A stretch of DNA of 63,331 bases, the filler included. It is 20 parts of 20 records of this genome, joined end to end, with 100 filler letters (N's around TTAATTAATTAA, not from the genome) between each part and the next. Parts side by side here need not be neighbours in the genome. Positions count along the whole stretch, not along the records: positions 21,636 to 23,641 come from SRR11831580_4739; 19 more parts are not named here. One strand, given 5' to 3'. The notes beneath the pieces are model-generated. The model was not told where the DNA came from and ran no database searches. It saw nothing but the letters and a program-made list of their open reading frames with translations. Within the stretch, counting starts at the first letter, position 1. Every line of letters begins with the position of its first letter. The position numbers and the translations under genes are program-made. This document shows, in pieces, positions 1 through 63,331 of this stretch.

Positions 1-811
1 GCATATAGCCCATTTTTTTGCCGCAGTCGTAACTGTCGCCGGTCATCAGCATTGCATCAACGGATTGTTTTTTCGCCAGCTCGGCAATAGCATCAGTCAG
101 CTGAATACGTCCCCATGCACCAGGCTGAGTACGTTCCAGTTCCGGCCAAATATCGGCAGAAAGCACATAGCGACCTACGGCCATGATGTCTGAGTCCAGC
201 GTCTGCGGCTGATCCGGTTTTTCGATAAATTCAACAATGCGGCTGACTTTACCCTCACGGTCCAGCGGCTCTTTAGTCTGGATGACGGAGTATTCAGAGA
301 GGTCACCCGGCATACGTTTTGCCAGCACCTGGCTGCGGCCCGTTTCGTTGAAACGTGCAATCATGGCAGCAAGGTTGTAACGTAGCGGGTCGGCGCTGGC
401 ATCGTCGATCACAACGTCTGGCAGTACCACGACAAATGGGTTGTCACCAATGGCAGGTCGCGCACACAAAATGGAGTGGCCTAAACCTAAAGGTTCGCCC
501 TGACGCACGTTCATAATGGTCACGCCCGGCGGACAGATGGACTGTACTTCCGCCAGCAGTTGACGCTTCACGCGCTGCTCAAGGAGTGATTCTAACTCAT
601 AAGAGGTGTCGAAGTGGTTTTCGACCGCGTTCTTGGACGCGTGAGTTACCAGGAGGATTTCTTTGATCCCTGCAGCCACAATCTCGTCAACAATGTACTG
701 AATCATTGGCTTGTCGACGATTGGTAGCATCTCTTTGGGTATCGCCTTAGTGGCAGGCAACATATGCATCCCGAGACCCGCTACAGGAATAACTGCTTTT
801 AAATTCGTCAT
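1..811 (-). CDS. galF: UTP--glucose-1-phosphate uridylyltransferase-like protein GalF (3' end runs off window)
   Basis: Manual translation from ATG at 811 gives [30 protein letters not shown]...; absent from ORF track because no stop codon is in the window; lies downstream of wcaM as in E. coli. Confidence 0.93.
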
Positions 812-985
812 TATTTCATCCACCTGTAAAATGGTTGCTGAATTATAGCTTGTTCGATTTTTTTCGCCAGCATCAATTACCCTGAATTGATTACTGAATT
901 ACTTGTGATGTTACGCCGCTTCGTTGTGGATTGCAGTAGCATTGTTCCTAAGTATGACTCCATTTTTCCAGGAATGGTCGCAAAT

Positions 986-2163
986 CTACTCCCTCAGTTC
1001 CGGCAATCTAAAGTTAATCTTCTCCACATTAACAATATGGTGATTAATCCTGTCGATATCGACGGAGCTTTGTCCTTTTTCATTCACCGCATGAACATTT
1101 GCAAGAGACAGCAGTGTTTCTTTTTTCGCCATAAAAACACCACGAACGTCTTTGCGCATGTCAAAGTTCATGCTCAATGCGGGTCCAACTGAGGATTCCT
1201 GCATCACATTGATATTTCGCATAAAAAAATGTTGCGGTTTGTTGTGTAACTCCAGCGACGCACGCTTCATCTCAATGTTAGTTAGCGCCACAAAGGAAAC
1301 AGCATTCCCGGCGGAGATTTGAATGCCGCGCAATTTATAAGCAAGATGAGTATTATCCAGTTGAATATCATTCACCCGGAAATTTTGCGGTATCGAGAGA
1401 TATTTGCCTTTAATTACCCCATAGCCGATTAACATCCCGGCGCTATTAATCATTTCAATATTATCAATCACGAAATTGTCACAACCGTAAATAGCGACTG
1501 TCGCGTTATCAATGCCCGCTTTCTTACTGAAATCCGGCGTGATATTGCGGGCTTTGATATTACGAATAACAAAATGTTTACCATTTTCAACATGTATCAA
1601 CTGCCGACAATCCGATCCCGTGATATTCGCCACGACAAAGTTTTTCACTGCCTGGTCTTCCGGGTAGTTGTTATCATAAGTGCTTCCCGCAAGGCCTATG
1701 CCGATGCCCCAGTTGATTTTGCCGTTGGTACAGTTGATGCGCTCGATGACATGGTCAGATATCAAAATATCACGGTCGTTAATTGCCACGTTCCATTCAA
1801 TGGCGTCGCCTTGTAAGTCGCTGAACTTACAATTGGTGATGTTGGCACCGATAATCTGGTTATGAAATCCCTGGCGTAAGATGGCGTAATTAGCGTGGCT
1901 AACGGTCAGGTTATCGATGATCAGGTTGCGCATGACCCGTTTGTTTTTGCCGCCGATATAAATCTGCGTCACCGGGCCAAAGCCGCTCATAGTCAGCCCT
2001 TTGATGGTGCAGTCAGAACCACGCACATCCAGGGTGATGTTATGCATACTGCCGCCATCCTCCCCTGTCACCTGGCTGCCGTCCTGTAAGACAAATCGCC
2101 CTCTGCCGTTGCCGCGCAAGCTTCCAAGAATGTGTAACGTTTTACCGGGAGGGATAAAGATGC
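986..2163 (-). CDS. wcaM: Colanic acid biosynthesis protein WcaM (5' truncated by gap)
   Basis: ORF 986..2119 plus upstream in-frame sequence; recognisable WcaM sequence; adjacent to galF. Confidence 0.92.
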
Positions 2164-2263
2164 NNNNNNNNNNNNNNNNNNNNNNNNNNNNNNNNNNNNN
2201 NNNNNNNTTAATTAATTAANNNNNNNNNNNNNNNNNNNNNNNNNNNNNNNNNNNNNNNNNNNN
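2164..2263. other. Artificial contig linker (44 N + TTAATTAATTAA + 44 N). Recurs at 4584, 8083, 10263, 12735, 15367, 18228, 21536, 23642, 29501, 31935, 34831, 37543, 40590, 43091, 47993, 51064, 55880 and 60475
   Basis: 19 identical 100-nt spacers whose core has stop codons in all six frames; gene context breaks at each one. Confidence 0.99.
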
Positions 2264-2277
2264 AAAAGGACGAAATC

Positions 2278-3315
2278 ATGGTCATCAACTGCGCCTTTAT
2301 TGGCTTCGGCAAAAGCACCACCCGTTACCATCTGCCGTATGTACTTAACCGCAAGGATAGCTGGCATGTCGCGCATATTTTTCGTCGCCATGCGAAGCCG
2401 GAAGAACAGGCTCCCATTTATTCCCATATCCATTTCACCAGCGATCTCGACGAAGTACTAAACGATCCCGATGTTAAGCTGGTTGTTGTCTGCACCCACG
2501 CGGACAGCCATTTCGAGTACGCGAAACGCGCGCTGGAAGCCGGGAAAAATGTGCTGGTCGAAAAACCGTTCACTCCGACACTTGCGCAGGCGAAAGAGCT
2601 GTTTGCGTTGGCGAAAAGCAAAGGGCTGACCGTCACGCCGTATCAGAATCGTCGCTTTGACTCCTGCTTCCTGACAGCGAAAAAAGCGATTGAAAGTGGC
2701 AAGTTGGGAGAGATTGTTGAAGTGGAAAGCCATTTTGACTATTACCGCCCGGTGGCAGAAACCAAACCTGGGCTGCCGCAGGATGGCGCGTTTTATGGCC
2801 TTGGTGTGCATACGATGGACCAGATTATTTCTCTGTTCGGTCGCCCGGATCACGTCGCTTATGACATCCGCAGCCTGCGTAATAAAGCCAATCCTGACGA
2901 CACCTTTGAAGCGCAACTGTTTTATGGCGACCTGAAAGCCATCGTCAAAACCAGCCATCTGGTGAAAATCGATTATCCGAAATTTATCGTTCACGGTAAG
3001 AAAGGTTCGTTTATTAAATACGGTATCGACCAGCAGGAAACCAGCCTGAAGGCTAATATTATGCCGGGCGAACCGGGATTCGCAGCGGATGATTCGGTCG
3101 GTGTGCTGGAGTATGTCAATGACGAGGGCGTGACGGTCAGAGAAGAGATGAAGCCGGAGATGGGCGATTACGGGCGCGTTTATGATGCGTTGTATCAAAC
3201 CATCACCCACGGTGCGCCAAATTACGTCAAGGAATCTGAAGTTCTTACCAATCTGGAAATCCTTGAACGCGGATTTGAGCAAGCCTCTCCCTCCACAGTA
3301 ACTCTCGCTAAGTAA
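2278..3315 (+). CDS. yhhX: Gfo/Idh/MocA-family oxidoreductase YhhX
   Basis: 345 aa ORF; N-terminal Rossmann GFGKS, EKP motif; upstream of yhhW. Confidence 0.92.
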   Translation: MVINCAFIGFGKSTTRYHLPYVLNRKDSWHVAHIFRRHAKPEEQAPIYSHIHFTSDLDEVLNDPDVKLVVVCTHADSHFEYAKRALEAGKNVLVEKPFTPTLAQAKELFALAKSKGLTVTPYQNRRFDSCFLTAKKAIESGKLGEIVEVESHFDYYRPVAETKPGLPQDGAFYGLGVHTMDQIISLFGRPDHVAYDIRSLRNKANPDDTFEAQLFYGDLKAIVKTSHLVKIDYPKFIVHGKKGSFIKYGIDQQETSLKANIMPGEPGFAADDSVGVLEYVNDEGVTVREEMKPEMGDYGRVYDALYQTITHGAPNYVKESEVLTNLEILERGFEQASPSTVTLAK

Positions 3316-3437
3316 GTTTGATGGCCCCTCGAATAGTTCAATTTTTTTGAACAGAGGGGTCAATTTTCACCCTCTATCATCCCAGGCAGATCGGGTCCAC
3401 ACTAAGCCCATCGAAATCATTCAGGGGGCGAATACAA

Positions 3438-4133
3438 ATGATCTACTTACGCAAAGCAAATGAACGTGGTCATGCAAATCATGGCTGGCTGGACTCCTGG
3501 CATACTTTCTCTTTTGCCAACTATTACGATCCGAACTTTATGGGCTTCTCCGCGCTGCGCGTGATTAACGACGACGTGATTGAAGCAGGGCAGGGCTTCG
3601 GCACTCACCCGCATAAAGATATGGAAATTTTGACCTACGTGCTGGAAGGTACTGTTGAGCATCAGGACAGCATGGGCAATAAAGAGCAGGTTCCGGCGGG
3701 TGAGTTCCAGATTATGAGTGCTGGTACGGGTATTCGTCACTCAGAGTACAACCCAAGCAGCACCGAGCGTCTGCATCTGTATCAGATCTGGATCATGCCT
3801 GAAGAAAACGGTATTACGCCGCGTTATGAACAGCGTCGCTTCGATGCCGTACAGGGCAAACAGCTGGTGCTCTCGCCGGATGCGCGAGATGGTTCATTGA
3901 AAGTGCATCAGGATATGGAACTGTACCGCTGGGCGTTGCTGAAAGATGAGCAGTCGGTGCATCAGATTGCCGCTGAACGCCGCGTCTGGATCCAGGTGGT
4001 GAAAGGCAATGTCACCATTAACGGCGTGAAAGTCTCGACCAGCGATGGTCTGGCAATCTGGGATGAGCAGGCAATCTCCATCCATGCGGATAGCGACAGC
4101 GAAGTGTTACTGTTCGATCTGCCGCCGGTTTAA
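3438..4133 (+). CDS. yhhW: Pirin-like quercetin 2,3-dioxygenase YhhW
   Basis: 231 aa; pirin motifs GFGTHPHKDMEILTY and GTGIRHSE. Confidence 0.94.
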   Translation: MIYLRKANERGHANHGWLDSWHTFSFANYYDPNFMGFSALRVINDDVIEAGQGFGTHPHKDMEILTYVLEGTVEHQDSMGNKEQVPAGEFQIMSAGTGIRHSEYNPSSTERLHLYQIWIMPEENGITPRYEQRRFDAVQGKQLVLSPDARDGSLKVHQDMELYRWALLKDEQSVHQIAAERRVWIQVVKGNVTINGVKVSTSDGLAIWDEQAISIHADSDSEVLLFDLPPV

Positions 4134-4150
4134 AACTCAACGGCATCTTT

Positions 4151-4174
4151 GAAGCCTGCCTTTTTGCAGGCTTC
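4151..4174. terminator. Hairpin, putative terminator after yhhW
   Basis: Inverted repeat GAAGCCTGC...GCAGGCTTC just after the stop codon. Confidence 0.55.
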
Positions 4175-4356
4175 CTCGCTCGCTCCGGTCGCGTGCTGAT
4201 GTACGCTTCCGGGGTTTTGCCGCGTCGTTAGCACAATGCGATGCAATTGATTTAGTGTATATCTAATAATTGTAAACAAGCACTGTTTTCCCCGGGAAGG
4301 TTCTGATGTGTCCGTGTTAAACTAAGAGAATCTATCTCTTTTGTACCTTCAGGACG

Positions 4357-4583
4357 ATGAAAAAGAAAAGACCCGTACTTCAGGATGTGGCTGACCGTGT
4401 AGGCGTGACCAAAATGACGGTCAGCCGTTTTTTACGCAACCCGGAGCAGGTTTCCGTCGCTCTACGCGGCAAGATTGCCGCGGCTCTTGATGAACTGGGC
4501 TATATTCCCAATCGTGCGCCCGATATCCTCTCTAACGCCACCAGCCGGGCGATTGGCGTCCTGTTACCTTCTCTCACCAACCA
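4357..4583 (+). CDS. gntR: LacI-family gluconate repressor GntR (3' truncated)
   Basis: MKKKRPVLQDVADRVGVTKMTVSR helix-turn-helix; follows yhhW. Confidence 0.92.
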
Positions 4584-4683
4584 NNNNNNNNNNNNNNNNN
4601 NNNNNNNNNNNNNNNNNNNNNNNNNNNTTAATTAATTAANNNNNNNNNNNNNNNNNNNNNNNNNNNNNNNNNNNNNNNNNNNN

Positions 4684-7557
4684 TTACTGGTATTCGCTAA
4701 TCGGTACGCAGGAGCAGAACAGGTTACGGTCGCCGTAAACATCATCCAGACGTTTCACTGTCGGCCAGTATTTGTCTGCCACACCTGCCGGGAATACCGC
4801 AACTTCACGGCTGTACGGATGCGCCCACTCGGCGACCAGTTCGCTCTGAATGTGCGGCGCGTTCACCAGCGGGTTATCTTCCAGCGGCCAGACACCGGCT
4901 TTCACCTGGTCAATTTCTGCGCGGATAGCCAGCATCGCGTCGATAAAGCGATCCAGTTCCACTTTGCTTTCAGATTCAGTCGGTTCAACCATCAGCGTAC
5001 CCGCCACCGGGAACGACATCGTCGGCGCGTGGAAACCGTAGTCGATCAGGCGCTTGGCAATATCCAGCTCGCTGATGCCGGTTTCTTCTTTCAGCGGGCG
5101 AATATCGAGAATACATTCGTGCGCCACGCGACCGTCGCGACCGGTATACAGCACCGGGAAGGCATCCTGCAGGCGGCTGGCAATATAGTTGGCGTTGAGG
5201 ATTGCCACCTGGCTTGCTTTTTTCAGCCCTTCTGCGCCCATCATGCGGATGTACATCCAGCTGATTGGCAGGATAGAGGCGCTACCGAACGGTGCCGCAG
5301 AAACCGCGCCCTGACGGGTTAACATGCCTTCGATTTGCACCACGCTATGACCCGGTACAAACGGTGCCAAATGCGCTTTCACGCCGATCGGTCCCATACC
5401 CGGACCACCACCGCCGTGCGGAATGCAGAAAGTTTTATGTAGGTTAAGGTGTGAAACGTCCGCACCAATAAAGCCCGGCGAGGTGATGCCAACCTGGGCG
5501 TTCATGTTCGCGCCATCAAGGTAAACCTGACCGCCGAACTGATGCACGACTTCACACACTTCACGGATCGTTTCTTCATACACGCCGTGGGTAGAAGGAT
5601 AAGTCACCATGATACAGGAGAGGTTATCGCCCGCCTGTTCCGCTTTCGCGCGCAGATCAGTCAGATCGATGTTGCCGTTTTTATCACACGCCACAACCAC
5701 CACCTGCATTCCTGCCATATGTGCAGAAGCGGGGTTAGTTCCGTGCGCAGAAGCCGGGATCAGGCAGATATCGCGATGCCCTTCGTTGCGGCTTTCATGA
5801 TAATGACGAATCGCCAGCAGGCCCGCGTATTCGCCCTGTGCGCCAGAGTTCGGCTGCATACAAACGGCGTCGTAACCGGTCAGTTTCACCAGCCAGTCAG
5901 CCAGCTGCGCAATCATCTGCTGATAACCTTCGGCCTGCTCCGGCGGGCAGAACGGGTGCAGTTCGGCAAATTCCGGCCAGGTGATTGGGATCATCTCGGC
6001 GGCGGCGTTCAGTTTCATGGTGCAGGAACCCAGCGGGATCATCGCCTGATTCAGCGCCAGATCTTTACGCTCCAGCGAGTGCATATAGCGCATCATTTCG
6101 GTTTCGCTGTGGTAGCGATTAAACACCGGATGGGTGAGGATTTCGTCGTCGCGCAGCATCGCAGGCTGGATAGAGCGGCTGTCGTGAGCCACGTCTTTGT
6201 CCAGCGTGTCGATGTCCAGGCCGTGGTTATCGCCCAGCAGCACGTTGAAAAGCTGCATTACGTTTTCACGCGTGGTTGTTTCATCAAGGGTGATCCCAAC
6301 CGCGTTCAGAATATCGCTACGCAGGTTGATTTCAGCCGCTTCGGCACGCGTCAGTACGCCCGCTTTGTCGGCCACTTCCACACACAAGGTGTCGAAATAG
6401 TGCGCATGGCGCAGTTTCAGACCTTTTTGTTGCAGGCCCGCCGCCAGGATATCGGTCAGACGGTGAATGCGGTTAGCGATACGTTTCAGGCCAACCGGGC
6501 CGTGATAAACGGCATACAGGCTGGCGATGTTTGCCAGCAGTACCTGGGAAGTACAAATGTTGGAGTTCGCTTTCTCACGGCGGATATGTTGCTCGCGAGT
6601 CTGCATCGCCATGCGCAGCGCGGTATTGCCAGCTGCATCTTTCGATACACCGATAATACGGCCCGGCATTGAGCGTTTGTATTCATCTTTCGCCGCAAAG
6701 AATGCCGCGTGTGGGCCACCGTAGCCCATCGGCACGCCGAAGCGTTGCGCCGAACCAAAAACAATATCCGCGCCCTGTTTACCCGGCGCAGTTAACAGCA
6801 CCAGCGCCATAATATCGGCGGCAACGCTGACCACAATTTTGCGTGATTTCAGTTCGCTAATAAGCGCAGTGTAGTCGTGAATTTCACCGGTAGTGCCTAC
6901 CTGCTGTAACAGCACGCCGAAGACGTCCTGATGGTCGAGCACTTTTTGCGCGTCATCGACAATCACTTCAAAACCAAAGGTTTCGGCACGAGTACGGACC
7001 ACATCCAGCGTTTGCGGATGCACATCGGAAGCCACGAAGAAGCGGTTGGCATTTTTCAGTTTGCTGACGCGTTTCGCCATCGCCATTGCTTCGGCGGCAG
7101 CGGTGGCCTCGTCCAGAAGAGAAGCAGAGGCCATATCCAGTCCAGTCAAATCCAGCGTTACCTGCTGGAAGTTGAGCAGTGCTTCAAGGCGGCCCTGGGA
7201 GACTTCAGGTTGATACGGAGTGTACGCGGTATACCAGCCCGGATTTTCCAGCATGTTACGCAGGATAACCGGCGGTAGCTGCACGGCGGTGTAACCCATG
7301 CCGATGTAAGACGTGAAGCGTTTATTGCGACTGGCAATAGCCTTGAGTTCTGCCAGTGCGGCGTATTCGGTCGCCGGTGCGCCAACCTGCGGTGGTGTCG
7401 CAAGTTGAATATCTTTCGGCACAATCTGGCCGGTCAGCGCGTTTAACGATTGTGCACCAACGGCATTCAGCATTTCTTGCTGTTGCGCGGCGTCCGGTCC
7501 GATATGGCGTTCAATAAAAGCGCCGCTGTTTTCAAGCTGGCTTAACGTCTGTGTCAT
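4684..7557 (-). CDS. gcvP: Glycine decarboxylase, P protein of the glycine cleavage system
   Basis: 957 aa; PLP-lysine motif HLNLHKTF. Confidence 0.97.
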
Positions 7558-7593
7558 GAGCGATGGTTCCTGAAACGTGCAGTGAATTGTGAA

Positions 7594-7664
7594 CCTCTCT
7601 CCTTACGAAGAGAGTGAGGGTGAGGCATAAATTTTCCTCACCCTGATCCTCTCCCGCAGAAGAG
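7594..7664. repeat. BoxC-like intergenic inverted repeat between gcvH and gcvP
   Basis: GAGGGTGAGG...CCTCACCCTGATCCTCTCCC arms resemble the E. coli BoxC core CCCTCACCCTAACCCTCTCCC. Confidence 0.5.
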
Positions 7665-7675
7665 GAATAAAGCCG

Positions 7676-8065
7676 TTACTCGTCTTCTAACAATGCTTCG
7701 TATGCGGTCGCATCCAGCAGTGATTCCAGTTCGCTTTCATCGCTGGCTTTGATTTTAAAGATCCAGCCGCCTGCATACGGTTCGCTGTTCACCAGTTCCG
7801 GGGAATCGCTCAGTGCGTCGTTTACCGCCACGATTTCACCGCTTACTGGCGCATAAATGTCTGACGCCGCTTTTACCGATTCGGCAACCGCGCAGTCATC
7901 GCCCGCGCTAACCGTTGCGCCCACTTCCGGCAGGTCAACAAACACCATATCGCCTAACAGCTCCTGAGCATGTTCGGTAATACCAACGGTGTAAGTGCCG
8001 TCGGCTTCTTTACGCAGCCATTCGTGTTCTTTGCTGTATTTCAGTTCTGCTGGTACGTTGCTCAT
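7676..8065 (-). CDS. gcvH: Glycine cleavage system H protein
   Basis: [16 protein letters not shown]; lipoyl-lysine motif ESVKAASD; 129 aa from ATG at 8065. Confidence 0.96.
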
Positions 8066-8182
8066 CAATCAATCTCCAAAAANNNNNNNNNNNNNNNNNN
8101 NNNNNNNNNNNNNNNNNNNNNNNNNNTTAATTAATTAANNNNNNNNNNNNNNNNNNNNNNNNNNNNNNNNNNNNNNNNNNNN

Positions 8183-9899
8183 GTTTGGTAAACGTGATAT
8201 TGCTGGTACGGGTCTGTTTGACGGTGAGTATCTGGTGGCCAGCAAGCAAGCGGGGCCATTTGATTTCACCCTCGGGATGGCATGGGGCTACGCCGGTAAT
8301 GCGGGCAATATTACCAACCCGTTTTGCCGGGTGAGCGATAAATATTGTCATCGCGCAGAGTCTCACGATGCGGGCGATATCAGCTTTAGCGATATCTTTC
8401 GTGGCCCGGCTTCCATCTTTGGCGGCATTGAGTATCAAACGCCGTGGAATCCCCTGCGTCTGAAACTCGAATACGATGGAAACAATTACCAGAATGATTT
8501 CGCTGGCAAACTGCCTCAGGCAAGCCATTTCAACGTCGGCGCAGTTTATCGCGCTGCCAGCTGGGCAGATCTCAACCTGAGTTATGAACGCGGTAACACG
8601 TTGATGTTTGGCTTCACGTTACGGACCAATTTCAACGATCTGCGCCCTGCCCTGCGCGATACGCCAAAACCGGCATATCAACCTGCGCCTGAATCTGAAG
8701 GATTGCAGTACACCACGGTAGCAAACCAACTTACCGCCCTGAAGTATAACGCGGGCTTTGACGCGCCAGAAATTCAGCTACGCGATAAGACACTGTATAT
8801 GTCTGGTCAGCAATACAAATACCGTGACTCTCGTGAAGCGGTCGATCGTGCCAACCGGATTCTGGTGAATAACCTGCCGCAAGGCGTTGAGAAGATTAGC
8901 GTGACGCAAAAGCGCGAGCATATGGCGATGGTGACTACCGAAACCGACGTAGCCAGCCTGCGCAAACAGCTGGCAGGTACAGCGCCTGGTCAATCAGAGC
9001 CACTGCAACAACAACGTGTTGAAGCTGAAGATCTTTCTGCCTTTGGTCGGGGCTACCGTATTCGTGAAGATCGCTTTAGCTACTCTTTCAACCCAACACT
9101 TTCACAGTCGCTGGGCGGCCCGGAAGATTTCTATATGTTCCAGCTGGGGCTGATGTCCAGTGCCCGCTACTGGTTTACCGACCACCTGCTGCTTGATGGC
9201 GGTATTTTCACCAATATTTACAACAACTACGACAAGTTTAAGTCTTCGCTGTTGCCCGCGGACTCTACCCTGCCCCGCGTGCGCACGCATATCCGTGACT
9301 ACGTTCGCAATGACGTTTATCTCAACAACTTGCAGGCGAACTATTTTGCTGACTTAGGCAATGGTTTCTATGGCCAGGTGTATGGCGGTTATCTGGAAAC
9401 GATGTACGCCGGTGTCGGTTCCGAGCTGCTTTATCGCCCGCTAGATGCCTGCTGGGCGCTGGGTGTGGACGTTAACTACGTGAAGCAACGTGACTGGGAC
9501 AACATGATGCGTTTCACCGATTATTCCACGCCAACAGGTTTCGTGACGGCTTACTGGAACCCGCCGACGCTCAATGGCGTACTGATGAAACTTAGCGTTG
9601 GGCAATATCTGGCAAAAGATAAAGGCGCAACGATCGACGTCGCCAAACGCTTTGACAGCGGCGTGGCGGTAGGGGTATGGGCGGCAATCAGTAACGTATC
9701 TAAAGATGACTACGGCGAAGGCGGCTTTAGTAAAGGTTTTTATATCTCGATTCCATTCGACTTGATGACCATTGGACCTAACCGCAACCGCGCGGTGGTT
9801 TCGTGGACACCATTGACGCGTGATGGTGGACAAATGCTGTCACGCAAATACCAGCTCTATCCAATGACGGCAGAGCGAGAAGTACCGGTTGGACAATAA
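8183..9899 (+). CDS. gfcD: Group 4 capsule outer-membrane lipoprotein GfcD, YjbH family (5' truncated)
   Basis: Long ORF with YjbH-type beta-barrel C-terminus; directly followed by gfcE. Confidence 0.85.
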
Positions 9900-9944
9900 C
9901 CTGACGTAATTCATAACATTACATTGACTGATAAATATAAACCA

Positions 9945-10262
9945 ATGAAAAAGAACATTTTTAAGTTTTCGGTACTGACATTGGCTGTTCTGTCTTTGAC
10001 AGCATGTACCCTTGTTCCTGGTCAGAATTTATCGACCAGTAACAAGGATGTCATTGAACTACCTGACAATCAGTATGACCTGGACAAAATGGTCAATATC
10101 TATCCCGTCACGCCAGGATTGATTGATCAGTTGCGCGCCAAACCGATTATGTCGCAGGCTAACCCGGAGCTGGAGCAGCAAATCGCAAACTATGAATATC
10201 GTATCGGGATTGGTGATGTGTTGATGGTTACGGTCTGGGATCACCCGGAACTAACCACCCCC
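9945..10262 (+). CDS. gfcE: Wza-like polysaccharide export lipoprotein GfcE (3' truncated)
   Basis: Lipoprotein signal ...[27 protein letters not shown] polysaccharide-export motif. Confidence 0.88.
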
Positions 10263-10362
10263 NNNNNNNNNNNNNNNNNNNNNNNNNNNNNNNNNNNNNN
10301 NNNNNNTTAATTAATTAANNNNNNNNNNNNNNNNNNNNNNNNNNNNNNNNNNNNNNNNNNNN

Positions 10363-11189
10363 CCTTCACGAGATTCCCGCGCCCCGGTAAACGCGCCTTT
10401 TACATGACCAAACAGCGTCGACATGGCGGTATCGCCGCGCAGGGTGGCGCAGTTCACTTCCACAAACGCGCCGCTAAACTGATGCCGCGCCTGTTTTAAC
10501 TCTAAGATGCGTCGCGCCAGAAATGACTTGCCCGCGCCGGTTGGACCGTTAAGCAGAATCGGCGCGCGGGATTTGATCGCCACTTTTTCGATCTGCTCAA
10601 TCATGCGGTTGAAGTGGGGGTTACGCGTGGCAATGCCGGACTTAAGAAAATCAAGCGTTTGCTGGCGTTCCTCGGCAAAGCGGCTGGCGATGGCGTTATA
10701 ACGGCTTAAATCGAGATCGATAATCGTTACTTCACCTGGGCCGCGCGGCTGTTCTTTTTTGCGCGGAGGTGAAGATTGTATCAGCCGGGCGGGCAGGTAA
10801 CGCGCTTCTGCCAGCAGAAACCAGCAAATCTGCGCGACGTGGGTACCGGTGGTGATGTGAATTAAATAGTCTTCTTTTTCTGGCTGAAACTCGTAACCAC
10901 GGGCGAAATCATGCAGGCAGGCGTAGACCTCTTCGAAATCCCACGGGTTATGCAGTTCAATCTCAACGCTCACCACTTCTGTTTCTGGCGAAACGCTGGC
11001 GATATCGCGTTTAAGCGTTTCAAATAGCGAGCGCGAGCGGGCGTCGTGCAACAATTCCAGTCGATCGATGACCAACGATTCTTGCTGGCATAAACAGAGT
11101 GTCGGACGCCATTTTGACCAGCGCTGACTGCCGCGCCCGGCATAATCCAGTACGGTACCGACAAAACCAAAAGCCACTGTTTTACGCAT
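10363..11189 (-). CDS. rtcR: Sigma54-dependent activator RtcR (3' truncated)
   Basis: N-terminal CARF-type region, Walker A GPTGAGKS, GAFTGA loop; divergent from rtcB. Confidence 0.95.
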
Positions 11190-11323
11190 CTTAGATATCC
11201 TTATAAAAGACGATATTTCATTATCGGTAAATTGGCTTTGCGGGAAATCTCCGGTTACGGACGTAAAGATATAATCTTTTTTAAAACAATGAATTAAAAA
11301 ATTAAGCTGCTTATTTAATTTTC

Positions 11324-11339
11324 TGGCACGACGGTTGCA
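11324..11339 (+). promoter_or_regulatory. Sigma54 -24/-12 promoter of rtcBA
   Basis: TGGCAC-GACGG-TTGCA matches the TGGCAC-N5-TTGC consensus. Confidence 0.88.
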
Positions 11340-11377
11340 ATTATCAGGACAGCAAACAACGAAAAGAGAAAAACAAA

Positions 11378-12604
11378 ATGAATTACGAATTACTGACCAC
11401 TGAAAATGCCCCGGTAAAAATGTGGACCAAAGGCGTGCCGGTAGAGGCCGATGCGCGTCAGCAACTTATTAATACGGCGAAGATGCCGTTTATTTTCAAA
11501 CATATTGCGGTAATGCCTGATGTACACCTGGGTAAAGGTTCCACCATTGGTAGCGTGATCCCGACCAAAGGGGCGATTATTCCGGCGGCGGTGGGCGTGG
11601 ATATTGGCTGTGGAATGAACGCGCTGCGTACCGCGTTAACGGCGGAAGACCTGCCTGAAAACCTGGCAGAGCTGCGTCAGGCGATTGAAACGGCCGTGCC
11701 GCACGGGCGTACCACTGGCCGTTGTAAACGTGATAAAGGTGCCTGGGAAAATCCACCTGTTAACGTCGATGCTAAATGGGCTGAGCTTGAAGCCGGTTAT
11801 CAGTGGTTAACGCAAAAATATCCCCGTTTCCTGAATACCAATAACTATAAACACCTGGGAACGCTGGGAACCGGTAACCACTTTATTGAAATCTGCCTTG
11901 ATGAGTCGGACCAGGTGTGGATTATGCTGCACTCCGGTTCACGCGGAATTGGTAACGCCATCGGGACTTACTTTATCGATCTGGCACAAAAAGAGATGCA
12001 GGAAACGCTTGAGACGTTGCCGTCGCGTGATCTGGCGTACTTTATGGAAGGTACGGAATACTTTGATGATTACCTGAAAGCCGTGGCCTGGGCGCAGCTT
12101 TTTGCCAGCCTTAACCGCGATGCGATGATGGAAAACGTGGTAACGGCATTGCAGAGCATTACGCAGAAAACGGTCAGACAGCCACAAACGCTGGCGATGG
12201 AAGAGATCAACTGTCACCACAACTATGTGCAAAAAGAACAGCACTTTGGTGAAGAGATCTACGTGACGCGTAAAGGCGCGGTGTCTGCGCGTGCTGGTCA
12301 ATATGGAATTATTCCCGGTTCGATGGGAGCAAAAAGCTTTATCGTCCGTGGGCTGGGAAATGAAGAGTCGTTCTGTTCGTGCAGCCACGGTGCCGGGCGG
12401 GTAATGAGCCGAACTAAAGCGAAAAAACTGTTCAGCGTGGAAGATCAAATTCGTGCCACCGCGCATGTGGAATGCCGTAAAGATGCCGAAGTGATCGACG
12501 AAATCCCGATGGCGTATAAAGATATTGATGCGGTGATGGCGGCACAAAGCGATCTGGTGGAAGTTATCTATACCCTGCGTCAGGTGGTGTGCGTAAAAGG
12601 ATAA
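11378..12604 (+). CDS. rtcB: RNA-splicing/repair ligase RtcB
   Basis: 408 aa; motifs MPDVH, GVDIGCG, GTGNHF, HSGSRG and SHGAGR. Confidence 0.97.
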   Translation: MNYELLTTENAPVKMWTKGVPVEADARQQLINTAKMPFIFKHIAVMPDVHLGKGSTIGSVIPTKGAIIPAAVGVDIGCGMNALRTALTAEDLPENLAELRQAIETAVPHGRTTGRCKRDKGAWENPPVNVDAKWAELEAGYQWLTQKYPRFLNTNNYKHLGTLGTGNHFIEICLDESDQVWIMLHSGSRGIGNAIGTYFIDLAQKEMQETLETLPSRDLAYFMEGTEYFDDYLKAVAWAQLFASLNRDAMMENVVTALQSITQKTVRQPQTLAMEEINCHHNYVQKEQHFGEEIYVTRKGAVSARAGQYGIIPGSMGAKSFIVRGLGNEESFCSCSHGAGRVMSRTKAKKLFSVEDQIRATAHVECRKDAEVIDEIPMAYKDIDAVMAAQSDLVEVIYTLRQVVCVKG

Positions 12605-12734
<130 letters not shown>

Positions 12735-12834
12735 NNNNNNNNNNNNNNNNNNNNNNNNNNNNNNNNNNNNNNNNNNNNTTAATTAATTAANNNNNNNNNN
12801 NNNNNNNNNNNNNNNNNNNNNNNNNNNNNNNNNN

Positions 12835-13201
12835 GTTTTTTGGCGACTGGGAGATGCGACATCATCGCGACCTCATGCAAGAAGATGCCGAAAACTATAG
12901 CGCGTGGTGCAATGACTGGCAGCATGCAATCCCCACGAACGGTGAAGGATTTCAGGCATTTTCGCAACGTGTGGAACGCTTTATCGCAAGGCTTAGTGAA
13001 TTTCAGCACTATCAGAATATTTTAGTCGTCAGCCATCAGGGTGTACTGAGTCTGTTAATCGCCCGTTTAATTGGCATGCCTGCCGAAGCTATGTGGCATT
13101 TTCGCGTTGACCAGGGGTGTTGGAGCGCCATTGATATCAACCAAAAATTCGCGACGCTACGCGTCCTCAATAGCCGTGCCATCGGGGTCGAGAATGCATG
13201 A
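12835..13201 (+). CDS. cobC: Adenosylcobalamin/alpha-ribazole phosphatase CobC (5' truncated)
   Basis: Histidine-phosphatase C-terminal half (NGE, VVSHQG); upstream of rsfS. Confidence 0.88.
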
Positions 13202-13442
13202 CTTTTCTGTTTTTTTACGGGTAAGCCGCAACGACCATTGACAGACCCGGGCAGGCTGATATTCTCCGCAGCCAGACTTTTTCCGCCAGACACGACTTTG
13301 TAGAAATTGTTTTACAAAAATGGCGATGCAATCTGCGGCGCGGGGTGGGATGATAGCCCACTTTCGAAAGCCGATTCGGCGACAATTGTCCCGAAATCGC
13401 CTCTGGTTCAGGTATACTGACAGACCATTTTTATCTATTTGA

Positions 13443-13778
<336 letters not shown>

Positions 13779-13781
13779 TGC

Positions 13782-14249
13782 GTGAAGCTGCAACTTGTCG
13801 CCGTGGGAACGAAAATGCCGGACTGGGTACAAACCGGTTTTACCGAGTACCTGCGTCGTTTTCCGAAAGATATGCCCTTCGAGCTGATTGAAATTCCGGC
13901 CGGAAAACGCGGCAAGAATGCGGACATCAAGCGCATACTCGACAAAGAGGGTGAGCAGATGTTGGCGGCCGCAGGCAAAAACCGCATTGTCACCCTCGAT
14001 ATTCCAGGCAAGCCCTGGGATACGCCGCAGTTAGCCGCTGAGCTGGAACGCTGGAAGCTGGATGGTCGCGACGTCAGTCTACTGATTGGCGGGCCTGAAG
14101 GGTTGTCGCCTGCCTGTAAAGCGGCGGCTGAGCAGAGCTGGTCGCTGTCGGCGCTTACCCTCCCCCATCCGCTGGTTCGCGTGCTGGTCGCAGAGAGTCT
14201 GTACCGGGCGTGGAGCATCACCACCAACCATCCTTATCACCGTGAGTGA
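13782..14249 (+). CDS. rlmH: 23S rRNA m3-pseudouridine1915 methyltransferase RlmH
   Basis: 155 aa SPOUT enzyme; IGGPEG and C-terminal HPYHRE. Confidence 0.96.
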
Positions 14250-14279
14250 TAAGGGAGCTTTGAGTAGAAAACGCAGCGG

Positions 14280-15366
14280 ATGAAACTACAGAACTCTTTT
14301 CGCGACTATACGGCAGAGTCCGCGCTGTTTGTGCGCCGGGCGCTGGTCGCCTTTTTGGGGATTTTGCTGCTGACCGGCGTGCTTATCGCCAACCTGTATA
14401 ATCTGCAAATTGTTCGCTTTACCGACTACCAGACCCGCTCTAATGAAAACCGCATTAAGCTGGTGCCTATCGCGCCCAGCCGCGGCATTATCTACGATCG
14501 TAACGGTATCCCTCTGGCCCTCAACCGCACTATCTACCAGATAGAAATGATGCCGGAGAAAGTCGATAACGTGCAGCAAACGCTGGACGCTTTGCGCAGC
14601 GTGGTAGATCTGACCGATGACGATATTGCTGCATTCCGAAAAGAGCGCGCACGTTCACACCGTTTCACCTCTATTCCGGTGAAAACTAACCTGACCGAAG
14701 TACAAGTAGCTCGCTTTGCCGTCAATCAGTACCGTTTTCCGGGTGTCGAAGTTAAAGGCTATAAACGTCGTTACTATCCTTACGGTTCGGCGTTGACCCA
14801 CGTCATCGGCTATGTGTCGAAAATCAACGATAAAGACGTCGAACGCCTGAATAATGACGGCAAACTGGCCAACTATGCGGCAACGCATGATATCGGTAAG
14901 CTGGGCATTGAGCGTTACTATGAAGATGTGCTGCACGGTCAGACCGGTTATGAAGAGGTTGAAGTTAACAACCGTGGGCGTGTTATTCGCCAGTTAAAAG
15001 AAGTACCACCGCAAGCCGGACACGATATTTACCTGACGCTGGATCTCAAACTCCAGCAATATATTGAAACGCTGCTGGCGGGTAGCCGCGCAGCTGTGGT
15101 AGTCACCGATCCGCGTACAGGTGGGGTGCTGGCGCTGGTTTCCACGCCTAGTTATGACCCAAACTTGTTTGTTGACGGTATCTCCAGCAAAGATTATTCC
15201 GCCTTGTTGAACGATCCGAATACACCGCTGGTGAACCGCGCCACACAGGGGGTTTATCCTCCCGCGTCTACAGTTAAACCCTATGTGGCGGTTTCGGCAT
15301 TGAGCGCCGGGGTGATCACGCGCAATACGACGCTGTTTGACCCAGGCTGGTGGCAACTGCCAGGTT
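14280..15366 (+). CDS. mrdA: Penicillin-binding protein 2 (3' truncated)
   Basis: N-terminal TM helix; PASTVKP SxxK motif. Confidence 0.95.
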
Positions 15367-15466
15367 NNNNNNNNNNNNNNNNNNNNNNNNNNNNNNNNNN
15401 NNNNNNNNNNTTAATTAATTAANNNNNNNNNNNNNNNNNNNNNNNNNNNNNNNNNNNNNNNNNNNN

Positions 15467-15898
15467 AACGGTGCCCATTACCGCGCTGATTTCGCCAAGC
15501 AGTTGGCTCCACTGCGCCAACAGCTGGGTAGTCGTGGTTTTGCCGTTGGTGCCCGTTACGCCCACGAGACGTAAATTGTCAGAGGGTTCATGGTAAAAGC
15601 GGCCCGCCAGTGCAGATAAACGCTCGTTGAGCTGGCTGAGATAGATGACCGGTACGCCGTGCATTTCACGGATTTCACCATCGGTCGCCTCATCTTTCGC
15701 CTCTGCAATAATGGCAGCCACACCTTGCGCTATCGCCTGCGGGATATATCGACGCCCGTCCGCCTGATGACCTACTACAGCTACAAAGAGATCGCCCGCC
15801 GCAGCCACACGGCTGTCGAGTGTCATCTCTCGCAGTGCTCGCGAAGGTGCGTCTGGCACCCACGGAGCAAGAAGGTCGCGCAAATTACGATCTGCCAC
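15467..15898 (-). CDS. murE: UDP-MurNAc-tripeptide synthetase MurE (3' truncated)
   Basis: [12 protein letters not shown]-loop; overlaps the end of ftsI. Confidence 0.95.
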
Positions 15899-17651
15899 CT
15901 GTCCCCTCGCCTTGATTAATCACAAATTCATTTTTATCGCCCGTTGTCAGCGCATCCGGCTCGATGTTCATGGTACGCAATACGCCGCCCATGATGGCAC
16001 CAAAGACCGGCGCGGAAACGGCGCCGCCGTAGTATTTACCCGCCTGCGGATCGTTGATAACAACAACCAGCGCGAAGCGCGGCTGACTCGCAGGCGCAAC
16101 GCCTGCGGTATAAGCAATATATTTATTGATGTAGCGACCGTCCGGCCCGACCTTTTTCGCGGTACCGGTTTTAATGGCGATACGATAGCCTTTAATCGCC
16201 GCCTTCACGCCGCCGCCGCCTGGTAGCGCCACGCTTTCCATCATATGCACCACAGTGCGGACAATGGATTCCGGGAAGACACGTTCACCGGGAACCGGGG
16301 GGTCAACTTTGGTAATCGACAGTGGGCGATAAATGCCGTAGCTGCCGATAGTTGCGTAGACTCGCGCTAACTGTAATGGTGTTACCATTAGCCCGTAGCC
16401 GAAAGAGAAGGTGGCCCTCTCTATGTCAGACCACCGTTGTTTTTGAGGATATAAGCCACTGCGTTCTCCGACCAACCCCAAATTGGTCGCTTTTCCCAGT
16501 CCAAAACGTGAGTAAGTATCTACTAACGCTGAGGACGGCATCGCTAACGCCAGCTTGGAAACACCGACGTTACTCGACTTCTGTAATACCCCGGTCAGGG
16601 TTAATTCGCTGTAGCGTGCCACGTCTTTGATTTCGTGGCCGTTAATTCGATAAGGAATGGTATTGAGTACCGAGTTTTCCCGCACCACGCCACGTTGCAA
16701 CGCGGTCATTACCACCATCGGTTTAACCGTTGAGCCCGGTTCAAACACGTCGGTGATGGTACGGTTACGCATCGCCTCTTTCGGCGTGCCGCTCAGATTG
16801 TTAGGGTTGTATGACGGGCTGTTAGCCATCGCCAGCACTTCACCGGTGTTGACATCCACCAGCACGGCGCTACCAGATTCAGCCTTGTTAAAGGCCACCG
16901 CGTTGTTCAGTTCGCGATAAACCAGCGCCTGCAGGCGTTCATCAATACTCAGCGCCAGGTTGTGCGCTGCCTGGCTGTCAGTAGAAGAAATATCTTCAAT
17001 TACGCGACCATAGCGGTCTTTACGCACAATGCGCTCACCCGGCTGCCCGGTAAGCCATTTATCGAAACTCTTCTCAACGCCCTCAATCCCTTGACTATCG
17101 ACGTTAGTAAAGCCGATGAGGTGAGCAGTCACTTCGCCGGACGGATAGTAACGGCGAGACTCTTCACGCAGATGAATCCCCGGCAGTTTCAGTTTTTTGA
17201 TGTAGTCCGCCATGTCAGGGTTCACCTGACGCGCCAGATAAATAAAGCGCCCTTTCGGGTTGGCGTTAATGCGGGCTGAAAGCTGATCCAGCGGAATATT
17301 GAGCGCGTTAGCCAGCGCCTTCCAGCGGTCACCGACGCTGATACCGCCAGCGTCATGCACTTCTTTCGGGTCAGCCCAAATCGCTTTTACCGGCACGCTC
17401 ACCGCTAACGGGCGACCAGAACGGTCAGTAATCATGCCGCGGGAGGTGGAAACTTGCTGAACGCGAAGAGAACGCATGTCGCCCTCTTTCACCAGCATAT
17501 CCGGGGAGATAACTTGTAACCACGCTACGCGTCCGAGCAGAAAAGCCAGCGCCAGGAGAATACAGCCGCATAACAACGCAAAACGCCAACTGATAAAGTT
17601 GGCATGTTCTTCCTGACGTTTTGGTTTCTGCGTTTTCGCCGCTGCTTTCAT
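15885..17651 (-). CDS. ftsI: Penicillin-binding protein 3 (FtsI)
   Basis: 588 aa; STVK, SSN and KTG motifs. Confidence 0.97.
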
Positions 17652-17666
17652 GCGTCGCGTTTATCC

Positions 17667-18032
17667 TTATTTTTGCACTACGATATTTTCTTGTGACGGA
17701 TCAACATGCTGCATTTGCAGCTTTTCCGTGGCGATCCTTTCCACCCGGCTATGGTCGCCGAGCGCATTCTCTTCAAGGATCAGGTTGCGCCATTCAATGT
17801 CTAAAGCATCTCGCTCCAGCACCAGTTGTTCGCGCTGAGCGGTCAGTAAACGGGTATGGTGCGCCGTGGTTACCACAGTCACCGCCGTCAAAATAATGCA
17901 AATGAACAGGCAGAGTGGCAGCTTCCCAAATCGCAAAAGATCGTCACCGATAACACCAGGCAATGCATGGCGCTCGTGGCTTCCCATCGATCCTTTAACT
18001 TTGCTTAGAGCTTCTGTCACTCTGCTGATCAT
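17667..18032 (-). CDS. ftsL: Cell division protein FtsL
   Basis: 121 aa with single TM and coiled coil; dcw cluster position. Confidence 0.95.
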
Positions 18033-18227
18033 GCATTCGTCCTCTCTGCAATACGCAGAACTGAACTACGGGCACGAGGGTTCTCAGCCACCTCTTCTTC
18101 GCCCGGCATTAACTTGCCTAGTGCTCGCAGCTGACGGCCACCCAGTTTTTTGAGCTGCTCTTCAGTCATCGGTAACCCTGCCGGAACTTGCGGACCGCGG
18201 CTGTTTTCACGCATAAAACGTTTCACA
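18029..18227 (-). CDS. rsmH: 16S rRNA m4C1402 methyltransferase RsmH (C-terminal fragment)
   Basis: [16 protein letters not shown]-terminal signature. Confidence 0.93.
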
Positions 18228-18327
18228 NNNNNNNNNNNNNNNNNNNNNNNNNNNNNNNNNNNNNNNNNNNNTTAATTAATTAANNNNNNNNNNNNNNNNN
18301 NNNNNNNNNNNNNNNNNNNNNNNNNNN

Positions 18328-18433
18328 TATTTTTTTGCGCTTCGTAATTAATGGTTATAAGGTCGGCCAGAAACCTTTCTAATGCAAGCGATGACGTTTT
18401 TTTATGTGTCTGAATTTGCACTGTGTCACAATT
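18328..18433 (-). promoter_or_regulatory. malT promoter region with a CRP site (~18411-18433) and probable Mlc operator (~18328-18350)
   Basis: Minus strand AATTGTGACACAGTGCAAATTCA resembles the CRP consensus; TAATTACGAAGCGCAAAAAAATA resembles an Mlc site; divergent from malP. Confidence 0.6.
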
Positions 18434-18787
18434 CCAAATCTTTATTAACAACTCACCTAAAACGACGCTGATCCAGCGTGAATACTGGTTTCCCTTATGT
18501 TCATCAGATTCATTTAAGCAAGGGTTTCTTCTTCATTCCTGATGAAAGTGCCATCTAAAAAGATGATCTTAATAAATCTATTAAGAATGAGATGGAGCAC
18601 ACTGGATATTTACTTATGAAACTGTTTCACTCCTTTACTTAATTTATAGAGTTACCTTCCGCTTTTTGAAAATACGCAACGGCCATTTTTTGCACTTAGA
18701 TACAGATTTTCTGCGCTGTATTGCATTGATTTGATGCTAATCCTGTGGTTTGCACTAGCTTTAAGTGGTTGAGATCACATTTCCTTG

Positions 18788-18832
18788 CTCATCCCCGCAA
18801 CTCCTCCCTGCCTAATCCCCCGCAGGATGAGG
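18788..18832. promoter_or_regulatory. MalT boxes upstream of malPQ
   Basis: GGGGATGAG, GGGAGGAG and GGGGATTAG on the minus strand and CAGGATGAGG on the plus strand, versus consensus GGGGA(T/G)GAGG. Confidence 0.75.
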
Positions 18833-18877
18833 AAGGTCAACATCGAGCCTGGCAAACTAGCGATAACGTTGTGTTGA

Positions 18878-21295
<2,418 letters not shown>

Positions 21296-21304
21296 GGAAG
21301 CTCG

Positions 21305-21535
21305 ATGGAAAGCAAACGTCTGGATAATGCCGCGCTGGCGGCGGGGATTAGCCCCAATTACATCAATGCCCACGGTAAACCGCAGTCGATTAGCGCCGAA
21401 ACCAAACGGCGTTTGCTTGACGCGATGCATCAACGTACCGCCACGAAAGTGGCGGTAACGCCAGTCCCGAATGTCATGGTTTATACCAGCGGCAAAAAAT
21501 GCCGATGGTGGTGGAGGGCAGCGGCGAATATAGCT
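21305..21535 (+). CDS. malQ: 4-alpha-glucanotransferase MalQ (3' truncated; apparent -1 frameshift at A-run 21494-21499)
   Basis: MESKRLDNAALAAGISPNY...; MalQ-like PMVVEGSGEYS continues in a shifted frame. Confidence 0.9.
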
Positions 21536-21635
21536 NNNNNNNNNNNNNNNNNNNNNNNNNNNNNNNNNNNNNNNNNNNNTTAATTAATTAANNNNNNNNN
21601 NNNNNNNNNNNNNNNNNNNNNNNNNNNNNNNNNNN

Positions 21636-22098
21636 CCCGGGAAAGGGGGCGCGCGTGACGACAAACGCACGAGCAGAGGATCCGAAGAGCAGTGCAGACA
21701 GACCTACACAGTGAGGGGTGCGCGCGTCCGTGAGAAAGAAGCGTCGTAACACATGAAAATCACTGAAAACAGCGAAGCAAGTGGGGAACTTGCACGAATA
21801 CAACCTGGAAAGAAATCGATAAACCACACTACCAAGATACAAAAACACGAAGCGCAACAGTGACAATACGAGATGATCGCGCGCGCTTACCGATGGCGGC
21901 AGGATAGCCCAATGGTAGCTGTGTTTCTCCGAGCTCATGATTCTTTCGTTCTCTTGCATCGATCGCCGCACCCGAAAGTGCATAGATAAGACCGGCACCA
22001 CCAGCTGCAAGGACTACAGGCAGCGATCGCGATTGGGCAAAATGCATTGCCCCTACAGCGCCAATGGCAGCTGCAGACAGATAGGTTCCTGTTGGCAT
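21636..22098 (-). CDS. Spliced TMEM14 (UPF0136)-like small membrane protein, 3' truncated. Exons 22098-21891 and 21703-21636; intron 21890-21704; an alternative in-frame ATG lies at 22128
   Basis: Spliced product MPTGTYLSAAAIGAVGAMHFAQSRSLPVVLAAGGAGLIYALSGAAIDARERKNHELGETQLPLGYPAAIG/LSALLFGSSARAFVVTRAPFPG; phase-1 GTAAGC..TGTGTAG intron; Gly/Ala-rich TM pattern resembles TMEM14. Confidence 0.65.
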
Positions 22099-22163
22099 CC
22101 TAACTTGATACTGCACTTGAATATACATCTTCACTTTCGTGTTGCCCTCTTTCTCTTGTCTCG

Positions 22164-22179
22164 GGTCAAAGATTTGACC
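22164..22179. promoter_or_regulatory. Palindrome in the divergent intergenic region (candidate shared regulatory element)
   Basis: GGTCAAA-GA-TTTGACC, perfect 7-bp arms, between the two start codons. Confidence 0.3.
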
Positions 22180-22278
22180 TAGCTACGGTATCGGAGACAG
22201 TCAATTTCGTTTGAGGAGATGTTTTCACATTTTGGTGCTGTTTTGCGGTATTGTCGAGTCTGTTTGTGGGACCTTTCC

Positions 22279-23641
22279 ATGGCGACTGCATTCTTCAACC
22301 CCGAAGCTTGGCTTCAAGCGTTTCGCGGCGCTTCCGCGAGCGGTGATCGTACAACAATGCGCCGAATCGTCCCAGTAGGCTAACTCCGCTACAGGTAGCA
22401 TGCTTAACAAACTCCGTATCGACATTCAACAGCAAACCATCCGCGTTTGCGAAGCTGGTGGATTCGAATTCACGTCCGGGAAGCAGGTGACCGTTCCTAA
22501 CCGCACTGCGGTCGCAGCTATGGTGAGTGTTGCTGCTGATTGCATTTAGTTTCATGCACTTACGTAGTGCTTGTTATTTCACATCAGGTTCGCCAGTCCG
22601 TGATGTACCAGAACAGTCACCCGTGGCAGGTTCGGCGCCAGGGGACGTACCCGAACTGCGTGTACTGCTGCAAAGGCGATTGTCTGGAAGCGGCAGAGTG
22701 GCAGCTCAGTCGCGTACGTGTGGGGTCGCTAGCTGCGTTCTTTGGGTGTGAGTGCATCAGAACTGTGCTTGAGAGAGAACATTGGCTCATGCACGATTGT
22801 CATGCGCTGTCAGTTCTGTGTGTTCATGTGGACTGTGTGGACTCTGCGGTATCGTGCTTTTAACCATAGGGTTCACTCATCTGCTATGATGCGTGTGTAT
22901 TGTGTAGTGTATCTATTGTGTGGTGTCCTTGCGAGTGTCGCGTATTGTCTGTTGCTGATTATTCAATGTATGCTGACCTCCTTTCATTTGGTTCTGTGTG
23001 CTAGGGACTCAACCCTGTTGTCCTCAACATGGCTAATGCGTGTACGTGCTGGTAATTTCCTCTCTGCGAAAGGGTGTGCGTTTGCTTGTCGCCTCGCACT
23101 GTCCTTCCTTACGTGTGAGTGCATTCTCTCTCAATGTGTGCGTGCGTCGGTTGGTTTATATCTACATATGTTGTGTAGTTATTCCTGGGGGCGGATGGAA
23201 GCACGGCAGCGGTGCACAAGAGGAAAACCTACATCGTCGCTCCAACTATTTTCAGTTTCTGGATGACCCGGGGCGGCTCTGGAACGACCGGCCGTGGAAA
23301 TACCCGATTCCGGAATTTGGTACGTTGTTGTGTGTGTAGCATGTGTGCGTTTCTCTTGGCATTGTGTACATTCTGTAAATGTGCTGCGTGTGTATGTGCG
23401 TGTATCTGTGGATCTTGGCAGCGTAATTGTATATATTGGGAAGTTTGTGTGAGATGGTGGTCCTGTGCCAATGGATTGAGTGTGGGTTTCGGTGACCCCT
23501 TCATGAGGGTATAGACTGTGAGAGACAGAGCGCGTTGCTATCATGGATAGTAGAGTGAGTTGTCAACACAACACTTCTAACATAGGTCCCACGAACCGTA
23601 TTGTTGTGTAGGCGGCATCTACAGCCCCAACGTGACGGTGT
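22279..23641 (+). CDS. Spliced bacterial-type poly(ADP-ribose) glycohydrolase (DUF2263/TIGR02452-like macrodomain), 3' truncated. Exons 22279-22348, 22395-22522, 22588-22713, 23005-23041, 23179-23319 and 23612-23641+
   Basis: Five GT..AG introns splice in frame with no stops over 177 codons, giving ...KGDCLEAAEWQLSRGLNPVVLNMANAFIPGGGWKHGSGAQEENLHRRSNY...YPIPEFGGIYSPNVTV, which contains the PARG GGG-X7-QEE motif. Confidence 0.88.
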
Positions 23642-23741
23642 NNNNNNNNNNNNNNNNNNNNNNNNNNNNNNNNNNNNNNNNNNNNTTAATTAATTAANNN
23701 NNNNNNNNNNNNNNNNNNNNNNNNNNNNNNNNNNNNNNNNN

Positions 23742-25391
23742 TTGGCGAACGCCGTCGGGCTGGCGATAGCAGAGCGTACACTGGCGGCGCAGTTTAACCA
23801 GCCAGACCATGAGATCGTCGATCACTTCACCTATGTGTTTATGGGCGACGGCTGCCTGATGGAAGGTATTTCCCACGAAGTCTGTTCGCTGGCAGGCACG
23901 CTGGGACTGGGCAAGCTGATTGGTTTTTACGATCACAACGGTATTTCCATCGACGGTGAAACAGAAGGCTGGTTTACCGACGATACGGCAAAACGTTTTG
24001 AAGCCTATCACTGGCATGTGATCCATGAAATCGACGGTCACGATCCGCAGGCGGTGAAGGAAGCGATCCTTGAAGCGCAAAGCGTGAAAGATAAGCCGTC
24101 GCTGATTATCTGCCGTACGGTGATTGGCTTTGGTTCGCCGAATAAAGCAGGTAAGGAAGAGGCGCACGGCGCACCACTGGGGGAAGAAGAAGTGGCGCTG
24201 GCACGGCAAAAACTGGGCTGGCACCATCCGCCATTTGAGATCCCTAAAGAGATTTATCACGCCTGGGATGCCCGTGAAAAAGGCGAAAAAGCGCAGCAGA
24301 GCTGGAATGAGAAGTTTGCCGCCTATAAAAAGGCTCATCCGCAACTGGCAGAAGAGTTTACCCGACGGATGAGCGGTGGTTTACCGAAGGACTGGGAGAA
24401 AACGACTCAGAAATATATCAATGAGTTACAGGCAAATCCGGCGAAAATCGCTACCCGTAAGGCTTCGCAAAATACGCTTAACGCTTACGGGCCGATGCTG
24501 CCTGAGTTGCTCGGCGGTTCGGCGGATCTGGCTCCCAGCAACCTGACCATCTGGAAAGGTTCTGTTTCGCTGAAGGAAGATCCAGCGGGCAACTACATTC
24601 ACTACGGGGTGCGTGAATTTGGCATGACCGCTATCGCCAACGGCATCGCGCACCACGGCGGCTTTGTGCCGTATACCGCGACGTTCCTGATGTTTGTTGA
24701 ATACGCCCGTAACGCCGCGCGGATGGCGGCACTGATGAAAGCGCGGCAGATTATGGTTTATACCCACGACTCAATTGGCCTGGGCGAAGATGGTCCGACG
24801 CACCAGGCTGTTGAGCAACTGGCCAGCCTGCGCTTAACGCCAAATTTCAGCACCTGGCGACCGTGCGATCAGGTGGAAGCGGCGGTGGGCTGGAAGCTGG
24901 CGGTTGAGCGCCACAACGGACCGACGGCACTGATCCTCTCAAGGCAGAATCTGGCCCAGGTGGAACGTACGCCGGATCAGGTTAAAGAGATTGCTCGTGG
25001 CGGTTATGTGCTGAAAGACAGCGGCGGTAAGCCAGATATTATTCTGATTGCCACCGGTTCAGAGATGGAAATTACCCTGCAAGCGGCAGAGAAATTAGCA
25101 GGAGAAGGTCGCAATGTACGCGTAGTTTCCCTGCCCTCGACCGATATTTTCGACGCCCAGGATGAGGAATATCGGGAGTCGGTGTTGCCTTCTAACGTTG
25201 CGGCTCGCGTGGCGGTGGAAGCAGGTATTGCCGATTACTGGTACAAGTATGTTGGTCTGAAAGGGGCAATTGTCGGGATGACGGGTTACGGGGAATCTGC
25301 TCCGGCGGATAAGCTGTTCCCGTTCTTTGGCTTTACCGCCGAGAATATTGTGGCAAAAGCGCATAAGGTGCTGGGAGTGAAAGGTGCCTGA
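23742..25391 (+). CDS. tktB: Transketolase 2 (5' truncated)
   Basis: TPP motif [24 protein letters not shown]; adjacent to ypfG. Confidence 0.95.
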
Positions 25392-25395
25392 TGGT

Positions 25396-25469
25396 GATTG
25401 CCGGATGCTGATTGCCGGATGCGACGCTGACGCGTCTTATCCGGCCTACAGCGTCTTATCCGGCCTACA
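25396..25469. repeat. REP (PU) element with tandem partial duplications of both ends
   Basis: GCCGGATGCGACGCTGACGCGTCTTATCCGGCCTACA at 25414-25450; TGATTGCCGGATGC and GCGTCTTATCCGGCCTACA each occur twice. Confidence 0.9.
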
Positions 25470-25485
25470 TGTCCCGCCATTTTGT

Positions 25486-26529
25486 TTAACGGGTGATCCA
25501 CAACGTGGGCCAGGCGTCTGGCCCATGCCAGTTATCGCAGGTGGGTTCTGCGGCGTAACGCACCAGGCGAAAACGCTGACCGTCAAAGCGCCAGCGCGCC
25601 TGAATGCCACAATCGCTTAATCCGCGCCCTTTCGCTAAGGTCACCAGTTCACGCGATTTCTCATCAAATGTTGCGTTCATCAGTTCCAGTTCATTCGTCT
25701 CCTGACCGTTGTTGAACGGCAAACGCAACCGAACCGGGCGCGAAGCTAGTGGCTTTTTACGCGACACAATCCATGCCAAATCAATGGTGTTATAGGCCCC
25801 TGCCTCACAGCTAATCATCATCAGCGCTTTATCATCAGTCAGCGCAGTGACATTCACCTCACGACGCAATGGATCAAGCGAGCAGCGCAGACCATTCATC
25901 CGCCAGTTTCCATAATCCAGCAAATCGTTGCGTTCTTCGAGTGAGAGTGGCGTCGGCGTTGGGTTAACCACCGCGACCTCTTTCAGCGCAGGCGCGGGCG
26001 GTACGCTGAGCGGCGGTTCGTCCCCTTTCTTGATCCACGCGGTTTCACTGCCAACGCGCTTTTGCTGAGCATCAATAAACAACAACGCTGCTTTTAAGCC
26101 ACTCAGAGAAATGGTCTGATCGCCATCGCGTAAGGTGATTGCCTTCCCTTCCTGAATCATCTGCAAAAACGCGGTGATGGTTGCCGTATCATCGGTTACT
26201 AATAACCATGGTGAAATCCGCCACTTGTCACCACTTAACGCCAACGGCTCGCCATCTAACAGCAGCCGTGGCGCTATCTCCCCTTCTGACGCCTCCGGCG
26301 ACTTCAATCCGCCGCGCTCAATACGTAAAACGGCATCGGTATGCGCCCCGGCGCTGCGGCTCAGGGTCATCACCAGTCCATTATGATCGCCCGTATTACG
26401 CGCCACGCAGAAATTTTGGTTATTACAGGTGACCTGCCAGTCGGAAAACGCCCGTTGCGCTGGTGCCGCCCACACCAAAGACGTCGGCAACAAAGCGAAA
26501 AAAAAGAGAAGGAAAATGCGATAGCGCAT
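25486..26529 (-). CDS. ypfG: DUF1176 exported protein YpfG
   Basis: 347 aa with signal peptide; lies between tktB and nudK. Confidence 0.88.
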   Translation of the reverse strand: MRYRIFLLFFFALLPTSLVWAAPAQRAFSDWQVTCNNQNFCVARNTGDHNGLVMTLSRSAGAHTDAVLRIERGGLKSPEASEGEIAPRLLLDGEPLALSGDKWRISPWLLVTDDTATITAFLQMIQEGKAITLRDGDQTISLSGLKAALLFIDAQQKRVGSETAWIKKGDEPPLSVPPAPALKEVAVVNPTPTPLSLEERNDLLDYGNWRMNGLRCSLDPLRREVNVTALTDDKALMMISCEAGAYNTIDLAWIVSRKKPLASRPVRLRLPFNNGQETNELELMNATFDEKSRELVTLAKGRGLSDCGIQARWRFDGQRFRLVRYAAEPTCDNWHGPDAWPTLWITR

Positions 26530-26654
26530 GGACGGTACGACCCCAGAAGTTCAAACAAACAGCACAAGTCGTATCTTCGTTGCGCAGGTAGCGCGGCTCA
26601 ATCGGATTTGTCGGATTGAGCCAATAATAAACAACGAAATATTATTGTTATTTT

Positions 26655-27230
26655 TCAGTCCATTAAATGTGACGTTTGCAAATAGTTAAGCAATAACACC
26701 GTCTTACCGTCACGTATCTCGCCGGTTTTGATCATCTCCAGCGCCTGGCTGAACGGCAGCTCGAGCACTTCAATATCTTCATCTTCGACACCGCCACCGG
26801 CGTTAGCGCGCTGATTGTCACTGTATTCGGCGATAAAAAAGTGGATTAGCTCAGTCACACCGCCTGGCGACATATACAGTTCAAATAATTTGCGCACTTC
26901 ACCCACTTCATAGCCCGTCTCTTCAATCGCTTCTTTGCGAATACACACTTCCGGTTCGTCGTTATCCAGCAGCCCGGCGCAGCTTTCAATCAGCTGCCCG
27001 CTTTCATTGCCATTAACCCAGGTAGCGACACGGAACTGACGAATCAGAACCACGGTCTTTTTCTTCGTGTTGTACAGGAGGATCGTCGCACCATTGCCGC
27101 GATCGTACACTTCACGTTTATGGCGGATAACTTCGCCGTCTTTGCGCGTGAGATCGTAAGTAATGTTGTGCAGGGTGAAATAGTTATCGGAGAGAATTTT
27201 GTCTTTAATGAGGGTGATTTGTTGCGTCAT
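26655..27230 (-). CDS. nudK: GDP-mannose hydrolase NudK
   Basis: 191 aa from MTQQIT; Nudix box [22 protein letters not shown]. Confidence 0.93.
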
Positions 27231-27297
27231 ACCGACTCCACAGCGCGAAATGAACAATTATCTTACGCTGTGAAGTCGGGTTTGTCTGCGCAGGCTA

Positions 27298-29277
27298 TCA
27301 GTGAGATTTGACTGATTTTACCCCCAGCCAGTCAATAATCCCCTGTGCCGCATGACGTCCTTCTGCCATTGCGGTAACCACCAGATCCGCACCACGCACG
27401 GCGTCACCACCAGCGAAGATTTTCGGATTGGTGGTCTGGTAACGGTACTGGCTTTCCACATCCGCGATGATGCGGCCCCATTTGTCTACCGTTACACCGT
27501 GCGACTCCAGCCACGGCATCCCGTGCGGATTGAAGCCAAACGCCATAATCACCGCGTCGGCTGGCATGACAAATTCACTGCCTTCCACCGGCACTGGACG
27601 CCGACGCCCCTGGGCATCCGGCTCTCCAAGACGCGTGCGCAGGAAACGAATCCCGCAGACGTGACCTTGTTCATTCAGCTCAAGCGCCACCGGCTGGACG
27701 TTAAATTCGAAGTTGGCCCCCTCTTCGCGGGCGTTCTTCACTTCTTTCTTCGAGCCTGGCATGTTAGCTTCATCACGACGATAAGCGCAGGTGACGTTAC
27801 TCGCGCCGTGGCGCAGTGCGGTACGCACACAGTCCATCGCGGTGTCGCCGCCGCCCAGTACCACGACGTTAAGTCCGGCGGTATTGATAAACGGCTCTTC
27901 CGGTAGCTCTTCGAGCCCCATCACCTGTTTAGTGTTGGCAATGAGGAACGGCAGCGCGTCATAAACGCCCGGCGCATCTTCATTGGGTAAACCCGCTTTC
28001 ATGGAACGGTAAGTGCCTACGCCAACGAAGACCGCGTCGTATTGTTCCAAAAGCGAATCCAAAGAGACATCTTTACCCACTTCACAATTGAGTTCGAAGT
28101 GAATCCCCATCGCGCTGAAGATTTCCCGACGGCGTGCCAGCAGGGATTTATCCAGTTTGAAAGAAGGAATGCCGAAAGTGAGCAAGCCACCGATTTCTGG
28201 ATGGCGATCGTACACCGTCACCCCCACGCCATTGCGGGTCAGAACATCCGCACAGGCCAGCCCTGCCGGACCTGCACCGATAATCGCCACCCGCTTGTCC
28301 ACTTTGGTGACATGGCTTAAGTCAGGACGCCAACCTTTCGCCAACGCCTGATCTGAAATGTAGCGTTCAATGTTGCCGATAGTTACCGCGCCGTGCTCAT
28401 CGCGAATAGTACAGGCACCTTCACACAAACGGTCTTGCGGACAAACGCGTCCGGTAATTTCCGGCAGGGTGTTGGTCTGGTGAGAAAGCTCGACGGCGGC
28501 GTCGATGTTTCCGGCTTTCACCAGTTCAATCCACTGCGGTATATGGTTATGCAGCGGGCAGGTCCATTCACAAACGCTGTGCTCGCCGCACTTAAGGCAG
28601 CGCGAGGCTTCCCGTTGTGCCTGGTCGGCGCGAAATGGCAGATAAATTTCATCAAAACCGGTTTTGCGCGCTTCAATCGCCAGTTTATCCGGCTCGCCAC
28701 GCGCGGGCGTTGCCTGCATTTGTTCGACTTTACTCATTACCGGCATTTCTTGCGCCGCGGTACTGGCATGCCACGGTTGATGTTCCTGACGCGCGGTGCG
28801 CAAGCGGCGGGATTTCGCCATGCCGGAGAGTGCGACGTCAGTGACCAGTTGCAGCGCGTCCGCCGGGCAATTCTCAACACAGGCAGGACCGTTTTCGCGC
28901 CCCGCACAAAGGTCGCATTTATGCGCCGTGGCTTTTACTTTTCCTGCCGCGACGGGTGTCAGGACGATTTGCATCGTACCAAAAGGACAGGCCACCACGC
29001 AGGATTTACAGCCAATACACTTTTGCTGATTGACCTGAATGCTGTCATCAACGTGGCTGATTGCGCCATTAGGGCAGCTACGGGCGCAGGGCGCATCTTC
29101 ACAATGGTGACAGGTCACTGCACTACGTTGCTGTTGATGTTTGATAACCGTAATTCGGGGATGAAAATGGTGTTGGCTCAGGACATGTTGCTCATCATTG
29201 TGAGCCATGACACAGGCGATTTCACAAGCATGACAACCCAGACATTGCTGACTGTTGGCCATAATAAAACGATTCAT
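27298..29277 (-). CDS. aegA: Fe-S/FAD oxidoreductase AegA (ferredoxin domain fused to GltD-like domain)
   Basis: 659 aa; N-terminal CxxCxxC ferredoxin motifs, GAGPAG and GGGDTAMDC. Confidence 0.93.
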   Translation of the reverse strand: MNRFIMANSQQCLGCHACEIACVMAHNDEQHVLSQHHFHPRITVIKHQQQRSAVTCHHCEDAPCARSCPNGAISHVDDSIQVNQQKCIGCKSCVVACPFGTMQIVLTPVAAGKVKATAHKCDLCAGRENGPACVENCPADALQLVTDVALSGMAKSRRLRTARQEHQPWHASTAAQEMPVMSKVEQMQATPARGEPDKLAIEARKTGFDEIYLPFRADQAQREASRCLKCGEHSVCEWTCPLHNHIPQWIELVKAGNIDAAVELSHQTNTLPEITGRVCPQDRLCEGACTIRDEHGAVTIGNIERYISDQALAKGWRPDLSHVTKVDKRVAIIGAGPAGLACADVLTRNGVGVTVYDRHPEIGGLLTFGIPSFKLDKSLLARRREIFSAMGIHFELNCEVGKDVSLDSLLEQYDAVFVGVGTYRSMKAGLPNEDAPGVYDALPFLIANTKQVMGLEELPEEPFINTAGLNVVVLGGGDTAMDCVRTALRHGASNVTCAYRRDEANMPGSKKEVKNAREEGANFEFNVQPVALELNEQGHVCGIRFLRTRLGEPDAQGRRRPVPVEGSEFVMPADAVIMAFGFNPHGMPWLESHGVTVDKWGRIIADVESQYRYQTTNPKIFAGGDAVRGADLVVTAMAEGRHAAQGIIDWLGVKSVKSH

Positions 29278-29481
29278 AACGACCTTCTTTTTGGTTGTAA
29301 AAACCTTATTCTTTATATGAGTGTTGTTATTACCCGACTTACAGGGGAATCGGCAATGTTCATGTGCCCAGAATAAGTAACTATTTCGCTATAAACTGTG
29401 GCAGATCAAATAATCCCATCACTGACTAAATTGCGTTTCAGCGAACTGGAACATTAATGATTTTTTGTGGAGAAGACGCGT

Positions 29482-29500
29482 GTGATTGTTAAACGACCCG
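29482..29500 (+). CDS. narQ: First codons of the nitrate/nitrite sensor NarQ
   Basis: GGAG RBS followed by GTG ATT GTT AAA CGA CCC (MIVKRP); divergent from aegA as in E. coli. Confidence 0.6.
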
Positions 29501-29600
29501 NNNNNNNNNNNNNNNNNNNNNNNNNNNNNNNNNNNNNNNNNNNNTTAATTAATTAANNNNNNNNNNNNNNNNNNNNNNNNNNNNNNNNNNNNNNNNNNNN

Positions 29601-29737
29601 AATAAATCGAGGCCAATGTTTGCCAGTGCGAGATCGATTTCCAGTTCCGGTGCGTGACCGCACCATTCACCCAACCGCTGGGAGAGCACCAGGCAGTTAT
29701 CGCCCAGGCGCAAGGTGTAAGCCGTTAACTGATTCAT
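29601..29737 (-). CDS. paaC: Phenylacetyl-CoA epoxidase subunit PaaC (3' truncated)
   Basis: MNQLTAYTLRLGDNCLVLSQRLGEWCGHAPELEID. Confidence 0.92.
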
Positions 29738-29745
29738 TTCCGACC

Positions 29746-30033
29746 TCACATGTGCTCAATGCCATCAGGGATGGTGTAAAACGTTGGATGGCGATAGACC
29801 TTGCTTTCAGCCGGATCAAAAAATTCACCGCGTTCTTCCGGTTGCGAGGCAACAATTTCACTCGCCTTCACCACCCAAATTGAACATCCTTCGCTACGAC
29901 GGGTGTAAGCATCACGGGCATTTTCCAGTGCCATCCGCTCATCGGCAGCATGTAAACTGCCAACATGGCGGTGTGATAAGCCCTGTTTGCCACGCACGAA
30001 AACTTCGTATAACGGCCAGTAAACATTACTCAT
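29746..30033 (-). CDS. paaB: Phenylacetyl-CoA epoxidase subunit PaaB
   Basis: 95 aa; WPLYEVFVR...HVGSLHA. Confidence 0.95.
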   Translation of the reverse strand: MSNVYWPLYEVFVRGKQGLSHRHVGSLHAADERMALENARDAYTRRSEGCSIWVVKASEIVASQPEERGEFFDPAESKVYRHPTFYTIPDGIEHM

Positions 30034-30044
30034 TTTGAATCTCC

Positions 30045-30974
30045 TTATGCGACCTTACGGGCATGTTGTTTTTGTGCATGGGCCAGCGCTGCTTCCCGTA
30101 CCCAGGTACCTTCTTCCCAGGCTTTACGTTTGGCGTCGAGCCTCTCCTGATTACAAATTCCGCGACCGTTAATTACTTCGTTAAACTCCTGCCAGTCGAT
30201 CTCACCAAAGCGGTAGTGACCGCTTTCAGTGTCAAAATGCAGATCCGGGTCAGGAACGGTCATACCGAGCATTTCAACCTGTGGAACGGTGTTATCCACG
30301 AAACGCTGGCGGAGTTCGTCGTTGGTGAAACGTTTGATTTTCCAGGTGAGACTTCTGGCGCTGTTTGGCGAGTTATCATCGTTTGGCCCGAACATCATTA
30401 AGGCTGGCCACCAGAAACGGTTAATGGCGTCTTGCAACATCTGCTTTTGAGCTTCGCTGCCCCTGCGCCAGTGCCATGCAGGCTTCAAACCCCTGACGCT
30501 GGTGAAAACTCTCTTCTTTGCAGATTTTCACCATTGCTCTGGCATACGGGCCATAAGAAGTGCGGCATAACGCCACCTGATTGACGATCGCTGCGCCATC
30601 CACCAGCCAGCCGATAACACCGATATCAGCCCAACTCAATGTCGGATAATTAAAGATGGAGGAATATTTCATCCGTCCGTCGAGCATTTTTGGTAGATGT
30701 CTTCTCTGGCGCAGCCCAGTGTTTCGGCGGCGCTATAGAGATACAGACCATGACCGGCTTCATCCTGCACTTTGGCCAACAGAATGGCTTTACGCCGCAA
30801 GGTTGGTGCGCGAGTGATCCAGTTACCTTCAGGCAACATACCAACAATCTCGGAGTGCGCATGCTGCCCAATCTGGCGGATCAATGTCTTTCGGTAAGCA
30901 TCGGGCATTCAGTCCTGTGGCTCGATAGCCGTTTCCTGGGCTATCCGTTGCTCAAAGCGTTCTTCTTGGGTCAC
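30045..30974 (-). pseudogene. paaA: Phenylacetyl-CoA epoxidase subunit PaaA, interrupted as assembled (TGA at 30909-30911, frameshifts near 30687-30691 and 30460-30463)
   Basis: PaaA peptide is split over ORFs 30669-30908, 30421-30687 and 30045-30488; GTG start at 30974; may be sequencing error. Confidence 0.8.
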
Positions 30975-31014
30975 GTCATCACCTTTACGATTCCAGTTTT
31001 CGTGAATTAATTAA

Positions 31015-31215
31015 AAACACGAATCACATTGTTTTATGAAAGTTACACAATAGTTAAGTAAAATCACAAATTTTGTATGTTTGAACTGTGACGGATTTCG
31101 CACCCTATTTTTATAAATCATTATTTATCAGTGCATTAATGTTTTCCGCAGTTGCTATACAGATCGCATAGTTAACATTTCGTTAAAAGATCCTTTGCTT
31201 TTTATGATTCGCGAT
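31015..31215. promoter_or_regulatory. Divergent paaA/paaZ promoter region with two PaaX-operator-like motifs
   Basis: ATGTGATTCGTGTT on the minus strand (~31015-31029) and TATGATTCGCGAT on the plus strand (~31203-31215). Confidence 0.6.
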
Positions 31216-31258
31216 TTAACTATTAGCAACAGAAATGTGAAACATCTGGAGAGTAGCG

Positions 31259-31934
31259 ATGCAGCAGTTAGCCAGTTTCTTATCCGGTACCTGGCAGTCT
31301 GGCCGGGGCCGTAGCCGTTTGATTCACCACGCTATTAGCGGCGAGGCGTTATGGGAAGTGACCAGTGAAGGTCTTGATATGGCGGCTGCCCGCCAGTTTG
31401 CCATTGAAAAAGGTGCCCCCGCCCTTCGCGCTATGACCTTTATCGAACGTGCGGCGATGCTTAAAGCGGTCGCTAAACATCTGCTGAGTGAAAAAGAGCG
31501 TTTCTATGCTCTTTCTGCGCAAACAGGCGCAACGCGGGCAGACAGTTGGGTTGATATTGAAGGTGGCATTGGGACGTTATTTACTTACGCCAGCCTCGGT
31601 AGCCGGGAGCTGCCTGACGATACGCTGTGGCCGGAAGATGAATTGATCCCCTTATCGAAAGAAGGTGGATTTGCCGCGCGCCATTTACTGACCTCAAAGT
31701 CAGGCGTGGCAGTGCATATTAACGCCTTTAACTTCCCCTGCTGGGGAATGCTGGAAAAGCTGGCACCAACGTGGCTGGGCGGAATGCCAGCCATCATCAA
31801 ACCAGCTACCGCGACGGCCCAACTGACTCAGGCGATGGTGAAATCAATTGTCGATAGTGGTCTTGTTCCCGAAGGCGCAATTAGTCTGATCTGCGGTAGT
31901 GCTGGCGACTTGTTGGATCATCTGGACAGCCAGG
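31259..31934 (+). CDS. paaZ: Oxepin-CoA hydrolase/aldehyde dehydrogenase PaaZ (3' truncated)
   Basis: [17 protein letters not shown] motif INAFNFP. Confidence 0.94.
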
Positions 31935-32034
31935 NNNNNNNNNNNNNNNNNNNNNNNNNNNNNNNNNNNNNNNNNNNNTTAATTAATTAANNNNNNNNNN
32001 NNNNNNNNNNNNNNNNNNNNNNNNNNNNNNNNNN

Positions 32035-34392
32035 GGGCTCAACACCTTTGTGAAACTTAACCCGACCTTACTGGGGTACGCGCGTGTTCGTGAGATCCTC
32101 GATGTCTGCGGTTTCGGTTACATAGGCTTAAAAGAAGAGTCATTTGATCACGACCTCAAGCTGACGCAAGCACTGGAAATGCTGGAACGCCTGATGGCAC
32201 TGGCAAAAGAAAAATCACTCGGCTTTGGCGTAAAACTGACTAACACTCTCGGCACCATCAACAATAAAGGCGCACTGCCTGGTGAAGAGATGTATATGTC
32301 AGGCCGTGCGCTGTTCCCGCTCTCCATCAATGTTGCAGCAGTTCTCTCTCGCGCCTTTGACGGCAAACTGCCCATTTCTTATTCCGGTGGTGCCAGTCAG
32401 CTGACTATCCGCGATATTTTTGATACAGGTATTCGCCCTATTACTATGGCAACCGACCTGCTGAAACCTGGCGGCTATCTGCGCTTAAGTGCCTGCATGC
32501 GCGAGCTGGAAGGCTCCGACGCCTGGGGACTTGACCATGTTGACGTCGAACGACTGAACAGACTGGCAGCAGATGCGTTAACCATGGAATACACCCAGAA
32601 ACACTGGAAGCCAGAAGAGCGTATTGAAGTGGCAGAAGACCTGCCGCTGACCGACTGCTACGTTGCCCCCTGTGTTACTGCCTGCGCTATCAAGCAAGAT
32701 ATTCCGGAATACATCCGTCTGCTTGGCGAACACCGCTATGCCGACGCGCTGGAACTCATCTACCAACGCAACGCTCTGCCCGCCATTACCGGTCATATTT
32801 GCGATCACCAGTGCCAATACAACTGTACCCGCCTGGATTACGACAGTGCGCTGAATATCCGCGAACTGAAAAAAGTCGCGCTGGAAAAAGGTTGGGATGA
32901 ATATAAGCAACGCTGGCACAAACCAGCCGGTTCTGGTTCACGCCATCCGGTTGCCGTGATTGGTGCAGGTCCGGCGGGTCTGGCAGCAGGTTACTTCCTT
33001 GCCAGAGCGGGCCATCCGGTTACGCTGTTTGAACGCGAAGCCAATGCGGGCGGCGTGGTGAAAAATATCATTCCTCAGTTCCGTATTCCTGCAGAGTTAA
33101 TTCAGCACGATATCGATTTTGTTGCCGCTCACGGCGTGAAATTTGAGTATGGCTGCTCACCCGATTTAACCATTGAGCAGTTAAAAAATCAGGGCTTCCA
33201 CTATGTTCTGATTGCCACCGGCACTGATAAAAATAGCGGTGTGAAACTGGCGGGCGACAACCAAAATGTCTGGAAATCACTCCCCTTCCTGCGTGAATAC
33301 AACAAGGGTACAGCGCTCAAGCTGGGCAAACATGTGGTCGTTGTCGGGGCGGGTAACACCGCAATGGACTGCGCTCGTGCGGCGTTACGCGTTCCAGGCG
33401 TAGAAAAAGCAACGATCGTTTACCGTCGTTCACTACAAGAGATGCCCGCATGGCGCGAAGAGTATGAAGAAGCGTTGCACGACGGCGTAGAGTTCCGTTT
33501 CCTGAATAATCCGGAACGTTTCGATGCTGATGGCACCTTAACCTTGCGCGTTATGTCGCTTGGCGAACCGGATGAGAAAGGTCGTCGTCGTCCGGTTGAA
33601 ACCAATGAAACAGTAACACTGCTTGTAGACAGCCTGATCACCGCCATTGGTGAACAGCAGGATACTGAAGCCCTGAATGCGATGGGCGTGCCGCTGGACA
33701 AAAACGGCTGGCCAGACGTCGACCATAATGGCGAAACTCGTCTGACTGACGTCTTTATGATCGGCGACGTACAGCGCGGACCATCCTCCATTGTCGCTGC
33801 TGTCGGAACCGCGCGTCGGGCGACCGATGCCATCCTTAGTCGGGAAAATATCCGTTCCCACCAGAACGATAAATACTGGAACAACGTCAATCCAGCGGAA
33901 ATCTATCAACGTAAAGGCGATATCTCTATCACGCTGGTGAACAGTGACGATCGTGACGCGTTTGTCGCCCAGGAAGCCGCTCGCTGCCTCGAATGTAACT
34001 ACGTTTGCAGCAAGTGTGTGGATGTCTGCCCGAACCGCGCCAACGTCTCCATTGCGGTCCCAGGCTTCCAGAACCGTTTCCAGACGCTGCACCTCGACGC
34101 TTACTGTAACGAATGCGGCAACTGCGCTCAGTTCTGTCCGTGGAACGGTAAACCGTACAAAGACAAAATCACCGTCTTCAGCCTGGCGCAAGACTTTGAT
34201 AACAGCAGCAACCCAGGCTTCCTTGTGGAAGATTGCCGGGTACGAGTACGTCTGAATAACCAAAGCTGGGTGTTAAACATCGACAGCAAAGGTCAGTTTA
34301 ACAACGTACCACCGGAGCTGAACGATATGTGCCGCATCATCAGCCATGTCCACCAGCATCATCATTATCTGCTGGGCCGCGTGGAGGTGTAA
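32035..34392 (+). CDS. ygfK: Putative oxidoreductase Fe-S/FAD subunit YgfK (5' truncated)
   Basis: GAGPAG, GAGNTAMDC and C-terminal ferredoxin CxxCxxC motifs; followed by ssnA. Confidence 0.92.
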   Translation, partial: GLNTFVKLNPTLLGYARVREILDVCGFGYIGLKEESFDHDLKLTQALEMLERLMALAKEKSLGFGVKLTNTLGTINNKGALPGEEMYMSGRALFPLSINVAAVLSRAFDGKLPISYSGGASQLTIRDIFDTGIRPITMATDLLKPGGYLRLSACMRELEGSDAWGLDHVDVERLNRLAADALTMEYTQKHWKPEERIEVAEDLPLTDCYVAPCVTACAIKQDIPEYIRLLGEHRYADALELIYQRNALPAITGHICDHQCQYNCTRLDYDSALNIRELKKVALEKGWDEYKQRWHKPAGSGSRHPVAVIGAGPAGLAAGYFLARAGHPVTLFEREANAGGVVKNIIPQFRIPAELIQHDIDFVAAHGVKFEYGCSPDLTIEQLKNQGFHYVLIATGTDKNSGVKLAGDNQNVWKSLPFLREYNKGTALKLGKHVVVVGAGNTAMDCARAALRVPGVEKATIVYRRSLQEMPAWREEYEEALHDGVEFRFLNNPERFDADGTLTLRVMSLGEPDEKGRRRPVETNETVTLLVDSLITAIGEQQDTEALNAMGVPLDKNGWPDVDHNGETRLTDVFMIGDVQRGPSSIVAAVGTARRATDAILSRENIRSHQNDKYWNNVNPAEIYQRKGDISITLVNSDDRDAFVAQEAARCLECNYVCSKCVDVCPNRANVSIAVPGFQNRFQTLHLDAYCNECGNCAQFCPWNGKPYKDKITVFSLAQDFDNSSNPGFLVEDCRVRVRLNNQSWVLNIDSKGQFNNVPPELNDMCRIISHVHQHHHYLLGRVEV

Positions 34393-34394
34393 TC

Positions 34395-34830
34395 ATGTTG
34401 ATTCTGAAGAATGTCACTGCGGTACAGCTACACCCGGCAAAAGTGCAGGAAGGCGTTGATATCGCCATCGAAAACGATGTGATTGTCGCTATCGGCGATG
34501 CCCTGACGCAACGCTACCCCGACGCCAGCTTCAAAGAGATGCATGGCCGGATTGTGATGCCAGGGATTGTCTGCTCGCACAACCATTTTTACTCGGGGCT
34601 TTCCCGCGGAATTATGGCAAACATCGCCCCTTGCCCGGATTTCATCTCAACGCTGAAAAATCTCTGGTGGCGGCTCGATCGCGCCCTTGATGAAGAGTCG
34701 CTCTATTACAGCGGACTGATTTGTTCCCTGGAAGCGATTAAGAGCGGATGTACATCGGTTATCGATCACCATGCCTCTCCGGCGTATATCGGCGGGTCGC
34801 TCTCCACATTGCGCGACGCATTTTTAAAAA
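34395..34830 (+). CDS. ssnA: Amidohydrolase SsnA (3' truncated)
   Basis: MLILKNVTAV; PGIVCSHNH metal-binding motif. Confidence 0.92.
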
Positions 34831-35013
34831 NNNNNNNNNNNNNNNNNNNNNNNNNNNNNNNNNNNNNNNNNNNNTTAATTAATTAANNNNNNNNNNNNNN
34901 NNNNNNNNNNNNNNNNNNNNNNNNNNNNNNGCTAAGAAAATTGTTGCGCATTATAGCTAATAAGCGCGTCATGTCATAAAGTTGAGGGCTTATTTTCATT
35001 TGAGGACCGCACC

Positions 35014-36123
35014 GTGGCGACATTAATCCGGCTTTTTATTCATCCTGTTAAATCGATGCGCGGCATTGGTCTTACACATGCTCTGGCAGATGTCAGTGGT
35101 CTGGCCTTCGATCGCATCTTTATGATCACGGAACCTGACGGTACGTTTATTACCGCTCGCCAGTTTCCCCAGATGGTACGGTTTACTCCTTCACCTGTGC
35201 ATGATGGCTTGCATCTCACCGCACCAGATGGCAGTAGCGCATATGTTCGTTTTGCTGATTTCGCCACACAAGACGCACCAACCGAAGTTTGGGGCACACA
35301 TTTTACCGCGCGAATTGCGCCAGACGCGATCAACAAATGGCTAAGTGGATTTTTCTCCCGCGAAGTGCAATTACGCTGGGTGGGGCCACAAATGACCCGG
35401 CGCGTGAAACGCCACAACACTGTACCTCTGTCATTTGCTGATGGCTATCCTTACCTTCTTGCTAACGAAGCCTCGTTACGTGATCTCCAACAACGTTGTC
35501 CGGCCAGTGTAAAAATGGAGCAATTCCGCCCCAATCTGGTGGTTTCCGGCGCGTCAGCCTGGGAAGAAGATCGCTGGAAAGTGATTCGCATTGGTGATGT
35601 GGTGTTTGATGTGGTTAAACCTTGTAGCCGCTGTATTTTCACCACCGTCAGCCCAGAAAAAGGGCAAAAACATCCGGCAGGCGAACCATTAAAAACATTG
35701 CAATCTTTCCGCACTGCCCAGGATAACGGCGATGTCGATTTTGGTCAGAATTTAATTGCCCGTAATAGCGGCGTGATTCGCGTTGGCGATGAGGTGGAAA
35801 TTCTGGCAACGGCTCCGGCAAAAATTTACGGCGCAGCTGCCGCTGATGATACCGCCAACATCACGCAACAACCGGACGCAAATGTAGATATTGACTGGCA
35901 GGGACAGGCATTTCGTGGAAATAACCAACAGGTGTTGCTGGAGCAATTAGAAAATCAGGGAATTCGTATCCCTTATTCTTGCCGCGCGGGCATTTGTGGA
36001 AGTTGCCGTGTTCAGCTTTTAGAAGGCGAAGTCACGCCGCTGAAAAAATCAGCAATGGGCGATGATGGCACCATTCTTTGCTGTAGCTGTGTACCGAAGA
36101 CTGCACTTAAGTTGGCGCGTTAG
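35014..36123 (+). CDS. ycbX: MOSC-domain/2Fe-2S protein YcbX (6-N-hydroxylaminopurine resistance)
   Basis: 369 aa; HPVKS, FRPN, CSRC and C-terminal CRAGICGSC ferredoxin. Confidence 0.94.
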
Positions 36124-36662
36124 ACTGCCTGTTCGAGGCTGAAGCTGTCAACATTAACCTGCGGTTTCAGCCTGTCGTTCATGATTTTAATGGCGTCGCC
36201 CAACTGCATCGCGCGACCCGCAATAACAACGCAGGGTTGTGCCAGCAGGCATAGTGCGGCATTTTCGCCAGATTCAACGACCAGCAAATTGACCTGCTCG
36301 TGAGTATCGCTCAACCAAACGCAGGCCGCATCGCCCGGCATGGGCACCCACATTTCACCATGGGAAACAAAATGCCAGCTTTTCGGCATTTGCGGTTTGA
36401 GATAGCGAATTGCTACCAGTGCATTCAGCACCAGTTCGGCTTTTTGTTCTTTAGATAAATTAAAATCGCGGCACTTTTCTTCAAAAGAGAAATAGAGCGC
36501 GGCGTCGTCAACGCAAAAGCCTGCGGGAGAAAAGGCATCTGGAGTCAACATCTTGCGCGCAAAACGTGAGCGAAATAGCATACCATTGGCTAAATCGAGC
36601 ATCATTCGATCGTGCTCTTCATCGTAATACCAACGCCAGTTATCGTCTGGTTTAATTCGCAT
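36120..36662 (-). CDS. zapC: Cell division protein ZapC
   Basis: 180 aa from [21 protein letters not shown]. Confidence 0.92.
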
Positions 36663-36835
36663 CTGCCTCTCCCCTACCCTATAAAACCGCAGCAACACAA
36701 TCCATTGTCGCTTCGCTTAATAACCTCAACAATAAAAGTACAAAATGTCTAAATAAGCAACAGCGATGAATATAAAACAACCAGGGCTGAAAATAAAGCC
36801 CTGATTATCTTATAAAGAGGAATTCGAAGAAATAA

Positions 36836-37542
36836 TTAGATATGGGTAACGATTTCTTTAATCAGCGGCGGACCTTTAAAAATAAAACCAGAATAAATTT
36901 GCACCAGTGAGGCACCCGCAGCAATCTTTTCACGCGCAGCGATAACCGAGTCGATGCCGCCAACACCGATGATCGGTAAGCGACCGTTTAATTCCAGTGA
37001 CAAGCGGCGAATAATTTCGGTGCTTTTTAACTGAAGCGGACGACCACTTAAGCCACCGGTTTGATCGCAATTTTTCATTCCCTGAACAAGAGAACGATCG
37101 AGTGTGGTATTGGTTGCAATAACGCCATCAATATTATGGCGAACTAAACTATCGGCAACCTGGATCAATTCTTCTTCAGAAAGATCCGGCGCGATCTTCA
37201 CTGCGATCGGCACATATTTATGGTGCATCGCTTGCAAATCATTTTGCTTATTTTTAATCGCGGTTAAGAGATCATCCAGCGCTTCACCATATTGCAGCGT
37301 GCGTAATCCTGGGGTATTCGGCGATGAAATATTGATGGCGATATATCCCGCATAGGCATAGATTTTTTCCATACAAATCAGATAGTCATCTTTGCCCTGC
37401 TCCACTGGCGTATCTTTATTTTTGCCGATGTTAATACCCAGGACGCCGTCATAATGGGCCTTTTTTACGTTCTCTACGAGGTTATCAACGCCAAGATTAT
37501 TAAAGCCCATACGGTTGATCAAACCTTCGGCATCTACCAGAC
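36836..37542 (-). CDS. pyrD: Quinone-dependent dihydroorotate dehydrogenase (5' truncated)
   Basis: [18 protein letters not shown] and GGLSG motifs. Confidence 0.95.
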
Positions 37543-37642
37543 NNNNNNNNNNNNNNNNNNNNNNNNNNNNNNNNNNNNNNNNNNNNTTAATTAATTAANN
37601 NNNNNNNNNNNNNNNNNNNNNNNNNNNNNNNNNNNNNNNNNN

Positions 37643-39916
<2,274 letters not shown>

Positions 39917-40001
39917 CGGATTTTATCCTGTTATCAGTAGGGTAGATGTAGTTGTTATCAGTCGACGTGACGGAAAAATGCCGATGCTGAAACGGAATTA
40001 A

Positions 40002-40089
40002 GAAACCGGTTTCACAAAATCATGAATAGTTGTCACTAAATAAGCAAGAGAGTGAATTGTTCATTTTTTATATTTGTGAAACCGGTCAC
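40002..40089. promoter_or_regulatory. Two LacI-type operators (probable AscG sites) between ascF and ascG
   Basis: Palindrome GAAACCGGTTTC (40002-40013) and TGAAACCGGTCAC (40077-40089). Confidence 0.65.
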
Positions 40090-40175
40090 CTGAATATTTT
40101 TCCCGCCGATTGTGCAAGGACAATCGGCAAACGGTGCAGTACACTGCGTTGATTGCGTGTAAAGGGATGAAAATG

Positions 40176-40589
40176 ATGACGACGATGCTGGAAGTGGCGA
40201 AGCGCGCCGGGGTTTCAAAAGCGACCGTTTCCCGCGTGCTTTCAGGTAATGGCTACGTCAGCCAGGAGACTAAAGATCGCGTGTTTCAGGCGGTAGAAGA
40301 GAGCGGTTACCGTCCAAACTTGCTGGCGCGCAATCTGTCGGCGAAGAGTACTCAGACGCTGGGGCTGGTAGTGACCAACACGCTTTACCACGGCATTTAT
40401 TTTAGTGAATTACTCTTTCATGCCGCGCGAATGGCGGAAGAGAAAGGGCGGCAGTTGCTATTGGCAGATGGTAAACACAGCGCAGAAGAAGAGCGCCAGG
40501 CGATTCAGTATCTGCTGGATCTGCGCTGCGACGCGATCATGATTTACCCGCGTTTTTTAAGCGTGGATGAGATCGATGACATCATTGAC
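40176..40589 (+). CDS. ascG: LacI-family repressor AscG (3' truncated)
   Basis: MTTMLEVAKRAGVSKATVSRVL helix-turn-helix; divergent from ascF. Confidence 0.92.
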
Positions 40590-40689
40590 NNNNNNNNNNN
40601 NNNNNNNNNNNNNNNNNNNNNNNNNNNNNNNNNTTAATTAATTAANNNNNNNNNNNNNNNNNNNNNNNNNNNNNNNNNNNNNNNNNNNN

Positions 40690-42184
40690 GGAAGGCCCGG
40701 ATCACAGCGGCGAACCGCTTTCTGCGGCAGCAGCTATCCGCGCGACCTTCGGCAACATGGGCATGAACGACGAAGAAACCGTGGCGCTGATTGCGGGTGG
40801 TCATACGCTGGGTAAAACCCACGGTGCCGGTCCGACATCAAATGTAGGTCCTGATCCAGAAGCTGCACCGATTGAAGAACAAGGTTTAGGTTGGGCGAGC
40901 ACTTACGGCAGCGGCGTTGGCGCAGATGCCATTACCTCTGGTCTGGAAGTAGTCTGGACCCAGACGCCGACCCAGTGGAGCAACTATTTCTTCGAGAACC
41001 TGTTCAAGTATGAGTGGGTACAGACCCGCAGCCCGGCTGGCGCAATCCAGTTCGAAGCGGTAGACGCACCGGAAATTATCCCGGATCCGTTTGATCCGTC
41101 GAAGAAACGTAAACCGACAATGCTGGTGACCGACCTGACGCTGCGTTTTGATCCTGAGTTCGAGAAGATCTCTCGTCGTTTCCTCAACGATCCGCAGGCG
41201 TTCAACGAAGCCTTTGCCCGTGCCTGGTTCAAACTGACGCACAGGGATATGGGGCCGAAATCTCGCTACATCGGGCCGGAAGTGCCGAAAGAAGATCTGA
41301 TCTGGCAAGATCCGCTGCCGCAGCCGATCTACAACCCGACCGAGCAGGACATTATCGATCTGAAATTCGCGATTGCGGATTCTGGTCTGTCTGTTAGTGA
41401 GCTGGTATCGGTGGCCTGGGCATCTGCTTCTACCTTCCGTGGTGGCGACAAACGCGGTGGTGCCAACGGTGCGCGTCTGGCATTAATGCCGCAGCGCGAC
41501 TGGGATGTGAACGCCGCAGCCGTTCGTGCTCTGCCTGTTCTGGAGAAAATCCAGAAAGAGTCTGGTAAAGCCTCGCTGGCGGATATCATAGTGCTGGCTG
41601 GTGTGGTTGGTGTTGAGAAAGCCGCAAGCGCCGCAGGTTTGAGCATTCATGTACCGTTTGCGCCGGGTCGCGTTGATGCGCGTCAGGATCAGACTGACAT
41701 TGAGATGTTTGAGCTGCTGGAGCCAATTGCTGACGGTTTCCGTAACTATCGCGCTCGTCTGGACGTTTCCACCACCGAGTCACTGCTGATCGACAAAGCA
41801 CAGCAACTGACGCTGACCGCGCCGGAAATGACTGCGCTGGTGGGCGGCATGCGTGTACTGGGTGCCAACTTCGATGGCAGCAAAAACGGCGTCTTCACTG
41901 ACCGCGTTGGCGTATTGAGCAATGACTTCTTCGTGAACTTGCTGGATATGCGTTACGAGTGGAAAGCGACCGACGAATCGAAAGAGCTGTTCGAAGGCCG
42001 TGACCGTGAAACCGGCGAAGTGAAATTTACGGCCAGCCGTGCGGATCTGGTGTTTGGTTCTAACTCCGTCCTGCGTGCGGTGGCGGAAGTTTACGCCAGT
42101 AGCGATGCCCACGAGAAGTTTGTTAAAGACTTCGTGGCGGCATGGGTGAAAGTGATGAACCTCGACCGTTTCGACCTGCTGTAA
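40690..42184 (+). CDS. katG: Catalase-peroxidase HPI (5' truncated; N-terminus on another contig at 51023)
   Basis: [10 protein letters not shown] proximal His motif; C-terminal DRFDLL. Confidence 0.96.
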
Positions 42185-42276
42185 TCTGACCCCGTTCAGC
42201 GGCTGCTTGCTGGCAGTCGCTGAACGTTCTTTACCAGCGTATAGTGGGCGAACGAAAACTACACACTGGATCTCTC

Positions 42277-43090
42277 ATGTCTGCCGCAGGAAAGAGCAAC
42301 CCACTGGCAATCAGTGGCCTGGTTGTGCTCACACTTATCTGGAGTTATAGCTGGATTTTCATGAAGCAAGTCACCAGTTACATCGGTGCCTTCGACTTTA
42401 CCGCCTTACGCTGCATTTTCGGCGCTCTCGTTTTATTCATCGTCCTTTTATTACGTGGTCGCGGAATGCGCCCGACACCGTTTAAATACACCTTAGCCAT
42501 TGCCCTGTTACAAACCTGCGGGATGGTTGGTCTGGCGCAGTGGGCGTTGGTCAGCGGAGGTGCGGGGAAGGTGGCGATCCTGAGCTATACCATGCCGTTC
42601 TGGGTGGTGATTTTCGCCGCGTTGTTTCTCGGTGAACGCCTGCGACGTGGGCAATATTTCGCGATTCTGATTGCCGCTTTCGGCTTATTTTTGGTGTTGC
42701 AGCCGTGGCAACTCGATTTCTCTTCGATGAAAAGTGCCATGCTGGCAATCCTCTCCGGCGTCAGTTGGGGGGCGAGCGCGATTGTTGCTAAACGTCTGTA
42801 TGCCCGTCATCCGCGCGTGGATTTATTGTCGTTAACATCCTGGCAGATGCTGTATGCGGCGCTGGTGATGAGTGTGGTCGCTTTACTGGTGCCGCAACGT
42901 GAAATTGACTGGCAGCCCACCGTGTTCTGGGCGCTGGCCTACAGTGCGATTCTGGCGACGGCACTGGCGTGGAGCTTATGGTTGTTTGTATTGAAAAACT
43001 TGCCTGCCAGTATTGCCAGCTTAAGCACACTGGCCGTTCCCGTTTGCGGCGTACTCTTTTCCTGGTGGCTGCTCGGCGAGAATCCGGGGG
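42277..43090 (+). CDS. yijE: EamA/DMT-family exporter YijE (3' truncated)
   Basis: Multi-TM DMT pattern; follows katG. Confidence 0.88.
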
Positions 43091-43190
43091 NNNNNNNNNN
43101 NNNNNNNNNNNNNNNNNNNNNNNNNNNNNNNNNNTTAATTAATTAANNNNNNNNNNNNNNNNNNNNNNNNNNNNNNNNNNNNNNNNNNNN

Positions 43191-43368
43191 TTGTATCGCT
43201 GGTGGTTCGATTGTTGTCAGCCACGTTAACGACGCCGGTTTCTGGTTGTTCGGTAAATTTACCGGCGCGACCGAAGCCGAAACGCTGAAAACCTGGACCA
43301 TGATGGAAACCATCCTCGGCACTGTCGGTGCCATCGTTGGGATGATTGCGTTCCAGCTGTTGAGTTAA
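43191..43368 (+). CDS. gntU: Gluconate permease GntU, C-terminal fragment
   Basis: GGSIVVSHVNDAGFWLFG...TLKTWT GntP-family signature; convergent with yhgN. Confidence 0.85.
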
Positions 43369-43377
43369 GTTTGTTCG

Positions 43378-43408
43378 CCCGGTAGTTGTGACGCTACCGG
43401 GTTCTTTT
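43378..43408 (+). terminator. Rho-independent terminator after gntU
   Basis: CCCGGTAG-loop-CTACCGGG followed by TTCTTTT. Confidence 0.75.
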
Positions 43409-43424
43409 CGAAAAACTCTCCTCG

Positions 43425-44018
43425 TTACCCCTTCATCCACATTCGAATGCCGTCGAGGAACATCTGGGTTGCCATCATCACCAGAATCAATCCCATCAGG
43501 CGTTCAAGTGCGTTCACCCCTTTCTCGCCCAGCAGACGTAAAAATAGCGAAGACTGTAGCAGGATGACAAAGGTGCCGCCCCAGGCCAGCAGCAGAGCAA
43601 TCACCAGATGCCCCATCTGATTCGGGTACTGATGAGACAACAACATCAGCGTGGCGAGAATAGTCGGCCCGGCGACTAACGGAATTGCCAACGGCACGAT
43701 AAATGGCTCTTCACCTGCCGGAAGCCCGCTGCTATTTCCTGAAGCGCTGGGGAAAATCATTTTAATGGCGATCAGAAACAGAATGATGCCGCCAGAAATG
43801 GAGACGGTTTCTGCTCGTAGGCTAAGAAATGCCAGAATTTTCTCACCCGCAAACAGGAACACCAGCATCACCAGGAGAGCAATAAGCAACTCTCGCACCA
43901 TGATTGCCCGCCGTCTTTTCGGTTCAGTATGTTTCAGTACGGACATGAAAATAGGTAGGTTTCCGAGCGGATCCATAATCAGGATCAATAAAACTGCTGC
44001 AGAAATGATTTCATTCAT
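43425..44018 (-). CDS. yhgN: MarC-family inner membrane protein YhgN
   Basis: 197 aa; DPLGNLP and VPLAIPLVAGP motifs. Confidence 0.92.
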   Translation of the reverse strand: MNEIISAAVLLILIMDPLGNLPIFMSVLKHTEPKRRRAIMVRELLIALLVMLVFLFAGEKILAFLSLRAETVSISGGIILFLIAIKMIFPSASGNSSGLPAGEEPFIVPLAIPLVAGPTILATLMLLSHQYPNQMGHLVIALLLAWGGTFVILLQSSLFLRLLGEKGVNALERLMGLILVMMATQMFLDGIRMWMKG

Positions 44019-44210
44019 AACTCAAATTCCCTGATAATTGCCGCGGACTTTCTGCGTGCTAACAAAGCAGGATAAGTCGCATTACTGATGGCTTCGCTAT
44101 CATTGATTAATTTCACTTGCGACTTTGGCTGCTTTTTGTATGGTGAAAGATGTGCCAAGAGGAGACCGGCACATTTATACAGCACACATCTTTGCAGGAA
44201 AAAAACGCTT

Positions 44211-45314
44211 ATGAAAAATGTTGGTTTTATCGGCTGGCGCGGTATGGTCGGCTCCGTTCTCATGCAACGCATGGTTGAAGAGCGCGACTTCGACGCCATT
44301 CGCCCTGTCTTCTTTTCTACTTCTCAGCTTGGCCAGGCTGCGCCGTCTTTTGGCGGAACCACTGGCACACTTCAGGATGCCTTTGATCTGGAGGCGCTAA
44401 AGGCCCTCGATATCATTGTGACCTGTCAGGGCGGCGATTATACCAACGAAATCTATCCAAAGCTTCGTGAAAGCGGATGGCAAGGTTACTGGATTGACGC
44501 AGCATCGTCTCTGCGCATGAAAGATGACGCCATCATCATTCTTGACCCCGTCAATCAGGACGTCATTACCGACGGATTAAATAATGGCATCAGGACTTTT
44601 GTTGGCGGTAACTGTACCGTAAGCCTGATGTTGATGTCGTTGGGTGGTTTATTCGCCAATGATCTTGTTGATTGGGTGTCCGTTGCAACCTACCAGGCCG
44701 CTTCCGGCGGTGGTGCGCGACATATGCGTGAGTTATTAACCCAGATGGGCCATCTGTATGGCCATGTGGCAGATGAACTCGCGACCCCGTCCTCTGCTAT
44801 TCTCGATATCGAACGCAAAGTCACAACCTTAACCCGTAGCGGTGAGCTGCCGGTGGATAACTTTGGCGTGCCGCTGGCGGGTAGCCTGATTCCGTGGATC
44901 GACAAACAGCTCGATAACGGTCAGAGCCGCGAAGAGTGGAAAGGGCAGGCGGAAACCAACAAGATCCTCAACACATCTTCCGTAATTCCGGTAGATGGTT
45001 TATGTGTGCGTGTCGGGGCATTGCGCTGCCACAGCCAGGCATTCACTATTAAATTGAAAAAAGATGTGTCTATTCCGACCGTGGAAGAACTGCTGGCTGC
45101 GCACAATCCGTGGGCGAAAGTCGTTCCGAACGATCGGGAAATCACTATGCGTGAGCTAACCCCAGCTGCCGTTACCGGCACGCTGACCACGCCGGTAGGC
45201 CGCCTGCGTAAGCTGAATATGGGACCAGAGTTCCTGTCAGCCTTTACCGTGGGCGACCAGCTGCTGTGGGGGGCCGCGGAGCCGCTGCGTCGGATGCTTC
45301 GTCAACTGGCGTAA
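44211..45314 (+). CDS. asd: Aspartate-semialdehyde dehydrogenase
   Basis: 367 aa from [18 protein letters not shown] catalytic Cys. Confidence 0.97.
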
Positions 45315-45585
45315 TCTTTATTCATTAAATCTGGGGCGCGATGCCGCCCCTGTTAGTGCGTAATACAGGAGTAAGCGCAGATGTTTCATGATTTACCGGG
45401 AGTTAAATAGAGCATTGGCTATTCTTTAAGGGTGGCTGAATACATGAGTATTCACAGCCTTACCTGAAGTGAGGACGACGCAGAGAGGATGCACAGAGTG
45501 CTGCGCCGTTCAGGTCAAAAAAATGTCACAACCAGAAGTCAAAAATCCAATTGGATGGGTGACACAATAAAACAGGAAGACAAGC

Positions 45586-47772
45586 ATGTCCGATCGTATC
45601 GATAGAGACGTGATTAACGCGCTAATTGCAGGCCATTTTGCGGATCCTTTTTCCGTACTGGGAATGCATAAAACCACCGCGGGACTGGAAGTCCGTGCCC
45701 TTTTACCCGACGCTACCGATGTGTGGGTGATTGAACCGAAAACCGGGCGCAAACTCGCAAAACTGGAGTGTCTCGACTCACGGGGATTCTTTAGCGGCGT
45801 CATTCCGCGACGTAAGAATTTTTTCCGCTATCAGTTGGCTGTTGTCTGGCATGGTCAGCAAAACCTGATTGATGATCCTTACCGTTTTGGTCCGCTAATC
45901 CAGGAAATGGATGCCTGGCTATTATCTGAAGGTACTCACCTGCGCCCGTATGAAACCTTAGGCGCGCATGCAGATACTATGGATGGCGTCACAGGTACGC
46001 GTTTCTCTGTCTGGGCTCCAAACGCCCGTCGGGTCTCGGTGGTTGGGCAATTCAACTACTGGGACGGTCGCCGTCACCCGATGCGCCTGCGTAAAGAGAG
46101 CGGCATCTGGGAACTGTTTATCCCTGGGGCGCATAACGGTCAGCTCTATAAATACGAGATGATTGATGCCAATGGCAACTTGCGTCTGAAGTCCGACCCT
46201 TATGCCTTTGAAGCGCAAATGCGCCCGGAAACCGCGTCTCTTATTTGCGGGCTGCCGGAAAAGGTTGTACAGACTGAAGAGCGCAAAAAAGCGAATCAGT
46301 TTGATGCGCCAATCTCTATTTATGAAGTTCACCTGGGTTCCTGGCGTCGCCACACCGACAACAATTTCTGGTTGAGCTACCGCGAGCTGGCCGATCAACT
46401 GGTGCCTTATGCTAAATGGATGGGCTTTACCCACCTCGAACTACTGCCCATTAACGAGCATCCCTTCGATGGCAGTTGGGGTTATCAGCCAACCGGCCTG
46501 TATGCGCCAACCCGCCGTTTTGGTACTCGCGACGACTTCCGTTATTTCATTGATGCCGCACACGCAGCTGGTCTGAACGTGATTCTCGACTGGGTGCCAG
46601 GCCACTTCCCGACTGATGACTTTGCGCTTGCCGAATTTGATGGCACGAACTTGTATGAACACAGCGATCCGCGTGAAGGCTATCATCAGGACTGGAACAC
46701 GCTGATCTACAACTATGGTCGCCGTGAAGTCAGTAACTTCCTCGTCGGTAACGCGCTTTACTGGATTGAACGTTTTGGTATTGATGCGCTGCGCGTCGAT
46801 GCGGTGGCGTCAATGATTTATCGCGACTACAGCCGTAAAGAGGGGGAGTGGATCCCGAACGAATTTGGCGGGCGCGAGAATCTTGAAGCGATTGAATTCT
46901 TGCGTAATACCAACCGTATTCTTGGTGAGCAGGTTTCCGGTGCGGTGACAATGGCTGAGGAGTCTACCGATTTCCCTGGCGTTTCTCGTCCGCAGGATAT
47001 GGGCGGTCTGGGCTTCTGGTACAAGTGGAACCTCGGCTGGATGCATGACACCCTGGACTACATGAAGCTCGACCCGGTTTATCGTCAGTATCATCACGAT
47101 AAACTGACCTTCGGGATTCTCTACAACTACACTGAAAACTTCGTCCTGCCGTTGTCGCATGATGAAGTGGTCCACGGTAAAAAATCGATTCTCGACCGCA
47201 TGCCGGGCGACGCATGGCAGAAATTCGCGAACCTGCGCGCCTACTATGGCTGGATGTGGGCATTCCCGGGCAAGAAACTACTGTTCATGGGTAACGAATT
47301 TGCCCAGGGCCGCGAGTGGAACCATGACGCCAGCCTCGACTGGCATCTGTTGGAAGGCGGCGATAACTGGCACCACGGTGTCCAGCGTCTGGTGCGCGAT
47401 CTGAACCTCACCTACCGCCACCATAAAGCAATGCATGAACTGGATTTTGACCCGTACGGCTTTGAATGGCTGGTGGTGGATGACAAAGAACGCTCGGTGC
47501 TGATCTTTGTGCGTCGCGATAAAGAGGGTAACGAAATCATCGTTGCCAGTAACTTTACGCCGGTACCGCGTCATGATTATCGCTTCGGCATAAACCAGCC
47601 GGGCAAATGGCGTGAAATCCTCAATACCGATTCCATGCACTATCACGGCAGTAATGCAGGCAATGGCGGCACGGTACACAGCGATGAGATTGCCAGCCAC
47701 GGTCGTCAGCATTCACTAAGCCTGACGCTACCACCGCTGGCCACTATCTGGCTGGTTCGGGAGGCAGAATGA
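45586..47772 (+). CDS. glgB: 1,4-alpha-glucan branching enzyme
   Basis: 728 aa GH13; DWVPGHF, LRVDAV and SHDEVVHGK. Confidence 0.97.
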
Positions 47773-47992
47773 CACAACTCGCCATTGGCAAACCCGCTCC
47801 CCTCGGCGCGCATTACGACGGTCAGGGCGTCAACTTCACACTTTTCTCCGCTCATGCCGAGCGGGTAGAACTGTGTGTCTTTGACGCCAATGGCCAGGAA
47901 CATCGCTATGACTTGCCAGGGCACAGTGGCGACATTTGGCACGGTTATCTGCCGGATGCGCGCCCGGGTTTGCGTTATGGTTATCGCGTTCA
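47769..47992 (+). CDS. glgX: Glycogen debranching enzyme GlgX (3' truncated)
   Basis: [21 protein letters not shown]; overlaps the glgB stop. Confidence 0.94.
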
Positions 47993-48092
47993 NNNNNNNN
48001 NNNNNNNNNNNNNNNNNNNNNNNNNNNNNNNNNNNNTTAATTAATTAANNNNNNNNNNNNNNNNNNNNNNNNNNNNNNNNNNNNNNNNNNNN

Positions 48093-49455
48093 CCAGTTGC
48101 TGCAATTTTGCTACACCTCAGAAGTGGCCGACAGTGCGCTGAAAATCCTCGACGAAGCGGGATTACCTGGCGAACTGCGCCTGCGTCAGGGGCTGGCGCT
48201 GGTGGCGATGGTCGGTGCAGGCGTCACCCGTAACCCGCTGCATTGCCACCGCTTCTGGCAGCAACTGAAAGGCCAGCCGGTCGAATTTACCTGGCAGTCC
48301 GATGACGGCATCAGCCTGGTGGCAGTACTGCGCACCGGCCCGACCGAAAGCCTGATTCAGGGGCTGCATCAGTCCGTCTTCCGCGCAGAAAAACGCATCG
48401 GCCTGGTATTGTTCGGTAAGGGCAATATCGGTTCCCGTTGGCTGGAACTGTTCGCCCGTGAGCAGAGCACGCTTTCGGCACGTACCGGCTTTGAGTTTGT
48501 GCTGGCAGGTGTGGTGGACAGCCGCCGCAGCCTGTTGAGCTATGACGGGCTGGACGCCAGCCGCGCGTTAGCCTTCTTCAACGATGAAGCGGTTGAGCAG
48601 GATGAAGAGTCGTTGTTCCTGTGGATGCGCGCCCATCCGTATGATGATTTAGTGGTGCTGGACGTTACCGCCAGCCAGCAGCTTGCTGATCAGTATCTTG
48701 ATTTCGCCAGCCACGGTTTCCACGTTATCAGCGCCAACAAACTGGCGGGAGCCAGCGACAGCAATAAATATCGCCAGATCCACGACGCCTTCGAAAAAAC
48801 CGGGCGTCACTGGCTGTACAATGCCACCGTCGGTGCGGGCTTGCCGATCAACCACACCGTGCGCGATCTGATCGACAGCGGCGATACTATTTTGTCGATC
48901 AGCGGGATCTTCTCCGGCACGCTCTCCTGGCTGTTCCTGCAATTCGACGGTAGCGTGCCGTTTACCGAGCTGGTGGATCAGGCGTGGCAGCAGGGCTTAA
49001 CCGAACCTGACCCGCGTGACGATCTCTCTGGCAAAGACGTGATGCGCAAGCTGGTGATTCTGGCGCGTGAAGCAGGTTACAACATCGAACCGGATCAGGT
49101 ACGTGTGGAATCGCTGGTGCCTGCTCATTGCGAAGGCGGCAGCATCGACCATTTCTTTGAAAATGGCGATGAACTGAACGAGCAGATGGTGCAACGGCTG
49201 GAAGCGGCCCGCGAAATGGGGCTGGTGCTGCGCTACGTGGCGCGTTTCGATGCCAACGGTAAAGCGCGTGTAGGCGTGGAAGCGGTGCGTGAAGATCATC
49301 CGTTGGCATCACTGCTGCCGTGCGATAACGTCTTTGCCATCGAAAGCCGCTGGTATCGCGATAACCCTCTGGTGATCCGCGGACCTGGCGCTGGGCGCGA
49401 CGTCACCGCCGGGGCGATTCAGTCGGATATCAACCGGCTGGCACAGTTGTTGTAA
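48093..49455 (+). CDS. metL: Aspartokinase II/homoserine dehydrogenase II (5' truncated)
   Basis: GKGNIG, ATVGAGLP and GPGAG homoserine dehydrogenase motifs; upstream of metF. Confidence 0.94.
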
Positions 49456-49536
49456 TTTCAGAAATTTAATAATGCCCGGTACTCATGTTTTCGGGTTTAT
49501 GGTTTCTAATGAAATATATTGAATTATCATAGGATT

Positions 49537-49569
49537 AGGCCGGATTAAGCGTTTACGACGAATCCGGCA
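49537..49569. repeat. Degenerate REP-like palindrome
   Basis: AGGCCGGATTAAGCGTTTACGACGAATCCGGCA. Confidence 0.55.
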
Positions 49570-49722
49570 AGAAGCAATAAGTACATGGTTAGTTTATATT
49601 TGCAGTCCGGTTTGCTTTGCATACCGGATTTTCTTTTTCTTACCATCCTGAAGTTTTTTCATCTTCCCTGATTTTTCCTCACCATCATTGGTCATTTTTC
49701 GGTTGACGCCCTTCGGCTTTTC

Positions 49723-49762
49723 CTTCATCTTTACATCTGGACGTCTAAACGGATAGATGTGC
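49723..49762. promoter_or_regulatory. Tandem MetJ boxes upstream of metF
   Basis: 8-bp units CTTCATCT/TTACATCT/GGACGTCT/AAACGGAT/AGATGTGC versus consensus AGACGTCT. Confidence 0.8.
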
Positions 49763-49800
49763 ACAACACAACATATAACTACAAGCGATTGATGAGGTAA

Positions 49801-50694
<894 letters not shown>

Positions 50695-51022
50695 ATAGTG
50701 TGGCTTTTGTGAAAATCACACAGTGATCACAAATTTTAAACAGAGCACAAAATGCTGCCTCGAAATGAGGGCGGGAAAATAAGGTTATCAGCCTTGTTTT
50801 CTCCCTCATTACTTGAAGGATATGAAGCTAAAACCCTTTTTTATAAAGCATTTGTCCGAATTCGGACATAATCAAAAAAGCTTAATTAAGATCAATTTGA
50901 TCTACATCTCTTTAACCAACAATATGTAAGATCTCAACTATCGCATCCGTGGATTAATTCAATTATAACTTCTCTCTAACGCTGTGTATCGTAACGGTAA
51001 CACTGTAGAGGGGAGCACATTG

Positions 51023-51063
51023 ATGAGCACGTCAGACGATATCCATAACACCACAGCCACTGG
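51023..51063 (+). CDS. katG: Catalase-peroxidase HPI, N-terminal 13 codons
   Basis: GAGGGGAG RBS followed by MSTSDDIHNTTAT; downstream of metF as in E. coli. Confidence 0.85.
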
Positions 51064-51163
51064 NNNNNNNNNNNNNNNNNNNNNNNNNNNNNNNNNNNNN
51101 NNNNNNNTTAATTAATTAANNNNNNNNNNNNNNNNNNNNNNNNNNNNNNNNNNNNNNNNNNNN

Positions 51164-52216
<1,053 letters not shown>

Positions 52217-52382
52217 TTTAATATCCCTCCGGCGAATTATGCTCACAACCTGAACTTAACAGAAAACAATCCGTTCAGGGATACGACGTTTGTATTTTAA
52301 GAATCTGACTGCCTGACCCGACGCATTTTACCTCTCCCTATATTCATGCGTCCGGGACATAAACATAAATAAGGGCTATGAG

Positions 52383-54098
52383 ATGAATTCGTTACAAATC
52401 TTGAGTTTTGTCGGTTTTACGCTGCTGGTGGCGGTGATCACCTGGTGGAAGGTCCGCAAAACAGATACCGGATCGCAACAAGGCTATTTTCTTGCCGGAC
52501 GTTCACTAAAAGCGCCGGTTATTGCCGCTTCGTTAATGCTAACCAACCTTTCCACGGAACAACTGGTCGGCCTTTCCGGGCAGGCCTACAAAAGCGGCAT
52601 GTCGGTGATGGGCTGGGAAGTGACTTCAGCGGTGACGCTGATCTTCCTCGCGCTAATCTTTTTACCGCGCTATCTGAAGCGCGGCATTGCCACCATCCCC
52701 GATTTTCTGGAGGAACGTTATGATAAAACGACGCGTATTATCATCGACTTCTGCTTCCTAATTGCCACCGGCGTCTGCTTTCTGCCGATTGTTCTCTACT
52801 CCGGCGCGTTGGCGCTCAACAGCCTGTTTCACGTCGGGGAATCGCTACAGATTTCTCACGGTGCGGCTATCTGGCTACTGGTAATTTTGCTTGGTCTGGC
52901 GGGAATTTTGTATGCGGTGATCGGCGGACTGCGCGCAATGGCAGTGGCGGACTCCATCAACGGTATTGGGCTGGTTATCGGCGGGTTGATGGTGCCGGTA
53001 TTTGGCCTAATCGCGATGGGCAAGGGCAGCTTTATGCAGGGCATTGAGCAACTCACCACCGTTCACGCCGAGAAATTAAACTCAATCGGTGGCCCGACCG
53101 ATCCCTTGCCGATTGGCGCGGCATTTACCGGTTTGATTCTGGTGAACACCTTTTACTGGTGTACAAATCAGGGCATCGTGCAACGCACGCTGGCGTCAAA
53201 AAGCCTGGCGGAAGGGCAAAAGGGGGCGCTGTTAACGGCGGTGCTGAAAATGCTCGACCCGCTGGTACTGGTGCTGCCAGGGTTGATTGCGTTTCATCTG
53301 TATCAGGATTTACCGAAAGCCGACATGGCCTACCCGACGCTGGTCAATAACGTTCTGCCAGTGCCAATGGTGGGTTTCTTCGGCGCGGTGTTATTTGGTG
53401 CGGTGATCAGTACCTTCAACGGCTTTCTGAATAGCGCCAGTACGTTATTCAGTATGGGTATTTACCGTCGCATCATTAACCAGAATGCCGAGCCGCAGCA
53501 GCTGGTCACCGTCGGGCGCAAATTTGGTTTCTTTATCGCTATCGTTTCGGTGCTGGTCGCGCCGTGGATCGCCAACGCGCCGCAGGGGCTGTATAGCTGG
53601 ATGAAACAGCTCAACGGCATTTACAACGTGCCGCTGGTTACCATCATCATTATGGGCTTTTTCTTCCCGCGCATCCCGGCGCTGGCGGCAAAAGTAGCGA
53701 TGGGGATTGGCATAATCAGCTACATCACCATCAACTATCTGGTGAAGTTCGACTTCCATTTCCTCTATGTGCTGGCCTGTACGTTCTGCATCAACGTGGT
53801 CGTGATGCTGGTGATCGGTTTTATCAAACCGCGCGCCACGCCGTTCACCTTCAAAGATGCGTTTGCGGTGGACATGAAACCGTGGAAAAACGTCAAGATC
53901 GCGTCAATTGGCATCCTGTTCGCGATGATTGGCGTCTATGCCGGGCTGGCTGAATTCGGCGGCTACGGTACGCGCTGGTTAGCGATGATCAGTTATTTCA
54001 TTGCCGCCGTAGTGATTGTCTACCTGATTTTTGACAGCTGGCGGCATCGTCACGACCCAGCCGTAACCTTTACTCCCGACGGGAAGGATAGCCTATGA
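52383..54098 (+). CDS. yidK: Sodium:solute symporter YidK
   Basis: 571 aa; GYFLAGRSL and YWCTNQGIVQRTL SSS motifs. Confidence 0.93.
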   Translation: MNSLQILSFVGFTLLVAVITWWKVRKTDTGSQQGYFLAGRSLKAPVIAASLMLTNLSTEQLVGLSGQAYKSGMSVMGWEVTSAVTLIFLALIFLPRYLKRGIATIPDFLEERYDKTTRIIIDFCFLIATGVCFLPIVLYSGALALNSLFHVGESLQISHGAAIWLLVILLGLAGILYAVIGGLRAMAVADSINGIGLVIGGLMVPVFGLIAMGKGSFMQGIEQLTTVHAEKLNSIGGPTDPLPIGAAFTGLILVNTFYWCTNQGIVQRTLASKSLAEGQKGALLTAVLKMLDPLVLVLPGLIAFHLYQDLPKADMAYPTLVNNVLPVPMVGFFGAVLFGAVISTFNGFLNSASTLFSMGIYRRIINQNAEPQQLVTVGRKFGFFIAIVSVLVAPWIANAPQGLYSWMKQLNGIYNVPLVTIIIMGFFFPRIPALAAKVAMGIGIISYITINYLVKFDFHFLYVLACTFCINVVVMLVIGFIKPRATPFTFKDAFAVDMKPWKNVKIASIGILFAMIGVYAGLAEFGGYGTRWLAMISYFIAAVVIVYLIFDSWRHRHDPAVTFTPDGKDSL

Positions 54099-55588
54099 AA
54101 CGCCCCAATTTTCTGTTCGTCATGACCGATACCCAGGCCACCAATATGGTCGGTTGCTATAGCGGTAAACCGCTGAATACGCAAAATATTGATAGTCTGG
54201 CGGCGGAAGGTATTCGCTTTAATTCCGCCTACACCTGTTCACCGGTTTGTACGCCTGCACGGGCCGGACTATTTACCGGTATCTACGCTAACCAGTCCGG
54301 CCCGTGGACCAACAACGTCGCGCCAGGCAAAAACATCTCCACTATGGGGCGCTACTTTAAGGATGCCGGCTATCACACCTGTTACATCGGCAAATGGCAT
54401 CTCGACGGTCATGACTATTTCGGCACTGGCGAGTGTCCGCCGGAGTGGGACGCTGATTACTGGTTCGATGGGGCGAACTATCTTAGCGAACTGACGGAAA
54501 AAGAGATTAGCCTGTGGCGCAATGGCCTAAACAGCGTCGAAGATTTACAGGCGAACCATATCGACGAAACCTTCACCTGGGCGCATCGTATCAGCAATCG
54601 GGCGGTGGATTTTCTGCAACAGCCTGCGCGCGCAGACGAGCCTTTCCTGATGGTGGTTTCGTATGATGAGCCGCATCACCCGTTCACCTGTCCGGTGGAG
54701 TATTTAGAGAAATACGCTGATTTTTACTACGAGCTGGGCGAGAAAGCACAGGATGACCTGGCTAACAAACCGGAACATCACCGCTTATGGGCGCAGGCGA
54801 TGCCATCGCCAGTCGGTGATGACGGGCTTTATCACCATCCGCTCTATTTTGCCTGTAATGACTTTGTTGATGACCAAATCGGACGGGTCATCAATGCCTT
54901 AACGCCAGAGCAACGTGAAAATACGTGGGTTATTTATACCTCCGATCACGGCGAAATGATGGGCGCACATAAGCTGATCAGTAAAGGGGCGGCGATGTAT
55001 GACGACATCACCCGCATTCCGCTGATCATCCGTTCGCCGCAAGGGGAGCGGCGACAGGTCGATACGCCAGTCAGTCATATCGATTTACTGCCGACAATGA
55101 TGGCGCTGGCAGATATTGAAAAACCAGAGATTCTGCCGGGGGAAAATATCCTTGCCGTGAAAGAGCCACGCGGCGTGATGGTGGAATTTAACCGCTACGA
55201 GATTGAGCATGACAGCTTTGGCGGTTTTATTCCGGTGCGTTGCTGGGTGACGGATGACTTTAAACTGGTACTCAACCTCTTCACCAGTGATGAACTTTAC
55301 GATCGCCGTAATGACCCAAATGAAATGCATAACCTGATCGATGATATCCGTTTTGCAGACGTTCGCAGCAAAATGCATGACGCCTTATTGGATTACATGG
55401 ACAAAATTCGCGATCCGTTCCGCAGTTACCAATGGAGTCTGCGTCCGTGGCGTAAAGATGCACGGCCGCGCTGGATGGGGGCGTTTCGTCCACGTCCACA
55501 AGATGGCTATTCGCCAGTTGTACGCGACTATGACACCGGCCTACCGACACAAGGGGTGAAGGTGGAGGAGAAAAAACAGAAGTTCTGA
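54095..55588 (+). CDS. yidJ: Cys-type sulfatase YidJ
   Basis: 497 aa; CTPAR (CxPxR), GKWHL and TSDHG. Confidence 0.93.
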   Translation: MKRPNFLFVMTDTQATNMVGCYSGKPLNTQNIDSLAAEGIRFNSAYTCSPVCTPARAGLFTGIYANQSGPWTNNVAPGKNISTMGRYFKDAGYHTCYIGKWHLDGHDYFGTGECPPEWDADYWFDGANYLSELTEKEISLWRNGLNSVEDLQANHIDETFTWAHRISNRAVDFLQQPARADEPFLMVVSYDEPHHPFTCPVEYLEKYADFYYELGEKAQDDLANKPEHHRLWAQAMPSPVGDDGLYHHPLYFACNDFVDDQIGRVINALTPEQRENTWVIYTSDHGEMMGAHKLISKGAAMYDDITRIPLIIRSPQGERRQVDTPVSHIDLLPTMMALADIEKPEILPGENILAVKEPRGVMVEFNRYEIEHDSFGGFIPVRCWVTDDFKLVLNLFTSDELYDRRNDPNEMHNLIDDIRFADVRSKMHDALLDYMDKIRDPFRSYQWSLRPWRKDARPRWMGAFRPRPQDGYSPVVRDYDTGLPTQGVKVEEKKQKF

Positions 55589-55591
55589 CGA

Positions 55592-55624
55592 TAATGCCCG
55601 CTGATGATCACCCGGCGGGCATTA
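55592..55624. terminator. Bidirectional hairpin terminator between yidJ and yidI
   Basis: TAATGCCCGC...GCGGGCATTA inverted repeat. Confidence 0.65.
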
Positions 55625-55634
55625 TTCAGGCTGC

Positions 55635-55879
55635 TTAAACCAGTGAACCGCCGGTCAGGAAGGAAAAGATAAGGAATATCAGCAAAATGCTGCACACGAT
55701 GCCGATACCAAAAAGCAAGGTATGGAAAGCCAGCGTCCCGCCGCCAAAAACCAGCGCGCCGCGAATGCCCCAGCGATTTTCCTTACGCATACCGCCAATA
55801 AATGCGCAAAGTAGCGCAGCAATGGCCAGTGCGATACCGCTTTGATTGAGGATTTTATCGACATCTACGTCCTCTTTTT
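55635..55879 (-). CDS. yidI: Inner membrane protein YidI, C-terminal fragment
   Basis: Hydrophobic minus-strand frame ending ...LLIFLIFSFLTGGSLV*; convergent with yidJ. Confidence 0.7.
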
Positions 55880-56106
55880 NNNNNNNNNNNNNNNNNNNNN
55901 NNNNNNNNNNNNNNNNNNNNNNNTTAATTAATTAANNNNNNNNNNNNNNNNNNNNNNNNNNNNNNNNNNNNNNNNNNNNTAATTGCCAGAATCTAACGGC
56001 TTTCGGCAATTACTCCAAAAGGGGGCGCTCTCTTTTATTGATCTTACGCATCCTGTATGATGCAAGCAGACTAACCCTATCAACGTTGGTATTATTTCCC
56101 GCAGAC

Positions 56107-57363
56107 ATGACCCTTTTAGCACTCGGTATCAACCATAAAACGGCACCTGTATCGCTGCGAGAACGTGTATCGTTTTCGCCGGATAAGCTCGATCAGGCGC
56201 TTGACAGCCTGCTTGCGCAGCCGATGGTGCAGGGCGGCGTGGTGCTGTCGACGTGCAACCGCACGGAACTTTATCTTAGCGTTGAAGAGCAGGACAACCT
56301 GCAAGAGGCGTTAATCCGCTGGCTTTGCGATTATCACAATCTTAATGAAGAAGATCTGCGTAAAAGCCTCTACTGGCATCAGGATAACGACGCGGTTAGC
56401 CATTTAATGCGTGTTGCCAGCGGCCTGGATTCACTGGTTCTGGGGGAGCCGCAGATCCTCGGTCAGGTTAAAAAAGCGTTTGCCGATTCGCAAAAAGGTC
56501 ATATGAAGGCCAGCGAACTGGAACGCATGTTCCAGAAATCTTTCTCTGTCGCGAAACGCGTTCGCACTGAAACAGATATCGGTGCCAGCGCTGTGTCTGT
56601 CGCTTTTGCGGCTTGTACGCTGGCGCGGCAGATCTTTGAATCGCTCTCTACGGTCACAGTGTTGCTGGTAGGCGCGGGCGAAACTATCGAGCTGGTGGCG
56701 CGTCATCTGCGCGAACACAAAGTACAGAAGATGATTATCGCCAACCGCACTCGCGAACGTGCCCAAATTCTGGCAGATGAAGTCGGCGCGGAAGTGATTG
56801 CCCTGAGTGATATCGACGAACGTCTGCGCGAAGCCGATATCATCATCAGTTCCACCGCCAGCCCGTTACCGATTATCGGGAAAGGCATGGTGGAGCGCGC
56901 ATTAAAAAGCCGTCGCAACCAACCAATGCTGTTGGTGGATATTGCCGTTCCGCGCGATGTTGAGCCGGAAGTTGGCAAACTGGCGAATGCTTATCTTTAT
57001 AGCGTTGATGATCTGCAAAGCATCATTTCGCACAACCTGGCGCAGCGTAAAGCCGCAGCGGTTGAGGCGGAAACTATTGTCGCTCAGGAAACCAGCGAAT
57101 TTATGGCGTGGCTGCGAGCACAAAGCGCCAGCGAAACCATTCGCGAGTATCGCAGCCAGGCAGAGCAAGTTCGCGATGAGTTAACCGCCAAAGCGTTAGC
57201 GGCCCTTGAGCAGGGCGGCGACGCGCAAGCCATTATGCAGGATCTGGCATGGAAACTGACTAACCGCTTGATCCATGCGCCAACGAAATCACTTCAACAG
57301 GCCGCCCGTGACGGGGATAACGAACGCCTGAATATTCTGCGCGACAGCCTCGGGCTGGAGTAG
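56107..57363 (+). CDS. hemA: Glutamyl-tRNA reductase
   Basis: 418 aa from [20 protein letters not shown] and GAGE motifs. Confidence 0.97.
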
Positions 57364-57404
57364 CAGTACATCATTTTCTTTTTTTACAGGGTGCATTTAC
57401 GCCT

Positions 57405-58487
57405 ATGAAGCCTTCTATCGTTGCCAAACTGGAAGCCCTGCATGAACGCCATGAAGAAGTTCAGGCGTTGCTGGGTGACGCGCAAACTATCGCCGACCAG
57501 GAACGTTTTCGCGCATTATCACGCGAATATGCGCAGTTAAGTGATGTTTCGCGCTGTTTTACCGACTGGCAACAGGTTCAGGAAGATATCGAAACCGCAC
57601 AGATGATGCTCGATGATCCTGAAATGCGTGAGATGGCGCAGGATGAACTGCGCGAAGCTAAAGAAAAAAGCGAGCAACTGGAACAGCAATTACAGGTTCT
57701 GTTACTGCCAAAAGATCCTGATGACGAACGTAACGCCTTCCTCGAAGTCCGAGCCGGAACCGGCGGCGACGAAGCGGCGCTGTTCGCGGGCGATCTGTTC
57801 CGTATGTACAGCCGTTATGCCGAAGCCCGCCGCTGGCGGGTAGAAATCATGAGCGCCAGCGAGGGTGAACATGGTGGTTATAAAGAGATCATCGCCAAAA
57901 TTAGCGGTGATGGTGTGTATGGTCGTCTGAAATTTGAATCCGGCGGTCATCGCGTGCAACGTGTTCCTGCTACGGAATCGCAGGGTCGTATTCATACTTC
58001 TGCTTGTACCGTTGCGGTAATGCCAGAACTGCCTGACGCAGAACTGCCGGACATCAACCCAGCAGATTTACGCATTGATACTTTCCGCTCGTCAGGGGCG
58101 GGTGGTCAGCACGTTAACACCACCGATTCGGCAATTCGTATTACTCACTTGCCGACCGGGATTGTTGTTGAATGTCAGGACGAACGTTCACAACATAAAA
58201 ACAAAGCTAAAGCACTTTCTGTTCTCGGTGCTCGCATCCACGCTGCTGAAATGGCAAAACGCCAACAGGCCGAAGCGTCTACCCGTCGTAACCTGCTGGG
58301 GAGTGGCGATCGCAGCGACCGTAACCGTACTTACAACTTCCCGCAGGGGCGCGTTACCGATCACCGCATCAACCTGACGCTCTACCGCCTGGATGAAGTG
58401 ATGGAAGGTAAGCTGGATATGCTGATTGAACCGATTATCCAGGAACATCAGGCCGACCAACTGGCGGCGTTGTCCGAGCAGGAATAA
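57405..58487 (+). CDS. prfA: Peptide chain release factor 1
   Basis: 360 aa; GGQ and PAT motifs. Confidence 0.97.
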
Positions 58488-59319
58488 TGGAATATCAACA
58501 CTGGTTACGTGAAGCAATAAGCCAACTTCAGGCGAGCGAAAGCCCGCGGCGTGATGCTGAAATCCTGCTGGAGCATGTTACCGGCAGAGGGCGTACTTTT
58601 ATTCTCGCCTTTGGTGAAACGCAGCTGACTGACGAACAATGTCAGCAACTTGATGCGCTACTGACACGTCGTCGCGATGGTGAACCCATTGCTCATTTAA
58701 CCGGGGTGCGAGAATTCTGGTCGTTGCCGTTATTTGTTTCGCCAGCGACCTTAATTCCGCGCCCGGATACGGAGTGTCTGGTGGAGCAGGCACTGGCGCG
58801 GTTGCCTGAACAACCTTGCCGTATTCTCGATCTCGGGACGGTACCGGGGCGATTGCGCTTGCGCTGGCTAGCGAGCGCCCGGACTGCGAAATTATCGCTG
58901 TAGATCGTATGCCTGATGCTGTCTCCCTGGCACAACGTAATGCCCAGCATCTGGCGATCAAAAATATCCACATTCTGCAAAGCGACTGGTTTAGCGCGCT
59001 AGCCGGGCAGCAGTTTGCGATGATTGTCAGCAATCCGCCGTATATTGACGAGCAGGACCCTCATCTTCAACAAGGCGATGTCCGCTTTGAGCCGCTCACT
59101 GCGCTGGTTGCGGCAGACAGTGGAATGGCAGACATCGTGCATATCATCGAACAGTCGCGTAACGCGCTGGTATCCGGCGGCTTTCTGCTTCTGGAACATG
59201 GCTGGCAGCAGGGCGAAGCGGTGCGACAAGCATTTATCCTCGCGGGGTATCATGACGTCGAAACCTGCCGTGACTATGGTGATAACGAGCGCGTAACGCT
59301 CGGCCGCTATTATCAATGA
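58487..59319 (+). CDS. prmC: Release factor glutamine methyltransferase PrmC, with apparent -1 frameshift at 58840-58841
   Basis: LIPRPDTE, LDLGT/GTGAIA split across two frames, NPPY; span 833 nt. Confidence 0.92.
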
Positions 59320-59708
59320 CAAGTTTTTCTACACTGCTTAGTGTTCATCTTATTAGTATCGCGCTTTCTGTTGGGCTATTAACCTTACGTTTCTGGCTAC
59401 GTTATCAGAAGCATCCACAGGCATTTGCTCGCTGGACGCGCATTGTGCCGCCGGTTGTCGATACGCTGTTACTGTTAAGCGGCATTGCGTTGATGGCTAA
59501 AGCGCACATCCTGCCATTTTCCGGGCAGGCACAGTGGCTGACTGAAAAGCTGTTTGGAGTTATCATTTATATCGTTTTGGGTTTTATTGCACTCGATTAT
59601 CGTCGTATGCACAGTCAGCAGGCGCGCATTATTGCCTTCCCGCTGGCGTTGGTGGTGCTGTACATCATCATTAAACTCGCCACCACAAAAGTACCGTTAC
59701 TGGGGTAA
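59316..59708 (+). CDS. ychQ: SirB2-family membrane protein YchQ
   Basis: 130 aa hydrophobic; DTLLLLSG and WLTEK; operon position. Confidence 0.88.
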   Translation: MTSFSTLLSVHLISIALSVGLLTLRFWLRYQKHPQAFARWTRIVPPVVDTLLLLSGIALMAKAHILPFSGQAQWLTEKLFGVIIYIVLGFIALDYRRMHSQQARIIAFPLALVVLYIIIKLATTKVPLLG

Positions 59709-59711
59709 GTC

Positions 59712-60474
59712 ATGAGATCGTTAGCTGATTTCGAATTTAATAAAGCGCCATTGTGCGAAGGCATGATCCTGGCTTGCGAAGCAATCCGCCGCGATTTTCC
59801 CTCGCAAGATGTTTACGACGAACTGGAGCGTCTCGTTAGTCTGGCGAAGGAAGAAATCAGCCAGCTTCTGCCTTTAGAAGAGCAGTTGGAAAAACTGATC
59901 GCGCTGTTTTACGGCGACTGGGGATTTAAAGCCTCACGCGGTGTTTATCGTCTTTCCGATGCATTATGGCTGGACCAGGTGTTAAAGAATCGACAGGGCA
60001 GTGCGGTATCATTAGGTGCGGTTTTATTATGGGTCGCGAATCGTCTCGATTTGCCGCTGCTGCCGGTGATTTTCCCTACGCAGCTGATATTGCGCATTGA
60101 ATGTCCGGATGGCGAAATTTGGCTGATTAATCCTTTTAACGGTGAATCGTTAAGCGAACATATGCTGGACGTATGGTTAAAGGGAAATATCAGCCCGTCG
60201 GCGGAACTGTTTTATGAAGACCTTGATGAAGCTGATAACATTGAGGTAATCCGCAAATTGCTGGATACACTCAAAGCCTCGTTGATGGAAGAAAATCAGA
60301 TGGAGCTGGCGTTACGCACCAGCGAAGCTTTATTACAATTCAACCCTGAAGATCCCTATGAAATTCGCGATCGCGGGTTGATTTATGCGCAACTGGATTG
60401 CGAACACGTTGCGTTGAACGATTTAAGTTATTTCGTTGAACAGTGTCCGGAAGACCCGATCAGCGAAATGATCC
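59712..60474 (+). CDS. ychA: Transglutaminase-like/TPR protein YchA (3' truncated)
   Basis: MRSLADFEF; YEIRDRGLIYAQL TPR; operon position. Confidence 0.9.
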
Positions 60475-60574
60475 NNNNNNNNNNNNNNNNNNNNNNNNNN
60501 NNNNNNNNNNNNNNNNNNTTAATTAATTAANNNNNNNNNNNNNNNNNNNNNNNNNNNNNNNNNNNNNNNNNNNN

Positions 60575-61380
60575 CCCGTATGACCACTAACCCGCGCGAA
60601 CTGCTTATTGCCCGTAGCGCTGCGGATGTGATTGTCAACTCTGGCTACTTCAAAGAAGGTTTCTCCATGCAAACCGGCACCGGCGGCGCATCGCTGGCGG
60701 TAACCCGTTTCCTGGAAGACAAAATGCGTAGCCGCGATATTCGCGCCGACTTCGCCCTTGGCGGTATTACCGCGACGATGGTTGACCTGCACGAAAAAGG
60801 TCTGATCCGCAAACTGCTGGATGTGCAGAGCTTTGACAGCCATGCTGCGCAATCGCTGGCCCGTAACCCCAATCACATCGAAATCAGCGCCAACCAGTAC
60901 GCTAACTGGGGTTCGAAAGGCGCATCGGTTGATCGTCTCGACGTGGTGGTACTGAGCGCGCTGGAAATTGACACCCAGTTCAACGTTAACGTGCTGACCG
61001 GCTCTGACGGCGTACTGCGTGGTGCTTCCGGTGGTCACTGCGATACCGCGATTGCCTCTGCGCTTTCCATCATCGTCGCGCCGCTGGTACGCGGTCGTAT
61101 TCCGACTCTGGTGGATAACGTACTGACCTGCATCACCCCAGGCTCCAGTGTCGATATTCTGGTCACAGACCACGGTATCGCAGTTAACCCGGCACGTCCG
61201 GAACTGGCAGAACGTCTGCAGGAAGCGGGCATTAAAGTGGTTTCCATTGAGTGGCTGCGCGAACGTGCGCGTCTGCTGACCGGTGAACCACAGCCGATTG
61301 AATTCACAGACCGCGTCGTTGCCGTTGTGCGTTACCGCGATGGCTCGGTGATCGATGTTGTGCATCAGGTGAAGGAATAA
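60575..61380 (+). CDS. citF: Citrate lyase alpha subunit (5' truncated)
   Basis: QTGTGG and GASGGHCDTA; precedes citX. Confidence 0.93.
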
Positions 61381-61383
61381 GCC

Positions 61384-62788
<1,405 letters not shown>

Positions 62789-62838
62789 TTATTTAAGCAC
62801 TTGATAAATTTGGAAATATTAATTTTCGGAGAACCCGT

Positions 62839-63331
62839 ATGTCTTTAGCAAAAGATAATATATGGAAACTATTGGCCCCACTGGTGGTGATGGGTGTCAT
62901 GTTTCTTATCCCTGTCCCCGACGGTATGCCGCCGCAGGCATGGCATTACTTCGCTGTGTTTGTGGCAATGATTGTCGGCATGATCCTCGAGCCAATTCCG
63001 GCAACAGCGATCAGTTTTATTGCGGTTACTATTTGCGTTATTGGCAGTAATTACCTGCTCTTTGATGCCAAAGAATTAGCTGACCCAGCGTTTAATGCGC
63101 AAAAACAGGCGCTGAAATGGGGCCTGGCTGGTTTTTCCAGCACCACGGTATGGCTGGTATTTGGCGCATTTATTTTTGCATTAGGGTATGAAGTTTCCGG
63201 GTTAGGTCGTCGCATTGCCCTTTTCCTGGTGAAATTCATGGGCAAACGCACGCTGACGTTGGGTTATGCGATTGTCATTATCGACATTCTGCTGGCACCG
63301 TTTACACCTTCCAACACCGCGCGTACCGGGG
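62839..63331 (+). CDS. citT: Citrate/succinate antiporter CitT (3' end runs off window)
   Basis: ATG at 62839 gives MSLAKDNIWKLLAPLVVMG...PFTPSNTARTG, a DASS-family motif. Confidence 0.92.
   Translation, partial: MSLAKDNIWKLLAPLVVMGVMFLIPVPDGMPPQAWHYFAVFVAMIVGMILEPIPATAISFIAVTICVIGSNYLLFDAKELADPAFNAQKQALKWGLAGFSSTTVWLVFGAFIFALGYEVSGLGRRIALFLVKFMGKRTLTLGYAIVIIDILLAPFTPSNTARTG

Follow-up and report, generated by a model that had tools for sequence, protein, structure and literature searches.

The ninth of the 20 contigs in the analysed stretch of DNA (63,331 bases; hereafter, the window) is very probably a nuclear fragment of a microbial eukaryote whose DNA was sequenced along with that of a K-12-like E. 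coli, and not a piece of the E. coli genome. The source eukaryote was probably unicellular. This contig, contig 9, carries two divergent genes with GT-AG introns; splicing of one of them restores a match to a known protein family, and the nearest named relatives of that gene are eukaryotic. An earlier reading made from the bases only (the sequence-only reading), which had described a eukaryotic contig among E. coli contigs, was thereby supported.

The window is composed of 20 separate contigs (2006-5759 nt) linked by artificial, non-biological spacers, each built of 44 N, the sequence TTAATTAATTAA and a further 44 N. Contig 9 forms a separate block of 2006 nt flanked by this spacer on both sides, and the limits previously assigned to it proved exact. 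Its first six bases are CCCGGG, a SmaI/XmaI site. The layout around it is as follows:

21536..21635, no strand: artificial joiner between contig 8 and contig 9 (44 N, TTAATTAATTAA, 44 N)
21636..23641, no strand: contig 9, very probably eukaryotic nuclear-type DNA, 2006 nt, GC 0.509; no bacterial match, outlier composition
23642..23741, no strand: artificial joiner between contig 9 and contig 10, recognised by the spacer sequence

Contig 9 is the odd one out among the 20 by a wide margin. All of the other 19 contigs gave one end-to-end match on the chromosome of the nearest reference genome (G001), spread across its 4.6 Mb, whereas contig 9 had zero matches there; the claim that it is the only contig without a recognisable E. 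coli gene was thus confirmed. Four of the 19 contigs (malPQ, tkt-narQ, rtcBRA and wcaM-galF) were also compared with 5,426 complete E. coli genomes, in which the best records were 99.9-100% identical. Specifically, the wcaM-galF contig was 100% identical to MG1655, C600 and ER1709, the rtcBRA contig (contig 5) to DH5alpha and NEB 5-alpha, and the tkt-narQ contig to MG1655; the malPQ contig (contig 8) was 99.9% identical to its best matches, E. coli C and WG5, which are not K-12. Three of the four contigs tested therefore had a best match of 100% to K-12 laboratory strains. The wcaM-galF region is strain-variable, with at least 99% identity in 348 of 4726 matching records.

Searching contig 9 by blastn with 11-base words, at a sensitivity of about 65-70% identity, returned nothing from 20,395 E. 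coli records, 72,556 plasmids (PLSDB) and 50,697 phage records (GenBank). A high-identity hit to the chromosome, a plasmid or a phage of an enterobacterium, which had been named beforehand as the observation that would speak against a eukaryotic origin, was thus sought and not found. No 16-mer was common to contig 9 and the other 19 contigs. The suggested comparison of tetranucleotide profiles with the neighbouring contigs marked contig 9 as an outlier, its correlation with the pooled E. coli contigs being 0.21 as compared with 0.68-0.92 for each E. coli contig against the others. Its longest stop-to-stop frame measured 177 aa, shorter than that of any other contig (231-972 aa). The absence of a long open reading frame, as noted earlier, accordingly holds in relative terms; stop-to-stop frames of at least 100 aa still cover 78% of the contig. 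Additionally, a tRNA scan of contig 9 found none, an Rfam scan gave no match at E values up to 1, and a tandem-repeat scan found one trivial 12-nt repeat. No public sequencing runs, RNA data sets included, were listed for its 2006 bases.

The plus strand of contig 9 contains the 5' part of a gene for a single-domain microbial-type poly(ADP-ribose) glycohydrolase (PARG), which we read from the sequence as five exons and four introns. Microbial-type PARG (DUF2263) is an established hydrolase with a single macrodomain. The gene was modelled with the following parts:

22400..22522, plus strand: exon 1, from the ATG at 22400, 41 codons; profile positions 56-90, 13.4 bits alone, collinear tblastn match
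22523..22587, plus strand: intron 1, 65 nt, GTGAGT...CAG; GT-AG ends
22588..22713, plus strand: exon 2, 42 codons; profile positions 95-135
22714..23004, plus strand: intron 2, 291 nt, GTACGT...TAG, with CTGAC 28 nt before the acceptor
23005..23041, plus strand: exon 3, 37 nt, ending in phase 1; tblastn identity of 70-92% to the same segment of many homologues
23042..23178, plus strand: intron 3, 137 nt, GTACGT...TGTGTAG; GT-AG ends
23179..23319, plus strand: exon 4, with the catalytic loop; PF10021 34.2 bits, TIGR02452 21 bits, 41 homologues
23320..23611, plus strand: intron 4, 292 nt, GTACGT...TGTGTAG, with CTAAC 31 nt before the acceptor
23612..23641, plus strand: start of exon 5, which runs off the contig; tblastn identity of 70-90% at 23611-23640

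The family assignment started from exon 4. Its translation (23181-23318, 46 aa) scored 34.2 bits (E 4.1e-8) against PF10021, 'Microbial-type PARG, catalytic domain', which is above the gathering score of 23.5. The same 46 residues scored 21 bits against NCBIfam TIGR02452, whose whole-protein cut-off of 50 lies above the score of this piece. The exon carries an intact catalytic loop, with a GGG and a QEE separated by 7 residues, fitting the pattern GGGx{6,8}QEE, and in a collection of 5.8 billion proteins it retrieved 41 proteins, 39 of which carry PF10021. The gene on contig 9 resembles microbial-type PARG (PF10021/DUF2263/TIGR02452; solved structure 3SIG) in having an exon 4 over the threshold and a catalytic loop that aligns weakly to the bacterial-type PARG 3SIG (E 0.69). 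It differs from it in that the gene is split by four introns and is about 37-47% identical to the homologues aligning over most of its length.

The exon-intron structure was assessed with a profile of 371 positions made from 25 of the 41 homologues (280-450 aa). The spliced product of 152 residues has no stop and matched profile positions 56-208 of 371 as a single domain with 178.5 bits, unbroken at every exon junction. Because the homologues had been retrieved with exon 4 only, exons 1-3 constitute the independent test; joined, they scored 54.6 bits over profile positions 56-151, abutting positions 154-198 covered by exon 4. Exons 1 and 2 joined gave 31.4 bits, as compared with 13.4 and 8.4 bits alone. 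Meanwhile, the unspliced reading from the ATG at 22400 scored 8.0 bits, and no other frame of contig 9 exceeded 6.3 bits on this profile. Moreover, tblastn with the EukProt homologue P0021 placed its residues 16-47, 50-92, 99-110, 114-160 and 158-165 collinearly on contig 9, at 22403-22498, 22573-22695, 23005-23040, 23187-23327 and 23611-23634, respectively. The end of the contig truncates the gene and removes about 60% of its coding sequence, including the diphosphate-binding loop (the G[A,V][F,Y] patch) in the C-terminal part. The complete enzyme would remove poly(ADP-ribose) in the source organism.

A second gene lies head-to-head with the first on the minus strand, the two start codons being 301 nt apart. 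It was modelled with the following parts:

21891..22098, minus strand: exon 1 of a probable TMEM14-like gene, from the ATG at 22098, 69 codons plus 1 nt; PF03647 20.3 bits, relative P0042
21704..21890, minus strand: intron, 187 nt, GTAAGC...TGTGTAG; the donor directly follows the last residue that aligns with P0042
21636..21703, minus strand: putative exon 2, running off the contig end; in frame, phase 1, a hydrophobic stretch
22099..22399, no strand: spacer of 301 nt between the divergent start codons, defined by the coordinates of both ATGs

Exon 1 of this gene matched PF03647 ('Transmembrane proteins 14C') from the protein N-terminus over profile positions 3-53 of 92, with 20.3 bits, which is below the gathering score of 24.8. 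A phmmer search over 1.84 billion representative proteins retrieved one relative, P0042 (E 7.6e-12), from a JGI metagenome contig, which aligned without gaps over all 69-70 residues with 49-50% identity and itself reached 25.1 bits against PF03647, over the threshold. The likeness to TMEM14 thus consists of an exon that aligns from the N-terminus and a relative that passes the threshold; the unlikeness consists of the sub-threshold score of exon 1 itself and of a second half of the protein that is not securely placed. From this homology, the minus-strand gene, which has at least one GT-AG intron, probably, though not provenly, encodes a small membrane protein of the TMEM14 type.

The similarity to P0042 ends at a glycine where contig 9 reads G|GTAAGC, and past this donor point P0042 is Cys-rich and dissimilar. 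P0042 therefore resembles the read-through of an intron by a prokaryotic gene caller, which supports the conservation of the donor at 21891/21890 in a relative. As for the acceptor, TGTGTAG at 21704 is the heptamer that also ends two introns of the PARG-like gene; it keeps the frame and prolongs the hydrophobic stretch to the contig end. An alternative, TTCCAG at 21806, is likewise in frame, and on balance we favour the acceptor at 21704 with some reserve. The candidate second exons had no match in Pfam or the PDB. A word-indexed protein search with the TMEM14-like exon returned nothing and, with alignment A1, only P0042 itself; scores in the ESM Atlas were at most 0.80, which is at noise level, and a PDB sequence search with pieces of the gene gave nothing. 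The sole genome-contig locus found with this exon, L017 from an Acidobacteriota MAG, was rejected as a chance word match in a long, high-GC open reading frame. Judging from its translation, that frame appeared to be phosphoglycerate-mutase-like. The 301-nt spacer presumably comprises a shared promoter and the 5'UTR region.

Altogether, five introns were located, of which the four in the PARG-like gene are supported by homology and one belongs to the TMEM14-like gene. The sequence-only reading had counted six introns of the spliceosomal type without stating their positions; five could be placed (four on the plus strand and one on the minus strand), and the sixth was not found. All five are of the GT...AG type, three of the five begin with GTACGT, and three of the five end with TGTGTAG; the branch-like motifs CTGAC and CTAAC precede the acceptors of introns 2 and 4 by 28-31 nt. 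Intron removal restored a single frame and a continuous match to the homologues for all four PARG-like introns, and in the TMEM14-like gene an intron with GT-AG ends begins where the homology stops. The introns make up nearly half of contig 9. Those of the PARG-like gene are rich in T (0.34-0.42) and G (0.23-0.31) and lower in A (0.13-0.20) and C (0.15-0.22), as compared with balanced exons, and the TG-rich non-coding tracts reported previously correspond to these four introns. The TMEM14-like intron has 0.39 T and 0.13 A on its sense strand. Every intron is rich in T when read in the direction of the gene that contains it, and the AT skew accordingly flips near 22100-22400. GC3 differs between the two genes (0.67 vs 0.39), both values coming from small samples. 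Both genes would be expressed, and their transcripts spliced at the junctions given above.

Every named protein among the 41 PARG homologues was eukaryotic. They came from bdelloid rotifers (Rotaria and Adineta), the amoebozoan Pelomyxa schiedti, the chlorarachniophyte Lotharella oceanica and several EukProt transcriptomes, so that rotifers and protists, rather than fungi, provide the nearest named relatives. Their identity was 48-76% over exon 4 and 37-47% for those spanning most of the 152 residues. The best protein matches were metagenome proteins for both genes, at 76% over 46 aa (PARG-like) and 49% (TMEM14-like), and no DNA or protein match in the collections searched exceeded 76% identity (over 46 aa). 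A 33-mer taken from exon 4, the most conserved of the exons, had no exact copy among the GTDB-species contigs or the JGI metagenome contigs. A search of metagenome contigs for related loci yielded 16, each only remotely similar (45-78% across a portion of exon 4), none of which was a locus of the same organism. Three metagenome relatives (L005, L006 and L008) also have a GT-AG intron, at a different position.

A quick maximum-likelihood tree was computed from 35 rows, namely the contig 9 protein and the 34 of the 41 homologues with at least 220 aa; the seven shorter homologues and P0042 were left out, and a careful search was unfinished. The contig 9 protein was placed beside the metagenome protein P0001 (SH-aLRT 90) and then the EukProt protein P0021 (92), outside the rotifer clade and not beside Pelomyxa. 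A bdelloid rotifer origin is considered unlikely from this placement; bdelloid genomes, which we take to be AT-rich with short introns, would also be a poor fit for contig 9. A fungal origin was likewise considered unlikely, considering the long introns and the lack of fungal proteins among the 41 matches. Our best guess for the source organism is a protist. Contig 9 might be the only trace so far of a eukaryotic lineage without a sequenced close relative that lived or was cultured with E. coli, which we advance only tentatively; a protist that has already been sequenced and is unannotated is at least as likely a source, the collections searched having included no eukaryotic nucleotide database.

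The E. coli contigs also bear on how the two DNAs came together. The proposal of a mixed sample gained some support, since three contigs were 100% identical to K-12 strains (MG1655, C600 and DH5alpha), with the reservation that the fourth was 99.9% identical to E. coli C and WG5. E. coli fragments that are 99.9-100% identical to known strains, three of the four to K-12 laboratory strains, fit a laboratory mixture, which seems the most economical reading. A culture of the eukaryote may have been fed with, or handled alongside, K-12 E. coli, the bacterium serving as food or as a cloning host. Alternatively, the mixing could date from library preparation, sequencing or binning, through cross-contamination or the mis-binning of a low-coverage mixture. 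The GC content of contig 9 (0.509) resembles that of E. coli, which may be why it was carried along with the bacterial contigs. The E. coli contigs are 2-6 kb long and none is shorter than 2006 nt; a K-12-like strain in such pieces is suggestive of low coverage for this component and of a length filter at 2 kb.

Three other explanations were weighed against a eukaryotic contaminant. The eukaryotic DNA could be a cloned insert, from a plasmid, fosmid or BAC library clone, inside an E. coli K-12 cloning host. The complete identity of contig 5 to the cloning strains DH5alpha and NEB 5-alpha and the start of contig 9 exactly at the SmaI/XmaI site would agree with this, but a hexamer at a contig end can be due to chance, and non-cloning K-12 strains (MG1655 and C600) match the E. 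coli contigs just as completely. Moreover, contig 9 has no vector sequence and no match in the 72,556 plasmid records, and a multicopy clone would normally be expected to assemble beyond a 2-kb fragment; we therefore regard such an insert as improbable. The presence of five introns and two genes within 2 kb, with introns of up to 292 nt accounting for nearly half of the contig, and of named relatives that are cellular eukaryotes argues against a large DNA virus of a eukaryote, for example, a giant virus with spliceosomal-type introns. Some giant viruses do carry host-like genes and a few introns; none of the results pointed to a virus, and a viral origin has only a very slight chance of being correct.

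The remaining explanation is that contig 9 is genuine E. coli DNA, either an island acquired horizontally or degraded bacterial sequence, with GT..AG pairs that lie by chance between the decayed frames of a bacterial TIGR02452 gene. Its attraction lies in the PF10021/TIGR02452 family, which is described as common in bacteria (PMC7050489). Against it, contig 9 had no match in the 5,426 complete E. coli genomes and no 16-mer in common with the other contigs, and its closest relatives are eukaryotic. Additionally, each of the four interruptions of the PARG-like gene has GT-AG ends, is rich in T on the sense strand and leaves an exact reading frame once removed, and the gene on the opposite strand has the same architecture. 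This explanation is largely refuted, and we find it scarcely credible. A nuclear fragment of a microbial eukaryote thus remains the preferred reading of contig 9.

Contamination across kingdoms is a frequent and well-documented problem of public assemblies, as in the account of Conterminator (PMC7218494). Contig 9 is like the cases of that type, as they are presented there, in being a short contig from another domain within a single-organism assembly, with a foreign composition and without a match to the labelled taxon. It is unlike them in that it matches no sequenced organism in the collections searched, among which there was no eukaryotic nucleotide database. Given that contig 9 has no match of its own, a similarity-based cleaner might flag only the missing E. 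coli match. The biology of contig 9 is otherwise unremarkable, and it is an ordinary cross-kingdom contaminant; the sole mildly unusual point is the absence of its source organism from those same collections, again with no eukaryotic nucleotide database among them.

We recommend deleting contig 9 from the E. coli assembly or marking it there, which would prevent its PARG-like and TMEM14-like genes from being mistaken for accessory DNA of E. coli or for a case of horizontal transfer. When a gene of an unsequenced eukaryote is split by introns, it can slip past similarity-based contamination screens because it matches nothing; here, the contig was betrayed by its failure to match the labelled species, by its composition and by homology that emerged on splicing. 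For the PARG family, which has been described mostly from bacteria and fungi, the gene on contig 9 adds a member of the protist type.

The 20 contigs of the window range in length from 2006 to 5759 nt, and their chromosomal map positions are scattered. They appear to come from a highly fragmented assembly or bin of low coverage, in which only contigs longer than approximately 2 kb were kept.

Judging by sequence identity, the E. coli component appears to be a K-12 laboratory strain. Three contigs (window positions 1–2163, 10363–12734 and 23742–29500) showed 100% identity to MG1655, C600, ER1709, DH5alpha or NEB 5-alpha. One of the three carries the strain-variable wcaM-galF region, which was matched at 99% or higher in just 348 of 4726 records. 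The best matches of contig 8 (18328–21535) were E. coli C and WG5, at 99.9%. Compared with G001, an E. coli genome with a reported completeness of 44%, the E. coli contigs showed identities of 91% to 100%. The lowest values tested belonged to contig 1 (92%) and contig 5 (91%), yet both were 100% identical to K-12 strains; the lower figures may be due to masked stretches or to a different phylogroup. Additionally, an element of approximately 38 nt in contig 10 (window ~25412–25450) matched dozens of G001 sites with 86–95% identity, the matches being those from query positions 7077–7135. A pattern of this kind is characteristic of the REP/BIME repeats that lie between E. coli genes.

Contig 9, the eukaryotic contig, begins exactly with CCCGGG (SmaI/XmaI site; window 21636–21641), which may be due to chance or may mark a point where DNA was cloned or reads were trimmed. 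Contig 9 contains no vector sequence. Its two neighbouring genes differ strongly in GC3, although in small samples: 0.39 for the TMEM14-like exon (21891–22098) versus 0.67 for the PARG-like coding sequence (22400–23641).

Three metagenome loci, L005, L006 and L008, encode relatives of the PARG-like gene, with 64–71% identity over residues 71–138 or 71–129. The following features were found in them:

L005, 5100–5180: frame switch across a short GTAAA...TTTAG segment
L008, ~180–265: frame switch across a short GTAAA...TTTAG segment
L006: frame switch across a short GTAAA...TTTAG segment

The intron position in these three genes differs from that in the PARG-like gene of contig 9. As read from their sequences, the PARG-like genes of all three loci are eukaryotic and intron-bearing, as in contig 9.

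Follow-up and report, generated by a model that had tools for sequence, protein, structure and literature searches.

Positions 22279-23641 of the window, as we call the whole stretch of 63,331 nucleotides analysed here, very probably hold the 5′ part of a eukaryotic gene for a poly(ADP-ribose) glycohydrolase (PARG) of the microbial type (DUF2263/PF10021). Judged by its reading frame and its homologs, this predicted gene has spliceosomal introns and at least six exons, which together give 177 codons. It is a further, incomplete member of an already known family, and it is not a bacterial oddity. The contig that carries it is foreign DNA of a eukaryotic type, placed inside an assembly that is otherwise E. 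coli.

Results

A eukaryotic-type contig lies among E. coli contigs

The window (1-63331) consists of 20 separate contigs of 2.0-5.8 kb. They are joined by N44-TTAATTAATTAA-N44 spacers, which hold stop codons in all six frames and are found, for example, at 2164-2263, 21536-21635, and 23642-23741. Because the contigs were stitched together by these spacers, adjacency across a spacer is without meaning. Comparing the contigs with the enterobacterial genome G001, the nearest genome compared, we find that 19 of the 20 match it over their length with 91-100% identity. Two of these 19 bacterial contigs were also compared with 5,426 complete E. coli genomes. The contig at 1-2163 (galF/wcaM) and the contig at 23742-29500 (aegA/tkt/ypfG/nudK/narQ) are both 100% identical to K-12 strains (MG1655, C600, and ER1709), so that, going by these two, the bacterial share of the assembly resembles a laboratory strain. 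In the tkt/narQ contig, a stretch of about 40 nt at 25404-25462 matches dozens of G001 sites at 84-95% identity; it resembles an ordinary enterobacterial REP-type interspersed repeat.

The contig at 21636-23641 matched neither G001 nor any member of a comparison set of 5,426 complete E. coli genomes. This contig is a foreign, eukaryotic-type one in the E. coli assembly. It may have entered from a culture fed on lab E. coli, through a clone-library host, or by mis-binning.

The original prediction had spoken of a hidden gene that a six-frame ORF track would miss. Indeed, no six-frame ORF spans the gene, as each intron breaks the frame or adds a stop. Four of the five intron lengths are not multiples of three, and intron 3, whose length is a multiple of three, adds a stop at 22861-22863 on read-through. 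The word "hidden" applies to it solely on account of eukaryotic DNA, this contig, standing in an otherwise E. coli assembly.

Searching this contig against Rfam, we obtained no match at E ≤ 1; the search covers RNA genes in the introns as well as group II introns. The other ORFs of the region on both strands (the stop-to-stop ORFs of 177 aa and 127 aa, and three more) showed no Pfam family at a meaningful E value. Upstream of the PARG gene, the divergent ORF encodes hydrophobic stretches rich in glycine and scores weakly on Tmemb_14, below the threshold (19.4 bits against a cut-off of 24.8); it probably opens a second eukaryotic gene as its first exon. No homolog of this ORF was found among 101 candidates, and the best Atlas score (0.78) lay below the lead threshold. 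A possible GTAAGC donor after '..AAIG' was also noticed in this ORF.

Table 1. Features of the foreign contig and of the predicted PARG gene, in window coordinates
Feature	Coordinates	Strand	Remarks
PARG-bearing contig	21636..23641		2006 bp; spacers on both sides; has no E. coli/G001 match, unlike the 19 other contigs
Divergent upstream ORF	21829..22182	-	117 aa stop to stop; about 100-180 bp upstream of the PARG start
Exon 1	22279..22348	+	ATG at 22279; N-terminal W-x-x-x-F motif common to eukaryotic homologs
Intron 1	22349..22394	+	46 nt, GTACAA..ACAG; CTAAC 11 nt from 3′ end
Exon 2	22395..22522	+	N-terminal helical accessory element; aligns via the family profile with the T. curvata PARG chain at its start
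Intron 2	22523..22587	+	65 nt, GTGAGT..TCAG
Exon 3	22588..22713	+	Contains the GDCLEAA motif
Intron 3	22714..23004	+	291 nt, GTACGT..CTAG; CTGAC 28 nt from 3′ end
Exon 4	23005..23041	+	37 nt; VLNMANA motif
Intron 4	23042..23178	+	137 nt, GTACGT..GTAG; phase 1, in the Phe before IPGGG
Exon 5	23179..23319	+	Catalytic loop; passes Pfam PF10021 alone
PARG signature GGG-X7-QEE	23187..23225	+	GGG 23187-23195, QEE 23217-23225
Intron 5	23320..23611	+	292 nt, GTACGT..GTAG; phase 1, in the Gly of EF-G-GIY; CTAAC 31 nt from 3′ end
Exon 6	23612..23641	+	IYSPNVTV motif; cut after its first 30 nt, where the contig ends

Six exons form one open frame that is cut by the contig end

Rebuilding the model from the window coordinates, we recovered all five predicted introns as GT..AG introns, with the donors and acceptors given in Table 1. 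The spliced coding sequence is 532 nt long and is without stops or frameshifts. It gives the stop-free six-exon frame that had been proposed, with 177 codons from the ATG at 22279; stops occur in the two other frames. At 23642 the open frame meets the N spacer, and the gene is thus cut by the contig end as claimed. An in-frame ATG lies 20 codons further upstream (22219-22221), and the preceding stop is at 22180-22182. This ATG is a possible alternative start, and the start codon is accordingly ambiguous (22279 or 22219).

Exons and introns differ in composition. The exons have 57.3% GC (GC3 65.5%), and the introns have 46.9% GC with 35.5% T. CTRAC-like motifs (CTAAC/CTGAC) are found 11-31 nt from the 3′ end in three of the five introns (1, 3, and 5). 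We also considered an introner or repeat origin of the introns and rejected it: the repeat search gave only imperfect matches of 14-30 nt and no shared intron family.

Homology supports the splice junctions

We examined the junctions with a local HMM that was built from 24 full-length homologs, leaving out the spliced peptide itself. Against this HMM, the spliced 177-aa model scored 191.8 bits. Moving the GT or the AG of one intron each time, we obtained 114 stop-free alternatives, and 112 of them scored below this value. The two others were higher by 1.0-2.5 bits: 22529..22596 for intron 2 (194.3 bits) and 22720..23004 for intron 3 (192.8 bits). Both swap a consensus donor (GTGAGT and GTACGT, respectively) for a poorer one. 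For intron 4, all the alternatives were at least 19 bits lower.

The spliced peptide also aligns without breaks over the five junctions to all 35 relatives described below, extending up to residues 4-177 (blastp, E down to 5.5e-40). In the multiple alignment, junctions 3, 4, and 5 are free of indels, a single residue is added at junction 2, and the sequence around junction 1 is variable. With variable sequence and near-equal alternatives, the predicted boundaries of junctions 1 and 2 are uncertain. In summary, the open spliced frame, the colinear homolog alignment, and the lower scores of nearly all alternatives bear out the exon-intron model, and the predicted six-exon gene at 22279-23641 is far beyond chance.

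The gene belongs to the DUF2263 family and keeps its catalytic signature

Exon 5 alone (46 aa) matches positions 88-117 of the 146-position PF10021 profile. Its score of 34.2 bits (E 4.1e-8) exceeds the gathering cut-off of 23.5, which supports the DUF2263 assignment made in the original prediction. TIGR02452 was the only NCBIfam match of this exon, with 21 bits (E 1.9e-4) against a whole-protein cut-off of 50; a piece of 46 aa is not expected to attain such a threshold. Exons 2 and 3, searched singly, had no Pfam or NCBIfam match, and exon 1, read on in frame into its intron, matched no Pfam family.

The GGG..QEE catalytic signature that had been proposed is present as GGG-X7-QEE, and its columns are invariant in 22 of 22 homologs. 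Of the family columns within the range of the peptide, all 19 invariant ones and 7 of the 8 near-invariant ones are kept. The link to the solved structures runs through the relatives, with which the window peptide aligns colinearly: a profile of 22 of them matches chain residues 1-260 of the T. curvata PARG structure 3SIG (E 1.9e-40) and also the 5ZD entries, which are D. radiodurans PARG (E about 3e-35). When exon 5 alone was searched against the PDB, 3SIG was reached at E 0.69 only, as a single-exon query.

Relatives come from eukaryotes and metagenomes

A database search with exon 5 gave 52 candidates. Of these, 35 were relatives, and PF10021 is present in 33 of them. A eukaryotic source is named for fourteen (eight from bdelloid rotifers, one from Pelomyxa schiedti, and five from EukProt transcriptomes), and a bacterial source is named for none. 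The rotifer and Pelomyxa proteins are already annotated with the PF10021 domain. The spliced peptide is 36-47% identical to the relatives over about 150-190 aa. The best local identities are 62% over 81 aa with the Pelomyxa protein and 74% over 61 aa with a metagenome protein (P0001). No protein exceeded 76% identity in exon 5 in a search over 5.8 billion clusters.

We also built a quick tree of 29 rows, from which 7 fragments shorter than 200 aa had been dropped. In this weakly resolved tree, the window sequence is in no starred clade. It groups loosely with P0001 and a sequence from EukProt (SH-aLRT 80), apart from the rotifers and from Pelomyxa. Two viral contigs, L082 (334,687 bp) and L083 (104,698 bp), carry unspliced relatives of the microbial-type PARG that are 44% and 35% identical to the window peptide, respectively.

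Looking for contigs of the same organism, the scan of genome contigs gave only a distant Balneolales MAG, and the first metagenome scan gave nothing. A second metagenome scan, using an alignment headed by exon 5, yielded 349 relatives; we kept 80, and no close one was among them. Many of the kept metagenome relatives split into tblastn segments in different frames, divided by GT-AG introns near the same places. We solved junctions in these relatives by taking the best GT/GC..AG pair. Of 20 junctions on 18 loci, 16 were solved and 4 were without a solution. The 16 solved introns lie 1-10 codons from the window introns, none at the same site. They interrupt the first or the third Gly of GGG, or sit just after GGG-x, or fall in the Gly that precedes AGAQEE, or separate PE from FGG. 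In five loci (L010, L012, L013, L022, and L045), a long phase 1 intron of 345-1355 nt interrupts the first Gly of the catalytic GGG; other metagenome loci have short introns (49-62 nt) that lie close by, in different places. We conclude that intron-bearing eukaryotic genes for microbial-type PARG (mPARG) are common in metagenomes and that their intron positions vary greatly around the catalytic loop. Since the introns of the relatives never coincide with the window sites, their positions are no independent confirmation of the window junctions.

The C-terminal part lies beyond the contig end

IYSP.V is the last motif of the peptide. By profile alignment, it corresponds to a position near residue 149 in the T. 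curvata chain of 277 residues. The C-terminal ~45% of the catalytic macrodomain therefore lies past the contig end, with the ribose cap, the diphosphate-binding loop (GCG-x-F/Y), and, among the family columns, 6 invariant and 13 near-invariant ones. The original prediction of an intact eraser stands for the N-terminal ~55%, where all in-range invariant columns are kept, but it does not extend to the C-terminal ~45% that is off the contig. With that part off the contig, the gene could be defective downstream. Searching the rest of the window for C-terminal exons by tblastn, we obtained weak matches at 289-348 and 1285-1362 (E 0.013-0.8). They fall in the E. coli galF/wcaM contig, partly opposite the galF strand, and were rejected as chance matches.

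In the parts of PMC4030884 and PMC6445106 that deal with the mechanism, bacterial-type PARGs are described as a macrodomain with the signature loop, in which a QEE glutamate acts in catalysis via an oxocarbenium and ADP-ribose is released. Both QEE glutamates are present in the window peptide. By analogy with the family, the macrodomain would bind the terminal ADP-ribose of a PAR chain, and the GGG-X7-QEE loop would position the ribose-ribose O-glycosidic bond. With the second QEE glutamate acting as the acid, an oxocarbenium intermediate would then form. Water would attack next, and free ADP-ribose would be released. The position of the ribose cap decides between exo and endo cleavage, according to the relevant passages of PMC6445106. 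The mode of the window enzyme would depend on this C-terminal cap, which is off the contig. The gene is predicted to be transcribed and spliced in vivo, and its product may be enzymatically active.

Discussion

The gene is best understood beside the PARGs already known. The T. curvata enzyme (PDB 3SIG/3SIH/3SII, with 3SIJ as a mutant) is the founding bacterial-type PARG. The window peptide shares its domain order, in which an N-terminal helical element is followed by the macrodomain core, and also its xLNxAS, PGGG..G..AQEE, and IYSP.V motifs. Comparison of the 3SIJ mutant chain with 3SIG shows a change of the second QEE glutamate, a residue that is present in the window peptide. Unlike the T. 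curvata gene, the window gene is eukaryotic and has at least five introns, and its peptide has an extra N-terminal extension of ~25 residues that is common to eukaryotic homologs. The primary paper behind the reviews on microbial-type PARGs is reportedly Slade et al. 2011.

The D. radiodurans PARG (DrPARG; PDB 5ZDA-5ZDG) belongs to the same family, as the profile match above indicates. Its catalytic-loop Glu mutant E112A is inactive, as stated in the portion of PMC6445106 on mutants. The same source, where it treats the cleavage mode, links endo activity of DrPARG to the lack of a restraining N-terminal helix and to a Thr that replaces the ribose-cap Arg (PMC6445106). The C-terminal position equivalent to this Thr is off the window contig.

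Microbial-type PARGs of eukaryotes (bdelloid rotifers, Pelomyxa schiedti, EukProt protists, and filamentous fungi) resemble the window gene in carrying PF10021. Extracts of PMC4030884 and PMC13720257 place the microbial type in filamentous fungi and several lower eukaryotes, the latter being a review in which fungal mPARGs are noted. DUF2263 is treated as microbial PARG in the section of another review that touches on it (PMC7050489). Canonical eukaryotic PARGs (human and Tetrahymena) have GGG-X6-8-QEE and the same catalytic mechanism, as far as the pertinent text of PMC4030884 and PMC7050489 goes, and a large accessory domain and a tyrosine clasp are ascribed to them in part of PMC4030884. 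The signature is thus common to them and the window gene. In contrast to the canonical enzymes, the window gene matches the microbial-type model PF10021.

The observed sequence might also be no working gene but a eukaryotic mPARG copy that is silent, or a pseudogene in decay, given that only 177 codons are visible and that junction 2 adds one residue relative to the homologs. We consider this improbable, however. The 532 nt of spliced coding sequence contain no stop or frameshift, 19 of 19 in-range invariant columns are kept, the splice signals are intact in all five introns, and the exons differ in composition from the introns, with a GC3 of 65.5%. An origin of the contig from a giant or large eukaryotic virus with an intron-bearing mPARG gene is highly improbable. 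L082 (335 kb) and L083 (105 kb), both viral, do encode mPARG relatives, but their genes are unspliced and only 35-44% identical, and the nearest relatives of the window gene come from eukaryotic or metagenome sources. Five introns per 1.36 kb is also a density typical of cellular eukaryotic genes, and we counted it against the viral origin.

A further explanation would do away with the six-exon gene altogether, taking it for chance GT..AG pairs around one conserved bacterial-like motif or for the product of a chimeric or misassembled contig. That only exon 5 is individually significant in the curated libraries speaks for it. Yet exons 1-4 and 6 each lengthen the homolog alignment colinearly, moved junctions lower the HMM score in 112 of the 114 alternatives, and none of the remaining ORFs of the region, on both strands, is supported by a family match. 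On the strength of the homolog alignments and the HMM test of the junctions, this explanation seems hardly credible and can be regarded as effectively refuted. The reading that we prefer, with high confidence, is the 5′ part of a spliced eukaryotic mPARG gene.

The biological weight of the gene is small. Microbial-type PARGs of fungi, protists, and rotifers have already been described, and the window gene is one more, still incomplete. Its practical weight is larger, for a window that passes as bacterial contains foreign eukaryotic DNA. Annotations or statistics in which the whole window counts as E. coli would be misled by it. The contig also points to a eukaryote in the source material, together with K-12-like E. 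coli.

We also offer, tentatively, a broader reading that we think possible but rather unlikely. The contig may come from a eukaryote lineage that is not yet in the sequence databases, and the differing introns may reflect repeated, lineage-specific gain or sliding after an old transfer of mPARG from a bacterium to a eukaryote. The maximum of 76% identity in exon 5 and the genome and metagenome scans, which brought up nothing close, are compatible with such a new lineage. If this reading is true, introns would have been gained or would have slid around the catalytic loop of an eraser after that old bacterium-to-eukaryote transfer. A minor point for intron evolution is that eukaryotic mPARG genes in metagenomes carry many introns, whose positions differ near the catalytic loop.
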